NCBI GenBank assembly: GCA_041690135.1
Contig: JAWLHY010000001.1
Location: forward strand, 704,001 to 768,000
Direction of reading: 5' to 3'
Source of the DNA: Armatimonadota bacterium
Lineage (GTDB): Bacteria; Armatimonadota; SYMT01
DNA: 64,000 nucleotides
The notes under the pieces are model-generated. The model did no database searches, was not told the origin of the DNA, and saw nothing but the letters and a program-made list of their open reading frames with translations. Both the position numbers and the translations under genes were made by a program. Below, piece after piece: positions 1-64,000 of this stretch (positions within the stretch are counted from its first letter, which is position 1; every line of letters begins with the position of its first letter).

Positions 1-69
1 AGGCCAGGTAGGGTAATGGATTGCGTTTCATCGGGAGCACTCCCGGCTGCGCCTGAGTGGCAGCCTGTT

Positions 70-1149
70 TCAGTGGGCCGGCTTTGGTGGCTTGGACCGT
101 GCCTCCCCCTGGGGGCTTTTAGGGACAGCACGCTTCAGGCTCGTAGGGCGGACCTCGGAAATGTCGTAGGAAAAGCGGAGCTTCACGGAAGCGTTCGGAG
201 CAGATGTTCCCACGGCAAGTCCAGTTTCATCGACCGGAACACACCTTACTATACCTTCGTTATCGCCGCTGAGTTGCGCGGACACCACCCTTCCCCGGCT
301 CACGTCGAAGCGAACCGTACCGCGGTAGCTCAGTCGAGAGGGAGGCAAGCCCGGATCAGTTTGCGCCCGGCCACGTGCAACAACCGATATCACCGCAACC
401 TGGCTGCCATTCCGCTTCTCCACGGCTTTTAGTGTGTAGGCGGTGACCAGAACAACCGCCGGATCGGCGTTAGGGTCCGGCTCGCCGGTGGGCAGTGTGG
501 GGACACTGCGCGTGCCCCAGGTTTGACCGACTTTGACCTCGCGGTCGGGAAATGCCACTAACGGTGCGAGCAGTTCGCTCACCAACGGGTTTGCCGCAGG
601 AGGGTAACCCGGCGCAAGCGTGGCGTGACCGTGCGGGTTGCGGAGCACGATCATGGGAGAGTTCAACCTCCGCACATCCTGAATGCCGGCGGAAAGTCCC
701 GTGGCGCCTGGGGAGAAGTGCGCGGCGTCCACCAGGGCGCCATTTACCCGGATGGAAGGCTGATTCCCCACCGCTTTCAACTGGATACGACCGTCGGGGT
801 ATGTTTGGTCCGTGCTGAAGCTATCCAGTTGGAGTCGCGTGGCGCCCACTCCGTCTTTCACCTGCAATACCTCCTCGCGAATGATCATCTCGAAGGTGCC
901 CCCGCCTTCCGTCACCCGCTCCTCTCCCGCGTATTGAATGACCGCCCGCAGTTTGGCGACCTTCCGGAGCTTCAGGACTTGCTTCGGCCGGTACTTGTAC
1001 GTGAGCCGGACCCCTTGAGCGGCTATCGCCGAGTCGCCCGGAACGGCGCACGGCAAGCTGAGTAATAGCAGGTAGGGAAGGGCGCGGCGCTGGCCGTTGC
1101 GGAGACTGTGAGGATGGGTAGTGGTGGAAATGACCTTTGAAAGAACCAT
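70..1149 (-). CDS. Hypothetical exported protein, beta-rich (DUF6263-like)
   Basis: 359-aa ORF with a hydrophobic N-terminal segment and an LVAFPDREVKVGQTW motif; start uncertain. Confidence 0.6.
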   Translation of the reverse strand: MVLSKVISTTTHPHSLRNGQRRALPYLLLLSLPCAVPGDSAIAAQGVRLTYKYRPKQVLKLRKVAKLRAVIQYAGEERVTEGGGTFEMIIREEVLQVKDGVGATRLQLDSFSTDQTYPDGRIQLKAVGNQPSIRVNGALVDAAHFSPGATGLSAGIQDVRRLNSPMIVLRNPHGHATLAPGYPPAANPLVSELLAPLVAFPDREVKVGQTWGTRSVPTLPTGEPDPNADPAVVLVTAYTLKAVEKRNGSQVAVISVVARGRAQTDPGLPPSRLSYRGTVRFDVSRGRVVSAQLSGDNEGIVRCVPVDETGLAVGTSAPNASVKLRFSYDISEVRPTSLKRAVPKSPQGEARSKPPKPAH

Positions 1150-1497
1150 TGAAGAGTCGGCGACCGGTAAGAAGGCATCAGGCTACCAGATACCTCAGGT
1201 TGTACTACGCCTCCCGCAACCGTCGGGAAGTGAGGATGGGAGGGGCTTGTTCACCTTGAATGATGGTTCCAGACCACTTTTCCAACAGTCCATTCTTTCT
1301 TTGGAAGATCCTTCGCGCCGGACCCCGCAGCCGGTCCCGGTGCCGCTTCCTACGGAAGTAAGAGAGGCCTCTCCGCGAAACGATTGATCGCGGTTGGGGC
1401 GGCACCGGGTAAGAATAAGCCAGACGTGGACAGCATTTGAGGTCCCCACGACAGACATGGAACGGGACGGCAGTCCGCTTGCTGATCCGCAGGTGCA

Positions 1498-3561
1498 ATG
1501 CAAAACCCTGGTAACCACCGTATCACCATCCTCCTGGTGGAGGACAATCCGGACGACGTGGAGCTATTCCGCGAAACCCTGCGGGGCGCTTCGCTATCCG
1601 CATTTGATCTCGCCCAGGTCGACCAACTCCGGCAGGCGCTGGCGCGGTTGGAAGTCGGCGGCATCGACGTGGTGCTGCTCGACCTGACCCTGCCGGACGG
1701 CGATGGAATCGAAAACCTGCGGCGGCTGCACGCGGCGGCGCCGGAGATCCCGATCATCGTCCTTACCGGCTGCGACGATGAAGAGCTAGCCCTTGCGGCG
1801 ATGCGAGCGGGCGCCCAGGACTACCTGGTGAAGAGCCAACTCGAAGGGCCGCTGCTGGCACGGGCGGTGCGATACGCCATCGAGCGCAAGCGGGCGGAGG
1901 ACGCGCTCCGCGAGCGGGAAGTACGTTTGCGCCTGCTGACTGAACACGTGCCGGCCGTGTTGTGGACCACGGACGGCAACCTGTGTCTCACTTCCGTCTC
2001 CGGAGCCGCACTGGCCGACCTGGGTCTCGTGCCTGCCCAGTTGTTAGGGAAGTGCGTGGGAGAGGTCCTGCGCTCGAGCGGTCCCGACAACCCGGTACTG
2101 GCGGCCCACCGGCAGGCGTTGGAAGGGCTGTCGGCCACTTGCGAGCAGCCGTGGGGAGTCAGTATCTACCGAACGAATGTGGAGCCGCTGCGCGACCGGG
2201 GGGGCGCCGTCATCGGCTGTGTCGGCCTGGCGCTGGACGTGACGGATTCGAAACGGATGGAAGACCGCCTCTTCCACCTGGCCAACCACGACCCTCTAAC
2301 GGACCTGTTCAACCGCCGGCGCTTCGAGGAGGAACTGGGAGAGCAACTGAAGCGCGCTCGCATCCACGGGACTGCCGGCGCCGTCTTGTTGATGGACCTC
2401 GACGGCTTCAAAGAGGTGAACGACGGATACGGGCATCCGGTGGGCGATCAGTTGCTGGTACGAGTGGCCGACGAATTGAAGGGGCGGCTGCGCCAGGGCG
2501 ATCTCCTCGCCCGGCTGGGCGGCGACGAGTTTGCCGTACTGCTGCCCCACGCCAGTCAGGAACAGGCCCACGCCGTGGCCGGCCGCCTGGTCGGCAGTGT
2601 CCGCCGAGCGCAGTTGGCGGTGAGCGGTCGCACGGTCAACGTGACGGCCAGCCTGGGTATCGTCTACTACCCGGAGCACGGGGCGACCGTCGAGGAGTTG
2701 ATGAGCCATGCGGACATGGCGCTCTACCGGGCGAAAGATGCGGGCGGCGACCGGCTCCACGCCTACGCTCCCGAAGTGAGCGAAGGCCACCCCGGCGGGC
2801 CTTCGTGGGCGGTCCGGATTCGCGAGGCCCTGGCCCAGGAGCTCCTGCGTCTCTACGCCCGGCCGGTGGTGGATCTCCGCAACGGCGACGTGGCCCTCTA
2901 CAGCCTCTCCCCGCGCCTGGTGAATGGCGTGGAGGCTGATCGTCCCGGTGCCTTGCAGCGGTACGCGGAGCGCGCCGGCTTGACCGGGGAGATCGACCGG
3001 TGGGTCGTGCGGGAAGCCCTGCGGCTCCTGGCCCGGCGGCGAGAGCGAGAGAAAGAGCTGCGCCTGCACGTGAGCCTCTCCGGCAGCGCGCTGGCGGACC
3101 CGCAGATCCTCGACCTGATCCGGCAGGATCTCGGTGGGGAAGGGCTGGACCCCTCTCGCCTGGTGGTGGAGATTCCGGAGGCCGCCGTGCTCCACGATCC
3201 GGAGCGCGCCCGGAAGTTCGTCGAGACGCTCGATGACCTGGGCTGCGGGGTGGGGGTGGGGGGCGTCCGCCTGGGACTGCCTTCGGTGGACTACCTGAAA
3301 CAGGTGCCCGTCGATTTCTTCCGGTTGGAAGGCGGCCGCATCCGCGACCTGGCCCTCGACCGGGTCGACCAGCACCTGGTCCGGGCGCTGGCCGAAGTTG
3401 CCGCCGTGCTGGGGGCGGAAACCATCGCGGATAGCGTGCAGTACGACCACACCAAGCAGCTCCTTCGCGAGTTGGGGGTCGTCTACGCGCAGGGCCGGGT
3501 GGCCGGGCAGGCGCGTCCCGCCGTCGACCTGCTGGAGCTGGAAGAAGACGAAGGGGAATGA
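1498..3561 (+). CDS. REC-PAS-GGDEF-EAL diguanylate cyclase with degenerate EAL domain
   Basis: LLVEDNPDD/LLDLTLPD receiver, PAS, DPLTDLFNRR, intact GGDEF; EAL and DDFGTG motifs replaced. Confidence 0.92.
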   Translation: MQNPGNHRITILLVEDNPDDVELFRETLRGASLSAFDLAQVDQLRQALARLEVGGIDVVLLDLTLPDGDGIENLRRLHAAAPEIPIIVLTGCDDEELALAAMRAGAQDYLVKSQLEGPLLARAVRYAIERKRAEDALREREVRLRLLTEHVPAVLWTTDGNLCLTSVSGAALADLGLVPAQLLGKCVGEVLRSSGPDNPVLAAHRQALEGLSATCEQPWGVSIYRTNVEPLRDRGGAVIGCVGLALDVTDSKRMEDRLFHLANHDPLTDLFNRRRFEEELGEQLKRARIHGTAGAVLLMDLDGFKEVNDGYGHPVGDQLLVRVADELKGRLRQGDLLARLGGDEFAVLLPHASQEQAHAVAGRLVGSVRRAQLAVSGRTVNVTASLGIVYYPEHGATVEELMSHADMALYRAKDAGGDRLHAYAPEVSEGHPGGPSWAVRIREALAQELLRLYARPVVDLRNGDVALYSLSPRLVNGVEADRPGALQRYAERAGLTGEIDRWVVREALRLLARRREREKELRLHVSLSGSALADPQILDLIRQDLGGEGLDPSRLVVEIPEAAVLHDPERARKFVETLDDLGCGVGVGGVRLGLPSVDYLKQVPVDFFRLEGGRIRDLALDRVDQHLVRALAEVAAVLGAETIADSVQYDHTKQLLRELGVVYAQGRVAGQARPAVDLLELEEDEGE

Positions 3562-3564
3562 AAG

Positions 3565-3672
3565 GCAGATGAGGATAAGGATAAAGATACTGAGACGGTA
3601 GGATTAGGACCAGGATTACGATTGGGATGAGGGACGCAGCCGGACTAAGATGAGGATTATCATCAGGATAAG
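3565..3672 (+). repeat. Degenerate hexamer tract (GATAAG/GATTAG/GATGAG)
   Basis: gaggataaggataaagatac...ggattaggac...gattacgatt; the same motif occurs at ~7538-7580 and, reversed, at 37806-37843. Confidence 0.6.
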
Positions 3673-3744
3673 CACACGAAGACGGACAGTTTGTACCGAG
3701 GACTCGCCGCGGGACAAGGGGTGGCCTTACATGGGGAGGGCCTG

Positions 3745-4464
3745 TTAGCGGGAGAGCGCTGCGCGGAGGAGGCGGATCACCGCTGGGTTTCCATTCTCTT
3801 TCGCGGCGGTCAGGGCGGTGTAGCCCGTGCGCGTCGTCTGGGAGGGATCGGCGCCATGCTCCAACAGCAGCTTCACGAGCGCCTCATTCCCGTCGGAGGC
3901 CGCCAGGATGAGGGGCGTGATGCCCTGTGCGCCCCGGACGTTGGCTTCGGCTCCCGCATCCAACAGTAGCGCCGAGACTTCGGCTTCTCCGTAGACCGTG
4001 GCCCAGACCAGGGGCGTGTTTCCGTCGCCGTCGCGCGCGTGGGGGTCCGCGCCCCGGGTCAGAAGTTCCCGCACGACGCCGGGATCCCTCACGCTCATCA
4101 GCGGCGTCACTCCGGAAGAGCGCTTCGCGTTCGGATCGGCGCCGTGCCGGAGCAGCACCATCGCAATCCGATCCTGCTCCGCCTGCAAAGCATTGAGCAA
4201 CAACGAGCCCCCGACCGGCTCCGGCTGATTCGGGTCAGCACCGATGGCGAGGAACAGCTCCGTTCGGCGAAGATCTCCCTGGCTCACCGCACGGAACAGG
4301 CCGGCGTCACGATAGGCGACCCCGAGCGCCACCAGCACGGCGAGGGCGAAGGCCACCCCCAGCGCCACGCCTCCCGCCACTTCCCACCGCCTGCGTCGCC
4401 GCTCCGGAGAGGCGGGCTGCACGTCCGTGCAGTCTCCTTCCAGAAAGGCAGGGGGAGGGGTCAT
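3745..4464 (-). CDS. Membrane-anchored ankyrin repeat protein
   Basis: TM helix followed by GADPN/GxTPL ankyrin repeats; ATG at 4464 overlaps the upstream stop (ATGA). Confidence 0.88.
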   Translation of the reverse strand: MTPPPAFLEGDCTDVQPASPERRRRRWEVAGGVALGVAFALAVLVALGVAYRDAGLFRAVSQGDLRRTELFLAIGADPNQPEPVGGSLLLNALQAEQDRIAMVLLRHGADPNAKRSSGVTPLMSVRDPGVVRELLTRGADPHARDGDGNTPLVWATVYGEAEVSALLLDAGAEANVRGAQGITPLILAASDGNEALVKLLLEHGADPSQTTRTGYTALTAAKENGNPAVIRLLRAALSR

Positions 4465-4973
4465 GGGGCGGCAGCCGGAGGTGGGGCGATCGCTTCCACC
4501 GGCCCATACACGGAATCCTCGCGAATCCGGTCCCGAATCGTCGCTTCCAGCCATGCCAGGAAACTCGGCGCCACATTCCGCGGCAGCTGGTCCGGCCCCC
4601 GCTCGCGGTCCCAGCAAACGATCGGGCACTCCCCATCGTGCGCGGCCGCCGTATCCAGGCAGTATTCGCCGCCGCGGCCGTCCGGACTGACCGGCACCAG
4701 GGACAGGGGCAGGTTGGGCCTGAGGAGGAGACGGGCGTCCTGCGTGGCCTTCACCACGTGCATGTAGGCCAGTTCCGGCGAGGCGATCCCGTAGATCTGG
4801 ACCGGCCAGAAGCTGTAGCCCAGGACGCGCAAGAACTCCCGATAGCCCGTGGGGAAACTGACCCCTAGCGCCTGCTCGGCGGCGCGGATCTCGGCTTCGG
4901 GAGCGCCCGGCCCCAGTTCTTCCGGAGAGGCTTGCGTGCGGATTTGTTCCAGGAGATCGAGAAACGACGGCAT
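4461..4973 (-). CDS. SMI1/KNR4 (SUKH) family immunity-type protein
   Basis: GAPEAEIRAAEQALGVSFPTGYREFL, DGRGGEYCLD, GECPIV, APSFLAWL motifs. Confidence 0.9.
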   Translation of the reverse strand: MPSFLDLLEQIRTQASPEELGPGAPEAEIRAAEQALGVSFPTGYREFLRVLGYSFWPVQIYGIASPELAYMHVVKATQDARLLLRPNLPLSLVPVSPDGRGGEYCLDTAAAHDGECPIVCWDRERGPDQLPRNVAPSFLAWLEATIRDRIREDSVYGPVEAIAPPPAAAP

Positions 4974-4995
4974 GACTTAACCCCGCGACCCGGCG

Positions 4996-5025
4996 TTGAC
5001 CGGAAATGGCGGTCCGGCCTATAAT
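4996..5025 (+). promoter_or_regulatory. Sigma70 promoter for tRNA-Arg
   Basis: TTGACC-18nt-TATAAT just upstream of the tRNA. Confidence 0.75.
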
Positions 5026-5041
5026 ACCGAAACCAGTATCG

Positions 5042-5114
5042 GCCCTCGTAGCTCAGGGGATAGAGCGCCTCCGTCCTAAGGAGGGCGTCGGGAGTTCGAA
5101 TCTCTCCGAGGGCG
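5042..5114 (+). tRNA. tRNA-Arg(CCT), CCA not encoded
   Basis: Acceptor GCCCTCG/CGAGGGC, D arm GCTC/GAGC, anticodon stem CCTCC/GGAGG around CCT, TTCGAAT loop. Confidence 0.92.
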
Positions 5115-5133
5115 TTCCAACACCATCTTACCC

Positions 5134-5170
5134 AAACCGCCCGGCTGAAGCAGCCGGGCGGTTTGCGTTT
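5134..5170 (+). terminator. Intrinsic terminator
   Basis: AAACCGCCCGGCTG-AAG-CAGCCGGGCGGTTT followed by GCGTTT. Confidence 0.75.
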
Positions 5171-5196
5171 CTGTCACATCCGCAAGGGGCTTGCGG

Positions 5197-5262
5197 GAGT
5201 CCACAGGTGACGCAGCCCCACGGTGCGGGTTGGGTGAGTCCACCGATGACGCAGCCCTACGG
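5197..5262. repeat. Two 27-bp direct repeats, REP-like
   Basis: GAGTCCACAGGTGACGCAGCCCCACGG and GAGTCCACCGATGACGCAGCCCTACGG; the minus strand shows a GTGG/GTAG foot. Confidence 0.55.
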
Positions 5263-5393
5263 CCCGTTTGGGATTGTATAGCTGGGAGGGAAGACGCCGG
5301 TGGGCTGGGGTAACCAATGGCATAGCACGCCGGCCCATACAGGATGGAGAAGATGGAAACAAAAAACGCGCTGCTTACGGGCCGCAGCAATTG

Positions 5394-5433
5394 CAAAACG
5401 CCGTTCGGTTCCATGGAACCGAACGGCGTTTTG
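5394..5433. terminator. Perfect 40-bp palindrome, likely terminator for tRNA-Val
   Basis: CAAAACGCCGTTCGGTTCCATGGAACCGAACGGCGTTTTG equals its own reverse complement. Confidence 0.7.
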
Positions 5434-5471
5434 TTGAAGGACGGAATGGGTGGCATCCACGGAGATGCCGA

Positions 5472-5543
5472 TGGGCGGTACAGGATTTGAACCTGTGACC
5501 TCTTCCGTGTCAAGGAAGCGCTCTCCCCCTGAGCCAACCGCCC
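5472..5543 (-). tRNA. tRNA-Val(GAC), CCA not encoded
   Basis: Reverse complement reads GGGCGGTTGGCTCAGGGGGAGAGCGCTTCCTTGACACGGAAGAGGTCACAGGTTCAAATCCTGTACCGCCCA. Confidence 0.95.
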
Positions 5544-5610
5544 GGAACCTTTGCGCTACCGCCCGGATGGGGTGGGGGACCGCCTTCCGCGCCGGTAGCT
5601 GGCAGGCGGT

Positions 5611-5639
5611 ATTGTAGCGTAAGCGGAGAGCGTTGTAAA
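5611..5639 (-). promoter_or_regulatory. Sigma70 promoter for tRNA-Val
   Basis: TTTACA-17nt-TACAAT on the minus strand. Confidence 0.7.
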
Positions 5640-5716
5640 GGAGTTTGTTGGGGTGGGCATTGGGCATTGGGAGAGAGGAATGCGGGGAAGAGGATGGGCG
5701 GCGCAGCGGTAGTAAG

Positions 5717-5746
5717 TTGACGGGGCCAATCAAGCGCCCTTATAAT
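5717..5746 (+). promoter_or_regulatory. Sigma70 promoter
   Basis: TTGACG-18nt-TATAAT. Confidence 0.7.
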
Positions 5747-5839
5747 TCCCCCATCCCCTTATCCGGCCCCAAGTAATGCTCGTCGTGTCCCGTCCCTCGT
5801 CGTTCCAGGTGGGCGACGGCAGGCCCGGAAAGTAACCCC

Positions 5840-6400
5840 ATGGAAGATGCTGTGGACGCCCTTCCCCGTACCGATGTCGACCTGGAAGCCGAGCTCGAAT
5901 CCCTCCGGGAATGGGTCACCAAGTCTCCGGGCTTGATGAACCACTGTATCTGGCTCGACCTGGAAGAATTCGAAGCCCGAATCGAACAGCTTGTCGCCCA
6001 GCTTCCCAAGGAAGTCCGCCGCGCCCGGCGCATCTGCCGGGAGGAGCAGCGGATCATCCAGGATGCCAAGGACGAGGCCCGGCGCCTGCTGGAAGAGGCC
6101 CGCGCGGAATCGGCCCAGATCGGGTCCGATGCGCGCTCGGAGGCGGATCGGGTGCTGGCGGAAGCGAATGCCGAAGCCGAGCGGCTGGTGGAGGCGAGCG
6201 CCATTCGCCAGCGCGCCCTGGAGCAGGCGGAAGCGACCATTGCCCGCGCCGAGGAATCGGCCGAGGAGATCCGGGAGCAGTCCTACACCTACGCCCGGCA
6301 GGTGATGGACAATATGGTCACCTCGCTGAAGCGCCTGACGACGCAGATCGAACAGGACCGCCGCCAGCTCGAAGCCAGCCAGAACGGCGACGAGGAGTAA
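5840..6400 (+). CDS. Conserved coiled-coil protein (SepIVA/ATP synthase B-like) usually found upstream of DUF177
   Basis: LPKEVRRARRI..E..RII..A..EA pattern, plus gene context. Confidence 0.75.
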   Translation: MEDAVDALPRTDVDLEAELESLREWVTKSPGLMNHCIWLDLEEFEARIEQLVAQLPKEVRRARRICREEQRIIQDAKDEARRLLEEARAESAQIGSDARSEADRVLAEANAEAERLVEASAIRQRALEQAEATIARAEESAEEIREQSYTYARQVMDNMVTSLKRLTTQIEQDRRQLEASQNGDEE

Positions 6401-6411
6401 GGGAGACGTAG

Positions 6412-6951
6412 TTGTGGGTTCTCGTCCGCAACTGCGGCAGCTCTTCGATTAAGTTCGCGCCGATCGGAACGGAGACGCGCCGCTGCTTTTGGGACGGCGA
6501 GGTCGACCGCGTCCGCAACCCGCGAGAGCCGAGAATCCCTCGTCGACGGATCGAGGGACGCGATTCCCGTGGTGGAGCACGTCCCGACGCCGGACTATGC
6601 CGCGGCCGTGCGGTGGCTTGCCTCCTTCATTCCCCACGTCGCGGCGCTCCATCCGGCTTTCCACGCCGCGTTTCACGAGCGCTCCCATCGCCACGCGATC
6701 CCCGAGGAGTTTTACCAGGAGTACGACGTGAGACGATAGGGGGCCTGGGCTTGTTGGCCCTCCGCTTGGATGCGAGCCGTAACGGGCAGAATAACAACGT
6801 GGAGCGAGACGTCAGTGAGCCGGACGCAACGGCGCGGGTGCTGGTGATCCCCACGGATGAAGAGTGGATCATTGCGCGGGAAGCCCGCCAGGTGTTTTCC
6901 CACCCGGGTCGTGAAACCCGGCATTCGGCGACTCTGCACAGGCAGGGTTAG
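6412..6951 (+). pseudogene. ackA: Internally deleted, frameshifted acetate kinase remnant
   Basis: N-terminal VLVRNCGSSSIKF and C-terminal VLVIPTDEEWIIARE; the EEFYQEYDVRR segment is in another frame; ~540 bp versus ~1.2 kb for intact ackA. Confidence 0.75.
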
Positions 6952-6979
6952 CCCTGAGGGTCAAGAAAAGGAGTAGGCG

Positions 6980-7606
6980 ATGTTACTCGACCTTTCGGAA
7001 ATCGTCATGCGGCACGGTATGAAAGTGAGCCTGGATATCGACCAGCCTGCCGTGGAAGATCCGGACCTGGTGTTCGCTTCACCGCTCAAGGGCCGCCTTA
7101 CCTTTGAAAACAGCGGGGATCTGTTGAGCATCATGGGCGAGGTGAAGACGGCGCTCACCATTCCGTGCAGCCGCTGCCTGACGGATGTGCGCGAGCCGAT
7201 CGACCTGGAAGTGGAGGAACGCTTCCCGATCGATGACGTGATCCACCCGAACCGGCCGCCGGCCGAGGACGAGGAGTGGGAAACGCTGGTGAGTTCGGTG
7301 GTCTACCTGGACCAGGGGCGACCGATCCTCGACCTGGACGAACTGCTGCGGCAGTTGATCGTCTCCGAAGTGCCGATCCGAACCCTCTGCGAGGAAGCCT
7401 GTGCCGGGCTTTGTCCCGAGTGCGGCGCCAACCGGAATGAAGCCCCCTGCACCTGCGCCGAAACGCCGCGCAACACGCCGTTGGCGGGGCTGGCGGCCCT
7501 GCTGGAGGTCGATGGCGACGCCGGAAGCGGTGAGGTTGAGGACAAAGATGGGGCTCGGGATAAGGATAAGGATAACGAGAGAGGGGGACGAAAAGTAAAG
7601 GCCTGA
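6980..7606 (+). CDS. DUF177/YceD family protein
   Basis: CSRCL and LCEEACAGLCPECGANRNEAPCTC; RBS AAGGAG. Confidence 0.92.
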   Translation: MLLDLSEIVMRHGMKVSLDIDQPAVEDPDLVFASPLKGRLTFENSGDLLSIMGEVKTALTIPCSRCLTDVREPIDLEVEERFPIDDVIHPNRPPAEDEEWETLVSSVVYLDQGRPILDLDELLRQLIVSEVPIRTLCEEACAGLCPECGANRNEAPCTCAETPRNTPLAGLAALLEVDGDAGSGEVEDKDGARDKDKDNERGGRKVKA

Positions 7607-7665
7607 GGTCAAGTGCAACCGTAGACGCGGTGCGCGGAGAGTTGCCGGCCCCCTCCGGATGATGG

Positions 7666-8082
7666 GTGATGTTGGAACTGCCTTTGCCTTTGGCTAGCCT
7701 CAACGGTGACTCTTCGGTACACGGCGTACGGTTTGCCGCGGGTGTGGCGGAGTGCCTCTGGGAGGATTCGGACGGGACCCCGTATCGGCTGCAGGTGCGT
7801 ACCGATACTCTCTACAGCGAGGCCGACGCGGAACACAGTTCGGTTCACCTGGAGATCGAGGAATTGGCTACTGCCCTGCCGGTTGACGTGGCTTCCGGCC
7901 GCTATCAGGCCCCTCTGGACTTCGGCGGGCAAATGAGACTCGTGCGGGAGGGCCGTCATCTCGCGTTGGGTCGCAGGCAGCAAGAATGGCCCTTCTTGCT
8001 TCGGATTCGCGGGTACCGTCTGCTGCTGGCTTGCCCGGTGCGGACGTTGGAAGATATCACGCTGCGGCCAGGCATGGATTGA
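7666..8082 (+). CDS. Hypothetical protein
   Basis: 138-aa ORF followed by a terminator. Confidence 0.55.
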   Translation: MMLELPLPLASLNGDSSVHGVRFAAGVAECLWEDSDGTPYRLQVRTDTLYSEADAEHSSVHLEIEELATALPVDVASGRYQAPLDFGGQMRLVREGRHLALGRRQQEWPFLLRIRGYRLLLACPVRTLEDITLRPGMD

Positions 8083-8126
8083 GTCAGCGGGAACCGCCGC
8101 GCCGGTTGCTCGCGGAAGTAGGCGAC

Positions 8127-8166
8127 AAGGGCTGCCGTACCAAAAAGGTGCGGCAGCCCTTTTTTT
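8127..8166 (+). terminator. Intrinsic terminator between convergent genes
   Basis: AAGGGCTGCCGTACC...GGTGCGGCAGCCCTT followed by a T run. Confidence 0.8.
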
Positions 8167-8180
8167 CTCTCCGTGCGCTA

Positions 8181-8663
8181 TTACTGCGTGGACGGGGGCG
8201 CGAACCAGCGCTTGATAGATTCCGGATCGTAGTGCATCTCCGCATCGCCCAGCAGGCTCTGGATGTACATGATCTGCCCGTGATGGTGCACCAGATCGAT
8301 CATCCCGAACAGTACGGAGTGTGCGGCCCAGAACTCGCCAAAGGGCGTGGAGATCGGTCGCTCCAGTTCGTCGCCGGCGGCATCCAGGGCGGAAGCATAC
8401 TGTTCCGCCGTCTCTCGGATCATGGTCCGCGCCTCATCGAGCGTGGCCGGGTGGGGTAGGGGATCGGAGACAAAGGTGGCACCCGAGAAGACGTGCATTT
8501 GATTGCGCATCACGCCGGCGACCTCACCAGCAATCTGAAGTGCGCTTTTCGCCTCGGGAGTCGGCTTCCAGTCCAACTTTTCCTCGGAAATCTGCTCAAG
8601 GTTTAACACCAGGCTCTCGGAGGCCCACCGGACCACCCGCGCTACGGCTTTGAGATCGACCAT
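8181..8663 (-). CDS. DinB family protein
   Basis: ISEEKLDWKPT..KSA and DLVHHHGQIMYI; upstream TTGACA-17-CACAAT promoter at ~8736-8764. Confidence 0.85.
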   Translation of the reverse strand: MVDLKAVARVVRWASESLVLNLEQISEEKLDWKPTPEAKSALQIAGEVAGVMRNQMHVFSGATFVSDPLPHPATLDEARTMIRETAEQYASALDAAGDELERPISTPFGEFWAAHSVLFGMIDLVHHHGQIMYIQSLLGDAEMHYDPESIKRWFAPPSTQ

Positions 8664-8837
8664 GGTTCTGGTTCCTTTCGTAATGCGTCCCTACCCGGGG
8701 ATTAGAACTTATGTGTGCGTCCCGGTCCGAGGGTCATTGTGGCGGATCTTCGCCCGGGTGTCAAGCAGCCGGAGCTGAAATAGTGGCGTCGCTGAGGTGA
8801 CGGTGCCCTACGGGGCCGCGCTTCACCCATCACCCGG

Positions 8838-9467
8838 TCAAAGTCTGGGCCGCGGGGAAAAGCGCCAGATGAGCCATCTGTTGGCGCTTTTCTTCGCTCC
8901 GTGGCGCTCCAACAACTCGATCAGGCCTGGGTGGCGCCCCACATAAGTGAGTGCGGTGTGACCTTTGCGGGTACGGGCGTCCGCCGCGGCGCCGTGGTCC
9001 AGCAGTACTCGGAGGCCTGTGCGGGACTGCAGCCAGGCGGCCCACATCAGGGGAGTGCGACCCTCGTTGTCGCGTGCGTTCACGTCGGCGCCGGCCCGAA
9101 GCAGGAGGCGGATCAAAGTCTCGTCCCGCGAGCCCGCCGCCGACATGAGCGCGGTATGTCCGTCTTGTGTGCGGGCGTTAACGTCCAGGCCGGCATCGAG
9201 TGCACGACGCACGAGGACCGGATCGCCGACCTTGGCCGCCAGCATCAGTACCGTGAAGCCATCCGCACGCCGGACTTGAATCCGTGCCCCGCGGTCCAGG
9301 AGACGGTGAACCACACGGGCTGATTGCCGGTCGAAGGGGGCGTTGTTCAACTCGCGGATGAGGGCTTCATCCAGGTTCTTCTGACGAAGCCAGAGACCGA
9401 GCAGTCCGGTGACCACGATCAGGAGGGCCAGGGCGGACGCAACTTCCAGGCGGCGTTTGCTGTCCAT
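8838..9467 (-). CDS. Membrane-anchored ankyrin repeat protein
   Basis: TM helix followed by GADVNARD/GRTPLMWAA repeats; start MDSKRR. Confidence 0.88.
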   Translation of the reverse strand: MDSKRRLEVASALALLIVVTGLLGLWLRQKNLDEALIRELNNAPFDRQSARVVHRLLDRGARIQVRRADGFTVLMLAAKVGDPVLVRRALDAGLDVNARTQDGHTALMSAAGSRDETLIRLLLRAGADVNARDNEGRTPLMWAAWLQSRTGLRVLLDHGAAADARTRKGHTALTYVGRHPGLIELLERHGAKKSANRWLIWRFSPRPRL

Positions 9468-9475
9468 AAGGTCCC

Positions 9476-9862
9476 TCACCGGCGGCGCTCCCAGGACGAC
9501 CAGCGCCATTGAATGACCCACGGGCCCACCCGCAGACGATTGAGGTGCCCAGATAAGGGCGCCAGGTCGACACCGCTCAGCCCCATCGGGGGTGGGGCCC
9601 CCGCCAGCGGCCGTTTCCCGGCCAGGCTGTAGAACTCCCATCCCGTGACCCGGCGGACCGGCCCCAGAAGCCAAACAAGCACCATCACGCCCAGGGCCGC
9701 CACCAGCACACCCAGCAGCAGGCAGCCCAGGCGCAACACCCCCTGGGGACGCTTTCCGGGCCGTTCTCCAGCCGGTATCGAAGAGGCTCGCAGCATCAAC
9801 GGAAAGAGACGGGAGTCCGGACGCTTCGGTTTCGCCTCCGCGGACCAGGGGTTAAACGGCAA
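9476..9862 (-). CDS. Hypothetical single-TM protein
   Basis: Hydrophobic helix; the ORF fills the gap between co-oriented genes; start uncertain. Confidence 0.5.
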   Translation of the reverse strand: MPFNPWSAEAKPKRPDSRLFPLMLRASSIPAGERPGKRPQGVLRLGCLLLGVLVAALGVMVLVWLLGPVRRVTGWEFYSLAGKRPLAGAPPPMGLSGVDLAPLSGHLNRLRVGPWVIQWRWSSWERRR

Positions 9863-9898
9863 ATTTATATCAAACTTACGAGTGATGGGTCGGGGTGG

Positions 9899-10426
9899 TT
9901 AGATACCATAGACAAAAACGTAAGCAGTGCCCGTCTCGCGTACGTACCAGATGGTCCGTTCCAGGCTGCTGTGATCGCCAAAGACGCAGGTATCTACCTT
10001 CCGTGCTTGGTATAGATTGCGCCAATTGAGGCGACTGGTTGTGTCGTATTCATCCAGGCGCGAATCCCAAATCTCTCCGAAATCACGCAGTTCCTTATTG
10101 TCCTGGACGCCACGCCGGGTCGGAGCTATGAGAGTGTTGGCACTCTCAAGCAACTGCTCCAGAACGGGGTCGGAAGTCCGGAAGACGAGCCAGACGTTAG
10201 TACCCGCGAGCCACGACTCGCCGGTAGCTCGCAGGTGGGTGACCCCCGGCGGCACTGGCTGTTTGAAGGCGAACTCAAAGGCCTGTTCCGGTGGTCGCAG
10301 CCCGTACCGACGCCGGAAGGGGCCATCCGCCAGATCCGCGCCACAGCTACGCATGACGAAACCGCCCAGGCCCAGAAGGCCTGCCATCCCCAGGGTGAGA
10401 AACAGGAGGCGAGACAGGCGCATCAC
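9899..10426 (-). CDS. Hypothetical exported protein, paralog of the adjacent gene
   Basis: Signal/TM segment; PEQAFEFAFKQPVPPGVTHLRATGESW. Confidence 0.7.
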   Translation of the reverse strand: MMRLSRLLFLTLGMAGLLGLGGFVMRSCGADLADGPFRRRYGLRPPEQAFEFAFKQPVPPGVTHLRATGESWLAGTNVWLVFRTSDPVLEQLLESANTLIAPTRRGVQDNKELRDFGEIWDSRLDEYDTTSRLNWRNLYQARKVDTCVFGDHSSLERTIWYVRETGTAYVFVYGI

Positions 10427-10899
10427 CTAAAATCCTGGTCTCCGAGGCAGTAGAGGTACACGGTGCTGGATTCGCGATCAACCCACATCTGAGCGTCCTG
10501 GTATATTTTCCGATGAAAGGTTTCGAGACGCCGCACGGTGTAGATCTCGCGCCAGCGCAGCCGGTCTTGGGGATCGTGCCACCGCAACGGCAGTTCCCAA
10601 TGCTGCTGCCAGGTGCGAAGGGTCTTCCGCTTGTCGTAAGGCCCACGCTCAAAGGATCTACTGCACAGGGAGTCAATGACCGCCTCTGGAGCCCGAAAAC
10701 GCATCCAGGCGCCCTTGCAGGGCGACCAACACTGACCCACAACCCGGAGGTCAGTTACGCCCTCGGGAACTTCGCCCCGGAAAGTCAGTTCAAAGGCGCG
10801 CTCCGGAGTGCGTTGGAAGGCGCGACTTCCAATGGCGCCGACCAGGCTCACGGCGGCGACCAGTCCCAGGCTCATCGCCACCAGCCGAGTAACTCTCAC
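10423..10899 (-). CDS. Hypothetical exported protein, paralog of the adjacent gene
   Basis: PERAFELTFRGEVPEGVTDLRVVGQCW; GTG start after GAGGTG; 4-nt overlap with the next gene. Confidence 0.7.
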   Translation of the reverse strand: MRVTRLVAMSLGLVAAVSLVGAIGSRAFQRTPERAFELTFRGEVPEGVTDLRVVGQCWSPCKGAWMRFRAPEAVIDSLCSRSFERGPYDKRKTLRTWQQHWELPLRWHDPQDRLRWREIYTVRRLETFHRKIYQDAQMWVDRESSTVYLYCLGDQDFR

Positions 10900-11027
10900 A
10901 CCTTCACCTCGCTTTGACGGGAGTGACCTCGTGAAAACCCGTAGGAACAAATCATGAATGCACCGTAACGTAAGGTGGCCGGGAATCTGGATTCGCAAGA
11001 ACGCCCCAGCGATCCGGAGGCACGAAA

Positions 11028-11807
11028 GTGACAACCAAAGCGGCAGATTGGACCCCCGAAGGTGAACCGGACCCGCTCATGGTCTTTTACGAGGCGAGAG
11101 CCGATACCCGGAAGGGGCGCTATGAGGAAGCCCTGGCAAAGCGGCTCTGGTTCCACAAGCATGCGTTGGATACCAAGCCGGAGCTTACGGGCGTGCGCCT
11201 GTCATACGCGCTTCAGGACTGGCTGGAGTTGGGCGAGGTATACCCACCAGCACTGACGGCTCTGGAGGAGTTGCATGCTGAGTGCAGAGCGTCTCTAGAG
11301 GCGGGAACCGGTACCCGCGACATATTCCACGACTACGCCTCGTTCAATCGTGCTATTGGGAAGGAGAGCGATACGGCGGGGATGTTCCGGGTATTGTCGG
11401 AACGGTACCCCAGGTTGGCCTCCGTGGTTTTCGATATGGCACTGCCATCGCTGGTCCGAGCCCGCGCATACGAGCTCTGCAATCGCTTCCTTCGCCCAGC
11501 ACGAGATCTGCGCCGGATGCGGAAGCTGTTCAGAATACAAATGAATTTCGCGGCGGATCCGACGTTAGGCGGACAAATCAACCTGTCGTCTGCGCCCGAC
11601 CCCAGTGTGGGTGAACAGCTCAAGTTCTTCGGTGAGCAGAAATTCTCGAATGACGCCAGGCTGCTGGTTGCGCTCCTGGTGGTCAATGGTCGTCAAGCCG
11701 AAGCGGTGCGTGTTGCCCGAGTGGCCAAGCGGGTTTGGTGGGATGCCGAATTCCACCACCTGATCGAACAGGCGCTTCAAGGCGAGGTCCCGGAACCCTG
11801 GCCCTGA
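11028..11807 (+). CDS. Hypothetical alpha-helical protein
   Basis: GGAGG RBS; WFHKHAL..P.LTGVRLSYAL..W motif. Confidence 0.75.
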   Translation: MTTKAADWTPEGEPDPLMVFYEARADTRKGRYEEALAKRLWFHKHALDTKPELTGVRLSYALQDWLELGEVYPPALTALEELHAECRASLEAGTGTRDIFHDYASFNRAIGKESDTAGMFRVLSERYPRLASVVFDMALPSLVRARAYELCNRFLRPARDLRRMRKLFRIQMNFAADPTLGGQINLSSAPDPSVGEQLKFFGEQKFSNDARLLVALLVVNGRQAEAVRVARVAKRVWWDAEFHHLIEQALQGEVPEPWP

Positions 11808-11820
11808 TCGCACCCAGAAT

Positions 11821-11848
11821 GCTAACGAAAAGCGCCATTATCATTAGC
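11821..11848. other. dif-like 11-6-11 inverted-repeat site, putative tyrosine-recombinase core site
   Basis: GCTAACGAAAA GCGCCA TTATCATTAGC; arms 9/11 symmetric; intergenic and AT-rich. Confidence 0.55.
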
Positions 11849-12010
11849 AGGCGAACGTGCCTTTTACGGCCACTTCATCAACCTGCCACCACGGTTGGCT
11901 TTACCGCCAGGTGGATCGCGTGTCCGCAGCGGCAGCTGAACTTCGGCATGGCTCACCTCCGGGATCGGCTCCTGCTCATGTTGCTTTACGAAAGCTCACT
12001 ACGAGTCGGT

Positions 12011-12580
12011 ATGGAAACGCTCGAAGAACTTCGCACCGCACTCCGCTCTGCCCAGTGGTACAGCCGCCTCGACCAGCCCTTTGACCACCCCTGGGTCATC
12101 TGTGTCAGCAATCTCGAAAGGCCGGAGATCGACGAGCCCTGGTGGTGGATCACCTCGATCCTGCTGGAAGAGGAACAAGACCCTTTCCACGGGGAGTTCC
12201 TGAACGTGGGCTCTCAACGGGTGGAGTTAACGCGCGATATTGTGAAGATTGCCCTCGCGTCCTACCGAACTGCTCCGGAGCATCCTGCCCTTCGCGCCTT
12301 CGGTTGGGACCATTACGAGGCGGCCAAGCTGTGTTTGATGCACGCCTGCCGCTTCGCTGCACGCGAGATCGTGCTGGAACAGCAAGGCGGCTGGTCTCTT
12401 GTCGTTGACCTGTTCTGCCGAGGCCACTACCCCTTCGGCGTGGCGCAGAGCGGTAGGACCGTCGTCCTCGGGAAGTCTCGCAGTCCGGTAAGCACGGAAG
12501 CGTGGAAGTACACGGGGCCGGAAGCTCCGCCCATAAAGGCCACTGCCCGTCTCACGACCTACGAATCGTATTCCTCATAG
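12011..12580 (+). CDS. Hypothetical protein, possibly immunity-like
   Basis: ORF from METLEELR; ends with LFCRGHYPFG. Confidence 0.6.
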   Translation: METLEELRTALRSAQWYSRLDQPFDHPWVICVSNLERPEIDEPWWWITSILLEEEQDPFHGEFLNVGSQRVELTRDIVKIALASYRTAPEHPALRAFGWDHYEAAKLCLMHACRFAAREIVLEQQGGWSLVVDLFCRGHYPFGVAQSGRTVVLGKSRSPVSTEAWKYTGPEAPPIKATARLTTYESYSS

Positions 12581-12960
12581 GTACGGAAGAGCCAATCTTC
12601 CCAGCCTTCAGGCTGCGGTAGTTCCAGGCCGCCCTGGTGCGGCCCCACCACATAATGCCCCTCCGGGTTCGGATCATTCTCATACCACTCATGACCGTAT
12701 AGGGATCTCTGGAAATCCTCGGGGCGGCTTGGAAGACGGTCAACACACTCCCGTGAGCAGGCGTGCACCAACAGGGGTAGGACGTCCACAGGTAGTTCGT
12801 CTTTAGCCACGGGCCACGAGATCCAATACTGGAGCGGACCGCTTTCGGTGAATTGGCCCGCGCACACGCTGCATACCGCCGGTACGATCTCGGGGAAGAG
12901 CTGCGGTAGGCGCGGGAATGGCGGGCGGTACTTGCATTTCCGCCTTCCATAATACACCAT
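12559..12960 (-). CDS. Stand-alone Cys-containing domain resembling the C-terminal domain of some bacterial LRR proteins
   Basis: KYRPPFPRL...CSVC...WIS..VA.D...DVLPLLVHACSREC...PHQGG...QP. Confidence 0.65.
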   Translation of the reverse strand: MVYYGRRKCKYRPPFPRLPQLFPEIVPAVCSVCAGQFTESGPLQYWISWPVAKDELPVDVLPLLVHACSRECVDRLPSRPEDFQRSLYGHEWYENDPNPEGHYVVGPHQGGLELPQPEGWEDWLFRTYEEYDS

Positions 12961-13004
12961 TTCTCACCAGTAAACGGAGCGAGGCAATCTGATTGAGTGC
13001 AAGA

Positions 13005-13505
13005 ATGCCCAATGAACAGCCCACCGGCAGCGCCCCTCCCCGCTTCACGGTTCGCGCGGCGATGGACCGTTTCAACGCATTGCTCAACCTCAACGAGGAC
13101 GAGGGTATGCAGGATTGGGAGATTGAACTTGCCGATCCTGAACGCGTGGCGGAGTTCTGCACGCTCTACGAGACCCCGAAATTTGACCCCGACACCAGGT
13201 TCGCACTGATGCAGCTTATTGTCGCATCCCTGGACGATTGCCTGAGCATGCATCCCACCGCCGATGCACCCGATCTGGAACAACGCGTGGAGCGCCTGCT
13301 CCGTGCCGAGTTCCTGCTCCATCTGCATACGGTGAACGACTGGCAGTGCATTGAGAATGACCTGGACGATGCGTTTTGCGTGGCGCCCATGATGCGACGC
13401 ATCTGGCAAGAATGTTTCCGCGAAGAGTACGGTCAGTGGCTGGATGAGGTCGTGTACGGGTGCCGCCCCGAGAGCGATGCTCCGGTTGACCCCAGTGCGT
13501 CATGA
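13005..13505 (+). CDS. Hypothetical acidic protein, immunity-like
   Basis: MQDWEIELADPER..EF...Y and RFALMQLIVASLDD. Confidence 0.75.
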   Translation: MPNEQPTGSAPPRFTVRAAMDRFNALLNLNEDEGMQDWEIELADPERVAEFCTLYETPKFDPDTRFALMQLIVASLDDCLSMHPTADAPDLEQRVERLLRAEFLLHLHTVNDWQCIENDLDDAFCVAPMMRRIWQECFREEYGQWLDEVVYGCRPESDAPVDPSAS

Positions 13506-13518
13506 CCTGCAGTAGCCC

Positions 13519-13978
13519 TCAGGGTTGGTAATCTGCAAAAGATCCCGCAAGCGAATGCCGGAGGAACTCTTGTAAATCACGCGTAAAGCTCGCAAGACGT
13601 TCGGTGTCAAACTCAAGCTCACCCGACAGGCTTTGACGGACGCTGCCCCACCGAACATGCCGGTGCGCTCCCACCTCGTACCACAGCGCAAAGTGCCCGG
13701 CAGCGTCCCGCTGGTCGAGGAACAGGCCCAACTCCCCGGGGCCCAAGCTGACCAGCCGCGCCTGCCCTGTACGAGTGCGCTCGCAGGCCTCGACGGCTGT
13801 GAGAAAGTCGTCGAGGTCCCAGGTGTCCACCTGGGCCGAGAAGCTGCCGTCCTTGAACGCTCACGCTGAACTGGACGCTTGGAAAGCGCTTACGGACGAT
13901 CTCGCTCGCAATGAGCTGGATGCGTGAGCGCCCATCCGCACCCGGCAAGTTCAGCTCCAGTTGCACGCTTCTGTCCAA
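13519..13978 (-). pseudogene. Frameshifted WapI-like immunity protein
   Basis: Upstream frame ...SVQFSVSVQ joins downstream frame DGSFSAQVDTWDLDDFL...G.ARL.SL.P.EL.L....D..GH through one extra base near 13852. Confidence 0.55.
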
Positions 13979-14007
13979 TAGTCCGAGCGTCTACTCCCTG
14001 GCAGGCC

Positions 14008-14439
14008 CTAAGCCGGTTTCACCAGAATTGGCCGCGCATTCTCGTCGAGGATGTCGCCTTCCCAGAAGAGCAGCGACTGCGTGTTGAAACAGATGGTCCC
14101 GATAAGGGTCTCGAGTCTCTGAAAGCGGCTTTCCTCGTCGAAGTCTGGGTGAACCATGATGCCCAACACCAGGCGCATGCTCCGCATCCGCTGGATCATT
14201 TCCGGTTGGAGTTCAACGCCGCGGGCTTTGGCGAGGTTGTGTGCATAGGCGATCAAACCGTCCAGGTGACCGGGGTGCTTGCTCTCCAGCATCACGTTAA
14301 TGGTAATCGTGAGGTCCGGCCACTCATATTCGTATGCTCGGAGGGTTCCGTCCACTCGCGCCATGGTGAACCTGGCACCATCCGCCAGCGCAGCCATCTG
14401 TCTTTCCGGCAGTTCCGAGATGGGGCAATAGATCGTCAT
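14008..14439 (-). CDS. Hypothetical protein
   Basis: Start MTIYCP after the RBS GAAAGGGGA supplied by repeat copy A. Confidence 0.7.
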   Translation of the reverse strand: MTIYCPISELPERQMAALADGARFTMARVDGTLRAYEYEWPDLTITINVMLESKHPGHLDGLIAYAHNLAKARGVELQPEMIQRMRSMRLVLGIMVHPDFDEESRFQRLETLIGTICFNTQSLLFWEGDILDENARPILVKPA

Positions 14440-14442
14440 CAG

Positions 14443-14760
14443 TCCCCTTTCACCGTCACCGAACTGTTTCCTATCGGACGAGAGGCTTCCTCTAAAGGCG
14501 TGCGCTTGGATTTTCGTTACCAAGCTTTGGGAGCGTGCCACGTGGGAAATGCTGAAGGGGGCGATGAGGCGCAGGCCGGACAAAGGCCAAGGGCAACCCC
14601 TTGCTCAAGGACGTTAGTCCCCTACTGGGGAATTGGCGGGGAGCACCTGGCGCGTCGGGTTATGGACTCACGCTCGCAAGCCCGCCGATGCAATCGGCGA
14701 CTCCACACTAAACGGCAGAGCGGATGCTGGGTGAGCAGGGTGAATATGGTGCGAAGCCGG
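14443..14760 (-). repeat. Intergenic module, copy A (REP hairpin, dif-like half site, RBS)
   Basis: Co-linear similarity to 15954-16287. Confidence 0.85.
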
Positions 14761-14997
14761 TCATTTTCTTTGGAAGCCTACGGCGTACATGAGCGGCAGG
14801 GCCCCGCGAGGCTTCCTGGCGCGGCGGTCGCCGTAGCATCCCGCCGGGATGTAGGCGGCGACTCCGGGCAACTCTTCGAGGAGTAGCTGCATTGCCTGAA
14901 AGAAGTGGAAGGGTGATTGGTAATGGTTGCCGGCCCGCTGCACAGGCAGAACGAGCAGATTTCCTTGAGTTGTGGCGTCAAGACTCGGACCATCCAC
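14761..14997 (-). CDS. Small hypothetical ORF or gene remnant
   Basis: Its stop abuts repeat copy A; no recognisable motif. Confidence 0.25.
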   Translation of the reverse strand: MDGPSLDATTQGNLLVLPVQRAGNHYQSPFHFFQAMQLLLEELPGVAAYIPAGCYGDRRARKPRGALPLMYAVGFQRK

Positions 14998-15088
14998 CCT
15001 TCTCCGTAAAGGTGCTCTTAAAGTGGGTGCTTAACTGCTCCTCGGGACTCGTTGGAGACGATTCGGGTAAGTTCGCTATGAGGCTTTC

Positions 15089-15439
15089 GTGAACACAACC
15101 ATTCGGGAGTTCTGGGCGGGTCTACCCCGCTGGTGGAGACTGTCCCCACTCATCATTCTATCGGCGCTTCTGTTCTGGCTGCTGTGCGGCGCGTTCGGAC
15201 TCTGGTCGCGGACCTGGGTTCTCGGAGAGTTCGGCCCGCACGGGGAAGCCCTGGCCATGCAGGTGCAAACGCAGGCGTCGGAAATGGCCGGCGAAGTCGA
15301 CCCCGGTGCGGAGGTGTACTTCGAAGCGATGTTGCCACTGAGCGGTAAAGTCCCTCCAACAGCGGTTCAGTACCGGATTACCACCAATTCGAAAAAGCTG
15401 CACGAGGCCTGGGTTTCGCGGTCGCCTGACGGTCGATAG
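15089..15439 (+). CDS. Hypothetical single-TM protein
   Basis: 116 aa with an N-terminal TM helix. Confidence 0.55.
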   Translation: MNTTIREFWAGLPRWWRLSPLIILSALLFWLLCGAFGLWSRTWVLGEFGPHGEALAMQVQTQASEMAGEVDPGAEVYFEAMLPLSGKVPPTAVQYRITTNSKKLHEAWVSRSPDGR

Positions 15440-15451
15440 GGACTCGGGGCC

Positions 15452-15946
15452 TTACTCGTCACTCTTGGGAATCGGCTTGCCGGAAAGCATGAACCCCACC
15501 CGGTCGTTGGGGTACACCTGAACTTTCACGGTAGCCGTATCGGACAGGCCATGGTACACCAGCAAACGATAGGCCTGAATCTCGCTCGGATGACCTCCCT
15601 TCTCGGGTGTCTCCGCTATTAGTCCTTGGGCACGATCTTCGTCCGGCGGTCCGAATGCCGACAGCATGTCTTCCAGGCATTTCAGCCCTTTGAACAGCCG
15701 CAGAAGGCGTTGTCGCTCTCCCTCGGAGATCCTCATGAATCGCGAATGCCGCAGGGATTCCGGAGTTTTACCGCCACACCAGGGGCAGTGCCGGATGACC
15801 AAGCTCCCCTTCCCGTGCGCGGCCGGATAGACGAAGCGGAATTCGTGGGTCTCGGCGTCGAACTCGATCGGGTGATCCGGCGACTCCGCCATCGTACGCA
15901 ACCAGGTACAGTCGCAGAATGCGTCGGTCTTTGAGCACGGGTGCAT
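15452..15946 (-). CDS. DUF6980-like Cys protein
   Basis: CDC...P...I.FD...EF...GSLVIRHCPWCGGKTPESLR; RBS from repeat copy B. Confidence 0.75.
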   Translation of the reverse strand: MHPCSKTDAFCDCTWLRTMAESPDHPIEFDAETHEFRFVYPAAHGKGSLVIRHCPWCGGKTPESLRHSRFMRISEGERQRLLRLFKGLKCLEDMLSAFGPPDEDRAQGLIAETPEKGGHPSEIQAYRLLVYHGLSDTATVKVQVYPNDRVGFMLSGKPIPKSDE

Positions 15947-15953
15947 CGGTCGT

Positions 15954-16287
15954 TCCCCTTTCACCGTCACCGAACCGTTCCCTATCAGACGAGTGGCTTC
16001 CTTTGAAAGCGTGTGGCTGGATTATCATTACCAAACTTTGGGGGGCATCCCAGGTGGGAAATGCAGCAGACCGTTTGCTCAAGGACGTCAGTCCCCTACT
16101 AGGAGGCTGACGGGGGGCGCCTGGCGAGTCAGGACCCGTACGCACGCTCGCAAGCCCGCCGATGCAATCGGCGACTCCACATTGAACGGCAGCGCGGGTG
16201 CTAGGTAACTGTACTGATGCGGTGCGACTCCGCACTGAACGGCAGCGCGGGCGCTCTATAACCACGCTGGATGCGGTGCGATGCCGG
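15954..16287 (-). repeat. Intergenic module, copy B, with an internal ~54-bp tandem duplication
   Basis: Matches 14443-14760; GCGACTCC.CA.TGAACGGCAGCGCGGG occurs twice. Confidence 0.85.
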
Positions 16288-16295
16288 GAGGCGGT

Positions 16296-17246
16296 TCACT
16301 TGTGGCGGTCCAGGCGCCAGCGGGTGGTGAAGGCATGGCGTTTGCCGGGGGCGAGGTCCTGCAGCGGGCTGAGCAGCTCGAGCTCCATGTAGGGAAGCGG
16401 GTCGGGATTGGACCAGATCTCCTGGGCGCATCCCCCGTCGGGATATTCCCTCCCCCGCTCGTAGCGCGCGGAGACGGTCATCCGCAGCCCACCAGCGCGG
16501 GCCGCCGCCCAGCCTTCCGGCGAGTCGCCGCCGATCTTGCCTCCCCTACCCGGGTGGCGGCGCAGGCATGCCCGGTCCCGGGTGACCCGGAGCGTCTCCG
16601 GGACCGGTGGGCTGTTCTTGAATATCAGAAAGCCTTCCGGAAACCGACCGTTCCGGTGCAGCGGCAGGCAAGCCTCGTCCGGCGCATCCACCTGGGCCAC
16701 TTCCCACACCGACCACCGCGCCGCCTGGCTGCCGGTGTTCACCAGCGTGTTCCGGAGTGTCACTTCGGAGCCGGTCCGGGCCAGCGAGATCTCCCGGATG
16801 AAACGGAGGCCGGTCCGAGGGCTGCGGGTACCAGTCACCCGGAGGCGCCGACCCTCCAGGACTTCCACCGCGTGCGGGCCGCGATCCAGGTATGGGTCCG
16901 GCGGCCACCCCCAGCGGTCCTGCGGCGCGGGCCAGAGCTTATCGCCGCCGTAATTCACCCACTCCTTCTGCTCCCCCTCCGGGGCGATGGTTTTGCCGGC
17001 GAGCGCCGGGTTTTCCCACAGGAAGTTCTTCTCCCCGGAGTACCCGTACCGCATGATCCGCCCGATCTGCGGGACGAACACCAGGTCGACGGTTCCGTTC
17101 GATAGCTGGTAAGCGCCGGGCCAACCCTGGTATTCCAGGCGCCGGACCTCCACCCGCTGCTTCTCCCCGGAGGCGCCCACCGCGAATGGACTCACGGCCA
17201 CGCACCCCAGCAAAGCCAGCACACGTACGCTTCTCCAGCAAACCAT
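16296..17246 (-). CDS. DUF4380-like exported protein
   Basis: Signal peptide; VPQIGRIM, NYGGDKLWPAPQ, YMELELLSP. Confidence 0.8.
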   Translation of the reverse strand: MVCWRSVRVLALLGCVAVSPFAVGASGEKQRVEVRRLEYQGWPGAYQLSNGTVDLVFVPQIGRIMRYGYSGEKNFLWENPALAGKTIAPEGEQKEWVNYGGDKLWPAPQDRWGWPPDPYLDRGPHAVEVLEGRRLRVTGTRSPRTGLRFIREISLARTGSEVTLRNTLVNTGSQAARWSVWEVAQVDAPDEACLPLHRNGRFPEGFLIFKNSPPVPETLRVTRDRACLRRHPGRGGKIGGDSPEGWAAARAGGLRMTVSARYERGREYPDGGCAQEIWSNPDPLPYMELELLSPLQDLAPGKRHAFTTRWRLDRHK

Positions 17247-17334
17247 ATTCCCGCCTCTCCCCTCTCAATCATCACGGAGCCCAGTTCTCTGAAGAGTCGG
17301 TTCCTGCCTCCCGGGGGCACCTCACGCACGTTCG

Positions 17335-17364
17335 ACGGCAGCGCGGCGGAGATTATCATTACCA
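17335..17364. promoter_or_regulatory. Putative recombinase-binding half site upstream of the recombinase
   Basis: ACGGCAGCGCGG and GATTATCATTACCA, both also present in repeat copy B. Confidence 0.45.
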
Positions 17365-17442
17365 TTCCCTCTCCGGGCGGACCGACTATCTGGATGGTGG
17401 GTGCCGGAGCGGTGTCCCCTGTTCAGTTCGGCGGGAGGGAGC

Positions 17443-18393
17443 ATGTCGGATCTGGTGCGGAGAGAGCGGGCGCAGGTCGGCGGTGGGGAGCTGCTGAGGC
17501 TCTTGCTGGCGGATAAGCGGAGCGAGGCCACGAAACGGGCTTATGCGGCGGACCTGCGGGACTTCTTCGGCGAGGAGCTGAACCCGCGGGAGGTGGAACG
17601 GTTCGTCTCGCAGCCGCCTGCGGAGATCGCGCGGGTGCTGACCACCTATAAGGGCGAGCTTCTCGCCCGCGGGCTAACCGAGGCGACGGTCAACCGGCGG
17701 CTCGCGGCGATCCGGTCGCTGCTCAAGTTCTGCTACCGCCTGGGATGGTCGCAGACCGACGGGCGGTCCCTGGTTGAGGGTGAGCGGGTGGTGGCGTACC
17801 GCGACACGCGCGGCGTAACACCGGAGATCGTGAAAAAGCTGTTCACCGCGGCGAACACGGGAGACCTGACCGGCCTGCGCGACGTGGCGCTCCTCCGCCT
17901 GCTGTGCGAGAACGCGCTTCGCCGGGCCGAGGTGTGCGCCCTGAACGTGGAGGACTTCCGTCCGGAAGAGCGTCGCCTCAACATCCTGGGCAAGGGCAAG
18001 GGGACCCAGAAGGAGCCGGAAACACTCTCCGAGCGGGCCATCGAGGCGCTGAACCGCTACCTGGCGGTGGCCGGCCACGGCGGGAACCCGGAGGCGCCGC
18101 TGCTGCGGAACGTCGATCCTCGGCCGGAGTACAACGGTCTGCGGCTCACGGGCGACGGGATCTACCACATCGTCCGCGACCTGGGCGCGCGCGTCGGCGT
18201 CCCCAGTCTCACACCGCACAAGCTACGCCACACGGCCATCACCATCGCGCTGGACCTGACGGATGGGAATGTCCGCGCGGTGCGGGACCTCTCGCGCCAC
18301 GCCCGCCTGGAGACCCTCCAGCGGTATGACGACAACCGAAGGAACTTCCAGGGAAGCGTTTCGGAGAAGCTCTCCAACCTGTTCGACGAATAG
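17443..18393 (+). CDS. Tyrosine recombinase (Xer-like, resembling the cyanobacterial YDDNR subfamily)
   Basis: SAM-like N-terminus; catalytic R (ALRRAE), K (GKG), HKLR, H (SRH) and Y (RYDDNR); GGGAGG RBS. Confidence 0.93.
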   Translation: MSDLVRRERAQVGGGELLRLLLADKRSEATKRAYAADLRDFFGEELNPREVERFVSQPPAEIARVLTTYKGELLARGLTEATVNRRLAAIRSLLKFCYRLGWSQTDGRSLVEGERVVAYRDTRGVTPEIVKKLFTAANTGDLTGLRDVALLRLLCENALRRAEVCALNVEDFRPEERRLNILGKGKGTQKEPETLSERAIEALNRYLAVAGHGGNPEAPLLRNVDPRPEYNGLRLTGDGIYHIVRDLGARVGVPSLTPHKLRHTAITIALDLTDGNVRAVRDLSRHARLETLQRYDDNRRNFQGSVSEKLSNLFDE

Positions 18394-18472
18394 CCGGAAC
18401 TTCCGATCCTGGCAAGACGACAGATGAGAGTGAGCGGGCGTGCAGTCCGGTAGTCCCGCACTGGGGTCCTCC

Positions 18473-19741
18473 ATGTCCAAACCGACAGCCGGGCACTTCC
18501 CCTTCCCGATCTCTCGCCCCACACTCCTACAGCAACTCGGAACCCTCGGCGACCTGCTTGAGAACCCGGTTCGAGACCGCGAGCTTCGCAGCCGCATGCG
18601 TGGAGGCCGCACCTACTGGATCACAGGCGGCTACGCTACGGCAGTCAGTGTCTTCGTTCTCTTCCTCTACGGATGGCTTCCGCACCAGTACCAGGGCGTG
18701 GAGATGAAAGCGGCCGCTCCCGGAATTGCGCAAAGCCTCTGGGTATGGGGCTGTGCGCTTCAGGCGGTGTTGCTGAGTTTCTTCGTTCCCGCCTTCACCG
18801 CGGGCAGCATCGCTCGCGAGCGCGAGCGTGAGATGCTGGACCTGCTGTTCCTCACGCGCCTGAGCGCGCTGCGAATCTGCTACGGAAAGCTCGCCGCCGG
18901 GGTTGGGCACGGTTTCATCCTGTTCCTGGCGTCCCTACCACCCCTCGCCCTGTCGTTCACCCTGGGCTCGGTGAGCCCCGTCCAGGTCATCCAGTCGACG
19001 GCCGTCCTGGCGACCTGCGTGTGCTTCGCCGGCGCGTTGGGCCTCTGCCTCTCGTGTATCGCACCCAGAACGGTGACGGCCTCGACCTGGGCGTACCTTC
19101 TCCTGGGCTTCGGGTTGGTGGGCTTGCCCCTGGTCCTGGTGCACTTCGCCAGCGGGCCGTGGACTTCGCAAGTGTCCGATGCCGAAATCGCCGGGATGAT
19201 CATTGCATGCCTGGCGGGAACGTTCCCCCTGGCAGTGCTCCTGGGCGGCATCGGGCTGCGCGTGCGAGAGGGTTGGAAGGAGCGAGAGACGGGAAAGGAA
19301 TGCTCCGCCACGCGGGCCGATTGGCTCCTCTTTTGTGGCTTCTCCTGGTGCGTGACGGCGCTCTCGCTTTGGCTCCCCGGGATGAGCGAACTCGTCCAGA
19401 GCGGCCGCTACCTGCTGGTGCTCCACCCCATTACGGTCCTGCTCTCGACTTCCCCCGGGCCGCAGAGCACAGGGGTCGATCCGCTCCAGGGCCTTGTATT
19501 CTGCGGAATGGCCAGTGCGAGCAGCGTGCGGTCCAGCCCAACGATGATCCAGTTACTGCCGGACTGGCTGCGTGAGCCCGTGGACTCCCTCTTCTGGACT
19601 CTGGGCGACATCGCAAACTACACCGGCTGGAATTCGCTTGGGGACCACCTCTGGTGGATCTACTGCATCATCTTTCTCGGAGCAGCGGCGTGGCTCTTTC
19701 TCATCACGGCCATGCGGGTGAAGCGGCTGCGCGAGGGGTAG
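18473..19741 (+). CDS. ABC-2-type permease
   Basis: NPV..RELRSRMRG, GSIAREREREMLDLL..TRLS...GKL; multiple TM helices. Confidence 0.85.
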   Translation: MSKPTAGHFPFPISRPTLLQQLGTLGDLLENPVRDRELRSRMRGGRTYWITGGYATAVSVFVLFLYGWLPHQYQGVEMKAAAPGIAQSLWVWGCALQAVLLSFFVPAFTAGSIAREREREMLDLLFLTRLSALRICYGKLAAGVGHGFILFLASLPPLALSFTLGSVSPVQVIQSTAVLATCVCFAGALGLCLSCIAPRTVTASTWAYLLLGFGLVGLPLVLVHFASGPWTSQVSDAEIAGMIIACLAGTFPLAVLLGGIGLRVREGWKERETGKECSATRADWLLFCGFSWCVTALSLWLPGMSELVQSGRYLLVLHPITVLLSTSPGPQSTGVDPLQGLVFCGMASASSVRSSPTMIQLLPDWLREPVDSLFWTLGDIANYTGWNSLGDHLWWIYCIIFLGAAAWLFLITAMRVKRLREG

Positions 19742-19831
19742 AGACAACCGGGGCACAGGGGACGTAACCACCGCAGGGCGCAAGGCGTCCATACAGGTAG
19801 CGCCGGGAGGCCGCTGGAGTGCGGGTGCGGA

Positions 19832-19862
19832 TTGACGCGCGCGCCCCGCGGCCTCCTATAAT
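19832..19862 (+). promoter_or_regulatory. Possible sigma70 promoter for the MoxR operon
   Basis: TTGACG-19nt-TATAAT (spacer is long). Confidence 0.5.
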
Positions 19863-19928
19863 CTACAAGACTCACACGCGGAATCGCCGGACGGGCGAGA
19901 TCCGGGTGCGGGACCTTCGGAGATCGAT

Positions 19929-21743
19929 TTGATGACCCAGGAACAGGTCCTCCGGGACAAAGTGGGCGAGGTGCGCACCCGCATCCGCCTGCTGGTCACC
20001 CAGCAATGGATCTGCACGGCCCTCACCGTGTCGCTCCTGACCGGTCTGCTGCTGGTGCTGGCGACCAAGATGCGCTGGTGGACGGATGCCGTCGACTACC
20101 TCTGGGCGCTGGTCTTGCTGGGCGCGGCCGCGGGGTTCGCGATCGGGTGGACCCGCAGCATCACCCCGCAGGTGGCCGCGCAGGTCGCGGATGAGAAGGG
20201 CGGCCTGAAGGAGCGCCTCTCCACCGCGGTGGAGCTGGCCGCCTCCCCCACCCGCAGCCAGATCGCGGAGGTCCAGATCTCCGATGCCGCCGAGCACGCG
20301 CGGCAGTTGAATGTTTCCCAGGTGTTGCCCTGGAAGGCTCCGAAGCAGCTCCGCTACGTGGGCGCCGCCGCCGTGGTGCTGGCCGCCGCCGTGTTCGTGC
20401 CGGAGCTCCCGATCTTCCACAGCAAGCAGGAGCGCCTCGACGCCCAGGTGATGAAGAATGAGGGCACCCGCCTTCAGAAAGTCGCCAAGCAAGTCGAAGC
20501 CAAGCTGAAGGAGAAGAAAGAGAAAGAGTCCGACGAAGAGATCCTCCGCCGGGTCGCCAAGGAGATGCAGAAGCTGGGGAAAGACCAGGCGAAGTCTCGC
20601 GTCTCCAAGAAGCAGGCCATGCTGGCGATGAACGATCTGCAGAAACAGATCAAGGAAGAGGAGAACAAGCTCGCCGGGGGGCCCGCCGGGAAGTCGATGG
20701 AGAAGGTGACGGCCGACCTGAAGGCCGCCGCCGACAAGCAGACCCAGCAGGGCAGCAACGACGCCGGCAAGACGCTGAAGCAGATGGCCGAGAACCTGGA
20801 CAAGCGCGACTTCGATGCCGCCAAGCAGCAGTTGGAGGACCTCGCCAAGAATATCCAGTCCGGCAGCCTGAAACCGGAAGAGGCCAAGCAACTGGCGGAA
20901 ACCATGGAGCAGATGTCCAAGGCCATGGCCGGCTCCAACCTGGACCAGGCCTCGCAGGAGCTCAAGGACGCGGCCTCCAAGCTGCAGGACGCGGTGAAGC
21001 AGGCGGAACAGATACAGCAAAAGATGCAGCAGGCGAAGACCGACGCGGAACGCCAGCAGCTTCAGGAACAGATGCAGCAGGCCCTGAACCAGGGGATGCA
21101 GCAGGCGGCGGCGCAGTGCAGTAAGGCGGGCGGCACATGACAGTCCGCCGGAGGGCGTCAGCGGTCCGCTGACCAACTAGCAGAAATGTCGAAGGCGCTC
21201 CGGTCCGCCCAGCAGTCGCTGCAGCAGGCCGGCCAGGAAACGGCCCAGGGCGGTGGCAGCCAGGGCGACCAGAAGAAAGACGGCCAGGAAGGGCAGTCCG
21301 GCTCCCGAGGCCAGCAGGGCGAACAGGGTGACCAGGCGGGCGAGGGTCAGAATGAGGCCAGCGAAGCGGAGATGGGCGCGGAGTTCGGCGCTTCCCAGTC
21401 CGCTTCCCAGAGCAGCAGTGACTCCGGGGACCCCGGCGCCTCGCAGCGCCGGGGCGGTGGACGCGGCAATGCCGGCCGCGGTGTCGGCGGGAACGTCGGC
21501 GCTCAGCAGCCGCTTCCGGGCAAGAAGAACGACAAGCTCGTTCGCGGCACGGTCAATGATAAGGGCAAGAAGCTGAGTCGCTCCTACATGGGCACGCCGG
21601 ACCCCACGCAGGACCGGGCCGCCTACTACAGCGTGGTTCCCGATAAGGTGAAGGCGGCCGAAGCTTCGCTGAACCGGGAAGAGATCCCCACGGGATACAA
21701 GAAGGCCGTCCGCGACTACTTCAACTCGATACAGCCTCGATAA
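19929..21743 (+). CDS. MoxR-associated membrane coiled-coil protein with an in-frame TGA at 21138-21140 (candidate selenoprotein or read-through)
   Basis: ORFs 19929-21140 and 21186-21743 share one frame and are separated by one TGA and 15 sense codons; N-terminal TM and ERLSTA motif, C-terminal EEIPTGYKKAVRDYF motif. Confidence 0.75.
21157..21173 (+). promoter_or_regulatory. SECIS-like hairpin 3' of the in-frame UGA
   Basis: GTCAGCG-GTC-CGCTGAC; the apical G lies ~23 nt after UGA. Confidence 0.55.
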
Positions 21744-21756
21744 GGAAACTCCAGTC

Positions 21757-22803
21757 TTGTCTTCAACGGAAGCCCTCCCACCCAACGGCGCCGCCCGGGC
21801 GCAGGTCGAAGCACGCGCCCGGGAGTTCATGGACCGCTACCGCAGCGTGCGGCAGGAGATCGCGAAGGTCGTCGTCGGCCAGGATGCCGTCGTGGAGTCG
21901 GTGCTCGTCGCCGTCCTGTGTGGCGGTCACGCCCTGCTGGAGGGGGTGCCCGGGCTCGGCAAGACGCTGCTGGTGCGGACCATCAGCCAGGCGCTGAACC
22001 TGGAGTTCAACCGCATCCAGTTCACTCCCGACCTGATGCCGGCGGACATCACCGGCACGAATATTGTGGTGGAAGACCCCTCCGGCCGGCGGGTCTTCCA
22101 GTTCCAGCCCGGTCCGGTGTTCGCCAATATCGTGCTGGCGGACGAAATCAACCGGGCCACGCCCAAGACCCAGTCCGCTCTGCTGGAAGCCATGCAGGAA
22201 CATTCCGTAACGGTGGCCGGCACCATCCACCGGCTGGATGAGCCGTTCTTTGTGCTCGCCACGCAAAACCCGATCGAGCAGGAGGGGACCTATCCCCTAC
22301 CCGAAGCGCAGCTCGACCGGTTCCTGTTCAAGGTTCTGGTCCCGCAACCCCGGCTGGAGGACCTGGCCGCCATCGTGGACCGCACCACCGGCACCCAGGC
22401 CAACCATGCCAGTGCCGTGCTGAACGGCGAGCAGATCATGGCGATGCAGCGCCTCGCGCGCGAGATCGTGGTGGAAGGCCAGGTGCGGGACTACGCCCTG
22501 AAGATCGTGCTGGGGACCCACCCGGATAGCGAGTACGCCCCCGACGCCGTGAAGCGGTTCGTCCGAGTCGGCTCCAGCCCTCGCGGCGCCCAGGCGATCA
22601 TCCTGGCGGCCAAGGTCCACGCGCTGCTCCAGGGTCGCTACAACGTTGCCTATGACGACATCGACCACGTCGCCACGCCGGCACTGCGGCATCGCCTCAT
22701 CCTCAACTTCGAGGGGGAAGCGGAAGGGGTGACCACGGACAGCGTGGTGGCGGACATCCGGAGCCGGGTGCGGGAAGCGGCGCGGCCGCAAGTGGGAGTG
22801 TAA
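21757..22803 (+). CDS. MoxR family AAA+ ATPase
   Basis: GVPGLGKT, RIQFTPDLMPADITG, DEINRATPKTQSALLEAMQE, LPEAQLDRF. Confidence 0.97.
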   Translation: MSSTEALPPNGAARAQVEARAREFMDRYRSVRQEIAKVVVGQDAVVESVLVAVLCGGHALLEGVPGLGKTLLVRTISQALNLEFNRIQFTPDLMPADITGTNIVVEDPSGRRVFQFQPGPVFANIVLADEINRATPKTQSALLEAMQEHSVTVAGTIHRLDEPFFVLATQNPIEQEGTYPLPEAQLDRFLFKVLVPQPRLEDLAAIVDRTTGTQANHASAVLNGEQIMAMQRLAREIVVEGQVRDYALKIVLGTHPDSEYAPDAVKRFVRVGSSPRGAQAIILAAKVHALLQGRYNVAYDDIDHVATPALRHRLILNFEGEAEGVTTDSVVADIRSRVREAARPQVGV

Positions 22804-22903
22804 GTCGGCGGCAGGGAAGAGCGGGCGGGGCGCCGAATAGAGGTGCGGGAAGAACGCGGTTACGTTTGAGAACCCGCGGTTTTCGGCACCTTGAAGGCAA
22901 ACG

Positions 22904-24082
22904 ATGAGCCCGAGGAACCCCGCAAATCCGGCCGGTAAGTTCCCGCTCGCCACCTACTGCCTCATCCTGGCGCAGTTGGTGGTGTGGATCGTCGTGCGCC
23001 GCTTCTTGCTGCAGGGCGGAGAGTGGACGCAGTTCGCCCTCTACCCGGGCGCTCCGGATGAACTGGGGCTGATCATCTCCCCCTTCATCCACATCGAGCC
23101 GGTCCACCTGGGGATCAACCTGGCCGTGCTCTGGCTGTTCGGCACCAGCCTGGAGCGGACGGTCGGCTCGTTCCAGTTCCTCTTCTTCTACCTGGGCGCC
23201 GCCTGGTTTTCCTCGCTCATGCAATGGGCGGTCTCCACGGCGTTCCAGGTCCATCCCAACCTGGCGGCCAGCAATGCGGCCGTGGGCTCTTCGGGAGCAG
23301 TCGCGGGGATCATGGCCGCGCACCTGGTGCGCTTTCCGCGCGCCCGCCTGAGCCTGCCCTTCAACCGCTCGTTTACGGTGCCCGCCACCCCCATCCTCAC
23401 GCTGTGGGTGGTCTATACCCTTTTCCGCGCGATCATCACCACGGTCGTGGGCTACTCCGAGGGGATCGGGCACTGGGCCCATTTCGGCGGGTTCGTGTTC
23501 GGCCTCGCCATGGCGCAGTTGATGGGCCTCCATCACCTCGCCCGGCGCGAGATGCTGGCGCAAACGGCAGAGGAGGCGTACGCCAGCGACAACCTGCTGG
23601 TGGCTGCCCGGGCCTGGTCCGCGCTGCTGGCCATGCGGCCATCGGACACCCATACCCGTACCGCCCTGATCACGACCCGCCTCGCCATGAGCGATGTTCC
23701 GGGCGCCCGGCGGCTGGCCCGCGAGGGCCTGGAAGCGCTGGTAAAAGCGAACGACCGCCCCACGGCCATCGAGTTGTACGAAGAGTACGTGGAGTTGGTG
23801 CCGGAGTTGGACCTTCCCCCCGGCATCCGGTATCGCCTGGGCTGTTGGCTGGCGGATGCGGGGCGTGACGAACTGGCGTTCCGCGCGCTGTGGGAGAGCG
23901 TCCGCGAAGACGGCGCCACGCCCTCTTCCGCGGCGGCGCTCTACCGCGCGGGCAAGCTGGCGCTGGAGCGCCTCCAGAGCCCCCGCCACGCGCGCCAGGC
24001 CTGGAACTGCCTCCTGGAGCAGTTCCCCGATTCGCCCTGGTGCGACGCGGCCCGCGATAGCCTGCGCCACTTGCCGGCTTAA
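22904..24082 (+). CDS. Rhomboid intramembrane serine protease with TPR-like tail
   Basis: HLGINL, GSSG, HWAHFGG. Confidence 0.9.
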   Translation: MSPRNPANPAGKFPLATYCLILAQLVVWIVVRRFLLQGGEWTQFALYPGAPDELGLIISPFIHIEPVHLGINLAVLWLFGTSLERTVGSFQFLFFYLGAAWFSSLMQWAVSTAFQVHPNLAASNAAVGSSGAVAGIMAAHLVRFPRARLSLPFNRSFTVPATPILTLWVVYTLFRAIITTVVGYSEGIGHWAHFGGFVFGLAMAQLMGLHHLARREMLAQTAEEAYASDNLLVAARAWSALLAMRPSDTHTRTALITTRLAMSDVPGARRLAREGLEALVKANDRPTAIELYEEYVELVPELDLPPGIRYRLGCWLADAGRDELAFRALWESVREDGATPSSAAALYRAGKLALERLQSPRHARQAWNCLLEQFPDSPWCDAARDSLRHLPA

Positions 24083-24123
24083 TCCTGACTTCTGGTGCCT
24101 TCTGGTGCCCTCTGCCGGCGGGT

Positions 24124-24152
24124 TTGAGTTTGCGGGGCGCACGGTGTATCAT
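24124..24152 (+). promoter_or_regulatory. Promoter for rnpB
   Basis: TTGAGT-17nt-TATCAT. Confidence 0.65.
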
Positions 24153-24159
24153 GGAGCCC

Positions 24160-24525
<366 letters not shown>

Positions 24526-24563
24526 ACCCTTTCGCCCCGCTTCACGACTTCTCCCACAACCCC

Positions 24564-25667
24564 ATGACGCCCCAGCAAGAACTCTCCGCAAAGCTCAAGC
24601 GCGTACGCGCACTGTTGGCGCGCACCGGCCGCCGGGGCGCCCTGCTCCACACGGTGGCAAACTTTGCCTGGCTCACCGCCGGCGGCCGCAACCACGTCAG
24701 CATCGCCGCCGAGCGCGGCGTGGGCGCGCTCCTGGTGACGCCCGATATGGCCTACCTCCTGGCGGACAACATCGAGCTGGCGCGGCTGCAGGAAGAGGAG
24801 CTGGCGGGCCTGGACCTGAAGCCGCGAGAGTTTTCCTGGTGGTCCGGCAGTATCGTGGAGGAAGCCCTCAAGCTCGTTCCGGCGAGCGAGTTGGTGACCG
24901 ACTTCCCCCACCCCGGCGCGCACGTGCTCTCCGCGGACGAGATGATGGCCCTTCGCAATCCGTTGTTGTCCATAGAGGTGGAGCGGTACCGGGCGCTGGG
25001 TCGAGACGTCGCCATCGTGATGCAGCACGCCGCGTTCCACTGCCGGCCCTCCCTCTCCGAGCACCAATTGGCCGGGATGCTCGCGCAGGGGCTGGTGGAC
25101 TTCGGCATCCACCCCGGCGTGACGCTGGTTGCCACGGACGAGCGTGTCTATTCCCGCCGGCATCCCATTCCCACGGGGCGCCGCCTGGAGAAGTACGCCA
25201 TGCTGGTGATCGGCGGTCGCCGCGACGGGCTGAGTCTTTCCATCACCCGGCTCGTCCATTTCGGTCCGATCCCCGAGGAACTGCAGCAACGACATCTCGC
25301 CTGCGCCCGCGTGGATGCCGCGATCCTGGCCGCGACTCGTCCCGGTGCGGCCATCGCGGGGGTGTTCCACGTCGCCCAGGAAGCCTACGCCGCCGAGGGC
25401 TATCCGGACGAGTGGAAGCTCCACCACCAGGGCGGTCCCACCGGGTACGCGGCGCGCGACCTGAAAGCCACCCCCACCTGTGCCGGCACCGTTCAGAGCG
25501 GCCAAGCCTTTGCCTGGAACCCGAGCATCGCCGGCACCAAGTCCGAGGACACCGTTCTGGTGACCGACGACGGAATCGAGGTCCTCTCCACCACCCCGGA
25601 TCTCCCCGTGGTGCGAGTCACCGCTGCCGGCAAGGCGTTCGAGCGAGCCGCGATTCTGGAGAGATGA
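24564..25667 (+). CDS. M24 family metallopeptidase
   Basis: RHPIPT, HHQGGPTGY, AWNPSI.GTKSEDT. Confidence 0.9.
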   Translation: MTPQQELSAKLKRVRALLARTGRRGALLHTVANFAWLTAGGRNHVSIAAERGVGALLVTPDMAYLLADNIELARLQEEELAGLDLKPREFSWWSGSIVEEALKLVPASELVTDFPHPGAHVLSADEMMALRNPLLSIEVERYRALGRDVAIVMQHAAFHCRPSLSEHQLAGMLAQGLVDFGIHPGVTLVATDERVYSRRHPIPTGRRLEKYAMLVIGGRRDGLSLSITRLVHFGPIPEELQQRHLACARVDAAILAATRPGAAIAGVFHVAQEAYAAEGYPDEWKLHHQGGPTGYAARDLKATPTCAGTVQSGQAFAWNPSIAGTKSEDTVLVTDDGIEVLSTTPDLPVVRVTAAGKAFERAAILER

Positions 25668-25670
25668 TTC

Positions 25671-26120
25671 TTGAAGGATGAAGGCGGAACAATGAAGGAT
25701 GAAAGCAGGGGACGGTAGGCAGGGGGCAGTCTTTTGGGTTTGCAGGTTGGCAAGTTGGAAAGTTTGCAGGTTAGAACCCTGGAGACCGGAGCCAGGTGCG
25801 GTCGGGCACCTGAATGCCTGAACGTTTACCTCCCCCACAGGGGGGCCTGAACAGCTGAACAATGTTGTTGGCAAATTATCCAGGATCGGCTGCAGCGCAT
25901 GCGTCGGGTACCCCGAAGGGGTGATGGATTGCACTGCGCCGCTACCGACCCGGTGTCGGCATTGGCGATCCGGGTGAGCCGCGACGACTGCGAGACCATA
26001 GGCTTCCGCAGTGCAACTGCGGACGAAGTATTTCGCGGGCAGTCCAACTGCCCGCGATCGTATTTACAAACAGCATCCTGAACGCCTGAACACCCGACCA
26101 CCCGACCACCCGAAACCCTC
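25671..26120. repeat. Short tandem-repeat tract (TGAAGGA, GCAGGTTG, CCTGAAC, CCCGACCA) containing a hairpin-rich insert
   Basis: Visible 7-8-mer iterations on both sides of 25862-26076. Confidence 0.6.
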
Positions 26121-26159
26121 CCCGCCCTCCGTTGTCCCAGGACACCAGGGGGAACTGTA

Positions 26160-27542
26160 ATGCTCTCGATCTCTCGGTGTCCCGGTACTTTTGGACGACG
26201 CGCCTTCGTGCGGTCGGGGATTCTTGGGCTCTGGAGCCTGGGCCTGACGGACCTGTTCCGAATGGAGGCCTCCGCCGCGCAAGCTCCTGCTTCCGGGCGG
26301 GTGCTCTCCCCCACCGGCGCCACCGGGAAATCGATCATCGTTCTCTGGTTGTGGGGCGGTCCCAGCCACATGGAAACGTTCGATCTGAAGCCGGATGCGC
26401 CCGCGGAGTACCGGGGCGAGTTCAAGCCGATCAAGACCAACGTGCCGGGTATCGAGATCTGCGAGCACCTTCCGCGCCTCGCGAAACTGGCCGACAAGTA
26501 CGCGCTGATCCGCTCCTGTCACCACGACAGCACCGGGCACGTTAACAGTACCCACACGGTGATGACGGCCTTCCAGGGCGAGGAGGTGGAAACGCCTCCC
26601 TACAAACCGAAGTACCCGGACGTGTGGGCGGTGATCAACCATGCGCAGGGGGACTGGTCTCGGCGCATACCCCCTTACGTGGCGCTGCCGCGCACCCGGT
26701 ACGATGGGGCCGCCTACCTGGGCTCCGCCGCGGACCCCCTCATTGTGAAGGGCGACCCGAACCAGAAGGGGTTCCGCGTGGACGACCTCTGCCCGCGGAC
26801 GGAACTCCAGGCTCGGATCTCGCGCCGGGCCACCTTGCTCGAGCGGTTCGATGCTACGCGCCGGGACGTGCACACCGCCACAGAAGCGACTTCCCTCGAT
26901 GCCTTCCAGCAGCGCGCCCTTTCCGTGTTGACCAGCGACGCTGCCGCCCGGGCGTTCGACATCGATCAGGAGGATCCGAAGCTGCGGGACCTGTACGGCC
27001 GGCACGAGGTGGGCCAGCGGTGCTTGCTCGCGCGCCGCCTGGTAGAGGCCGGGGCGCGCATCGTGACGATCGACTTCCCCTGCGTGCCGGGTCAGAAGGC
27101 CTTTAGCTGGGACGACCACGCCAGCGTGTGGAATATCTTCGAGCAGATGAAGATCCGCCTGCCCGTTCTCGACCAGGTGGTCTCCGCCCTGATCACGGAT
27201 CTATACGACCGCGGCCTGGACAAAGATACGATGCTGGTGGTGATGGGGGAAATGGGCCGTACGCCGAAGCTGAGCAACCATAACGGCCAGCCCGGTCGCG
27301 AGCATTGGGGGCGGGCCATGTCGGTGCTCCTTGCCGGGGGCGGTCTGCCGATGGGACAGGTGATCGGCCAGACCACGGATCGGGGTGAGGAACCGAGCGA
27401 ACGGGCTCTTAAGCCCACCGATCTGCAGGCGACGTGGTACCGCTACTTTGGCATTCCGCTGGATACGCAGTATCTCGACCGCACCGGGCGTCCCATTCCG
27501 ATCCTGCCGGACGGGGAGCCGATCCGGGAGTTGATCTCCTGA
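26160..27542 (+). CDS. DUF1501 family protein
   Basis: GGPSHMETFDLKPDAP, LLARRLVEAG, WDDH, GEMGRTP, GREHW. Confidence 0.93.
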   Translation: MLSISRCPGTFGRRAFVRSGILGLWSLGLTDLFRMEASAAQAPASGRVLSPTGATGKSIIVLWLWGGPSHMETFDLKPDAPAEYRGEFKPIKTNVPGIEICEHLPRLAKLADKYALIRSCHHDSTGHVNSTHTVMTAFQGEEVETPPYKPKYPDVWAVINHAQGDWSRRIPPYVALPRTRYDGAAYLGSAADPLIVKGDPNQKGFRVDDLCPRTELQARISRRATLLERFDATRRDVHTATEATSLDAFQQRALSVLTSDAAARAFDIDQEDPKLRDLYGRHEVGQRCLLARRLVEAGARIVTIDFPCVPGQKAFSWDDHASVWNIFEQMKIRLPVLDQVVSALITDLYDRGLDKDTMLVVMGEMGRTPKLSNHNGQPGREHWGRAMSVLLAGGGLPMGQVIGQTTDRGEEPSERALKPTDLQATWYRYFGIPLDTQYLDRTGRPIPILPDGEPIRELIS

Positions 27543-27821
27543 GCCGGCTTTTTTCACCACGGAGCCACAGAGGGCACACGGAGAAGGGGAACAGAGAAGT
27601 AAAGGCAAGTCGCGTTGCAGGACCGGAATGCGCTCTCCACAGGCCGCGGCATCATTTGCGAAATTCGTTGGGCCATGCAAGCAATCGTATCGCTGTTCGC
27701 TGACCATCATTGCGGGGTCGGCGAGGGGCAATCGGTTGGTTTCACAGGTATACTGTCCTGGGCTTGTGGGTGTCTCTCGTCTGACCCAGCGGCTACTGAC
27801 TGCTTGATAGAGGATGTGTGA

Positions 27822-28334
27822 ATGAAGACTTTTGCTCGATGGCTGATTACCGGCGTCGCGGTGCTGATCGCGACGGGGGCGAGCGCCGCCGAAGACGGTA
27901 AGAAGAAGCGGGGCCAGCTTCAGGCAAACCGCGCCGGCTGGATGCTGGGAATGTACGTGGGAGAGGAGCGTGGCCAGCCCTACCCCTTCGTGCTGGAAGT
28001 CGCTCCCAACAGCGAGGCCAAGATCAAGGGCATCCGGGCCGGCGACGAGTTGATCCGGCTCAACGATCAGGAAACCAGCCCGCTGAAAGAAGCCTTCGAG
28101 CGCGCGAACAAGCTGCGCCCCGGACGCTACGTGGACGTGTGGGTCCGCCGCGGGGTCCAGACCATCAAGGTGGAGCTGCGAGTTCCCAAAACGGCGAATG
28201 CCGCCGAGGATAGCGCGAACGCCAAGGAAAAGGACGAGAAGGACGGGGAAGACGCCGGCGACGAGAAGAAAAAGAAGAAGAAAAAGAAGCGCGGCCCCGT
28301 CGTGATCAAGCCGATCCCCGCTGAAGGCAACTGA
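27822..28334 (+). CDS. Exported PDZ-domain protein
   Basis: Signal peptide; VLEVAPNSEA..KGIRAGDELIRLN. Confidence 0.8.
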   Translation: MKTFARWLITGVAVLIATGASAAEDGKKKRGQLQANRAGWMLGMYVGEERGQPYPFVLEVAPNSEAKIKGIRAGDELIRLNDQETSPLKEAFERANKLRPGRYVDVWVRRGVQTIKVELRVPKTANAAEDSANAKEKDEKDGEDAGDEKKKKKKKKRGPVVIKPIPAEGN

Positions 28335-28647
28335 TCGCGGTCGCTCCGGCGCGGACCCCTGCTGCTTCCGTTGACCTGGAAGGGGCATTGCGGAGTCCGG
28401 CCGTGAAGATGTGCCTGTGACGACAGCGTTCCCCGTCCTTATTACCAGTTAGTCCCCTCTCCCGCGGCAGCAGTAGAGGGGACTAACTGTCCTAGGGGTA
28501 GAACCGCGACCGGTGGTAGACGCCGTTCCCCCGCGTGCCGTCCTCAAATCCGCCATGACCGGTGACGGAGGATGGATCTGATACTCGGGAAGAACAGACG
28601 ACCCGGTGGTCCCGATCCCCACCCCTGACCCATAGCAAGAGTGAATC

Positions 28648-30087
28648 ATGCCAGTTGCGCGCCGCTCTCCCGCAGGTTTTCTCTCCCTCGGTCTCGTGCT
28701 TGCCGCCTCCGGATTGCTCTGCCGGGCCGGCTTTACGCAAGGGAAGGCGGCCGAGCGCCCGCCGAACGTGGTCCTCATCTTCGCGGATGACCTGGGCTAC
28801 GCGGACGTAGGGTGTTTCGGCGCCCAGGGATATAAAACGCCCCACCTGGACCGGCTGGCGAAGCAGGGAATGAAGTTCACCGACTTCTATGTGAGCCAGG
28901 CGGTCTGCTCCGCTTCGCGCGCCGCGCTCCTCACGGGCTGCTACTCCAACCGGGTCGGGATCCTGGGCGCACTTGGGCCCGGCGCGAAGACCGGCCTCAA
29001 TCCCGCCGAGACCACCCTCGCGGAGATGCTGCGGGACCGGGGGTATGCCACCGCCATGTTCGGGAAGTGGCACCTGGGCGACCACGAGAGTCTCCTGCCG
29101 CGGAAGCACGGCTTCGACGAGTACTTCGGCATCCCCTACTCCAACGACATGTGGCCGAACCACCCGACGAACAAGCGGTACCCGCCGCTTCCGCTGATCG
29201 AGAACGAGACGGTGCTCGAGCACAACCCGGACCAGACCCAGCTCACCACCGCAATCACAGAGCGCTCCGTCAAGTTCATCAACCGCAATCGCGAGCGGCC
29301 GTTCTTCCTCTACGTCCCCCACCCCATGCCGCATGTGCCGCTCTTCGTCTCCAAGAAGCACGCGGGCAAGACCAAGCGCGGGCTGTTCGGCGACGTGATC
29401 GAGGAGATCGACTGGTCCGTCGGCCAGATCACGGAGGCGCTCGAGAAGAACGGTCTCACGCGCAACACGCTGGTGATCTTCACCTCGGACAACGGACCGT
29501 GGCTCTCCTATGGTGACCATGCCGGTTCCGCGGGTCCCCTTCGGGAAGGCAAGGGCACCTCGTTTGAAGGCGGCGTGCGGGTCCCGGCCATCTTCCGTTG
29601 GCCCGGGCGGATCAAGCCCGGAACCGTCAGCCGGGAGCCGGCCATGACGATCGACGTGCTGCCCACCGTGGCCGGATTTACCGGGGCGTCCCTACCGAAG
29701 GACCGAACGATCGACGGGAAGGACCTGCGTCCCCTGCTCTCCCAGGAGAAGGGCGCGCGGAGCCCGCACGAAGCGCTTTACATCTACTGGGGCGGCCATC
29801 TGGATGCCGTGCGGAGCGGGAAGTGGAAGCTCCACCTTCCCCACGAATACCGCAGCCTGAAGGGCCAGCCCGGCTCCGGCGGACTGCCGGGTCCCTACGT
29901 TCAGAAGAAGATCGAACTCTCCCTGTTCGACCTGGAAGTCGACCCGGGAGAAACCAAAGATGTTGCCGCGGAGCATCCGGGCGTCGTCCAGCACATGCAG
30001 CAACTCGTCGAGCGCGCCCGCCAGGACCTGGGCGACACCGGCACCGCCCGCAAAGGCGCCGGCGTCCGTCCCCCCGCCCGTCTCTGA
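28648..30087 (+). CDS. Arylsulfatase (Cys-type sulfatase)
   Basis: PNVVLIFADDLGY, CSASRAALLTG, GKWHLG, FTSDNG. Confidence 0.95.
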   Translation: MPVARRSPAGFLSLGLVLAASGLLCRAGFTQGKAAERPPNVVLIFADDLGYADVGCFGAQGYKTPHLDRLAKQGMKFTDFYVSQAVCSASRAALLTGCYSNRVGILGALGPGAKTGLNPAETTLAEMLRDRGYATAMFGKWHLGDHESLLPRKHGFDEYFGIPYSNDMWPNHPTNKRYPPLPLIENETVLEHNPDQTQLTTAITERSVKFINRNRERPFFLYVPHPMPHVPLFVSKKHAGKTKRGLFGDVIEEIDWSVGQITEALEKNGLTRNTLVIFTSDNGPWLSYGDHAGSAGPLREGKGTSFEGGVRVPAIFRWPGRIKPGTVSREPAMTIDVLPTVAGFTGASLPKDRTIDGKDLRPLLSQEKGARSPHEALYIYWGGHLDAVRSGKWKLHLPHEYRSLKGQPGSGGLPGPYVQKKIELSLFDLEVDPGETKDVAAEHPGVVQHMQQLVERARQDLGDTGTARKGAGVRPPARL

Positions 30088-30317
30088 ACCACAAATCCCG
30101 GGTCATGTTGGGTTTGTCGCGCGTCCTATCGGTGGAAGAGGCTTCTGCGGAACCTCCTCCCGGCGAATATTCGTCAAAACGTTTGTTCGCCGGATCGCCG
30201 CCACCCTGGCAATCCCCGCTTCCCACTCCGCATGGAAAGCGGGGGTAGGGCATCCGCGACCGAGTCCGTACTCCGTACTCTGAACCGTAACTCAACCATC
30301 AGATAGGAAAGCAAAAA

Positions 30318-31232
30318 ATGAGCCGTATCTGTCGCCGTGGGACCTGGCTACCCCAGGTGGCGACGCTTCTGCTGTTCGCAACCGTTGCGCTCGTCGCACA
30401 GCCGGCGGAAAGCTCCCGAGACGCCACAAACCCCGGAGCCGTGAGCGCGCGTGCCTACCAGCCGCAGATCGGCGCGCCTGGGGCGCGGATCATCGTCGGT
30501 TGGAACCGGCCGAGCCGCGTGCCGAGCAGCTACGTCCGCGGATATGTCGTCTGGCGCAGTGACTTCTTCCAGCCGATCCAGCCGGTGGGCGGCGCGTTCG
30601 GCGATACGCTCCGCCAGTTCCTGGACACCGAGGCGACCCGGACCGTCACCATCTTCGACGGAACTCCGGGAGACGAGGCCGGAAGTCCCACTTCGGTCGG
30701 GCCGATTCCCGGTCTCCAGCCAGGTCAGCGCTACAGCTACCAGATCTCTGCCGCTTACGAAAACGGTCTTCAGGACCGGGACCGGGACGGGATGCCGGAC
30801 GTGGGCGATGAATACATGTCGCCGCTCTCCGTCAACACCCGGTATGTCACCGCGATCGCACCGCCCGTCCTGGCGTCGCTCAACGGCCGGCAGGCGGTCC
30901 ATGGCGTGCAGGTGGATCTTCAGGCGCTCACGATTGAGTGGCAGCAGACCCCGGGCGCGGACCGCTACGTGGTCTGGATCAGCCCCGATCCCACCTTCCG
31001 GCGCGGGAAGCTTGCGTTCAAAGTACCTCCCACGGTCCCGGTGGACCTGGGCGGTCCCGAAACGGTGGCGACCACGGTCAACGCCTTCCGTGGGAAGCTT
31101 CGCCGGTCGCAGCGGGTGTTCATTGCGGTAGGGGCGAGGAACTCCTATGATCCCAAGCCCAGGCCGTTCGGCGCCATCTTCAGCGCCCCGGTGCAGGCGG
31201 AAGTCGAGTTCACTCCTCCCCCGCCTCCCTAG
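30318..31232 (+). CDS. Secreted protein with FN3-like beta domains
   Basis: Signal peptide; W..P..GYVVWRS, GLQPGQRYSYQISA; DRDRDGMPD calcium-loop-like motif. Confidence 0.7.
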   Translation: MSRICRRGTWLPQVATLLLFATVALVAQPAESSRDATNPGAVSARAYQPQIGAPGARIIVGWNRPSRVPSSYVRGYVVWRSDFFQPIQPVGGAFGDTLRQFLDTEATRTVTIFDGTPGDEAGSPTSVGPIPGLQPGQRYSYQISAAYENGLQDRDRDGMPDVGDEYMSPLSVNTRYVTAIAPPVLASLNGRQAVHGVQVDLQALTIEWQQTPGADRYVVWISPDPTFRRGKLAFKVPPTVPVDLGGPETVATTVNAFRGKLRRSQRVFIAVGARNSYDPKPRPFGAIFSAPVQAEVEFTPPPPP

Positions 31233-31556
31233 GCTCCGTTCGTATGTGGGGAGTGGGATCTACCGATTCCTACTCCCCACCACCTGTGTCACTCGCGTCT
31301 TCCCCTTCCACCACTTGGAGATCCGGGGGACTCGGCATCACGATCCTCGGGAGCCAGAGCGTGCTTTTACGCGAGGCCGTGGCTGCGTACCCGGCGACCT
31401 TCCAGTCCGTGGGTACCCGACACATGCGCCGGAGCTACGAGCCGGTTCTCACCGAAAACTGAACTGCCCAGCCCTTTGATAAAGCTCGATACAGGTGGCC
31501 GGGATCTGCCACTTCCCGGCACAGGAAAACTGTGCCGCCCGGACCAATCTGGAACC

Positions 31557-33194
31557 ATGCTGGATCATCCGCTGGTCTTCATTCCGCTGATGGGCGTGGT
31601 GCTCTACGTCTCCGGGTTTCTCCACGAGGTCGGCCACGCTCTGGTGGGGCGGGTCTGCGGGTATACCCCCACCTCTCTGGGCATGGGGACGGGACACCCA
31701 TTCCTGGTGTTCGGCTGGAAGGGCATCCGGGTCTACCTGGCCCGGGCCCGGCCGCTGCAGGGGCTGGCGTTTCTGGTGCATCCCGCCATCATCCCCGACC
31801 GCAGGTCGGCCGCTCTCACGATGGGCGGCGGCATTTTCGCCAACGCCCTCCTGTGCGGACTCTTCCTCGCGCTGGCTGACCTGCTGCCGGTGGGGGAGAA
31901 TCTCTGGCGGGGTTCCGCCGCGCTGAACGGGCTCCTGGCCACGATCAACCTCGTGCCGATGGCGGTGCGGGTCGGCAGCACGATCCTGCGGTCGGATGGA
32001 GCGCAGATCCTGCTTTTTCTCCGGGACGGCCTGGTCGAGGTCTCGCCCCCGGCCCGGGTGCAGAACGTCGCCATGCTGCGTCCGCTCTGGACCGAGATCG
32101 GCGATCGTTTGGGGCTTTACGGCAACCTGACGGCCGCAGCGCTGGCCTGGTCGGAGCTGAACGATCATCCGAGGGCAGAGCAGTGCCTCCGGGACGCCGA
32201 GTCCCTGCCCATCGACCGCACCCCCTTCGTGGAGGCCTACTCGGCACTTATCAGGGCGGCTCTCGCTCGCCGGGCCTGGCGGCTGGAGGAGGCTCAGGAG
32301 GCTGCGGAACGGTCCCGTGCCGGGTTCGAGGCCCTCGGCCACCCGATGGGGAAGCTGCTGCTGGAACTCGCGCACGGTGAACTACTGCTGGCACAAGGCT
32401 ACGCGGCGGAAGCGGCCGCCCATCTGGACCGCCTGACCTGCGAGAAGGAGTTGGTGAGCCGGCCCGGCCTGGCGGCGACCCTCGCGACATCCCGCCTTTG
32501 CGCCCACCTGGAGGCCGGGCACGGTGCCCCGGAGGATCTCTATCGCCACTGGGAAGGGTTACGACGGCGCCAGCATTCGCCCATGCGCGAGTTGGCGGTT
32601 TACCGGTGCCTGGGTCGCGCGGCGATGCGAGACGGGAACCCGGCAGAGGCGGCGAACCATTACGGGTCCGCGCTGGCGGTGCTCCGCTCGCTCTACGAAG
32701 AACTGCTGGGCGTGGAAGGAGAGGAGCAGTTCGCCGGGAACCAGATCGAACTATTGCGCGAGGCCGAGACCGCGTACCTGGCGGCCGGCCGGGACCCGGC
32801 CGCCACGGGACCCCAGTCGTTGTTTCCGCCCGCCGAGATCCTGCGGGAACAGACGCTGCAGACCCTCCAGGCCCGCAACCAGCGACGCCACCGGATCGGC
32901 CTGGGCGTGAGTGTAGCGAACCTGTTCCTAGGCCCCGTTATCTTCGTGGTGACGGCCGTCATCTCGCTGTCGGAGCCCCGGTCCGGAGACGGGCAACCCG
33001 TACCCCCGGTCCTCTTCCTGGGAGTACTCCTCACCCTCTACGGCGCCTTCTCACTGCTGCGCGCGCTCTACCTCCAAATCGCGGTCCGCTGGGCTCCGAC
33101 GATCCGCACCCAGGGCGGCAACCAGACCCTCTTCCTGGCCTTTCTGCCGTGGATTACGTGGCTGGTAACGCTCCCCTGGATAGGGCGGCGTTGA
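31557..33194 (+). CDS. M50 site-2 metalloprotease fused to a TPR-like region and C-terminal TM helices
   Basis: HEVGH, GGIFAN, NLVP..SDG. Confidence 0.82.
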   Translation: MLDHPLVFIPLMGVVLYVSGFLHEVGHALVGRVCGYTPTSLGMGTGHPFLVFGWKGIRVYLARARPLQGLAFLVHPAIIPDRRSAALTMGGGIFANALLCGLFLALADLLPVGENLWRGSAALNGLLATINLVPMAVRVGSTILRSDGAQILLFLRDGLVEVSPPARVQNVAMLRPLWTEIGDRLGLYGNLTAAALAWSELNDHPRAEQCLRDAESLPIDRTPFVEAYSALIRAALARRAWRLEEAQEAAERSRAGFEALGHPMGKLLLELAHGELLLAQGYAAEAAAHLDRLTCEKELVSRPGLAATLATSRLCAHLEAGHGAPEDLYRHWEGLRRRQHSPMRELAVYRCLGRAAMRDGNPAEAANHYGSALAVLRSLYEELLGVEGEEQFAGNQIELLREAETAYLAAGRDPAATGPQSLFPPAEILREQTLQTLQARNQRRHRIGLGVSVANLFLGPVIFVVTAVISLSEPRSGDGQPVPPVLFLGVLLTLYGAFSLLRALYLQIAVRWAPTIRTQGGNQTLFLAFLPWITWLVTLPWIGRR

Positions 33195-33331
33195 CGGGTA
33201 CGGTTTGGCGGTTACCGGTTCTGGGTTGCAGGTTGGCAGGTTGGGGACCCCGTGGCGGCTGGGGCGGGTACGGTTTGGCGGTTACTGGATCTGGGTTGCA
33301 GGTTGGAAGGTTGGAAGGTTGGAAGGTTGGG
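33195..33331 (+). repeat. Direct repeat with a 70-bp period plus (GGAAGGTT)n
   Basis: CGGGTACGGTTTGGCGGTTAC.GG.TCTGGGTTGCAGGTTGG at 33195 and 33265. Confidence 0.75.
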
Positions 33332-33577
33332 GGCCGGTGTTATCGGTGACGGGTATGGCTTGCAAGAACAGGAACAAGCTTGGGAGGCCCGGATCCGCTT
33401 TGAGGCGTTAGCAGATTTGGGTTGCCCAGAGAGCCCTCACCCCCTACCCCACCCCCTCGGGGCGTAAACCTCTCCCACGCTGCGGGAGAGGGGAAGCGTC
33501 GGAGCCCAAGGCGCCTGCCCCTTTGCTTCCTTCTTGGCGGCTTTGCGGCTTGGCGCGAGACATTCTTTCCGCGTGCT

Positions 33578-35437
33578 TCAGAGCCCGGCGCGGTAGTTGC
33601 CCACCGCCTCGGAGGTGCGGAGGTAGCGGTTGTAGAGGCGAAGCAGCTCGACCTGTCCTTTGAGGTTGGGTCCGAGGCGGAGGGTGGGTGAGCCGTTCAC
33701 GTCCTGGAGCGTGGGGCTGAAGCGTCCCCAGCCGAACTGGCGGTGCTCGCCGCCGTCGTTTAGCACCCCATCGATCACGAAGGAAATGATCTTGGGGCCG
33801 CCGTCGACGATGGCGACCACGTGATGCCGCTTGCCGGCTTGAAGCTGGCCGGGGTCGCTGGTCCAGGTCGCTTCCTGGCGCCCGTCGCAGAGAGTCAGCT
33901 TCAAGGCGCCGTGGGGGGCCGTGGTCAGGGCGATGCCCCGTCCGGTCGCATCCCGGCTGTCCAGGACCGTTTGCCCGGCCGCCACGTCGTCCAGCCGCAG
34001 CCAGAGATCGAGGGTAAAGCCGGCGCGGGTGTCCTTGCTGCCGTGATCCGGGCGGCTGTTGTCCCGCTGGATGAATGCGGGGAGGCGCGGTAACTTCGCT
34101 TCCTTCTGGCCGCGGACCTCGAGGACCTTTCCAGCGGCGGCCACGGAGCGGTTCTGGAACTGGTGAAAGAGCCCGTTGAGCAGGGAGCCGTCGATCTCAT
34201 GCAGGCGGCCCACGTGCTTCTGCGTCTCGGTGATGTAATACTTCCCGTCCTCTTCCACCAGGTCGGGATAGCTCATCCGAACGATCGGGTCGTCGTCGTA
34301 GAGCAGGATCTCCGGCTGCGACCAGTGGATCACTTTGCCGGCCGGCGAGTCCCGCTCTTCCCCGGCGCTGACCCAAACGGGGTTGCGATCGCGGTAAGGG
34401 TCCCAGTCCGGGGCCCGGAGCGCCACCGCGCCGCCGTGATTGTGGAACCAGTAGAGATACTTGCCGTTGCCGCAGCGCCACACGAAGTTGGCGGCGCGAG
34501 GATGCTTGAACACCCGTCCGCCGGGGGTGTACTGCTTGTACTGCGGCTTCGTCCAGGTTCGTCCCCCATCGCGGCTGTAGGCGGACACGGGGTAGCCGTC
34601 AATGCTCCGGTAGACGCAGTACAGCGAGCCGTCGCTGATTTCCGTAAGGCTCTGCTCCTCGGCGACCCGTCCGCCCCCCTCGGGGGTTCGCAGGCCCACG
34701 TCCCCTTCGGGCAGCGTCTCCCAGGTGATCTTTTCCGGGTCCCGCTCGGTCAAGAGGTTCGGGCTGCGCAGGAAGGCCCCCTCGGACTGGGCGAAGAACC
34801 CCTTCCCCATCGCGGCCACCTTGTGGTGTGGAATGATCGCCGCGCCCCGGTGGACGAGCGGACGCCCCACGTTCCAGAAGAACCGGAGATTACCTCCGTA
34901 GACGTTCTTCCGATCCCACTCGAAGGCGCGGATCGGGATCTCATACCGTTTCGCCGACCAGGAGCGGCCCCCATCATCCGAGTACTTGAAGACGTAATGG
35001 CCCAGGGAGTCGACGCGGGTGTAGACGCCGCCGTCTTCCCGCTTCACCTCGCGGACGTTGTCGGTGTTGTGGTTGTAGAAGCAGTAGATCCGCCCACCCG
35101 GCACCTTCAGCAGCACCGCGTAGGAGGCCTCGGGACCGGTCCCCGGCTCCACGTCCACCACGTCCGTCCAGGTGCGCCCGCGGTCCCGGCTCCGCATGGC
35201 GATCACGTGCTGGCTGGAGGCGCCTTCCTGCCCTTTGGCCGTCGTCATCACGCAGAGCCAGGCGCCGTCATCGGTCTTCACGATGTACGGCTGGTCGCAG
35301 TAGCTCTCGCCGGGAATCTCGAAGCCGTTGGAGATGTGGCGGGGATCGGCAACTTTCACTTTAGGAAGCTCGGCGGCGGATACCGCGGCCACGGTGAGGG
35401 TGGCGACCAGGGCGGGGATGACGGTACTTGGGTGCAT
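33578..35437 (-). CDS. BNR/sialidase-fold protein with C-terminal LamG domain
   Basis: Asp boxes SRDRGRTW, SDDGGRSW, SRDGGRTW; HHVVAIVDG...IDG. Confidence 0.88.
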   Translation of the reverse strand: MHPSTVIPALVATLTVAAVSAAELPKVKVADPRHISNGFEIPGESYCDQPYIVKTDDGAWLCVMTTAKGQEGASSQHVIAMRSRDRGRTWTDVVDVEPGTGPEASYAVLLKVPGGRIYCFYNHNTDNVREVKREDGGVYTRVDSLGHYVFKYSDDGGRSWSAKRYEIPIRAFEWDRKNVYGGNLRFFWNVGRPLVHRGAAIIPHHKVAAMGKGFFAQSEGAFLRSPNLLTERDPEKITWETLPEGDVGLRTPEGGGRVAEEQSLTEISDGSLYCVYRSIDGYPVSAYSRDGGRTWTKPQYKQYTPGGRVFKHPRAANFVWRCGNGKYLYWFHNHGGAVALRAPDWDPYRDRNPVWVSAGEERDSPAGKVIHWSQPEILLYDDDPIVRMSYPDLVEEDGKYYITETQKHVGRLHEIDGSLLNGLFHQFQNRSVAAAGKVLEVRGQKEAKLPRLPAFIQRDNSRPDHGSKDTRAGFTLDLWLRLDDVAAGQTVLDSRDATGRGIALTTAPHGALKLTLCDGRQEATWTSDPGQLQAGKRHHVVAIVDGGPKIISFVIDGVLNDGGEHRQFGWGRFSPTLQDVNGSPTLRLGPNLKGQVELLRLYNRYLRTSEAVGNYRAGL

Positions 35438-35449
35438 AGTAGTTAATGA

Positions 35450-37030
35450 TCAGGCGGGTTTCGCACCCGGACGGCCCTGCTCGAGCACGAAGGAGGCGCG
35501 GGTGACGAGGGGGGCGCCAGGTTTGTCGACGTACTCCACCACCTGGTAGTCGGTGCGCCAGGCGTCGGGGGTGAGGGTACAGCTCACGTAGCCGCGCTCG
35601 GCGTTGTGGAAGCGGACGAACGGGTTCTCCGCCAGCAGATTGTCCAGGTTCTTCGGCGTGCGCGTGCCGTTGCCGCCGGAGGAGATCGAGGTGCCGACGA
35701 ACTCCGTGGCCACGGTGGGGTCTTCGCTGCGGTCGAAGTCGACCTTCAGGTCGTTGACCCAGTTGGTGTGGATATCGCCGGTCAGCACCACGGGGTTGGG
35801 AACGCGGCGCTGGGCGAGGAAGCGGAGCAGGCGTTTCCGAGCGACCTCGTAGCCGGACCACCCATCCATGGCATAGAGCGCCTCTTCGCCGGGGATGCGG
35901 TCCGCGCGGGCCATCATCACCTGCTGGCCCAGGACGTTCCAGGTGGAGGTGGATGCCAGGAGGTTCGCCATCAGCCAGCTCTCCTGGCGGTGACCCAGCA
36001 GAGTACCCTTGGGGCTGAGGACCTCGCCCGTGAGCGGCTTGCGGCCGTCGCCGTTCGGCTGGTCGGTCCGGTACTGGCGCGTGTCGAGCATGGAGAACTC
36101 GGCCAGGCGTCCGTAGTTGACCCGCCGGTACAGCTTCATGTCCGGCCCCTGCGGGAGGGAGGTCCGGCGCAGCGGCATGTGCTCGTAGAAGGCCTGGTAG
36201 GCATCCGCCCGGCGCAAGAGCAGCTCTTCCGGAGAGACATCTTTCTGCTCCGAGATGTCTCCGGCGTAGTTGTTGTCGACCTCGTGATCGTCCCACACCA
36301 CCACCCAGGGGCAGAGCGCGTGCGCGGCCCGGAGGTGGGGATCGCAGCGGTAGAGCGCGTAGCGGGTGCGGTAGTGCTCCAGCGTGGTGGTTTCCGGCCC
36401 CACGTGTTGACGCACCCCATTGCGGCGCTGGGGTCCCTCATAGATGTAGTCGCCCAGGAACAGGATGAGGTCGAGCGGCTCGCGCGCCATGTGCTCGTAC
36501 GCGGTGTAGAGGCCCGCCTCGAAATGCTGGCAGGAAGCGAAGGCGAAGCGCATCTGCTCCGGCAACGCCTCCGGAAGCGGCGTGGTGCGGGTGCGGCCGA
36601 TGGGGCTGCGCGCGTCTCCCGCGGTGAACCGGTACCAATACCAGCGGTTCGGCCGGAGGCCCTCAACCTCCACGTGCACGGAATGGCCGAGTTGCGGCGT
36701 GGCTAGGGTGGTCCCCTTCTTCACTACGCGACGCATGTTCTCGTCGGAGGCGATTTCCCAGGTCACTTCCACCGTTTCCGGCGCCATCCCGCCCGCCTCT
36801 TCCAGGGGCGCCGGCGCCAGGCGCGTCCAGAGCACCATGCCGTCCGGCCCCGGATCTCCGGAAGTCACTCCCAACTGGAAGGGATCGGCCGCGAACCGGG
36901 GCTTCCGCTGGATCGCCCCCTGGGCGAGAGTGCCCATCCAGGGCGTAACAGCCAGGCAGGCGCCGGACAGGATGAACTGGCGACGGTTCGTGGTGAGCTC
37001 GGATGCAAGGGACAACAACCTTCGGGACAT
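35450..37030 (-). CDS. phoD: Alkaline phosphatase D with Tat signal
   Basis: RRQF, FQLGVTSGDP, LGDYIYE, WDDHEVDNNY, TGDIH. Confidence 0.95.
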   Translation of the reverse strand: MSRRLLSLASELTTNRRQFILSGACLAVTPWMGTLAQGAIQRKPRFAADPFQLGVTSGDPGPDGMVLWTRLAPAPLEEAGGMAPETVEVTWEIASDENMRRVVKKGTTLATPQLGHSVHVEVEGLRPNRWYWYRFTAGDARSPIGRTRTTPLPEALPEQMRFAFASCQHFEAGLYTAYEHMAREPLDLILFLGDYIYEGPQRRNGVRQHVGPETTTLEHYRTRYALYRCDPHLRAAHALCPWVVVWDDHEVDNNYAGDISEQKDVSPEELLLRRADAYQAFYEHMPLRRTSLPQGPDMKLYRRVNYGRLAEFSMLDTRQYRTDQPNGDGRKPLTGEVLSPKGTLLGHRQESWLMANLLASTSTWNVLGQQVMMARADRIPGEEALYAMDGWSGYEVARKRLLRFLAQRRVPNPVVLTGDIHTNWVNDLKVDFDRSEDPTVATEFVGTSISSGGNGTRTPKNLDNLLAENPFVRFHNAERGYVSCTLTPDAWRTDYQVVEYVDKPGAPLVTRASFVLEQGRPGAKPA

Positions 37031-37235
37031 CGAATACAACCTCCAGGCTCGCCGTTCGTCCGCGCCGGGCGCAACTCCTGCCGTTAAGAGGAGTTTAAGC
37101 GGCTCCGTGCCGGATGCGGACGGTTTCCGCGGGAAACGGTAGGAAAGTCCAAAGATGGGGTGACACAGGGCCCCTTCCTTGAGTAGTTAGACATGAGTGT
37201 CAATCCCGGCCCGTCCGGGCTGAAAGAGGTCCACC

Positions 37236-37706
37236 ATGATTCGCTCTGCCAAAATCCTTCTGTCCCTCGGTGCCGCCGTGCTGATCGCCGGCGCCGGTTT
37301 CGCCGCTCCCGAAAAGGCCGCCGACGGCAAGGTCTGCCAGGCCGGCGTCGGGAAGCCCTACGTGATGCCGCTGTTCGCCAACGGCAAGCTGGTCAGCTCC
37401 TGCGAAGTGGGGAACGGCATGTTCTTCAAGCGCGCGTGCGAGATGCCCGGCAAGTCTCTGGCCAGCGCGAAGGCCGCCTGCGCCGGCTCCACCTGCGATG
37501 CTTCCGCCAAGACAGCGGGGAGCGCCTGTGCCACGAAGGCCGCCGGCAGCGCCTGCGCCACGAAGACGGCCGCCAGCGGCTGCGGCGAGAAGGCCCTCGG
37601 CAAGATGGCCTGCGAAGTGGGCAACAAGCACTTCTTCTCGGCGGCCAACTGCTGCTCCAGCGAAGTGAAGGTCGCCAAGGCCGCCTGCTGCGCTTCCAAG
37701 AAGTAG
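37236..37706 (+). CDS. Secreted Cys/Ala/Lys-rich small protein
   Basis: GAGG RBS, signal peptide, 13 Cys, internal repeats. Confidence 0.75.
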   Translation: MIRSAKILLSLGAAVLIAGAGFAAPEKAADGKVCQAGVGKPYVMPLFANGKLVSSCEVGNGMFFKRACEMPGKSLASAKAACAGSTCDASAKTAGSACATKAAGSACATKTAASGCGEKALGKMACEVGNKHFFSAANCCSSEVKVAKAACCASKK

Positions 37707-37744
37707 CCACCGGGCCGCTTCCTCCTTGAAGCAATGGAAAACTC

Positions 37745-37776
37745 GCCCCGACGCCACCCGGCGCCGGGGCTTTTTG
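37745..37776 (+). terminator. Intrinsic terminator
   Basis: GCCCCGACGCC...GGCGCCGGGGC followed by TTTTTGT. Confidence 0.7.
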
Positions 37777-37849
37777 TGGCTCTGATCTCCGATCTACGCC
37801 GTGGTATCCTTCCTTATCCTTATCCTTATCTTCATCGTCATCCAGCCCT

Positions 37850-38518
37850 ATGTACTTCGATAATGCCCAGCCTCCCGATCCCTTTCGTGCGGTGCTGTTC
37901 GACGTGGACGGCACGCTGATCGATACGGCGGAGTTGATCGCGGACTCCCTGGAGTATGCGTGCCGGGTCCACCTCGGCCGCACGCATCCGCGGGAGACCT
38001 ACTACCAGTTGATCGGCAAGCCGGCCATCGTGCAGATGGAGATCCTGGGAGGGGATAAGGCGCCGGAGATGATGGATACTGCGGTCGCCTACTACGAGGA
38101 CCACCATGAGAAAGAGCACCCGTTTCCGGGTGCCCTCGACACGCTGGCGCAGTTGAAGGAGAACGGGATCCGGCTGGCTCTGGTCACCAGCAAGACGCGG
38201 ATGGAGTTGGAGCCCACGCTCGCGCGCGTCCCCCTCCAGCGGTGGGTGCACGTGATCATCACGGCAGACCTCACCACCCGCCCCAAGCCGTTCCCAGACC
38301 CCGTTTACCTGGCGCTGCAAACGCTCCAGATCGGGGCCCACGAAACCCTCTTCATCGGGGACAGCCCCTACGATCTCCAGTCCGGCAACGCGGCGGGCGT
38401 AAGCACCGGCGCCGCCACCTGGGGCCCCCACCCGCTCCCAGTCCTCCAGGCCGAAAACCCGACCTTCGTCTTCACCGGCTTCCGTGACATCCTCGTCGCC
38501 TGCAACCTCCGCACCTGA
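37850..38518 (+). CDS. HAD-IA hydrolase (PpaX-like)
   Basis: FDVDGTLIDT, VTSK, KPFPDP, IGDSPYD. Confidence 0.92.
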   Translation: MYFDNAQPPDPFRAVLFDVDGTLIDTAELIADSLEYACRVHLGRTHPRETYYQLIGKPAIVQMEILGGDKAPEMMDTAVAYYEDHHEKEHPFPGALDTLAQLKENGIRLALVTSKTRMELEPTLARVPLQRWVHVIITADLTTRPKPFPDPVYLALQTLQIGAHETLFIGDSPYDLQSGNAAGVSTGAATWGPHPLPVLQAENPTFVFTGFRDILVACNLRT

Positions 38519-38532
38519 CCCGAGGCTCGCTT

Positions 38533-38785
38533 CACTCGCCAAGCCGCAAGGACACCAGGCCGGAAGGAACAGGTCTCTCGCAAAGGCGCAAAGGACGCGA
38601 AGCAGGGACCAGTCTTAACACAGTTCCTACCTCGTGGATCGTTGCGCGATGCAGGAGACCGCACCGATTTTTGCGATTGTTCCGATTCGCCCTGGTGCGG
38701 CTTACTCTCTTGCACCCTTGCGTGTTAGCTCGCGCAGCGTCTCCTTCCGGTTCCTTCTTGGCGACTTTGCGGCTTTGCGAGAGAT
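38533..38785. repeat. Inverted pair of CGCAAAG.CGCAAAG-type motifs between convergent genes
   Basis: CTCTCGCAAAGGCGCAAAGGACGCGAAG versus CTTGGCGACTTTGCGGCTTTGCGAGAG; related motif at ~33532-33560. Confidence 0.6.
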
Positions 38786-38794
38786 GCGGTTCGG

Positions 38795-39685
38795 TTAGCC
38801 GCGGGCGAGCTCGCGCCAGAGGCCGTGGTAGCACTGGAAGAAGAGCAGGCCGTCTTCCGCTTTGACCGGCGTGCCTACTTCGCAGAGCGTGTACCGGTTG
38901 TAGCCGGTCTGGCGCAGGAGCGAGAAGAGCTCGCGGTACGGGTAGGGACCCCAGAGTGTGTTGATGTGGACGTTCATCAGGAACGGCTTGAGGAGCTCGA
39001 ACGACTCCTTCACCGAGCCGTTCTTCACGTCCGTGGGGTTGCTGTTCCAGCAGATGCCGACGGACTTGTGGCCGCAGTGATCCATGATCTTGCGCATGTT
39101 CGCGGGCTCCTGCGTGCCGCCGCCGTGGACCTCCACCCAGATCTCCACGCCCGCATCCTGGGCGTAGTCGCCGCACTGGCGCAGGGTCTTGCCGATCTGC
39201 TCCAGCGTCTTCTCCACGGGCACTTCCTTGGGGAGGCCGTTCGGGCGCACCTTGATGCCCAGAGCGCCGATGTCCTTCGCCAGGGACACCCACTGGCGGC
39301 AGTCCTCCACGTGCTTCCGCACGACCGACGGGTCCGGGCTGTGGAACTCGCACACGGTACCCAAGCTCGTCTGGCGAATGCCCGCATCGGCGCAGCGCTG
39401 CTTCACTTCCGCCCGCTGCGCGGAGTTGAGAGTCACTTCCACACCGTGCTTGTGCGTGGTGCGGAACTCCAGGGCGGAGAGGCCCGCTTTCGGGCAGATG
39501 TTCAGCAGGGTGGCCAGGTCCCAGTCTTTCGGCACGTTGTAGGTGATGGTCCCCAGCTTGAACGGCGGGTCGCCCGCCCCGGACTGCTGCGCCGCGGCCG
39601 GGGTGGAGAGCTCCAGCCCGCCCACCGCCAGGGCGGCTCCGGCGCCCGCCAGGAGTTCTCTGCGCGATACGGAATGGTTAGCCAT
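38795..39685 (-). CDS. Sugar phosphate isomerase/epimerase (TIM barrel) with Tat signal
   Basis: SRRELL, LEFRTTHKHGVE, VEVHG, CWNSN. Confidence 0.88.
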   Translation of the reverse strand: MANHSVSRRELLAGAGAALAVGGLELSTPAAAQQSGAGDPPFKLGTITYNVPKDWDLATLLNICPKAGLSALEFRTTHKHGVEVTLNSAQRAEVKQRCADAGIRQTSLGTVCEFHSPDPSVVRKHVEDCRQWVSLAKDIGALGIKVRPNGLPKEVPVEKTLEQIGKTLRQCGDYAQDAGVEIWVEVHGGGTQEPANMRKIMDHCGHKSVGICWNSNPTDVKNGSVKESFELLKPFLMNVHINTLWGPYPYRELFSLLRQTGYNRYTLCEVGTPVKAEDGLLFFQCYHGLWRELARG

Positions 39686-39717
39686 GGGTTGTTGACCTCG
39701 AGATCGAGCTCCGCGCC

Positions 39718-40173
39718 TCACCGGCGCCGCGAGCGCTGACGTTTGGATAACTCTTGCTGGACCGCGGGGTCGGTGGTCAGCACTTCCACCGGCCGTCCCA
39801 GCGGCACCAGGATGACGGTAACTTCTTCCACGACCTGTTCGATGAGCCAGCGGGGAAGGTCGTCTTCCAGCGCCCCCGGCCGCAGTTCGTGCGCGTAGAC
39901 CGCGTAGCCTTCGCCCACCGCGTTCTCATTGGTGCTGAACATCACGCCGCAGCGGTCCGGCCGCAGCGCGTCCGGCAGGTTCGGCGCGGAGAGCCAGGCA
40001 CACTGGAACCGGCGGCACACCGGCGGTCGCTCCGGATAGATGCGGCATCCGCGCTCGGCCAGGTGCCGGCACGGTTCGCCCGGCGGCTTCGAAAACGGCG
40101 CTTCTTCCGGAGAGGCCTCGAAACCGGGAGCGATGCAGCAGGCGCGGCACTCCCCGCACTCCCGCTGCACCAC
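39718..40173 (-). CDS. YkgJ-like Cys-cluster protein
   Basis: CGECRACC...CRHL...CRIYPERPPVCRRFQCAWL; start uncertain. Confidence 0.8.
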   Translation of the reverse strand: MVQRECGECRACCIAPGFEASPEEAPFSKPPGEPCRHLAERGCRIYPERPPVCRRFQCAWLSAPNLPDALRPDRCGVMFSTNENAVGEGYAVYAHELRPGALEDDLPRWLIEQVVEEVTVILVPLGRPVEVLTTDPAVQQELSKRQRSRRR

Positions 40174-40208
40174 CTTGAGCGGTTTACCTCGGGACTTACG
40201 ATGAGCGC

Positions 40209-41072
40209 TCAGGCTTCGAATACCTCCGCGAGCGCCGCTCGCATCACCTCCGTGGGCGCGTCGTGACCGGTCCACATCTTGAAAGCGATGGCCCCCTGGT
40301 TGACCAGCATCCCCAGGCCGTCGAGTGGCGTGGCCCCGGCTTCCGCGGCGCGCCGCAGGAAGGGCGTGCTCGGCGGGTTCGGGATCACATCGCAGGCCAG
40401 CATCCCTGCGCGCAGGGTGCCGTAGTCCACCGGGACCGTCTCCTCCACGTTCGGGAAGAGACCCATGCTCGTGGCGTTCACCACCAGCTGCACGTCGCCG
40501 GGCACGGCGTAGTCGCCGGTCCAGGGCACGAACGCCGTCGCCGCTCTGGTGCGCTCCCGGACCCGTGCCGCCAGCTCCGCGCCGCGGGTCTCCGTGCGGT
40601 TCACGATTGTCAGGTGGGAGGCGCCGGCCTCCGCCAGCTCGACCGCGATGGCGCGCGCGGCGCCCCCGGCCCCCAGCACCACCGCGCGGACGCCGGACAG
40701 GTCCAGTCCCGCCTCCCGCACGCTCTGGATGAACCCCTTGCCGTCGGTATTCTCACCCAGGAGCGTGCCGCCCGGCTGGCGGACCACGGTGTTCACGGCC
40801 CCGATCTTGCGGGCTGTGGGCGTGATCTCATCCAGGTGCTCCATCACCGCGATCTTGTGCGGGATGGTGCAGTTGGCGCCGGCGAAGTTCATCGCTCGCA
40901 TGCCGCGTACGGCATCTGGGAGTTTCGCGGGCGGCACTTCCAGGGTGACGTAGCGCCAATTCAGGCCCAGCGCCGCGAACGCCTTCTCCTGCATGTACTG
41001 GGTCGGGTTCTCGGCCACCGGCTGGCCGAACAGGGCGATGATTTCGGAAAGGAAGCTGGTTGGTGGAGACAT
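40209..41072 (-). CDS. aroE: Shikimate dehydrogenase
   Basis: NCTIPHK, GAVNT, NTDGKG, GAGGAARA, NATS, DGLGMLVNQG. Confidence 0.93.
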   Translation of the reverse strand: MSPPTSFLSEIIALFGQPVAENPTQYMQEKAFAALGLNWRYVTLEVPPAKLPDAVRGMRAMNFAGANCTIPHKIAVMEHLDEITPTARKIGAVNTVVRQPGGTLLGENTDGKGFIQSVREAGLDLSGVRAVVLGAGGAARAIAVELAEAGASHLTIVNRTETRGAELAARVRERTRAATAFVPWTGDYAVPGDVQLVVNATSMGLFPNVEETVPVDYGTLRAGMLACDVIPNPPSTPFLRRAAEAGATPLDGLGMLVNQGAIAFKMWTGHDAPTEVMRAALAEVFEA

Positions 41073-41172
41073 CAAAGGAACTAGTCCAAAGCGGGTCCAA
41101 TATCTTCTGTGCGTCAGTTCCAGGGATGGGCCTGGAATACCTGCCCGCGTGAGCCACTCCGAGAGAATTGCG

Positions 41173-42324
41173 ATGAAGCCCTTCTTCCAGCCCTTCCTGT
41201 CCCTTCGGCCCTCCAGGATCCGTCTCGCCGCACGCACCTCGTGGACCACCGCGACCCTGGCGCTGCCGGTGGTCGCGGCGTCCCTGCTCTCGGGCTGTGG
41301 CGGCTCCTCCTCCGCGCCTGCGGGGAACGTGGTGCCTCCGGCCACCAGCAGCACCACGGCTTCCGCCTCCGCCGAGAAGGTGGGCGTGGCGCTGGCCTCG
41401 ATGAACCACAACTTCTTCATCGGGATGCGGCAGGGCGTGGAAGAAGGCCTGGCGGCGGAGGGCTTGAGCGGCGAATTCCTGGTCGCGGACGACAGCGCTT
41501 CCAGCCAGCAACAGCAGGTCGATCAGCTCATCCAGAAGGGGGTCACCGCCATCATCATGGTCCCGGTGGATGCGGACCAGGCCGTGAACCCGGTGAAGGC
41601 GGCCAACTCCGCGAACATCCCGGTTTTCTCCATCGACCGGCGCGTTACCGGGCAGGGCGCCCGGGTGACCTGCACCGTAGAGACGGACAACGTGGCGATG
41701 GGTGAAATGGCCGCGCGTCACGGGCTGAAGCTGCTGTGCGAGCGCCACGGGCTGGACCCGGAGAAGCCGGAAGATCTGAAGAAGCTGAAGACGACGGTGG
41801 TCCACCTGTGGGGCCTAGAAGCCGCCAGCTCCGCCCGCGACCGCGCGACCGGGTTCGAGAACGTGTTCGGCAGCGACGCCACTCCGAACGTGAAGGTGCT
41901 CAAGGCGGTCGGCAACTTCAACGCCAAGACCAGCCAGGAAGTGATCGCGCCGCTCCTCACGGCCAACCCGGAGATCGAGCTGATCTATTGCCACAACGAC
42001 GATAACGCCATCGGGGCGCTGAACGCGGTCACCGACGTGAAGAAGGGCCGCGAGAAGGCGGACGATCCGAAGCGAGTCTTCATCGTGGGGATCGACGGCA
42101 ACCGGGCCGCCATCGAGGAGGTCCGCAAAGGCAACATCGAGGCGACCGTTTCCCAGGAGCCGATCGACATGGGCCGAGAGACCGTGAAGCAGGTGAAGCA
42201 GGTCCTGGACGGCAAGCAGCCGGAACAGCCCTACATCGCCATTCGCCACCACCTGGTGACGAAGAAAGAGGCGGACGAGAAGAAGGGCGAGCTCTGGGCG
42301 GACCTGTTGAAGGGTGGGAACTGA
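41173..42324 (+). CDS. Sugar ABC transporter substrate-binding lipoprotein (RbsB-like)
   Basis: Lipobox LSGC; NFF, ANIPVFSIDR, HNDDNAIGA, VGIDG. Confidence 0.9.
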   Translation: MKPFFQPFLSLRPSRIRLAARTSWTTATLALPVVAASLLSGCGGSSSAPAGNVVPPATSSTTASASAEKVGVALASMNHNFFIGMRQGVEEGLAAEGLSGEFLVADDSASSQQQQVDQLIQKGVTAIIMVPVDADQAVNPVKAANSANIPVFSIDRRVTGQGARVTCTVETDNVAMGEMAARHGLKLLCERHGLDPEKPEDLKKLKTTVVHLWGLEAASSARDRATGFENVFGSDATPNVKVLKAVGNFNAKTSQEVIAPLLTANPEIELIYCHNDDNAIGALNAVTDVKKGREKADDPKRVFIVGIDGNRAAIEEVRKGNIEATVSQEPIDMGRETVKQVKQVLDGKQPEQPYIAIRHHLVTKKEADEKKGELWADLLKGGN

Positions 42325-43330
42325 CCCCTTGTCTTCCCACGCCCCATCCGTAAAATTGCCCCGCATTCCCGTGACCTGGGCGACGCAGATCGGGATCTTC
42401 GTCATCATCGTTTTGCTGGCGTTCCTGTTCTCCCGGATCCAGCCGCGATTCTTCAGCCCCACCACGGTGGCGCTCATCTTCAAGTACTACAGCCCGGTGG
42501 CGGTGCTTGCCCTGGGGATGACCTTTGTCATTCTCACCGGCGGCATCGACCTTTCGGTCGGGTACTTGATGATGTTCTTGATGTTCGTGATGGCGTACCT
42601 GGCGCGGCGGATGGGCTGGGACCCCGGGCTGGCGATGCTGGCGGGGCTGGGGACGGCGGTCCTCACCGGGGCCGCCGTGGGCGCGGGGGTGGCGATGGCG
42701 CGCATCCCGCCGTTCATCCTCACCCTGGCAGTGATGGTATCCGCCTACGGGGCGACCCTGTTGCTCTCGAACAACCAGTCGATCACCGACCTTCCGGAGC
42801 CGATGCTCTGGCTGGGCGGCGCCGAGTTCAGCCTGGGCCAGCAGAGCTTTCCCGTGATGGCGCCGGTGGTCGTGGGCCTGTTCGCCTTTGCGGCGCTGGT
42901 GCTACGGCGAACCCCCTACGGGCGCTATATTTATGCGCTGGGGTCCAACCGGGAGGCGGCGCGGCTCAACGGGATCCCGATCCGCGCCATTGAGATCTCG
43001 GTCTATGCCCTCTCCGCCTTTTGTTGTTGGCTGGCGGCGCTGATGCAGCTCGGGATCAACCGGACCGCCGATCCCAAGGTGGCCCTCAGCGACAGCCTGG
43101 AGCTCAACGCCATCGCGATGGTCGTGATCGGCGGCACGAGCCTGGTGGGCGGGCGCGGCGGGGTGGGCGGCACCGCCCTCGGGGTGGTCCTGCTCTCGAT
43201 GTTATTCAACGGCCTGCCCATGCTGGGCGGCCAGTTCGGAGACACCAGTTGGCGAAAACTCGTTCAGGGAGGCGTTATCTTCCTGGGCGCCGCCATTGAT
43301 GCCGTCCAGCGGAAGTATTGGAGACACTAA
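42314..43330 (+). CDS. Sugar ABC transporter permease (RbsC-like)
   Basis: GGIDLSVG, GRYIYALGSNREAARLNGI, ELNAIAMVVIGGTSL.GG.G. Confidence 0.93.
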   Translation: MGTDPLSSHAPSVKLPRIPVTWATQIGIFVIIVLLAFLFSRIQPRFFSPTTVALIFKYYSPVAVLALGMTFVILTGGIDLSVGYLMMFLMFVMAYLARRMGWDPGLAMLAGLGTAVLTGAAVGAGVAMARIPPFILTLAVMVSAYGATLLLSNNQSITDLPEPMLWLGGAEFSLGQQSFPVMAPVVVGLFAFAALVLRRTPYGRYIYALGSNREAARLNGIPIRAIEISVYALSAFCCWLAALMQLGINRTADPKVALSDSLELNAIAMVVIGGTSLVGGRGGVGGTALGVVLLSMLFNGLPMLGGQFGDTSWRKLVQGGVIFLGAAIDAVQRKYWRH

Positions 43331-43440
43331 TTAACTGATTTCCGGCAGCGCATGCGTCCGTATGGTTGCACTGCCGGAAGCTCGTTCGCGCGCAAGCCTG
43401 CCCGTATGGGTAGCACTGCACTCCGCAGAAAGATCCAAGA

Positions 43441-44292
43441 ATGAAGATCGGATTTGTCGACCACCACCTGAACAATTTCCACGCCAACAAGTTCCTCAGT
43501 CTGCTCCACGAAAAGCTTGCGGATGAAGGTGCCCGGGTGGTCGCCGCCTGGGAGAGCGATCCGACCGGCGAAGACTGGTGCGAGAAGAACAAGGTGCCGC
43601 GCCTCGGAAGTGCCGCCGCCGTGGCGGAAGCCTGCGACGCCGTGATGGTGCTGGCGCCGGACAACATCGACGCCCACCTCGGCCTCTGCCGGCAGGTATT
43701 CCCCGCCGGGAAGCCGACGCTGGTGGACAAATTCCTGGCGCCAAGCCTGGACGAGGCGCGGCAGATCGTGGAGCTGGCCGAGAAGCACCGGGTCCGCATC
43801 TTCTCCGCCTCCTCTCTCCGGTTCGCCGGCGAACTGCAGAAGGCGCTGGCCGATGCGGGAGGCAAGCCGAGCGAGGCGTTCGCGCGCGGCATGGGCGTGT
43901 GGGACGGCTACGGCGTCCACACCCTCTCCCTGGTGGTCGGTGCGCTGGGAGCGGATGCAACCCGCCTCATCAACACCGGGACCGTCGACTCCACCTCGCT
44001 GACCATCGACTACGCCGACGGCCGTCGTGCGTGGGTCGACGTCCGCTCCGCCGCCAACATGTGGGAGGCGCTGCCGTGGGGCTTCGGGGTGAAGGCTAAC
44101 GATAAGTACACCGTCGATACCGTGAAAGACTACGACGGGTTCTACACCAACCTGATGAAGGAAGCGGTGAAGTTCTTCCGTACGGGTGAGAGCCCGGTCA
44201 GCGTGAAGGAGATGCTGAAGGTAGTGGCGATCCTGGAGGGGACCAACGCCTCCCGGGAGCAAGGCGGCGTGTGGCTACCGGTGGGAGGCTGA
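43441..44292 (+). CDS. Gfo/Idh/MocA family oxidoreductase
   Basis: GKPTLVDK, SASSLRF, YGVH. Confidence 0.85.
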   Translation: MKIGFVDHHLNNFHANKFLSLLHEKLADEGARVVAAWESDPTGEDWCEKNKVPRLGSAAAVAEACDAVMVLAPDNIDAHLGLCRQVFPAGKPTLVDKFLAPSLDEARQIVELAEKHRVRIFSASSLRFAGELQKALADAGGKPSEAFARGMGVWDGYGVHTLSLVVGALGADATRLINTGTVDSTSLTIDYADGRRAWVDVRSAANMWEALPWGFGVKANDKYTVDTVKDYDGFYTNLMKEAVKFFRTGESPVSVKEMLKVVAILEGTNASREQGGVWLPVGG

Positions 44293-44310
44293 GAGGTTAG
44301 ACTACCTGCG

Positions 44311-45140
44311 GCTCCGCTGTGGATCAACCCGAGAAGCCTTCTGTACCCTTGCGGAGTCCCGCCCTCAGTCGGTTCGTTCGCGGTCCTGGAACGGGATCCC
44401 GTTACCGTTATTCGCAGACCGCCGTGATCCAAGCGGTAGCTGTGAACCCGGTACGGGACCCCGTTTTCTTCCTCGCGAATCACCGCCTGAGGGCGGGACT
44501 CCGCGCGCGTGCCCGATGTTCTGCGTGTACCAAAGAAGCTGCTTCGATCATGAGCTCGGTTGGGCTCAGCCTGCCGAACCCGCCCTCCGCTGTGGGTCAA
44601 CCCAAGAAGCCTTCTGAGCCCTTGCGGAGTCCCGTCTTCAGACGGCTCGTTCGCGATCCTAGAACAGGTTCCCGTTGCCGTTATTCGCAGCTCGCCGTGA
44701 TCGAAGCGGTGGCCGTGAACCAAGTGCGGGGTCCCGTTTTCTTCCTCGCAAATCACCGCCTGAGGGCGGGACTCCGCGCCCGTGCCAAATCAGCATCGAG
44801 CGCATAGAGGCCACCTCGCCTGTAGAGTCAACCTACCGAACCCGCGCTCCGCACCGGGTCATCCGGAGAAACGTTCTGTACCCTTACGGAGTCCCGCCCT
44901 CAGGCGGCTTGTTCGCGATCCTGGCACGGGATCCCGTTATCGTTGATCGCAAACCGCCGTGATCGAAGCAGGTGGCTGTGAATCAGGTACGAGATCCCGT
45001 CTTCAATTTCGCAAATTACCGCCACACCCACTTCGCGGGTACCCGGCGGGACTCCGAGCCCGTACCCGCTCTACTGCATGTTCCAGAGAGGCTGCTTCGA
45101 TCGTGAGTTTGGCTTGGGACAGCCTATCGAACCCGTCCCG
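44311..45140. repeat. Three ~260-290-bp REP-doublet (BIME/REPIN-like) units
   Basis: Each unit has CGGAGTCCCGCCCTCAGGCGG...CCGCCTGAGGGCGGGACTCCG variants and conserved linkers. Confidence 0.9.
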
Positions 45141-45148
45141 GTGCAGGG

Positions 45149-45709
45149 TCAGAAGTCGTCGTAAGGCAACTTCCGGGGCGCGGGGAAGCGGTCCCGTAAC
45201 CGATGGACTTCTTCGTCTTCCCACACGGCGTCGAAGCGGTGGATGCTGCTCCAGGGCCAATCGCGGGGGTCCTCGACGTAACCGTGTTTCACGGGGTTCC
45301 CGTGGATGTAATTGATACGGCTCCACAAGTCCCCATCGGTCCATAGCGCCTTGTCCCAGAATTGGTACCAGCCCTGCCGTCCGGGACATCGGTCCTGTTC
45401 ATTCCACGCGCGGCTGGTCGTACCGTGGATGACCCCCAGCCAACGGGAGACGCTTCCCGGATGCTCGGGATGGATGATCAGGTGGTAATGGTCATCCAGC
45501 ACGACCCAGGCATGAAGGTCCACCTCGAACTGCCGGCTGGCTTCCGCGAGGACCTCCAGAAACTCGTCCTTTCGGGCGGGGGCCTGGAGGTGCCGGACAC
45601 GGCGATGGGTGCTCGCGGTGATGAAAAGGGCCTTACCGCGCTCGAAGTGGTGCGGCGGCCGATGCCGGTACCATTTCCGCTCGGAGTGAGGTAGCGTGGG
45701 ATCGTGCAT
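45149..45709 (-). mobile_element. REP-associated tyrosine transposase (RAYT, Y1 HUH)
   Basis: FITAST, AWVVLDDHYHLI (HUH), W...FWD, NYIHGNPVKHG, WPWSS. Confidence 0.9.
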
Positions 45710-45725
45710 TTCGCCTCCGGTTCCG

Positions 45726-46115
45726 CTCTCCGCACCGGGTCATCCGGAGAAGCGTTTTGTACCCTTGCGGAGTCCCGCCCCCAGGCGCCTTGTTCGCGAT
45801 CCTGGAATGGGCCCGATCTGCATCGAACCCATAGAAACCACCTCGCCCATAGGATCAGCCGAGGAACCCGCTCCCAACTGCGGGTCATCCAGAGAAACGC
45901 CCTGAACCCTTACGGAGTCCCGCCCTCAGGCGGCTTATTCGCGATCCTGGAACGGAAATCCCGTTGCCGTTAGTCGCAGCTCGCCGTGATCCAAGCGGTG
46001 ACCGTCAACCAGGTCCGGGATCCCGTTTTCTTCCTCGCGAATCACCGCCAGAGGGCGGGACTCCGAGCCCGTGCCCGATCTACTGCGTACTCCAGTGGAT
46101 GTGCCTCGATCGTGG
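45726..46115. repeat. Two further REP units, one partial
   Basis: Same unit sequence as 44311-45140. Confidence 0.88.
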
Positions 46116-46172
46116 GCCCGTCTAGGACCCGGCGCCCCGCTACGGCTAATCGGTTCTCCCCCACCTGAACTC

Positions 46173-47246
46173 TTACTCCACGTGTTCCATGCCGCCGCGG
46201 CGGAGGAGGAGGGTCTGGCCGTCTCCCTCCAGGAACTGGCTCTCGGAGTGGAGGGCCGGGGGCGTGGGGGACACCGGGGGCTGAACCTGCGCGGTGTGCG
46301 GCACGGGCGGCGGATTGAGGTGCTGCTGGCTCTGCGCAGTCTGCGTACGGTGCGGCTGCGGCGCATGCTGGGCATCACGAGTCGCGTCCCGGTGGCTGTC
46401 GCTGACGGCGTTGCCCATCACGATGGTGTCGCGGATCTGGCCCATCAGGTCCGCCAGGCCGCCTGGGGTGTGCGGGACCATCACCGTGTTGGTGTGGGCG
46501 GAGGCCCCCACTTCCTTCAGCATGTCGAAGTACTGGGTGATGAGGATCAACTGCATCACGTCGTTGGTCGTGGCGCCGGGGACCCCGTGCTGGAATTCTT
46601 CCACGCTCTCGCGGAGGCCCTCGATGATCGCCTTCCGCTGGCCGGCGATGCCCTCGCCGTGCAGGATGGTCGATTCCGCCTCGCCCTGCGCCTGCTTCAC
46701 CTTCAGGATCCGCTCCGCCTCACCCCGCTCTTCCGCCGCCTTTCGCAGCCGGGTGGCGGCGTTGATCTCGTTCATCGCCTGCTTCACCTTCGGGTCCGGG
46801 TCGATGTCGTTGACCAGCGCGCGGACGATTCCGTAGCCATACTGGGTCATCGTCTCCGTCAGGTTGTTCTTAACAGCGGTCGCGATCTCGTCTTTGTTCT
46901 GGAAGACTTCATCCAGCGGCATCCGCGGCACCGTGGAGCGGACCTCGTCGAAGATGTACGACTCGATCTGCTGGATCGGGTTGGCCAACTCGTAGAACGC
47001 TTCCTTGACCCGGTCTTCGATGACGTAATACTGCACCGCGATCAGCAGGCGGACGAAAACGTCGTCCTGCGTCTTGGTCTCGACGTTGACCTGGAGCTCC
47101 TGGACCTTCAGCGAGATCTTGCCGGCGAGGCTCTGCCAGGGCATCACGACGTGCAGCCCGGCGTGGATCACCTTCTCGAAGCGTCCGAGCGACTCGATAA
47201 TCGCGGCCTGCTTCTGATGAACAATGGTCAGGTGTGGAATCAACAT
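46173..47246 (-). CDS. SPFH/band 7 domain protein
   Basis: ETKTQDDVFV, DIDPDPKVKQAMNEINAA, TQYFDML. Confidence 0.93.
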   Translation of the reverse strand: MLIPHLTIVHQKQAAIIESLGRFEKVIHAGLHVVMPWQSLAGKISLKVQELQVNVETKTQDDVFVRLLIAVQYYVIEDRVKEAFYELANPIQQIESYIFDEVRSTVPRMPLDEVFQNKDEIATAVKNNLTETMTQYGYGIVRALVNDIDPDPKVKQAMNEINAATRLRKAAEERGEAERILKVKQAQGEAESTILHGEGIAGQRKAIIEGLRESVEEFQHGVPGATTNDVMQLILITQYFDMLKEVGASAHTNTVMVPHTPGGLADLMGQIRDTIVMGNAVSDSHRDATRDAQHAPQPHRTQTAQSQQHLNPPPVPHTAQVQPPVSPTPPALHSESQFLEGDGQTLLLRRGGMEHVE

Positions 47247-47497
47247 GGCGCTCTACCTCCTCTAAACTGTTGCCCCGCGGGACCCGCTCTCCCTTTTCCT
47301 TCAATCTGTTAACGGCAGTTGGGTGGGGACCGGTGCGTTCGTTGCGCACTTTCCAAACGGGAACCGAATCTCGGGGTAGAAGGCAATGCTTCCGTGGGGG
47401 AAACGCGCGGCTCTCCGCTCGAGAGCCCGGACTTCCTCTTCATACCAGATCATCCGGGCTCCCCATTTCCCTCGCCAAAAGGCCCTGCGAGGTCACC

Positions 47498-48124
47498 TCA
47501 GAACCCGATCCGGATCCCGAGGAGGATGCCCATGAGAGCGCTCATCGGCGGACCGATGATCATGCTCAAGATGGGCCGTCCGAAGAAAACGAGCCCCAAC
47601 AGCATGATCCCGCCCCACCGCTCCATGAACTTGCTGAACTCGTAGGCGGGCGCATCGGGAAGAAAGGCCACCAGGATCTTGGCGCCGTCGAGCGGTCCGA
47701 TCGGGATGAGGTTGAACAACATCAGCCCCAGGTTGACGATCACGCAGATCAGCAGGAGACTGGCGAGGGCCCCATCTACCAGGCCGAACCGGATCGGCAG
47801 CGCGAACCCGATCGCCAGGAGGAAGTTGGAGAACGGCCCCCAGGCAGCGATCTTGCACATGTCCCACTTGGGGTTCCGCAGCAGGCTGGGGTTAACCAGC
47901 ACCGGGCGTCCCCAACCGAGACCGAAGCCGGTGATCGAGCTCATCACGCAGAAGAGCGCGCCCAGCGGGTCGAAGTGGTCCTGCGGCATGATCGAGAGAC
48001 GACCATCCCGGCGCGGCCCGTCGTCGCCGTTGTTCACCGCCGACAGGGCATGCGCGAATTCGTGTACCGGGATCGCGATGATGAGCGCGAACAGGTACAT
48101 CATGATCTGCTGGGGATCGTTCAA
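47498..48124 (-). CDS. Site-2 protease (M50)
   Basis: HEFAH, GPFSN, FNLIPIGPLDG. Confidence 0.93.
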   Translation of the reverse strand: MNDPQQIMMYLFALIIAIPVHEFAHALSAVNNGDDGPRRDGRLSIMPQDHFDPLGALFCVMSSITGFGLGWGRPVLVNPSLLRNPKWDMCKIAAWGPFSNFLLAIGFALPIRFGLVDGALASLLLICVIVNLGLMLFNLIPIGPLDGAKILVAFLPDAPAYEFSKFMERWGGIMLLGLVFFGRPILSMIIGPPMSALMGILLGIRIGF

Positions 48125-50736
48125 TCGTCTCTCCTCTGTTCCCGGTCCAGTTCCTCGCGGAGGTACTCCAGCTCGGCGGCTCGGTCGTGCAGCTCGCCGT
48201 TCAGGCGCGCATCCAGAGCGCGCTCCAGGGCGCGGCCGAAGGCAGGGCCGGGACGATATCCCAGCTCCTTCAGGTCGCTCCCCGTTACCTCCAGTTTAAC
48301 ATTCCGCCATTGTACCAGGAATCGTTCCAGCAGTGTACGCATGCGGTCGCCCTCGCCGCTCGCCGCGCTCACGGCGGCGAGCAGCACCAGGGCTTCCGCG
48401 GGCAGCGGGCGCAGTGCGCGGGTGAGATCGGAGGGCGGCACCCCTTCCCCCAGCAGCCCCGCGGCCGTGTCCGCCGCGCCGACCGCCGCCTCCAGCGCTT
48501 TGAGGTCTGGACCCGTAACGCGCAGGCGGGCGACCGCCAGCTCTGCGGCCGGCACCGGGCCCAGGGGGCGCAGGATCCCCGCCAGATAGGTGAGGCTGGC
48601 GTTAACCGGATCGTCGGTCGTGCGCTCCCACCAGTCCACGGCGCCCGGGACGGCTTGCAGAAGCGGCAGGTCGAGCTCCAGCCCCGGGAAGAGGGTGCGA
48701 AAGACCCCCAGATCCTGCAGCCGCAGGAGGGCCCCCACCGGGCGGGGACGCATCAACACCTCTTCCAGTTGCCGGCGCATCCGCTCCGGGCTGATGGTTT
48801 CCAGCGCTCCCGAGGCGATGGCGTGCCGCGCCAGTTCCTCGGTCTGGGAGTCCATCCGGAAGTGGAACCGCTCCTCGAAGCGCACGGCCCGGAAGATCCG
48901 CGTGGGGTCGTCGATGAAGCTGACGTTGTGGAGGACGCGGAGCCGGCGCCGCTGGAGATCCTGTCTGCCCCGGAACGGGTCCAGCAGCTCGCCGAAACGC
49001 TGCGGGAGCAAGGAGATCGCCATCGCGTTGATGGTGAAGTCGCGGCGCCGCAGATCGTCGTTGATCGACGACGGCTCCACTTCGGGCAGTACGCCGGGAC
49101 GGGCGTAGCTCTCGGTGCGCGCGGTGGCGAAATCGACCTCAATCCCGTCCGGGAGACGGACCTTCGCCGTGCCGAAGGCGGACTCGATCTTGAACAAATC
49201 GCCTCCGAGCTGCTCCGCCACCGCGGCCGCCAGGCGGGCGCCGTCCGGCTCGACCAGGAGGTCGAGATCCAGATTCCGCACCCCCAGTAGGAGGTCGCGG
49301 ACGAAGCCGCCCACCACGTAGACCTGGGCGCCCTCCGACAGCGCGATCCGGCCCACTTCCTCCAGGACCTTCTGCACGCGGGCCGGTAGATGCTCCCGGA
49401 TGAGTTGGGCGACCGGCTCCTCCGTCAGGGGTGGCGCGCCTGCGAGATAACGGGCGCCGTGGAGCGCTTCGAGGACGTTGGTCCGGGTGACGATCCCCAC
49501 CACCTCGTCCCCCTCCATCACCGGCAGCCTCCCGATCCCCTCGCGGATCATGATCCGCTCCAGCGTGGAGAGGGGCGTGTCCGGGCTTGCCGTCGCCACG
49601 TCGCGCGTCATGAAGCCACGGATCGGCGCGTGGTCCAGGCCGTGGCTGCGCGCCTTGTCGACGTCGCGGCGCGTCACCACCCCCACCACCTTCCCACGAT
49701 CCATCACCAGCAGCCCCGAGTGGCCGTACCGCAGCATCCGGCGGTAGGCCTCGCCGATGCTGGCGTCCGGAGGGACGGTGCGGACCGGAGAGGCCATGAT
49801 TGCCGCGGCCGTGCGCTCCGGCACCACGAACTGCTCCAGCAGCTTCAGCAGCCGCTCCTTAACGGCCGGAAGCGCTTCGTCCCGCAGGGTCACCGAGGCG
49901 GCCCGGGCGTGCCCTCCCCCACCCAGTTCCCGGAGAACGGCGGCTACGTCGAGCGCATCCGTGCGGCTGCGGCCGATCAGGTACACGGCGTCTTCCATCT
50001 CTGTCAGGATGAACCCCACCCCCACGTCCTCCGCGTCGAGCACGCGCGGCACCAGGAGCGCGGCGTCGTCCACGTAGGGACCGGGCGGAGCCGTGCTGAT
50101 CAGAACGGGCGTGCCGCGCACCTCGTGGATTTCGAGGCCGGCAAGGAGGTGCTGCAGCAGGCGGCGCTGCTCCGGACTGAGGCTGCGGCGGATGAACTGG
50201 GAAACGACATCGAGGTCCGCCCCGCCCCGCAGCAGCCACGCGGCTGCTTCCAGGTCCTCCGGACGCGTGCCGGCGAAAGAGAGGGAGCCGGTGTCTTCGT
50301 AGATCCCCAGTAGGATGGCCGTGGCCTCGAAGGCGGTGAGGCTCTCCTGGCGCTCGCGCAGGCAATGGGCCATCACGCTGGAAACGGCCCCCCACGGCTC
50401 CAGGCGCTGGTAACCGGCCGGCACGTCGCACTCCGCCGCCACGTGGTGATCGTAAAGATGGACTTCCACATCCGGGAGGTCCAGCCAGGCGGCGGCGAGA
50501 CCGAGACGGCGACGGCTGCAGGTATCCACCACAATCACGCGGCGGATCGCCTCGGCCTCGATATCAGCGGGAACCCGTGGCGCGAGGACCTCGCGATGGA
50601 TCGAGAGGAAGTCATGCACCCCGGGAGATTCCCCACCGGGGAGCACGAGCACGGCGCCCGGATAGAGCCGCCCCGCACCGACCAGCCCGCCCAGGGCATC
50701 GAAATCGGCGTTCACGTGCGTGACGACTACATCCAT
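48121..50736 (-). CDS. DHH-DHHA1-CBS tRNA nucleotidyltransferase (A-adding/CCA type)
   Basis: H.NADFD, YDHH, GGGHARAAS, CBS pair, VGGFVRD..DLD, RRDFTINA, DDPTR. Confidence 0.93.
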   Translation of the reverse strand: MDVVVTHVNADFDALGGLVGAGRLYPGAVLVLPGGESPGVHDFLSIHREVLAPRVPADIEAEAIRRVIVVDTCSRRRLGLAAAWLDLPDVEVHLYDHHVAAECDVPAGYQRLEPWGAVSSVMAHCLRERQESLTAFEATAILLGIYEDTGSLSFAGTRPEDLEAAAWLLRGGADLDVVSQFIRRSLSPEQRRLLQHLLAGLEIHEVRGTPVLISTAPPGPYVDDAALLVPRVLDAEDVGVGFILTEMEDAVYLIGRSRTDALDVAAVLRELGGGGHARAASVTLRDEALPAVKERLLKLLEQFVVPERTAAAIMASPVRTVPPDASIGEAYRRMLRYGHSGLLVMDRGKVVGVVTRRDVDKARSHGLDHAPIRGFMTRDVATASPDTPLSTLERIMIREGIGRLPVMEGDEVVGIVTRTNVLEALHGARYLAGAPPLTEEPVAQLIREHLPARVQKVLEEVGRIALSEGAQVYVVGGFVRDLLLGVRNLDLDLLVEPDGARLAAAVAEQLGGDLFKIESAFGTAKVRLPDGIEVDFATARTESYARPGVLPEVEPSSINDDLRRRDFTINAMAISLLPQRFGELLDPFRGRQDLQRRRLRVLHNVSFIDDPTRIFRAVRFEERFHFRMDSQTEELARHAIASGALETISPERMRRQLEEVLMRPRPVGALLRLQDLGVFRTLFPGLELDLPLLQAVPGAVDWWERTTDDPVNASLTYLAGILRPLGPVPAAELAVARLRVTGPDLKALEAAVGAADTAAGLLGEGVPPSDLTRALRPLPAEALVLLAAVSAASGEGDRMRTLLERFLVQWRNVKLEVTGSDLKELGYRPGPAFGRALERALDARLNGELHDRAAELEYLREELDREQRRDD

Positions 50737-50782
50737 CGGTATTGGGCTCCAGGACGCCTCCCACCGGAAAGCGTCCCGGAGG

Positions 50783-52093
50783 TTAGAGCAGACGGTCGGG
50801 GATCACGTCCTGGCGGACGAGGTCCTCGTAGTTTTCGCGGCGGACCAGCAGGTCGGCCTGGCCGTCGTTCACCAGCACCACCGCCGGGCGGCGGAACCGG
50901 TTGTAATTGCTGGCCATGGCGTAATTGTACGCCCCCGTGGACTGGACCGCCAGCAGATCACCCGGCTCCGGGTTCGCCAGCGGGATGTCCCAGATCAGGA
51001 TGTCCGTCTCGCAGTGCTTGCCGGCCACCGTCACCACCTGGTCGTGCGGCTGGTCCGCTTTGTTCGCCACGATCGCCTCGTACTTGGCGTCGTAGAGCGA
51101 CGGGCGCGGGTTGTCGGAAAGGCCGCCGTCCACGGAAACGTAGGTCCGCACCTCCGGGATGTGCTTGATCGAGCCGATCGAGTAGACCGTGGTCCCCGTC
51201 TCGCCCACGAGGAAGCGACCCGGCTCCTGCAGCAGGGTGGGATAGCTTAGGCCCGCCTCGTCCAGCTTACGCTTCAGCACGCCCACCACCGTGTCGGCGA
51301 ACTCGTCCAGGGTCGGGGGGCGATGCCCGCTCAGATAGCGGATCCCGAGGCCGCCGCCGATGTTCAGTTCGTCGAACTCCACCCCAAACTCCCGCTTCAC
51401 CTGGGCGAGCAGGTCGACCATGATGGCCGTGGAGGCCTCGTGGCATTCGGTGTCGTGGAGCTGCGAGCCCACGTGGCAGTGCAGCCCGCGGAGGCGCAGT
51501 CCGGGGATCTCCCGCACGCGGCTCACGGCGGTCATCGCGGCGCCGCTGGAAACGTCGAAACCGAACTTGGTGTCCACCTGGCCGGTGCTGATCCGCTTGT
51601 GGGTGTGGGGATCGATGCCGGGAGCCACCCGCAGGAGGACCGACTGCGACTCCTTCGAGTTGGCCGCCAGCTCGGTCAGCAGGTCGATCTCGTAAAAGTT
51701 GTCGATGATAATGTGGCCCACCCGCGCGTCGAGGGCCATCTGCAGCTCTTCCACCGACTTGTTGTTGCCGTGGAGCGAGATCCGCTCAACCGGGAAACCG
51801 GCGCGCAGGGCGACGAACAGCTCTCCGCCGGAAGCCACGTCCAGCGAGAGGCCTTCCTGCTCGATGACTTTACAGATGCCGGTGCACAGGAACGCTTTAC
51901 TGGCGAAGGACACTTCCACTTTGGGATAGCGCGCCCGGAACGCCGCCAGGTAGTCGCGGCAGTTCTTCCGGATGGCGGCTTCGTCCATCACGTAGAGGGG
52001 GGTTCCGTATTCCCGAGCCAGGGTGACGAGGTCTACTCCCCCGATCTCGAGGTGTCCCTGCGCGTTCACGCGCTGTGTGCCGAGCAACATCAT
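50783..52093 (-). CDS. lysA: Diaminopimelate decarboxylase
   Basis: FASKAF, HGNNKS, HVGSQ, EPGR, GKHCETD, GAYNYAMASNYN. Confidence 0.96.
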   Translation of the reverse strand: MMLLGTQRVNAQGHLEIGGVDLVTLAREYGTPLYVMDEAAIRKNCRDYLAAFRARYPKVEVSFASKAFLCTGICKVIEQEGLSLDVASGGELFVALRAGFPVERISLHGNNKSVEELQMALDARVGHIIIDNFYEIDLLTELAANSKESQSVLLRVAPGIDPHTHKRISTGQVDTKFGFDVSSGAAMTAVSRVREIPGLRLRGLHCHVGSQLHDTECHEASTAIMVDLLAQVKREFGVEFDELNIGGGLGIRYLSGHRPPTLDEFADTVVGVLKRKLDEAGLSYPTLLQEPGRFLVGETGTTVYSIGSIKHIPEVRTYVSVDGGLSDNPRPSLYDAKYEAIVANKADQPHDQVVTVAGKHCETDILIWDIPLANPEPGDLLAVQSTGAYNYAMASNYNRFRRPAVVLVNDGQADLLVRRENYEDLVRQDVIPDRLL

Positions 52094-52175
52094 AGAGCCA
52101 GATTCCTGTAACTGCGAGGTGAAGCGGCGCGAGAGGGCTACTACCGAGTGGATAGCCTGCCTGCTTCGGCGCCCA

Positions 52176-52204
52176 ATGGTATCACAGACGGAGTTTTGGG
52201 GCAA
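52176..52204 (-). promoter_or_regulatory. Promoter for lysA
   Basis: TTGCCC-17nt-TACCAT with extended TG. Confidence 0.6.
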
Positions 52205-52824
52205 ATCGGTCGGAAGGTATGGGGCGATTACCTATCCAGGGATATGCAACCCGCAACCGCATTGAGGTATTCGCAAATGGTTCTCGCCGCATCCCAGTTA
52301 TCACTGGAATGATCCCGTGCCACACCCTCCTCTGGGAGACTCGGATGGTAGGGAATGTGACGTACACCCGGCGGAGCATAGGGCCGTTCCACTCCGTAGT
52401 TATCGAAGCTGATCCCGTTTGGCCAGACCACGGCTGCTCCGGAACCATAGCCGTTACCGTAGTGCGCGATGGCATCATACCCGGGACAGCGGAACGCTAC
52501 GGCGAGACGTTCCCTACGAGCGCCGTTTTCAACGGCTCGTCGCACTAAACCTGACCCCACACAACCAGAGGTGCCGGGGCGGCGCGCGAATTGGGCTGCT
52601 ACTTACCGGCTGGTAACAGCGGGGTTGCGACGTTGTAGACGGTGTCGGCATTGAGCAGCGCACGCTCGCAGTGCCTGCGGTTCCCCGGGGTGCGGGTGTC
52701 AGGACCCTTGTTGCGAATGCAGACAGCGCTAAAGCGCTTGACTGCAAGCCAGGAAAGCAGCGCAAAGGCGTTTGAGTGCGAAGCAAAGGCTTCTGGTTCG
52801 TAAGCGATACGACCCCATTAGCAA

Positions 52825-52862
52825 GATAGGGGAGAGACCTGGTTCTCGGTCTCTCCCCTATC
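52825..52862 (-). terminator. Terminator downstream of pnp
   Basis: GATAGGGGGAGAGACC...GGTCTCTCCCCTATC stem. Confidence 0.7.
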
Positions 52863-52907
52863 CTTATCTGCCGGTATTACCTGTTGAAAACAACAGGCTC
52901 AGGTGTT

Positions 52908-55301
52908 TTAGTCCTGGCGGCGCGGGGGCCGGAAGCGGGCGCCTACGCCCGTCTCGCCACCGGTCGCGGGGCGCGGCGGGATATCTCCCCCGCGGGACTC
53001 GCCACCACCACGGGGTTCGCCGCCGCCGCGGGGCTCGCCGCCGCGATCCCGATCCCGGTCGCCGCCACCGCCGCCACCGCCGCGCGGGCCGCGGTCGCGA
53101 TCCCGGTCGCCGCCGTAGCCGCCACCGCCACGACCGCCGCGGTCGCGATCCCGATCACCGCCGTAGCCGCCGCCGCGCGGGCCGCGGTCCGGGCGTGGCG
53201 GGCTGATCGTCTCGGGCACCGGCTCCTCATCCGGGTTCAGGCAGGCCTTGCGGGAGAGGTCCACGCGGCCCTGGGCATCGACGGAGATCACCTTGGCCTC
53301 GACCGTGTCGCCGACCTTTACCACGTCGTCCGGGCGTCCGATGCGGTGATGGCTCAGCTCGTGGGTCGGGATGAGACCTTCCTTGCCGGGCGAGACTTCC
53401 ATCATGGCGCCCTTGCCCATCAGGCGGGTGATCTTGCCGGTGAAGACCTCGCCGACCGCGATGCGCTTGGTGAGGGCTTCGATCATCTGGACCGCCTGCA
53501 TGCCGGACTCGTGGTCCTGCGCGGCGATAAAGACGCGGCCGTCCTGCTCGATGTCGATCTTGGTCTGCGTATCCGCCTGGATCTTCTTGATCACCTTGCC
53601 TCCGGGGCCGATGATCTCGCCGATCTGGTCGGGGCTGATCTCCACCGTCAGGATCCGCGGCGCGTACTGTGAGAGTTCCTCACGCGGCTGTTCCAGGGCC
53701 GCGAGCATCTTCTCCATGATGTAGAGGCGACCCTGGCGGGCCTGCTCCACCGCCTGCTCCATCACTTCCCACGGGATGCCGCTGATCTTGGTGTCCATCT
53801 GCATCGCGGTGACACCCGTCTCAGTGCCGGTGACCTTGAAGTCCATGTCGCCGCCGAAGTCCTCCATCCCCTGGATGTCGGAGAGCACGACGAACTTGTC
53901 TCCCTGGGTCATCAGGCCCATGGCAATGCCGGAGACCGGCGCCCTCAGCGGCACGCCGGCGTCCATCATGGCCATGGTGCTGCCGCAGGTGCTGCCCATG
54001 GAGGTGGACCCGTTCGACTCCATCACGTCCGAGACCACGCGGATCACGTACGGGAAGGTTTCCTTATCGGGAAGCACCGCGCGGAGCGCCCGCTCGGCCA
54101 GGGCGCCGTGGCCCACTTCCCGGCGGCCGGGGCCGCGCATCGGGCGGGTCTCTCCCACGCTGTAGGGCGGGAAGTTATAGTGGTGCATGTAGGTCTTGGT
54201 CTCTTCTTCCCCAAGACCGTCGATCATCTGGTCCTCGCTGGTACCGCCAAGGGTAGCCACCGAGAGCACCTGCGTCTGGCCGCGGGTGAACAGCGCGGAG
54301 CCGTGGGTCCGCGGCAGCAGCCCCACCTCGCAGGTCACCTGGCGGATATCTTCCGGGCCGCGGCCGTCCGGGCGCTTCCCTTCCTCGATGATGAGCGACC
54401 GCAGTTCCTGCTTGACCAGCTTCTCGACCGCCTCGCCAAGCTCGCCGCCCCGCTCCGGGTACTTCTCGCTGAGGGCCGCGACGATCTCCTTCTTCAGATC
54501 GCCGATGGCGCTCTCGCGAGCGGCCTTGTCCGGGTTGGAGATGGTGTCGCGCACCTGCCCCGCGTGGGCGCGGGCCGCTTCCATCAGCTCCGGATCGACC
54601 TTCTTCTGCACAATCTCGCGGTGCGGCTTGCCCACTTCCTGGCGCCACTGCTTCAGGAAGCGGCAGATCTCCTGGATCGCCTCATGGGCGAAGCGCATCG
54701 CTTCCAGGACCTTCGCCTCCGGCACCTGGTTGGCGCCGGCTTCGACCATGATGATGGCGTCTTCCGTGCCCGCCACCACGAGGTCGAGATCCCCCGCGTC
54801 GATCTGTTCGCGGCTGGGGTTGAGGATCAGCTCCCCGTTCAGCAGGCCCACGCGCACCGCGCCCGTCGGTCCGTTCCACGGAATGTCGGACAGCGTCAGG
54901 GCGGCCGAGGCCGCGTTCATCGCCAGGATATCCGGCGGGTTGACCTGGTCGACGGACAGCGGCATGGTCACCACCTGCACGTCGTTCCGCATCCCATCCG
55001 GGAAGAGCGGACGGGTGGGGCGGTCGATCAGGCGCGAGGTCAACACGGCGCGCTCGCTGGGCTTGCCTTCGCGCTTGAAGAACCCGCCTGGGATCTTCCC
55101 CACCGAGTACATGCGCTCTTCGTAGTCGCAGGTAAGCGGGAAGAAGTCGATGTCTCGGGGATTGCTGCTCATCGTGGCCGTGCCGAGGACCATCGTGTCC
55201 CCACAGCGCACGGTCACGGCGCCGCCGGCCTGCTTGGCCATTCTGCCCGTTTCGAACTCAAGCTCCTGGCCACCCAGGGTGAGTCTTCGGGTATCGATCA
55301 T
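52908..55301 (-). CDS. pnp: Polyribonucleotide nucleotidyltransferase
   Basis: DFFPLT, RLIDRP, HGSALFTRGQTQ, RREVGHG, GDMDFK, KH and S1 domains. Confidence 0.98.
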   Translation of the reverse strand: MIDTRRLTLGGQELEFETGRMAKQAGGAVTVRCGDTMVLGTATMSSNPRDIDFFPLTCDYEERMYSVGKIPGGFFKREGKPSERAVLTSRLIDRPTRPLFPDGMRNDVQVVTMPLSVDQVNPPDILAMNAASAALTLSDIPWNGPTGAVRVGLLNGELILNPSREQIDAGDLDLVVAGTEDAIIMVEAGANQVPEAKVLEAMRFAHEAIQEICRFLKQWRQEVGKPHREIVQKKVDPELMEAARAHAGQVRDTISNPDKAARESAIGDLKKEIVAALSEKYPERGGELGEAVEKLVKQELRSLIIEEGKRPDGRGPEDIRQVTCEVGLLPRTHGSALFTRGQTQVLSVATLGGTSEDQMIDGLGEEETKTYMHHYNFPPYSVGETRPMRGPGRREVGHGALAERALRAVLPDKETFPYVIRVVSDVMESNGSTSMGSTCGSTMAMMDAGVPLRAPVSGIAMGLMTQGDKFVVLSDIQGMEDFGGDMDFKVTGTETGVTAMQMDTKISGIPWEVMEQAVEQARQGRLYIMEKMLAALEQPREELSQYAPRILTVEISPDQIGEIIGPGGKVIKKIQADTQTKIDIEQDGRVFIAAQDHESGMQAVQMIEALTKRIAVGEVFTGKITRLMGKGAMMEVSPGKEGLIPTHELSHHRIGRPDDVVKVGDTVEAKVISVDAQGRVDLSRKACLNPDEEPVPETISPPRPDRGPRGGGYGGDRDRDRGGRGGGGYGGDRDRDRGPRGGGGGGGDRDRDRGGEPRGGGEPRGGGESRGGDIPPRPATGGETGVGARFRPPRRQD

Positions 55302-55568
55302 GGATGTTGCTCCTGCCCCCGCCGGCTCCACCGCGGTGGACACCCGGGGCGTTCGTTTAGGTCCGCTTACCCACACCTGAGGCTCCAGAAACGGACAACG
55401 CCTCCCCACCCCGGCGCAGGAAGCGACGGGCTTGAGGAGGCGTTGAAATCCCTGAAGCGAATGTGGTTTCGGGTATGTCGGACACCAGCTTTACAGTCGT
55501 CCGTCTCGTTCTCCGGCCACCGGAGGATCCGGGGAGACGGCCGGAGAGATCACCTCTCCGCCGGGCAA

Positions 55569-55838
55569 CTAACGGCGGATGCCCAATCGGGCGATCAGGG
55601 ACCGGTAGCGGTTGATGTCCTTACTGCTCAGGTAGTTGAGCAGGCGACGCCGCTGGCCGACCATCATTAGCAGCCCACGTCGGGAGTGATAGTCCTTCGC
55701 ATGGGTCCGCAAATGATCCGTCAACTCATTGATGCGCGCGGTAAGCAACGCGACCTGAACCTCCGGTGATCCGGTATCGCCCTCGTGAGTTTTGTACTCC
55801 GAGATGATCTGGTTCTTTCGCTCCGCAGCCAGAGCCAT
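55569..55838 (-). CDS. rpsO: 30S ribosomal protein S15
   Basis: [33 protein letters not shown]; 89 aa. Confidence 0.98.
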
Positions 55839-56062
55839 TGGTTTACGATCTCCTAGCCCCGTGAAGGGAGAACCTTGTCTCGTACGCGGTGTTCCGAGAC
55901 AGAGTGATACACGCACGACCGAAGCGTACCGATGCCGGAAACGGAGAATGACTGGATGGAAGGCGCCGGAACGCGCACCATCCAACCATCCCGCCGTCTC
56001 CGGAGCAGGTTCGCCCCGGACGAACGCCACGGAAGATTAACATACCCCGGGGGTCGTGTCAA
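55839..56062 (-). promoter_or_regulatory. rpsO promoter and ~190-nt leader
   Basis: TTGACA-17nt-TAATCT at 56062-56034 with extended TG. Confidence 0.65.
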
Positions 56063-56215
56063 TTTGCCGTAGCCCCGTTGGTTTCGTCAGTTGACGCATC
56101 CGGGACGGCAGGGCGGGGTTGGAGGGATGACGAGCTATCGGGAAGAACACCTACGGGGATATTTGTCTCGTACTTCCCCACCGCCGAATGGGTTTCGCGT
56201 CCGTCATCAGGCTCC

Positions 56216-57331
56216 ATGCAGGCTGTCTTTCCCTCTGATCCCACCCTGCAACCGTACCTGCAGGCCATAGAGGAGAAGGAGGCGCTTCACGAGCTGGAAG
56301 CGCTCTTGTCGCAGGTTGAGTCGACGATCCGCGCGGTAATCCGGCGCCGGTGGAGCCATTCCACCACTGCATCCGAACAGGACCGCCAGCGTGCGGAAGA
56401 CATTTTCGGTGAAGTGGTGTACCAACTCGTCGCCCGGCTGCGGGAGATCCGGTCCGCGCCGGTCCCGCCCCATACCATGGTGCCGGGCAGCCCAACCGAA
56501 GGCGGGGGGAGTAGCCGGAGTCCGTCCATCAGTAACTTCCGCGCGTTCGCGGCCACGATTGCGGCGCGCGTGTGCGATGCTTACGTCCGAGAGAAGTACC
56601 CCAACCGCAACCGGCTGCGACGGCGCCTGGAGTATCTCCTGGGAGAGCAGTCCCCGGTGCGCGGCCTTGCCGTCTGGACCTCGGCGGAAGGCCGTCGTCT
56701 CGCCGGGTTTGCCCAGTGGCGAGACCGAAACCGGCGACCCGCCGGCGGCGCCCACTACCGTCGCCTGCTGGAGAACCCGCAAGACGTGGTGAAATCCCAG
56801 TTCGCGCACGCGGACCCGGCGCAGGTCGATCCTAGCGAGCTCCTGGCCGCCTTCTTCGATGGCCTCGGAGGGCCGATCGAGTTCGACGAATTGGTCGGCC
56901 TGATGGCTCGTGTTTGGAGCGTTACCGACGAGCCGGTCGAAGCCCTGGAAGAGGATCAGGAAAGCCCCTTTCTATCGGGGAATGGCCCCGGGGTGGAGAC
57001 CATCGTCGTCCGGATGGAGTACCTTCAGGCCCTCTGGAGCGAGATCCGCCAGCTTCCTACGCGCCAGGCCGCCGCCCTCCTCTTGAATCTACGCGATCCC
57101 GGGGGGAACGGGCTCATCGCCCTGCTCCCGATCACGCGCACGGCATCCCTTACGGAGATTGCCGGCGCCATCGGAATGGAACCGGTCGAGCTCGCGCGGA
57201 TCTGGAACGGTTTGCCGATGGACGACCTCCGGCTCGGGGAGTTGCTGGGTTGTACTCGCCAGCAGGTAATCAATCTGCGTCGGAGCGCACGGGAGCGACT
57301 CGCCCGGCGGATGGAAATATTCGCAACTTGA
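56216..57331 (+). CDS. Large ECF-type sigma-70 factor of the CHAT-associated type
   Basis: Region 2-like AEDIFGEV...NFRAFAATIAARVCDAY; region 4 LWSEIRQLP..Q..ALLL and TRQQVINLRRSARERL. Confidence 0.8.
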   Translation: MQAVFPSDPTLQPYLQAIEEKEALHELEALLSQVESTIRAVIRRRWSHSTTASEQDRQRAEDIFGEVVYQLVARLREIRSAPVPPHTMVPGSPTEGGGSSRSPSISNFRAFAATIAARVCDAYVREKYPNRNRLRRRLEYLLGEQSPVRGLAVWTSAEGRRLAGFAQWRDRNRRPAGGAHYRRLLENPQDVVKSQFAHADPAQVDPSELLAAFFDGLGGPIEFDELVGLMARVWSVTDEPVEALEEDQESPFLSGNGPGVETIVVRMEYLQALWSEIRQLPTRQAAALLLNLRDPGGNGLIALLPITRTASLTEIAGAIGMEPVELARIWNGLPMDDLRLGELLGCTRQQVINLRRSARERLARRMEIFAT

Positions 57332-57410
57332 TGCCAATATCCCTCTCAACCGGCCATCCCACCTGAGCAGGAAGCTAAACGTCCAACCTACGGAAACCGA
57401 GAAACGCTAA

Positions 57411-58763
57411 ATGAACCATCCCTCGCCCCAGGAGTTGGCCGCGTATTCGCGGGGCGAAATGAACCCGGACGAGCTGCTGTATGTCGGGGATCACCTCGCT
57501 GTTTGTCCCGCGTGCTCCGCATCCACGGCGGAGATAGCCCAACCACCTACCCTGCGCCAGTGGCGTCAGGTGCTGTGCAGCCCCCTGGATGCCGGACATC
57601 TGGAGGATGAACAACTGATTGCGTTCATGCGCGATCAGTGCCCGGCCACGGAGCGGGCCTCCCTGGCGGCACATCTGGCCAGTTGCCCACTCTGCACCGC
57701 GGACCTCGAGGACCTCCGGGCCTTCCACGCACAGATGGCTCCGAGCGCCGGACGGGTCTTCGAACCGGCGGCCTCCCCCGGACTGCTCGCCGGCCTCGAC
57801 CTGAGGCAGTGGTTCCAGGCGGAGACACTGCGTCGCTGGCTCGCTCCGGTCGCGGCGGCCGGCCTGGCGGCGGGGGGCCTCTACTGGATGGGGCTGCGTC
57901 CCCTCCAGACTCAACTGAATTCCACCAGCGGCCAACTGGCGGCGGTCCGGTCCGAGCGGGATAGCGCGCTCCGGAAGCAAACCGAACTGGAACGGCGCCT
58001 CGCAGACGCGTCTCCGGCGGCGGACCCACGGCGGCCAGCCCTTGAACTGGAGTTGAAGGCGATCCGCGGCCGGGAAGCCGCACTCCGTGAGCGCCTCGCC
58101 CGGTTGGAGACACAGGCATCCGAGAAGAACTTGCCCGGAGAGACTGTGGCGGCCGGCCCGAAGCCGGATGCGCAGATCGCGAAGGTGCTGGCCTCGGGGC
58201 GTCTCGACCTGCCGGAAGACCTGGCCCACCTGCGCGGAAAGGCCGGCCGTCTCCTGGGAGGGGACACCGCCTCCGCCTTCGGCGTGAAAGCCCCGTACGG
58301 CAGCGTGGTGCTGCGGACCCGTCCCACCTTCCGCTGGCGCCCCCTGCCCAATGCCACCGCCTACCGGGTGCTCGTCTTCGACGAAGCCTTCAACATGGTG
58401 GCGGAGGCAATGGTCCGCGGCGACGTGGAGTGGAAGCCGGAGAAGCCGCTGGCGCGCGGCAAGACCTACCGCTGGGAAGTCGTCGCCCTGCGTGGGGATG
58501 AAGAGCTGGAGCGCACGCCGCGCCCCCCGATGCCGGCAGCCCAATTTCGCGTGCTCGATGCCGCCACGGCCGCGAAGCTGGGCCAGGCGGGCGCGGCCGG
58601 GCCGCTGGAGCGCGGCATCCGCTACGCCGCCGCCGGGTTGGTGCAGGAGGCCGAACGCGAGTTGGAAGCCGCCCTCGAAACCGGAGCTACCGCTAAAGAT
58701 CGCGAGCAGGCGCAAAAGCTCCTGCAGCAAATCCGGGACCTGCAGGCAACGGACAGCGAGTAG
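57411..58763 (+). CDS. Anti-sigma factor with two zf-HC2 motifs, a TM helix and an extracytoplasmic domain
   Basis: HLAVCPAC and HLASCPLC, TM, RPTFRW, YRWEV, YAAAGL. Confidence 0.85.
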   Translation: MNHPSPQELAAYSRGEMNPDELLYVGDHLAVCPACSASTAEIAQPPTLRQWRQVLCSPLDAGHLEDEQLIAFMRDQCPATERASLAAHLASCPLCTADLEDLRAFHAQMAPSAGRVFEPAASPGLLAGLDLRQWFQAETLRRWLAPVAAAGLAAGGLYWMGLRPLQTQLNSTSGQLAAVRSERDSALRKQTELERRLADASPAADPRRPALELELKAIRGREAALRERLARLETQASEKNLPGETVAAGPKPDAQIAKVLASGRLDLPEDLAHLRGKAGRLLGGDTASAFGVKAPYGSVVLRTRPTFRWRPLPNATAYRVLVFDEAFNMVAEAMVRGDVEWKPEKPLARGKTYRWEVVALRGDEELERTPRPPMPAAQFRVLDAATAAKLGQAGAAGPLERGIRYAAAGLVQEAERELEAALETGATAKDREQAQKLLQQIRDLQATDSE

Positions 58764-58774
58764 GACAATCCGAA

Positions 58775-59245
58775 ACCGGGGTTGGGGTTGGCAAGGCGGG
58801 AGCCGGGGGCAAGGTCGCAAAGCGCCGATGCAATCGGCGACTCCACACTAATGGTCACGGCGGTGACTGGGTTGGCCGGGCGGGATACGGGCCAGGACCC
58901 TGTGGTGTGGGGCCGGTCGGAGTTGGGTCTGCAGAGGCGGGATCCGGGGGCAAGGCCGCGAAGCGCCGGACGGGTGTCCGGACTCCCATCGGGGCCTGGT
59001 AATGGTGGGTACCCGACACAGGATGCGCGGTCTGGTGTCGCGAGGGACGGAACCAGAGGGAGTTCGGTTTGGCAGGGCGGGGGCCGGGGGCTGGATCGCC
59101 AGGCGCCGATGCAATCGGCGATTCCACATAAAGGGCCAGAACGGTCGCTGGGTTGGCACGGCAGGGTCCAGGGGCGAGATCGCCAGGCGCCGTTGCAATC
59201 GGTGAGTCCAAACTCACGGCCATGGCGGTGGTTGGGTTGCGGGAG
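58775..59245. repeat. REP-like array of degenerate ~85-bp units
   Basis: GCGCCGATGCAATCGGCGA(C/T)TCCACA at ~58823 and ~59103, degenerate at ~59187. Confidence 0.8.
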
Positions 59246-59250
59246 CGGCG

Positions 59251-62200
59251 CTATTTCGCTTTGGTGACGGGCTTTCCCAGGCTGGGGTTATCCACGGCGC
59301 CGGTGAGCACGAAACCGGCCCAATAGTACGGGTGGACCCAGCCCGCGCGCTTTTGGACCCGGACCATGGCCCGCCGTAGGGCTTCGTCTTTATCGAGGCC
59401 TTCGCGGATCCCGACGTGGAACTGCGTCATCAACTCCCGGGTGCTGTCATCGCGAACTTTCCACTGGCTAGCCAGGACGCTGCGTGCGCCGGCAACATGA
59501 AGCGCGCGGGTGAGACCCAGAAGGCCTTCGCCACGCTGGAGCTTTCCCTTACCCGTTTCGCACGCCGCCAGCACCACCAACTCCGCCTTCAACTTGAGCT
59601 GCGACAGGATCTCCCACGCCTGGAGGGCTCCATCGTTGCGCGGGTCTTCCTGCGTCTCCTGCTGCCTCTGCAGGGTGCCGCTTGCCGGAGCCGGCTCGGT
59701 CAGCAGCACCCCCGAGGCCATCGCCCACTGTGGATTGAGATAGCCGTGGGTCGCCAGGTGGATAACGTCCGCCCGGGGCATCCGCTCACGGACCGCCTTC
59801 TCGGTAGCGTTCTCTCCCAGGAGCGGAGCCGCGCCGTAAAGGCGCGCGACGGCCAGGGCATCTTCACGGGTGCCGGGTAATGCAGCGGGAGGCTTCCCGT
59901 CCGTGAATAAGAAGGCTCGCTCTGCTGCTTCGCTTCGTGTCGTGGCCAGGCGCTGACCCGCTCGATCGAAAACCGGGTCGCCCACGGCCAGGGCCACCGG
60001 CTGGGCGCCGGGTACCCTCTGCGGCTTACGGGTGCGGGCGCGATCCCAGAGGCCGAGAGACGGGGTGAGCGAGATCGGCTTGAGGAGCCCGACATAGCTG
60101 GGAGCACCGGTGGCCGAGGGAAACGGAAGCGCCGCGAACGGCAAATCCCAGAGCGGACCGTCCGGCGAGAGAATCAGACGACGGCAGGAAAGGACCCGAT
60201 CCCGCACCGGCGGAGGAAAGAGCAGGTCGGCCAGGGCTTTGCCGAGGGGGACCGCCTCCCCGCTTCCCGCCGAAACCCGGTCGACAAAGCGGGACACCCG
60301 GTCCGCGATCTCACCTTCCCCATGAGGAATACGAAAACACTCGACCCGGACTGCTTCGGGTTTGCGCGGCGAGGCAGCCGGGGCCTTTTCTCCTTTGGGA
60401 GTACTGCCCGACGCCTGCGCCACAAACACCAGCATGCCGTCCTGCACCCCCTGGAAGGCGACAAACAACTCTCCTTCCCGCAGGCCGGCCAGGGCAGCGC
60501 GTACTGCCGCCTCGTCGACGGTACGCCTGGGACCCGATCCGGCACCGGCCACAATTTCATCCCAGGTCCTCTTGACCGCCTCGCGCGCGAGAATCTGGGC
60601 GTCGCGAGCCCCGTGGAAGCGGGCTCGCGCTTCTATTGCCTTCTCGTCCTGCCGGATGTCGCCCGGCTTGCTATCGGGAGACCGGCGGCCTGCCTCGGCT
60701 TCGGCACGCGCCAGGTCGTGGGAGCGGGCCGCAAGTTCCGCCTCCGCCGCTTCGCGCGCGGCCGTGGCCCGGGCCAGTCGCTCGCGCTGGTCAGGTGACA
60801 CCGTGGATTCGGCATACCTGCGGTCGAAGAGTAGTGTTTCGAGAGCCCGGCCGCTGGCCTGTTCACGGGCGATCAGCGCCTCCAGCGGCCGACCGAGCTG
60901 CACGCGGGCTCCAATCAGAGCCGCGACGATCCAGTGATAGTCGCCCGCGATGCGAGACAGCACCTCTGGGTCCGAAACCTCCGCGAACTCCTGCAGCGTC
61001 GTTCGCCAGGCGCGCGTCAGCAGGGGTTCCGCTTCCGCCACCCGTTCCTGGCGCAGTAGGACACTCCCAAGATTGGCATAAGCCGTCGCGGCGCGCGTTT
61101 CACTTGGCTCGTAACGCTCACTCAACGTGAGCACCGTACGGGCGCGCTTCTCGGCCTGTACCAGGTCCCCGCGATGGGAAGCCAGGATTCCCAGCGCCTC
61201 CTCTACCATCAACCGGGCCGCCGGTTGATCCGAGAAATGCTCGAGCATCTGCTCCGCCTCGCGGAACACCTCTTCGGCCTCATCGAGGCGGCTCATCCGT
61301 TCCAGGGTCCAGCCTTCTTGCACCAGCGCCATGAAGTGTTCTCGACTTCCGGGCATGCTACGGCGGAATACCTCGCGGGCCTGCCGGAACCGCTGTCCTG
61401 CCAATTGCATCTCATTCTCGCGGAAGGCCCAGAGCCCTAGCGCACCGAGGATACGACCGAACTCCGCCGAGTCCGGCGCCGCCTGCCTCGCGATAGACGC
61501 GGCGCGCTCCAGGTAGACCCGTGCTTCATCGGGATTGCCGGTGTTGAGATCCACGGAAGCGAGTTCGAGCAGCGAAATGCTGACTTCGAGGGGGTCGGCA
61601 TGGGCCTGCTCCAGGAGAGCCAGCATCCGGCGGAACTCCCGGCGCGCTTCACTCACCTCTCCCAGGCGAACCAGTATCCCGGCGAACCGGCGGCGTGCCC
61701 GAGCTTCCTTCACGCTTCCGGGGTGGAGGGCCGCCACCACCTCTAACTGGCGCCGGCACTGCTCTCGAGCCAGAGCCGGCTGTGAGAGCGCCAGGTAGAC
61801 GTCGCAAAGGACGTTGAGGCAGTCGGCCAGGAGGTCGGCGTTCCGTCTCTCGTCGTTCTCTAGGATCGCGAGCGCGTGGTTCAACCGGCCCCGTGCCGCT
61901 TCCGGCTCCTTCTGAGCCAGTTGCGCCCGTGCGAGCATGAGCAGGGCGGCGGCATGCCCTTGGGAGTTTGGAGTTGCGTGCTCGTAAGTACGGACCGAAC
62001 GTGCGGCCAACAAACGGGCCAGGGGAATGTTGCCCCGGCCCAGCTCCAGTAGCGCCAGGTTCAGCAGACTGGAGGCCACAGCGGGGCTATCCCGGTCGAC
62101 TCGCTCCCGGAGAAAAAGTGCCTCCCGGTGGGAGCGCTCGCCGGCCTCCCGCTGGCCCAGGCGTAGGAACAGGTTCCCCACCAACTCAAGATGATCGGAA

Positions 62201-62817
62201 ATCGTCCCTGAATGCGGCTCCAACCACCGCCGCAGCCGCAGCGAGGCTTCGAACAGGGTGAGTGCCGACCGGTTGTCTCCCCGCCGGTCGAAGGCCGCGC
62301 CCCCTTCCGTCAGCCGCTGCGCAGCTTCTTCCGGTTTGCGGGTTTCCCGCTCCGAGAGTAGTACCGCCCGTTGAAGATGCGCCGTGATGGCTGCCGGATC
62401 GCGGAGGAGAAATGCCTGGTGGATCAGGGACTGAATCTGGCTCGGACCCTCACCTGCCTCCGCATACAGTCGCTCCGCTTCCTTCCAGGCTGCGGTGGCC
62501 TCGTCTACCCGGCGCAACTGCTCGAGAATACCGGCGCGGCGCCCCTGTGCGGAAGCCTCGGCCGCCGGATCTTTCCGCACGCGGGCGCTGGACAGGGCTG
62601 CCTCGGCACGCGCGAGCGCTTCCGGCAATTGTCCGGCGTTCCGGAGCAACTCCGCCGCTTCCAGGTCGGGGTCTGCCGAGGCGGTGGCGGATAACTCGCC
62701 GCAAGCGGTCGCGTCATTTCGAGGCGAACCTTTGGCTGGGGACAGGCAGGCCAACCAGAAGCAGAAAAGGAGAAGGAATGCCGACCAGCCGTTCCTGCCG
62801 GGAGAAAAATACTGCAT
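59251..62817 (-). CDS. TPR-CHAT (caspase-like) protein with N-terminal signal/TM
   Basis: SPDGPLWDLPFAAL, IHLATHG, LVVLAACETG, SQWKVRD, HPYYWAGF. Confidence 0.93.
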   Translation of the reverse strand: MQYFSPGRNGWSAFLLLFCFWLACLSPAKGSPRNDATACGELSATASADPDLEAAELLRNAGQLPEALARAEAALSSARVRKDPAAEASAQGRRAGILEQLRRVDEATAAWKEAERLYAEAGEGPSQIQSLIHQAFLLRDPAAITAHLQRAVLLSERETRKPEEAAQRLTEGGAAFDRRGDNRSALTLFEASLRLRRWLEPHSGTISDHLELVGNLFLRLGQREAGERSHREALFLRERVDRDSPAVASSLLNLALLELGRGNIPLARLLAARSVRTYEHATPNSQGHAAALLMLARAQLAQKEPEAARGRLNHALAILENDERRNADLLADCLNVLCDVYLALSQPALAREQCRRQLEVVAALHPGSVKEARARRRFAGILVRLGEVSEARREFRRMLALLEQAHADPLEVSISLLELASVDLNTGNPDEARVYLERAASIARQAAPDSAEFGRILGALGLWAFRENEMQLAGQRFRQAREVFRRSMPGSREHFMALVQEGWTLERMSRLDEAEEVFREAEQMLEHFSDQPAARLMVEEALGILASHRGDLVQAEKRARTVLTLSERYEPSETRAATAYANLGSVLLRQERVAEAEPLLTRAWRTTLQEFAEVSDPEVLSRIAGDYHWIVAALIGARVQLGRPLEALIAREQASGRALETLLFDRRYAESTVSPDQRERLARATAAREAAEAELAARSHDLARAEAEAGRRSPDSKPGDIRQDEKAIEARARFHGARDAQILAREAVKRTWDEIVAGAGSGPRRTVDEAAVRAALAGLREGELFVAFQGVQDGMLVFVAQASGSTPKGEKAPAASPRKPEAVRVECFRIPHGEGEIADRVSRFVDRVSAGSGEAVPLGKALADLLFPPPVRDRVLSCRRLILSPDGPLWDLPFAALPFPSATGAPSYVGLLKPISLTPSLGLWDRARTRKPQRVPGAQPVALAVGDPVFDRAGQRLATTRSEAAERAFLFTDGKPPAALPGTREDALAVARLYGAAPLLGENATEKAVRERMPRADVIHLATHGYLNPQWAMASGVLLTEPAPASGTLQRQQETQEDPRNDGALQAWEILSQLKLKAELVVLAACETGKGKLQRGEGLLGLTRALHVAGARSVLASQWKVRDDSTRELMTQFHVGIREGLDKDEALRRAMVRVQKRAGWVHPYYWAGFVLTGAVDNPSLGKPVTKAK

Positions 62818-63034
62818 AGAGCTCGTGGATTGAAGCGCCGGTACGTCGAGACGCTCCACTACTCTAAGACCCAACCGAGGAAGCGGATGTTGCACTCAAG
62901 GGCCCAAGGGCGTGAAGCGACCAGGCTGCTTGCCAGCCGGATCATCCGAATGGACGAAACCGGCCTCATCCTACTGATGGCAGATGCCCGGAAGTTTCTT
63001 TACCCCATGCTGTGTCTTCGCGACCAGTTCGCCT

Positions 63035-63787
63035 TCAGGCAGGACGGAACACAGCGGAATGGATCGGCCGGGTTCGCACCAGGTGCGACACCGACGGCGG
63101 GCCGGGGGGTGCGGTCTGCTCCGTGGCTTCGATCGGACGCCGGCTGCCGCCTACTTCCAGTACCAATTTGACCAACGCGACACGAGTGCGTGGTTCCAGA
63201 TGCAATTTATCCATCACCCGCGCCAGGGCGTGGCGTACCGCAGCATCCGTGATCTTCTCACCGGTCTCCCGGGTCAGGGACTGCGCGATCTGCCCCACCG
63301 TCATCTCGCTGCACACCACCGAATCCAACACCTGTGCTTCGCGCGGGGTGAGGCCAATACGCGCGGCCACCCAGGCGACGGCGGCCTGGTGCTCGGGGGT
63401 GGCGCTTACCTCCGAAGTCTGCAAGCCGTGGAGGCGGCGGATCGTTTGCAGGATCTCCGTAACGCCGCTGCGATGGGTGTGCAGGCAGGTATGGCCCCCG
63501 GCCAACTCCACCAGGCTTTCCGTACCGTCCACCGAGGTGAGCAGGATGGAGCGAACCTGGGGATTCCAGGCGGAGATCCGCTCCGCCACCTGGATCCCGT
63601 TCAGGCCCGGCATCAGCAGGCGAGCGACCAGCACGTCCGGCTCGGACGCGCGCGCCTGTTGCACGGCTTCTTCCCCATCCGAGGCTTCCGCGACCACCTG
63701 GATATCCGTTTCGCTTTGCAGCGTTTGAACCAGTAACTCCCGCAGAAGCACTTCGGGATCGGCCACCAGGACGCGGATCTTCTTCAT
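63035..63787 (-). CDS. NarL/LuxR-type response regulator with atypical receiver
   Basis: KIRVLVAD...VVAEASDGEEA...MPGLNG; HTH LTPREAQVL. Confidence 0.82.
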   Translation of the reverse strand: MKKIRVLVADPEVLLRELLVQTLQSETDIQVVAEASDGEEAVQQARASEPDVLVARLLMPGLNGIQVAERISAWNPQVRSILLTSVDGTESLVELAGGHTCLHTHRSGVTEILQTIRRLHGLQTSEVSATPEHQAAVAWVAARIGLTPREAQVLDSVVCSEMTVGQIAQSLTRETGEKITDAAVRHALARVMDKLHLEPRTRVALVKLVLEVGGSRRPIEATEQTAPPGPPSVSHLVRTRPIHSAVFRPA

Positions 63788-63904
63788 TCCGGAACCCTTC
63801 TTCACGGCTGTCTTACGGGACGGTTGACCCGGATCGCTGCTCCGGCTTTCCAACTCCCAACTGCAGACGTTGCCCGAGGAGAAGGCATATTGGTAAACGC
63901 GTAA

Positions 63905-64000
63905 TCAGCCGCCTTTCCCGATTCCAGGTCCCTCCCGCACCCAGAGGTGCAGGGTCTCTCGCTCCCCTTCCCGCACCAACCAGTCCGGCAGCGCCGCCAG
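63905..64000 (-). CDS. 3' end of a CDS running in from the window edge
   Basis: Open frame LAALPDWLVREGERETLHLWVREGPGIGKGG*. Confidence 0.35.
   Translation of the reverse strand: MAALPDWLVREGERETLHLWVREGPGIGKGG

Follow-up and report, generated by a model that had tools for sequence, protein, structure and literature searches.

The locus raises the question of whether a 28-bp dif-like palindrome and a lone tyrosine recombinase gene belong together and, if so, whether they serve the chromosome, a mobile element or a device for gene capture. Both lie in the window, that is, the whole stretch of 64,000 nucleotides analysed here (positions 704,001 to 768,000 of contig JAWLHY010000001.1, from an Armatimonadota bacterium). 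A preliminary description had proposed a non-integron gene-capture platform or, alternatively, a chromosomal dif of the lineage that serves as a hotspot for insertions.

Table 1. Features of the locus, in window coordinates
Feature	Position	Strand	Description
Low-G+C island	9700..16250		58-62% versus 65% genome G+C; ~9 small genes in either orientation, most of them orphans
dif-like core site	11821..11848		11-6-11: GCTAACGAAAA / GCGCCA / TTATCATTAGC; read from sequence
Repeat A	14443..14732	-	Non-coding unit upstream of gene 14008-14439: leader with GAAAGGGGA before ATG, half site, dispersed hairpin element
Half site A, TTTTCGTTACC	14511..14521		Left arm reverse complement, one change; inside repeat A
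Repeat B	15954..16262	-	Upstream of DUF6980 gene 15452-15946; partial tandem copy of distal end at 16224-16262
Half site B, TTATCATTACC	16022..16032		Right arm, one change; inside repeat B
DUF4380 / mutarotase-like secreted protein gene	16296..17246	-	G+C similar to that of the host; lies after repeat B and before half site C
Half site C, TTATCATTACC	17353..17363		80-90 bp upstream of recombinase start, in divergent gap towards DUF4380 gene
Xer-like tyrosine recombinase, 316 aa	17443..18393	+	Start ATG 17443 after GGGAGGGAG; Pfam matches

The site and its recombinase

The 28-mer was confirmed at the position and in the 11-6-11 layout first described, its arms being complementary at 9 of 11 positions around the 6-bp spacer. 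At up to three mismatches it is single-copy in the source genome (G000) and in G004 and G006, with the spacer unchanged in all three, and no copy was found at that threshold in G001, G002, G003, G005 or G007. Recombinase orthologues of 86-87% identity occur in three of the eight genomes of the order (G000, G004 and G006, representing three genera). The proposed cognate pair is therefore found together, in single copies, in all three enzyme-bearing genomes and in none of the other five; absence of the 28-mer near orthologous recombinases had been named as counter-evidence, and it is present there. The site is upstream of and co-oriented with the gene in all three genomes, at a distance of 5.6 kb in G000 and of 1.0 and 1.8 kb in the two other genera. 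The DNA flanking and separating site and gene is unrelated among the three and differs in gene content; outside the recombinase gene, only 26-31 bp at the site are conserved. On the best reading, the palindrome is the putative core site for recombination by the Xer-like enzyme whose gene lies 5.6 kb downstream.

The enzyme matches Pfam Phage_integrase (3.7e-19) and a SAM-like N domain. Its NCBIfam scores are 103 bits for XerC (cut-off 335), 86 for XerD (cut-off 330), 78 for XerA (cut-off 220) and 49 for XerS (cut-off 267), and an integron-integrase model gave 15 bits (cut-off 265). The closest solved chains are XerA 4a8e (3e-12) and XerD 1a0p, and in an alignment to 4a8e the Arg, Lys, His-x-x-Arg, His and Tyr positions line up, which points to an Xer-type fold with the catalytic positions kept. 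The recombinase falls in a clade (98% support) with 10 cyanobacterial and four same-phylum proteins, separate from both canonical Xer orthogroups. Its nearest named relatives are cyanobacterial (38-46% identity), and two relatives are plasmid-borne, L025 on an Anabaena azotica plasmid and L028 on Calothrix plasmid3.

Sites also accompany these distant relatives. A palindrome of 11-6-11 layout that shares the inner motif lies at the gene start or stop in seven of the nine testable cyanobacterial loci (L027, without upstream DNA, was left out) and in two of four same-phylum loci. Four Nostocales loci (L023, L024, L025 and L030) have ATTATCGAAAA-N6-TTTTCGATAAT a few bases 5' of the start codon, with one letter changed in L030; L026 has GGTTGCGAAAA-GCCCAA-TTATCGTAACC 38 nt upstream of the gene, and weaker sites lie 12 nt upstream in L029 and ~45 nt upstream in L022. 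No site of this form was found at L021 or L028. In G012 and G027, the site is single-copy and overlaps the stop codon of the relative's gene. The linkage of site and gene is old and spans phyla.

Probable displacement of XerCD and the canonical dif

Recombinase and site (the module) are distributed reciprocally with XerCD/dif. None of the three module genomes in the order has canonical XerC/XerD or dif, and the other five have both and lack the module. In a search of 41 genomes with the XerD model, 34 gave canonical matches (297-386 bits) and none was found in G000, G004, G006, G010, G013, G028 or G038. Within the order, the scores were 330 and 325 bits in G001, 326 in G002, 335 in G003, 353 and 314 in G005 and 317 and 310 in G007, against best scores of 158, 170 and 148.5 bits in G000, G004 and G006. 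The canonical dif, ACTTCCGATAA-TCNNNN-TTATGT/C, occurs once (0-1 mismatch) in each of those five genomes; only 3-mismatch matches, the level of a reversed-pattern control, were found in G000 and G006, and none in G004. The eight genomes are kin, and absences are weaker evidence in G004, G006, G002 and G003, which are fragmented assemblies (69-94% complete). Five cyanobacterial genomes tested also had no canonical XerD (best 157 bits).

These comparisons make it probable that the module is a gene-linked, single-recombinase dif/Xer system that spread horizontally and displaced XerCD/dif. Each site, with its two similar arms, would be bound by two recombinase molecules; once a chromosome dimer has formed, the sister sites would come together in a synapse and recombine across the 6-bp spacer, thereby restoring monomers. 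FtsK would probably control this step at division; the genome encodes an FtsK that has a gamma domain. Here and in two related genera, the module would have supplanted the canonical dif along with XerC and XerD, with the DNA adjoining the site acting as a hotspot that collects foreign low-G+C orphan genes. The second alternative of the preliminary description fits here: within the order, the genomes that lack XerC, XerD and the canonical dif are precisely those with the module, and the DNA between site and gene is different in all three genomes. Horizontal spread among these lineages is suggested because the recombinase is far more conserved than DnaA (66-71% identity among the module genomes) and because a DnaA tree pairs G006 with the XerCD-bearing G001 (95% SH-aLRT), this being a single-gene tree with G001 on a long branch.

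The recombinase family is not a dimer resolver everywhere, because G027, G012, G031 and G018 keep XerC/D alongside a 38-51% relative of the enzyme and because, in the closed genome of G027, the relative's gene lies 0.89 Mb from dnaA on a 3.44-Mb circle and is thus not opposite dnaA. Such coexistence with XerCD (G027, G012) lends something to another reading, which we regard as unlikely, namely that the module is a resolution or attachment system, or a remnant, of an integrated plasmid or mobile element with no role in dimer resolution, the absence of XerCD/dif being unrelated or an assembly gap. The plasmid-borne relatives, conservation of the module far above that of DnaA, its three different genomic contexts and the low-G+C cargo around the site are in keeping with this; the flanks, non-syntenic among G000, G004 and G006, are compatible with a mobile element and equally with a plastic terminus. 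However, each genome has one site, with no second copy bounding an element, and the interval contains no transfer, replication or partition genes. The three-versus-five pattern also involves three features together, namely the module, the canonical dif and the two Xer genes, and it is unlikely that gaps would have removed xerC, xerD and dif from three assemblies that are 90-97% complete.

Position relative to the terminus

Evidence on whether the terminus lies at 11.8 kb of the window is conflicting. Cumulative G-C skew along the 1.62-Mb contig, which shows several peaks, has its global maximum at 715-765 kb, with the site at 715.8 kb, and a weak gene-strand bias peaks at 720-800 kb. The combined 8-mer skew has merely a local maximum at 720-740 kb, its global maximum being at 1.45 Mb. 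In favour of a terminal position, the gene beside the site in G004 is the orthologue of G000:C1:1,454,444-1,455,430, and the genes flanking the canonical dif in G001 and G007 have their G000 orthologues 40 kb from there. Against it, synteny with the relatives' dif flanks points in G000 to 1.41-1.45 Mb, 0.7 Mb from the module. Among KOPS-like words, none held up on held-out contigs. Placement of the terminus is ambiguous, with a skew apex within 25 kb of the site and other markers 0.7 Mb away.

Half sites, repeats and the low-G+C island

Half sites A, B and C are each identical to an arm at 10 of 11 positions and all are in right-arm orientation; A and B differ only at positions 3 and 6, which are the positions distinguishing the two arms. 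Positions, identities and the two-position difference were as first described, but two weaker arm-like strings at 10964 and 9865 proved to match at only 7/11 and 6/11 positions, not above chance. The ~290-bp repeats (14443-14732 versus 15954-16206) are 82-85% identical, their proximal part has just these two copies genome-wide, and the proteins encoded behind them are unrelated (E 0.23). Two strings said to be shared with the DNA upstream of the recombinase are indeed present there, 79-108 bp before the gene (start codon 17443). The 14-mer GATTATCATTACCA occurs just twice in the 9.1-Mb genome (window 16020 and 17351), but the 12-mer ACGGCAGCGCGG belongs to a repeat unit and has nine genomic occurrences, three at this locus; the hairpin core of the unit has 28 copies genome-wide.

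A scan of both strands of the genome for G[GC]TAA[CT]GA[AT]AA gave 10 matches against ~6 expected from base composition. The local enrichment sought was seen, five of the 10 falling within 5.5 kb at this locus, but these five are not all independent, two being the arms of one palindrome and A and B lying inside one local repeat. The other five are in unrelated contexts. Scattering of the motif upstream of unrelated promoters, which had been named as counter-evidence to a recombination site, is not seen. Among the compared loci, half sites are confined to this genome; none was found between site and gene, or upstream of the recombinase, in G004 and G006. On the suggested autoregulation of the recombinase through half site C, which may occur, bear this lack of an upstream half site at the two orthologous loci and a weak promoter-like match that C overlaps.

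The island extends to both sides of the full site. In Pfam, nothing in it matches apart from DUF6980 and, below cut-off, a fragment at 13519-13830 of WapI-like immunity type, and a search of six family relatives gave no match to its DNA. The DUF4380 gene has 67-70% DNA matches in G005 and G002.

For a capture platform, in which the recombinase inserts single-gene cassettes and half sites are cassette boundaries like integron attC, one could cite the strong local enrichment of half sites, their common orientation with variation solely where functional arms vary, the same non-coding unit upstream of two unrelated genes and the variable site-to-gene content of three genomes; in Legionella, integrated LME-1 likewise has an intact dif at one of its sides and a modified dif at the other (PMC9765430). 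We nevertheless consider such a platform very improbable. No recognisable partner arm lies 6 bp from the half sites, of which there are just three for ~9 genes of mixed orientation, and A and B count as one event because they are copies of one local repeat. The confinement of half sites to this genome, with none between site and gene in G004 and G006, the extension of the island on both sides of the site and the integron-integrase score all argue against it, and exact 18-mer matches in a metagenome collection (n=48), all without left arm and recombinase, gave no further site instance. An integron-like capture platform is not supported.

Under the preferred reading of a single-recombinase dif/Xer system, the half sites would be secondary, most probably scars that insertions or duplications left at the site, with one overlapping the recombinase's own promoter region. 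Integration scars and promoter elements are both possible. The specific proposal, compatible with the preferred reading, that the half sites alone are A+T-rich promoter or operator elements of minus-strand genes (GATAAT or GAAAAT as -10 box), resembling the arms because both are A+T-rich words, rare at a genomic G+C of 65%, or because the recombinase doubles as repressor, seems to us a possible but less favoured account. They do lie 70-105 nt upstream of minus-strand start codons (14439, 15946 and 17246) and keep A2 and T6 of the -10 hexamer in both variants, and half site C overlaps a weak plus-strand promoter-like match before the recombinase gene (TCGACG-16-TATCAT, 17332-17359). However, the minus-strand genes showed no -35-like hexamer, the promoter scan gave one match against 1.2 expected from shuffles, identity to the functional arms at 9/11 positions goes well past a hexamer, and the 11-mer pattern does not precede other genes genome-wide.

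Comparison with known systems

The module is best read as resembling XerS, XerH and XerL, yet with a recombinase of a different clade. In streptococci and lactococci, XerS with its linked difSL acts in place of XerC and XerD (PMC1914069, PMC2965235). On the available descriptions, the module shares with it a single replacing recombinase and a gene-linked dif-like site, one per chromosome; it differs in recombinase family (by the XerS score), in its near-palindromic 11-6-11 site and in a link of 1-5.6 kb with variable genes between rather than an immediate one. Helicobacter and Campylobacter have a single recombinase, XerH, with its own difH (PMC2731167, PMC3325230, PMC5241119). By description, XerCD was there too replaced within part of a larger group otherwise keeping it; the present host belongs to another phylum, and its enzyme has its closest relatives in cyanobacteria.

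XerL/dif of Legionellales, as far as the available text goes, was found where XerCD/dif is missing; XerL was shown experimentally to be necessary and sufficient, unlike the module, which is read from genome data, and one XerL orthologue is plasmid-borne (PMC9765430), as are some relatives of the present enzyme. The LME-1 arrangement of intact and modified sites is the pattern proposed for the half sites here, although these scars are half sites only and not near-complete sites. Oscillatoriophycideae are stated to lack Xer and to carry instead the 'Cyan' subgroup of simple tyrosine recombinases (PMC8138268), to which the present enzyme may be compared through its cyanobacterial relatives; its host is not an Oscillatoriophycideae cyanobacterium, and the available part of that description does not mention a cognate site.

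Accessory genes gather beside a tyrosine-recombinase site here as they do, in the accounts available, in integrons, in the pdif modules on Acinetobacter plasmids (PMC6449649) and with the IMEX CTXphi and TLCphi (PMC9226527). Unlike integrons, the locus has no attC-like structured sites and no IntI; unlike pdif modules as described, it has no complete-site pairs in alternating orientation (PMC6449649); and no block in it is flanked by a complete second site. The partial sites in direct orientation do recall the hybrid sites that IMEX integration is described as leaving (PMC9226527).

Site and recombinase in three genomes

The source genome G000 (an assembly of 9.1 Mb, 65% G+C and 25 contigs, with the window at C1:704001-768000) carries a 28-mer with an 11-6-11 layout, whose arms are complementary at 9/11 positions, upstream of a gene for a Xer-like tyrosine recombinase. 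Phage_integrase and SAM-like N domains were recognized in the gene product by Pfam, and its catalytic Arg, Lys, His-x-x-Arg, His and Tyr residues align with those of XerA (4a8e) in a pairwise alignment. A degenerate arm pattern was put forward in the preliminary description for a test of enrichment here; in a genome scan it gave 10 matches, five of them at this locus and the remaining five in unrelated contexts. The genes for tRNA-Arg(CCT) (5042-5114) and tRNA-Val(GAC) (5472-5543) lie 6.3 kb to the left of the site and do not form the start of the low-G+C island that surrounds it.

Among 40 relatives searched, close orthologues of the recombinase were found only in G006 (87% identity) and G004 (86%, from a gene cut by a contig end), two genomes of the same order. 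Apart from the gene itself, the 28-mer was the sole DNA conserved between the window and these two loci in the locus alignment. In a pattern search covering the eight genomes of the order, G000, G004 and G006 each had exactly one copy and the other five had none. The surroundings of the site vary: its left neighbour is an orphan gene in G000, an aldo-keto reductase gene in G004 and Uma2-type endonuclease genes in G006, and the gene content between site and recombinase also differs among the three. In metagenomes, the 18-mer AAAGCGCCATTATCATTA gave 48 matches, all in DNA of 19-60% G+C, none accompanied by the left arm and none with the recombinase within 2 kb; these are chance matches and thus provide no further instances of the site.

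Two of the loci contain additional repeats. In G006 (contig C555, locus L033), the region 8200-8900 has, between the site and the intact gene, a truncated 5' copy of the recombinase gene with stops; next come TAAGCGNTTTGGTA, repeated three times, and a run of 14 C bases, signs of local rearrangement. In G004 (contig C292, locus L034), GCTCACCGGTCGCGCTGC is present three times in tandem at 1650-1735, immediately 3' of the 28-mer.

Coordinates and sequences of the features described (window positions unless a contig or genome is named)
Feature	Position	Sequence	Remarks
28-mer core site, G000	11821-11848	GCTAACGAAAA-GCGCCA-TTATCATTAGC	13 bp past the stop of a 259-codon frame
Recombinase gene, G000	17443-18393 (+)		start most likely ATG 17443; 316-aa product
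28-mer, G006	1.8 kb upstream of gene	GCTAACGTAAA-GCGCCA-TTATCATTACC	co-oriented with gene
28-mer, G004	1.0 kb upstream of gene	GCTAATGAAAA-GCGCCA-TTATCATTACC	co-oriented with gene
Half site A	14511	TTTTCGTTACC	right-arm orientation
Half sites B and C	16022 and 17353	both TTATCATTACC	right-arm orientation
Repeat of ~290 bp	14443-14732 and 15954-16206		holds half sites A and B; reaches the start codons of two minus-strand genes
REP-like element	14674-14740, 16148-16262, 58789-58880, 59104-59161
REP-like element	G000:C10:359056-359376; G000:C15:164770-164972 and 183874-184228
Low-G+C island	9.7-16.25 kb		58-62% G+C; both sides of the site
Palindrome, G012		GCTATTGATAA-TGGGTA-TTCTCAATAGC	over recombinase stop codon; single-copy
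Palindrome, G027		AGTCTGTATAA-TACTCA-TTATCAAGCCT	over recombinase stop codon; single-copy

Absence of XerCD and canonical dif

None of the seven tyrosine-recombinase matches in G000 is canonical. Across 41 genomes of the phylum, most have two matches to the XerD model at 297-386 bits; the best scores in G000, G004 and G006 are 158, 170 and 148.5 bits. Canonical scores were obtained for the other five members of the order, none of which has the module of 28-mer and recombinase: G001 (330 and 325 bits), G002 (326), G003 (335), G005 (353 and 314) and G007 (317 and 310). A generic inner-dif pattern was the starting point for finding the canonical dif of the order. It gave only one-mismatch matches, two of which had a longer word in common, and this led to the site ACTTCCGATAA-TCNNNN-TTATGT (TTATGC in G005), present once each with 0-1 mismatch in exactly G001, G002, G003, G005 and G007. 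For this canonical dif, G000 and G006 gave only three-mismatch matches, no more than a reversed-pattern control, and G004 gave none. Thus, XerD-model score, canonical dif and module split the eight genomes identically, five versus three, G004 being 90% and G006 94% complete.

Relation to known recombination systems

Single-recombinase dif/Xer systems are a known functional class, with XerS, XerH, XerL and archaeal XerA as members. In this class the site lies at the meeting point of the two replichores, a position that would be consistent with part of the terminus data below. Three other features of the class are found here: a Xer-type recombinase with the full catalytic set; a 28-bp site with inverted arms around a 6-bp spacer (28-31 bp and 6-8 bp in the class), in a single copy in each of G000, G004 and G006; and no XerC, XerD or canonical dif in the same genome (90% complete for G004 and 94% for G006). 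Recombination of the site and FtsK-dependent dimer resolution by the enzyme are putative functions, and an FtsK gamma domain gene is present in G000.

Membership of the XerC, XerD, XerS and archaeal XerA families was rejected. The enzyme falls outside both canonical XerC/XerD orthogroups in the recombinase tree and scores below the curated cut-offs of the XerC and XerD models (NCBIfam TIGR02224 and TIGR02225; 103 versus 335 and 86 versus 330 bits) as well as of those for XerS (NF003462; 49 versus 267 bits) and archaeal XerA (NF040815; 78 versus 220 bits). An integron-like capture platform was also considered. Integrons have an IntI-type integrase, an attI beside its gene and co-oriented cassettes that each end in a folded attC. 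The integron-integrase model gave 15 bits versus a cut-off of 265, gene orientation is mixed, there are three half sites for about nine genes, and no Rfam or structured-repeat signal was detected; such a platform is therefore rejected. The pdif modules are bounded by complete XerC/D-type sites in alternating orientation, whereas only one complete site is present here and the half sites all share one orientation. An IMEX, an element integrated at dif by the host Xer enzyme, is a block that has no integrase of its own and lies in direct orientation between dif and a hybrid site resembling it. Blocks of foreign appearance that lack an integrase do lie beside the 28-mer; the second sites are single arms and occur in one of the three genomes.

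Possible mobility of the module and position of the terminus

DnaA of G000 is 66-71% identical to that of G004, G005 or G006, a lower value than the 86-87% of the recombinase. Distances between the canonical Xer orthologues of the family amount to 0.5-1.0 substitutions per site, and those between the module enzymes to 0.15. The DnaA tree joins G006 to the XerCD-bearing G001 (95%), and the genomes with the module do not form one clade. Two histories are possible: transfer of the module between lineages, or an earlier presence of both systems side by side followed by reciprocal loss. XerCD occurs together with a relative of the recombinase in G027 and G012.

The indications for the position of the terminus are in conflict. 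Other contigs of G000 have a steady skew of 0.015-0.02 G-C per base. On contig C1, the cumulative skew reaches a plateau and global apex at 715-765 kb and falls thereafter; the site, at 715.8 kb, thus lies at most 25 kb from the global apex of the contig. There are several local peaks on the curve, and the combined 8-mer skew peaks only locally near the site, with its global maximum at 1.45 Mb. Gene-strand bias on C1 is weak, with a peak at 720-800 kb, by a crude gene caller based on G+C by codon position; contigs of clear skew had values of -0.08 to +0.11 with this caller. KOPS-like polar words were rejected as a terminus marker: the skew of 8-mers did not exceed 63-80% on the 10 training contigs, and the best words, GTTGGTGG and TTGGTGG, failed on the held-out contigs C2, C3 and C10.

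In G000, orthologues of the genes beside canonical dif in G001 and G007 are located at C1:1,409.7-1,415.2 kb, and the aldo-keto reductase beside the G004 site has its orthologue at C1:1,454,444-1,455,430 (76.6% identity; next best 40%). The G004 module therefore lies in the neighbourhood that holds canonical dif in its relatives, and the G000 module is 0.74 Mb from this neighbourhood on the same contig. Judging from gene orientations, a single inversion ending at the site would interconvert the G004 and G000 orders. Placement of the module at the terminus is consistent with these observations but unproven.

A search for a remnant of canonical dif at G000:C1:1,405-1,420 kb gave a best match of 11/17. 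Further along, ACTTCCGTTAA at G000:C1:1454328-1454338 matches the XerC-type arm of the canonical dif of the order at 10/11, in a 180-bp gap beside the orthologue of the G004 module-flanking gene. The arm has 61 matches at this level in the G000 genome, which gives a chance of about 1e-3 for the gap, and the match was found post hoc. ACTTCCGTTAA may be what is left of the former dif; it could not be fitted to a clean split-site inversion and is thus a lead only.

Half sites, repeats and the low-G+C island

The three half sites are identical to the functional arms at 9/11 positions and vary only where the functional arms vary. They lack a partner arm and occur only in G000, not in G004 or G006, and two of the three result from one duplication. 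Each is 70-105 nt ahead of a minus-strand gene, and half site C coincides in part with a weak promoter-like match upstream of the recombinase gene. They may be either insertion scars or promoter/operator elements. Their pattern is in keeping with that of LME-1 at the Legionella dif, where one side has an intact site and the other a changed one (PMC9765430).

The genes behind the two copies of the ~290-bp repeat encode unrelated products. The promoter-proximal half of the repeat is confined to these two copies. In the distal half there is a hairpin, GCCGATGCAATCGGC, that occurs 28 times in the genome. This hairpin is the core of a dispersed REP-like element, whose copies often cluster locally and lie on both strands; the 12-mer ACGGCAGCGCGG singled out in the preliminary description comes after it in both repeats. 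With E-values up to 1, Rfam gave no match to the 9-20 kb part of the window; repeats A and B are not a known RNA family. Genes of the island are orphans except for a WapI-like immunity fragment and a DUF6980 protein, the only Pfam matches at E up to 1 among 10 island proteins and two intervening proteins of G004 and G006.

Distant relatives and their palindromes

Ten cyanobacterial recombinase loci (L021-L030), with 38-46% identity, were found in a collection of named genomes. The recombinase tree, with 35 sequences, places the enzyme in one clade (98% SH-aLRT) with these 10 proteins and four of the same phylum, separate from both canonical Xer orthogroups and from the other, multi-copy recombinase family of G000; neither the truncated G004 copy nor L020 was included in the recombinase trees. 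Canonical XerD is lacking in the five cyanobacterial genomes of clade members that were tested (best 157 bits). A 'Cyan' subgroup of simple tyrosine recombinases is reported to replace Xer in some cyanobacteria (PMC8138268); through the clade it shares with the 10 cyanobacterial proteins, the enzyme is an indirect candidate for this subgroup.

An inverted repeat with inner ...GAWAA-N6-TTWTC... was found 3 to ~45 nt ahead of the start codon at 7/9 cyanobacterial loci with upstream DNA, a count that leaves out L027, where such DNA is lacking. The repeat has no mismatch in L023, L024 and L025 and a single changed letter in L030; no palindrome of this form was seen at L021 and L028. Among the same-phylum relatives, single-copy palindromes are present in G012 and G027, and none of this kind was found at the loci of G031 and G018. 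The relative in G027 and G012 has a conserved ABC-transporter/FtsY context. Together with an HTH_17 gene, it sits inside an otherwise conserved operon (L035 of G027, 8265-14582; L036 of G012, 8345-14676) that encodes a fusion of a binding protein and a permease, a separate permease, and FtsY. XerCD is intact in these genomes, and in the closed genome of G027 the gene is 0.89 Mb from dnaA in a 3.44-Mb circle; dimer resolution is therefore not the role of the family everywhere.

Significance

Few housekeeping systems of bacteria are as conserved as chromosome dimer resolution by XerCD/dif, and each of its known single-enzyme replacements (XerS, XerH and XerL) has been informative on control of the reaction. 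The module would be a further, independent replacement. The swap is visible at shallow depth: either system, old or new, occurs in sister genomes of one family and even within a single genus; hence, the swap itself is open to study. New here are the recombinase clade used, the site and the swap between sister genomes, together with the recurrent gene-adjacent palindromes beside cyanobacterial members. No described site for this clade was found in the literature collection searched.

The recombinase clade is shared with cyanobacteria, for which a published dif prediction had failed (0/5 in the table of PMC3025954 and, according to its discussion, in all species of the phylum), and a candidate site directly adjoins the gene in this clade. 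The zone of orphan-gene turnover flanking the site bears on the exploitation of single-recombinase dif sites by integrating elements. Site and enzyme are also short and simple enough for direct plasmid assays.

A broader scenario is possible, although we consider it rather unlikely: a portable 'dif plus Xer' cassette of an otherwise cyanobacteria-typical clade would have been acquired by a non-cyanobacterial family on at least two occasions, in each case making XerC, XerD and the old dif dispensable. The site would now be a landing pad that stacks orphan genes, with single-arm scars, and the gene-adjacent 11-6-11 palindromes of cyanobacteria would be their long-missing dif and plasmid-resolution sites.

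Other recombinases and partial sites

Two further genera of the phylum, g13 (G013 and G028) and g10 (G010 and G038), are without canonical XerC/D matches (best 148-208 bits). The recombinase of G013 and G028 is sister to the clade studied here, and a search within 1.5 kb of their non-canonical recombinases found no A+T-rich palindrome. In G005, a perfect 11-6-11 palindrome, ACGTCCGATAA-ATAATC-TTATCGGACGT (C10:1614-1641, locus L117), is 5.8 kb from a recombinase of the other, multi-copy family that is 52% identical to the protein of G000:C1:560772, and may be the own site of that family. The left-arm word with a similar spacer, GCTAATGAAAAGCCCAG, recurs without a right arm at G000:C23:27054-27070, on a 40-kb contig of 62% G+C that also has a phage-type integrase. 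Finally, a Xer-like recombinase gene of G000 (C6:47511-48707) has a truncated but nearly identical second copy 13 kb away (C6:34335-34955), which suggests a mobile or duplicated element.

Follow-up and report, generated by a model that had tools for sequence, protein, structure and literature searches.

An in-frame UGA followed by a covarying SECIS-like hairpin points to a new MoxR-adjacent selenoprotein family in an Armatimonadota bacterium

Next to a gene for a MoxR-type AAA+ ATPase in an Armatimonadota genome, we analysed a gene whose reading frame is crossed by a TGA at codon 403. The reading that best explains the full set of observations, and which sequence comparison makes highly probable, is that this UGA is read as selenocysteine (Sec) and that the gene represents a new, MoxR-adjacent selenoprotein. 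In the proposed mechanism, a hairpin with the loop GUC, 23 nt after the UGA, would recruit SelB, and SelB would deliver the Sec-tRNA(Sec) that reads the codon. The predicted product is a membrane-anchored protein of 603 residues, almost wholly helical, with Sec403 and a neighbouring Cys at the distal end of a helical stalk; a disordered linker leads from there to a small C-terminal domain. Failed decoding would leave a product of 402 residues without the C-terminal domain. The complete protein would work together with the products of two neighbouring genes, an ABC-2-type permease upstream and, immediately downstream, the MoxR AAA+ ATPase. All features lie in one stretch of 64,000 nucleotides, hereafter the window, and their coordinates are listed in Table 1.

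Table 1 Features of the candidate selenoprotein gene and its neighbours, in positions of the window
Feature	Position	Strand	Details
ABC-2-type permease-like gene, upstream	18440..19741	+	weak ABC2_membrane matches, E = 1.8e-4, below the Pfam cut-off
Whole gene, read through the TGA	19932..21743	+	603 codons plus TAA
Membrane anchor (predicted)	20004..20423	+	hydrophobic residues 25-47, 53-74 and 139-164 (Kyte-Doolittle)
Cys396 (TGC), candidate Sec partner	21117..21119	+	no other Cys in the protein's soluble part
In-frame TGA, proposed Sec codon U403	21138..21140	+	motif K-A-G-G-T-U-Q-S-A-G
SECIS-like hairpin	21157..21173	+	stem of 7 bp, GUCAGCG/CGCUGAC, loop GUC, -9.2 kcal/mol
Conserved C-terminal domain	21564..21740	+	…YMGTPDPTQDRAAYY…AAEASLNREEIPxxYKKxVRDYF…; invariant columns, two helices (AF2)
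MoxR-type AAA+ ATPase	21757..22803	+	AAA_3 E = 1e-63, plus AAA_lid_2; starts 14 nt past the gene's stop
Rhomboid protease with TPR tail, after MoxR	22904..24082	+	Rhomboid E = 9e-28

The first-pass annotation, made from the letters of the window, had described an in-frame TGA inside a single frame of about 600 amino acids, and this proved correct. The frame starts at ATG 19932 (alternative TTG 19929) with GGAG upstream, is closed by the TAA at 21741-21743 and contains no other stop apart from the TGA. Downstream of the TGA it keeps both a coding-like composition and sequence conservation, GC3 in the window gene being 0.91 before the TGA and 0.82 after it. Genome-wide, 8062 TGAs have an open frame on both sides; 68 of them look coding on both sides, and 7 of these 68 are also accompanied by a SECIS-type hairpin, including those of fdhA, two thioredoxin-fold UxxC genes and the window site.

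We searched 41 genomes, with the window genome as G000, and found the gene in 26. The data from this search showed a TGA in the aligned position and within the motif AGG(T)-U-x-S-x-G in 14 of the 26 carriers (G000, G002, G004, G005, G007, G009, G017, G020, G026, G028, G033, G036, G038 and G039), these genomes being kin, so that the counts are not independent. Cys stands at or beside the site in G008, G023, G010 and G001, and is aligned to it in the database protein P0018 as well; the expectation that orthologues would carry TGA or Cys at this codon was thus confirmed. Cys-rich spots are found in G034, G037, G015 and G027, G025, G030 and G012 lack a Cys, and G006 does not cover the site. The TGA recurs in the metagenome loci L056 and L057, and the 13 TGA genomes besides G000 belong to several families. 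At least five changes of state between Sec and Cys are placed on the tree, and G038 (Sec) and G010 (Cys) belong to the same genus.

The alternative that survives best, to which we give a slender chance, is that the TGA is a true stop, that the protein ends after 402 residues, and that the C-terminal part is either produced separately from ATG 21186, as in a split gene, or not made. This is the usual call of gene callers: 55 of 109 database relatives are ORFs that end exactly at the motif, after AG[GA][TG], and are named hypothetical. ATG 21186 is in frame as well. However, as had been noted from the sequence at the outset, ATG 21186 lacks a Shine-Dalgarno sequence, and no GGAGG-like stretch lies ahead of it. 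A start codon after the TGA is not conserved either, the first Met in G002 coming 27 residues later. Amino-acid conservation instead begins right behind the TGA, ahead of any start codon, and the residues between the TGA and ATG 21186 are conserved as protein. Forms without the TGA are fused, with Cys exactly at the site; in them a single polypeptide carries both the N-terminal TM/ERLSTA part and, towards its C terminus, the IP..Y...V..YF motif, as the first-pass annotation had stated. The covariation of the hairpin and the restriction of the TGA form to selA-positive genomes, both described below, likewise argue against a true stop.

A perfect stem with a G-first loop had been proposed to start 16 nt past the UGA, and it was recovered there, with GTCAGCG at 21157-21163, the loop GTC at 21164-21166 and CGCTGAC at 21167-21173. 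Folded alone, the surrounding 71-nt stretch gave an unremarkable z of -0.75; since GC-rich sequence folds anyway, this value is uninformative, and within-gene and genome-wide controls were used in its place. An equally good hairpin of the same type occurred at only 1.8% of the other in-frame positions of the window gene. All 14 TGA forms possess a stem of 5-9 bp and a loop of 3-5 nt with G as its first or second base, located 18-23 nt after the UGA. Twelve of the 14 had an MFE of -7.5 kcal/mol or lower, and the hairpin ranked in the top 0-8.5% of positions in 12 of the 14 TGA genes. The bSECIS model drawn in Fig. 2 of PMC13188914 specifies a loop of 3-9 nt, a stem of 4-16 bp, G as the first or second loop base, a UGA-to-loop distance of 16-37 nt and an MFE <= -7.5 kcal/mol. 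Judged by the limits given in that figure, the window hairpin passes and 12 of 14 orthologues agree in every respect, the exceptions being G007 (-4.6 kcal/mol) and G017 (-6.0 kcal/mol, with one bulge), whose minimal hairpins miss the energy limit only.

Conservation of the hairpin in orthologues, which the first-pass annotation had put forward as a check, was accompanied by compensatory changes. Because related loci were few (2 from metagenome contigs and 5 from genome contigs), covariation was quantified on 10 sequences, against 500 shuffles. Six of the eight stem pairs had changed on both sides. Cells were paired in 87.5% of cases versus 66.4% in the shuffles, and the covariation score was 0.608 versus 0.239, with none of the 500 shuffles as high by either measure; with partners slid, the score was at most 0.144. 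In G002 and G017, Gln CAG stands in place of the Arg CGG of G000, and the paired Ser codon is TCT instead of TCC, a synonymous change.

The hairpin also resembles that of the genome's own fdhA. Both elements, GGUGCCC-GGUCU-GGGCACC in fdhA and GUCAGCG-GUC-CGCUGAC in the window gene, combine a short GC-rich stem with a G-U-C-containing loop, as the E. coli fdhF SECIS does, but the distance from the UGA to the start of the stem is 16 nt in the window gene and 11 nt in fdhA, and the loop measures 3 nt rather than 5. The loops of SECIS elements within this genome are similar (fdhA, GGUCU; selD, GUG; window gene, GUC). An Rfam scan of 20900-21400 returned nothing but a stray miRNA match on the opposite strand; to our knowledge, Rfam contains no general bacterial SECIS model. 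Among Cys forms, a SECIS-like hairpin was detected in only 2 of 6. As these two, G008 and G023, keep a good one, the hairpin is not strictly tied to the TGA, and as both group on the tree as sisters of the Sec form G036, we read their hairpins as relics. In L056, a close relative, the TGA is retained, but a 1-nt deletion in the hairpin loop breaks the frame, which may be an error in this 1.5-kb contig or a real defect.

The window itself contains no sel genes, as had been reported; they sit elsewhere in the genome. A genome-wide check for the Sec machinery recovered selA (566.6 bits), selB (383.6 bits), a tRNA-Sec (67 bits; SeC(tca) by ARAGORN) and selD, itself with an in-frame TGA in KCGG-U-ASK. 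The genome also contains at least four further Sec-type genes; fdhA has its TGA in ARV-U-HSS, and two thioredoxin-fold genes, C6:281266 and C7:221499, show the motifs W-U-GPC and G-U-GAC. Across the genomes searched, selA exceeded the cut-off in 14 of 14 TGA genomes, and of the nine selA-less genomes three carry the gene, none of them with TGA.

These data bear on a second alternative, which we regard as very improbable: a near-cognate tRNA or a suppressor would read through the UGA without selenium, and the hairpin would merely slow the ribosome. UGA is leaky in bacteria, and the retention of the hairpin in two Cys forms would fit a role apart from SelB. However, the residue that replaces U in relatives is Cys, the usual replacement of Sec; the G in the first two loop positions and the spacing fit a SelB-type model in 14 of 14 forms; the genome holds a full Sec machinery together with other Sec genes; and no selA-less genome has the TGA form. 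The TGA/Cys orthologues, the covarying hairpin, the Sec machinery and the selA link together support selenocysteine insertion. It also fits this reading that TGA otherwise serves as a normal stop codon in these genomes; many orthologues terminate with it.

A third reading, in which the TGA reflects a sequencing error or, in a pseudogene, a nonsense mutation of this strain only, is in effect refuted by the conservation of the TGA in the 13 other genomes and in L056 and L057, with 55 database ORFs implying it as well and the downstream frame coding-like and conserved, even though independent confirmation of the base comes from one independent-looking contig, X1. This soil-metagenome contig (151 nt, 0 differences) spans 21073-21223 with the TGA present, and it possibly derives from the source sample of the genome itself. 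Each sequencing run held less than one fifth of the sampled words, and the TGA was confirmed in the single run that gave X1. RNA contigs flank the TGA on both sides without covering it; they are only 90-95% alike and were therefore assigned to relatives.

In the order of its domains, the Sec-containing protein would run from three hydrophobic segments through a long helical part to Sec403, which is followed by a disordered linker rich in Gly and Gln and by a small C-terminal two-helix domain, the last being translated only when the TGA is decoded. In the alignment, the stretch GLKERLSTA, lying between hydrophobic segments two and three, is conserved, and hydrophobicity and charge leave the membrane topology ambiguous. 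The AF2 model (mean pLDDT 80.8) has helices up to residue 440, disorder at 451-568 and helices at 565-582 and 590-600; U403 is placed within a continuous helix with no obvious active-site loop. A Foldseek comparison of this model with the PDB gave no match at E <= 0.001, the best (0.12) being a designed coiled coil.

We next considered the surroundings of the Sec codon. A Cys codon had been pointed out 7 residues ahead of the TGA, and it is indeed there. Counted over 13 Sec forms, the 260 positions at most 10 residues from U hold 12 Cys, versus 3 in 5163 other soluble positions. Several members have the partner Cys at +3 (U-G-S-C in G002 and G007, U-A-S-C in G004, U-R-A-C in G036), whereas the window gene has it at -7. 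Among the 150 best family representatives, the corresponding spot is occupied by CxxCxGxGCxxC in 63 and by a single CxxC in 45. Because such clusters lie at the Sec spot in relatives and a partner Cys lies beside U, we infer a redox or metal-binding site, the Sec-Cys pair most likely being a redox-active selenylsulfide or a metal-binding site. The first-pass description of the protein as a non-enzymatic scaffold was an assumption, and a redox or metal site is likelier given the Cys cluster of the relatives.

CXXCXGXG repeats form the zinc finger of DnaJ-type proteins, and the CxxC of Rad50 forms a zinc hook. The 63 representatives with CxxCxGxGCxxC recall the former, and the position of the site on a long, predicted helical stalk recalls the latter. 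However, the DnaJ zinc-finger Pfam models matched none of 24 family members, and G000 has only U403 and C396 where a DnaJ-type finger has four Cys ligands, the full motif occurring only in distant members. NCBIfam Rad50 and SMC matches, in at most two members, were rejected as stray coiled-coil matches. The known UxxC and CxxU bacterial selenoproteins in Table 1 of PMC13188914 include thioredoxin-, TlpA- and Prx-like families. The window gene shares with them the in-frame UGA, the SECIS hairpin just downstream with its G-first loop and the existence of Cys homologues, and several members of its family share Cys at U+3 with the UxxC type. In contrast to these proteins, it has no thioredoxin fold, and it would be a membrane-anchored helical protein of ~600 residues with U modelled in a long helix.

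The order ABC-2 permease, gene, MoxR is conserved. In the 30 related loci searched (L022-L051), MoxR lies downstream of the gene in 26, a permease homologue lies upstream in 11, and a rhomboid gene follows MoxR in 5 (L022, L025, L027, L049 and L051). The stalk protein would accordingly be placed as a partner of the ABC-2-type permease and of MoxR, the MoxR partnership being suggested by sequence context; a single complex-prediction job with MoxR and residues 540-603 scored 0.00 and weighs neither way. MoxR AAA+ systems with membrane partners include the Bacteroides aerotolerance (Bat) operon and the MoxR-DUF58-VWA cassettes, and here too a MoxR (AAA_3) gene adjoins the gene for a membrane-bound partner. 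Unlike in those systems, no DUF58 or VWA match was found among the scanned window genes next to the gene, whose neighbours include rhomboid, M24 peptidase, DUF1501 and other genes, and no named Bat family was matched by the window protein.

The window protein had no Pfam or NCBIfam match, and 24 family members gave only stray coiled-coil matches to these collections. The parent family, with 3,658 representatives at E <= 1e-30, has neither name nor model. The first-pass annotation knew of no described selenoprotein of this kind, and the protein is indeed absent from the 119 prokaryotic selenoprotein families in Table 1 of the 2026 inventory (PMC13188914), the comparison covering the rows defined by Pfam, NCBIfam or TIGR models. 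The UGSC family (NF041046) of the same table shares its tetrapeptide with the U-G-S-C of G002 and G007, but G000 has U-Q-S-A and 0 of 24 members matched at E <= 0.01; the family was rejected and the likeness taken as a four-residue coincidence. The portions of the literature covered, including parts of PMC13188914, PMC12013277 and PMC13326102, mention no MoxR-linked or Armatimonadota selenoprotein of such kind; the family may figure as an unvalidated candidate in supplementary tables of these papers or in a groundwater-MAG study cited in the 2026 review. The UGA is almost certainly read as selenocysteine, and the selenoprotein family thereby defined is missing from the catalogues checked.

Regulated read-through with two isoforms may occur as a side effect of Sec decoding. 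A bolder proposal, which we hold to be rather unlikely, is that the Sec-Cys dyad at the stalk tip acts as a 'selenium hook', through which two or more stalks would hold a metal ion in common or be joined by intermolecular selenylsulfide bonds, the assembly state of the permease-stalk-MoxR complex changing with redox state, metal or selenium supply. Since the C-terminal domain is made only on UGA decoding, the proportion of complete to truncated protein would then also depend on selenium supply.

With Sec at codon 403, the prokaryotic selenoproteome would gain a family without an evident oxidoreductase fold, a membrane-anchored helical MoxR partner in which Sec replaces a Cys of a CxxC-type cluster. 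A systematic annotation error would be corrected at the same time, by which 55 of 109 database relatives are entered as 'hypothetical proteins' in truncated form, leaving their C-terminal domains orphaned. Sec-to-Cys replacements are seldom documented in bacteria according to a 2026 review (PMC13188914), and this family displays repeated Sec/Cys switches together with Cys forms that retain a SECIS-like hairpin. The Sec/Cys site flags a residue that matters in a large nameless parent family and offers a handle on its function. If the 'selenium hook' were true, a selenoprotein would act not as an enzyme but as a switch, structural or regulatory, of an AAA+ chaperone machine.

The open reading frame that starts at ATG 19932 runs in frame into a TGA codon (...GCG CAG TGC AGT AAG GCG GGC GGC ACA TGA CAG TCC...) and then stays open to TAA 21741–21743, giving 603 residues if the TGA is read through. 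The first-pass annotation had described an in-frame UGA in a protein of ~600 aa open to 21743, with a Cys 7 residues ahead of it, a perfect stem starting 16 nt after it and an ATG at 21186 lacking a Shine-Dalgarno sequence. We found a TGC 7 codons 5' of the TGA, the stem as described, and no Shine-Dalgarno-like stretch 5' of the in-frame ATG; the description proved accurate on all checkable points. GC content at the third codon position was 0.91 upstream and 0.82 downstream of the TGA, matching genes nearby. Sequencing-read support for the TGA is thin. From the sequence comparisons below, this TGA is very probably a selenocysteine (Sec) codon, encoding U403, and the decoding mechanism is the known bacterial one.

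The read-through protein served as query against 41 genomes, the window's own (G000) plus 40 relatives, and each match was read in frame. The gene was matched in 26 genomes. The first-pass annotation had proposed aligning orthologues and looking for TGA or Cys at the codon, and orthologues of both kinds were present. In 14 genomes (G000, G002, G004, G005, G007, G009, G017, G020, G026, G028, G033, G036, G038 and G039), drawn from no fewer than 10 families of the phylum, the corresponding codon following AGG(T) was TGA; these counts overstate independence since the genomes compared are related to one another. Cys occupied the site in G008 (QAGGT-C-QSGG), G023 and G010 and lay nearby in G001; G034, G037, G015 and G027 had Cys-rich spots there, G025, G030 and G012 had no Cys, and the G006 match left the site uncovered. 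One genus holds both a Sec form (G038) and a Cys form (G010). Directly 3' of the TGA, x-S-x-G...Q-x-S-A-x-x-L was conserved ahead of any potential start codon, and orthologues without the TGA were one unbroken polypeptide. TGA also terminates many of these genes and hence works as a normal stop codon in the genomes concerned. Among the 41 genomes, 32 had a selA match above the cut-off, every one of the 14 TGA carriers among them, and 30 had one for selB; of the nine selA-less genomes, three carried the gene (G015, G025 and G034), none with TGA. The G040 selA match (C1:1103614-1104993) contains one in-frame TAG.

The TGA was also found in metagenome loci L056 and L057. L056, a 1,532-nt contig with 78% identity, is missing one G from its hairpin loop, ~27 nt 3' of the TGA; the resulting frameshift counts against the Sec reading, and the deletion could reflect misassembly or a genuine defect. 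Close relatives (53–59% identity) occurred in MAG records L059 and L062, titled Actinomycetota and Actinomycetes, labels or binning that may be wrong; the remaining close relatives carry the label Armatimonadota or uncultured.

Conservation of the hairpin, which the first-pass annotation had put forward as a check, was borne out in all 14 TGA forms, with a 5–9-bp stem, a 3–5-nt loop, G at loop position 1 or 2 and a UGA-to-loop distance of 18–23 nt (exactly 23 nt in 7). The bacterial SECIS model in the Fig. 2 legend of a 2026 review (PMC13188914) gives a loop of 3–9 nt, a stem of 4–16 bp, G at loop position 1 or 2, a spacing of 16–37 nt and an MFE ≤ -7.5 kcal/mol. Twelve of the 14 forms, the window hairpin (-9.2 kcal/mol) among them, fell within every limit of that legend; G007 (-4.6) and G017 (-6.0) fell outside the energy limit alone, and these two weak hairpins count against the Sec reading. 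Stem sequences varied from clade to clade. When 8 Sec forms and 2 Cys forms were aligned without gaps, bases paired in 87.5% of cells vs 66.4 ± 3.4% in 500 shuffles, and the covariation score was 0.608 vs 0.239 when shuffled and ≤ 0.144 with slid partners; no shuffle reached either observed value. Both sides had changed in 6 of the 8 stem pairs. Gln CAG in G002 and G017 is Arg CGG in G000, and the paired Ser codon is TCT vs a synonymous TCC in G000. Among six Cys forms examined, a qualifying hairpin was absent in G001, G010, G034 and G015 and present in G008 and G023; its presence in these two counts against the Sec reading. Since G008 and G023 are sister to the Sec form G036 on the tree, we read their hairpins as relics, although this remains a caveat.

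The local stretch around the hairpin, folded alone, was unremarkable (z = -0.75), and we therefore used other controls. An equally good SECIS-type hairpin occurred at 1.8% of the remaining in-frame positions of the gene. Across the 9.1-Mb genome, 8062 TGAs had at least 100 open codons 5' and at least 60 3'; 68 were coding-like on both sides, and 7 of these had such a hairpin: fdhA, two thioredoxin-fold genes (W-U-GPC and G-U-GAC), the window site and a further three, of which one or more is merely two neighbouring genes sharing a frame. A search for the sel genes, also proposed at first pass, recovered selA, selB, selD and tRNA-Sec in G000. SECIS loops in this genome are similar (fdhA, GGUCU; selD, GUG; window gene, GUC). 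Each thioredoxin-fold gene has a 7-bp hairpin 10 nt 3' of its TGA (loops GGC and GUU), and both look like known UxxC thiol-disulfide selenoproteins.

Features of the window and of its genome, G000 (C1 to C8 under Location denote contigs)
Feature	Location	Strand	Score (bits)	Details
Candidate selenoprotein gene	window 19932-21743	+		U403; C396
In-frame TGA	window 21138-21140	+
Hairpin GTCAGCG-GTC-CGCTGAC	window 21157-21173	+		16 nt 3' of TGA
XerC/XerD-type tyrosine recombinase gene	window 17401-18393	+		Phage_integrase and SAM-like N-terminal domain; directly upstream of ABC-2 permease gene
selA + selD + tRNA-Sec cluster	C1:1149453-1152359			adjoining; tRNA-Ala next
selA			566.6
selD			369.6	own in-frame TGA in KCGG-U-ASK
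tRNA-Sec			67.2	ARAGORN: SeC, anticodon tca
selB	C8:51343-53220		383.6	separate contig from selA, selD and tRNA-Sec
fdhA				in-frame TGA in ARV-U-HSS
Thioredoxin-fold gene	C6:281266	-		in-frame TGA, ...NWFASW-U-GPC...
Thioredoxin-fold gene	C7:221499	-		in-frame TGA, ...NFWFYG-U-GAC...
Additional in-frame TGA	C2:1206443	+		...RVACVR-U-GEENPITM...; coding-like 412 and 354 codons either side; hairpin 22 nt 3'

Among 30 related loci searched, MoxR lay directly downstream of the gene in 26, an ABC-2-type permease upstream in 11 and a rhomboid gene after MoxR in 5. At E ≤ 1e-5, a database search with the 402-residue N-terminal ORF matched 109 clusters. Of these, 55 are ~400-residue ORFs ending exactly in AG[GA][TG] (GGT 50, AGT 1, GGG 2, GAG 2), unnamed or called "hypothetical protein", one from an Armatimonadota MAG. 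Two close full-length forms, P0018 (KAGEA-C-KNPSQ) and P0046, have Cys at the site. The distant family members P0099, P0109 (449 aa) and P0234 (439 aa) are ORFs that stop after ...CDCEGEG, ...ECEGEG and ...CESCGGGG, right at the position taken in full-length relatives by the third Cys of CxxCxGxGCxxC, and are possible additional Sec forms of other lineages. The protein and 23 relatives matched no Pfam or NCBIfam family, stray coiled-coil matches aside. The UGSC family was tried and rejected (0 of 24 members match). Table 1 of PMC13188914, compared whole, lists 119 families with a model id for each and nothing resembling the protein, and we found no account of it in the main texts of the literature searched. 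The family is new relative to the catalogues compared.

On a midpoint-rooted tree of 23 rows, Sec forms lay on either side of the root, with Cys and Cys-less forms nested among them, and well-supported branches required a minimum of 5 state changes, to which the arbitrary root gives no polarity. In the AF2 model (64-row alignment; mean pLDDT 80.8), residues 3–440 are helical and U403 falls within helix 371–440; residues 451–568 are disordered, and two helices lie at the C-terminus. Foldseek found no solved relative. Three hydrophobic segments span residues 25–47, 53–74 and 139–164. Searching 1.84 billion representatives with a profile gave 15,235 proteins at E ≤ 0.001, a count whose weaker tail may be inflated by coiled-coil composition, and 3,658 at E ≤ 1e-30. 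The best 150 matches comprised 63 with CxxCxGxGCxxC, 45 with a single CxxC, 24 with other Cys, 10 with a Cys-free soluble part and 8 short ORFs, 6 of which end in G[GA][TGS]. In the soluble part of 13 Sec forms, 12 Cys fell in 260 positions within ±10 of U vs 3 in 5163 elsewhere; the partner Cys lay at -7, -6, +3, +6 or +10, with none in G017. The protein's function can be inferred only. From this crowding of Cys near U and the Cys clusters of relatives, we infer that U403 and C396 would form a redox-active or metal-binding pair derived from a Cys cluster.
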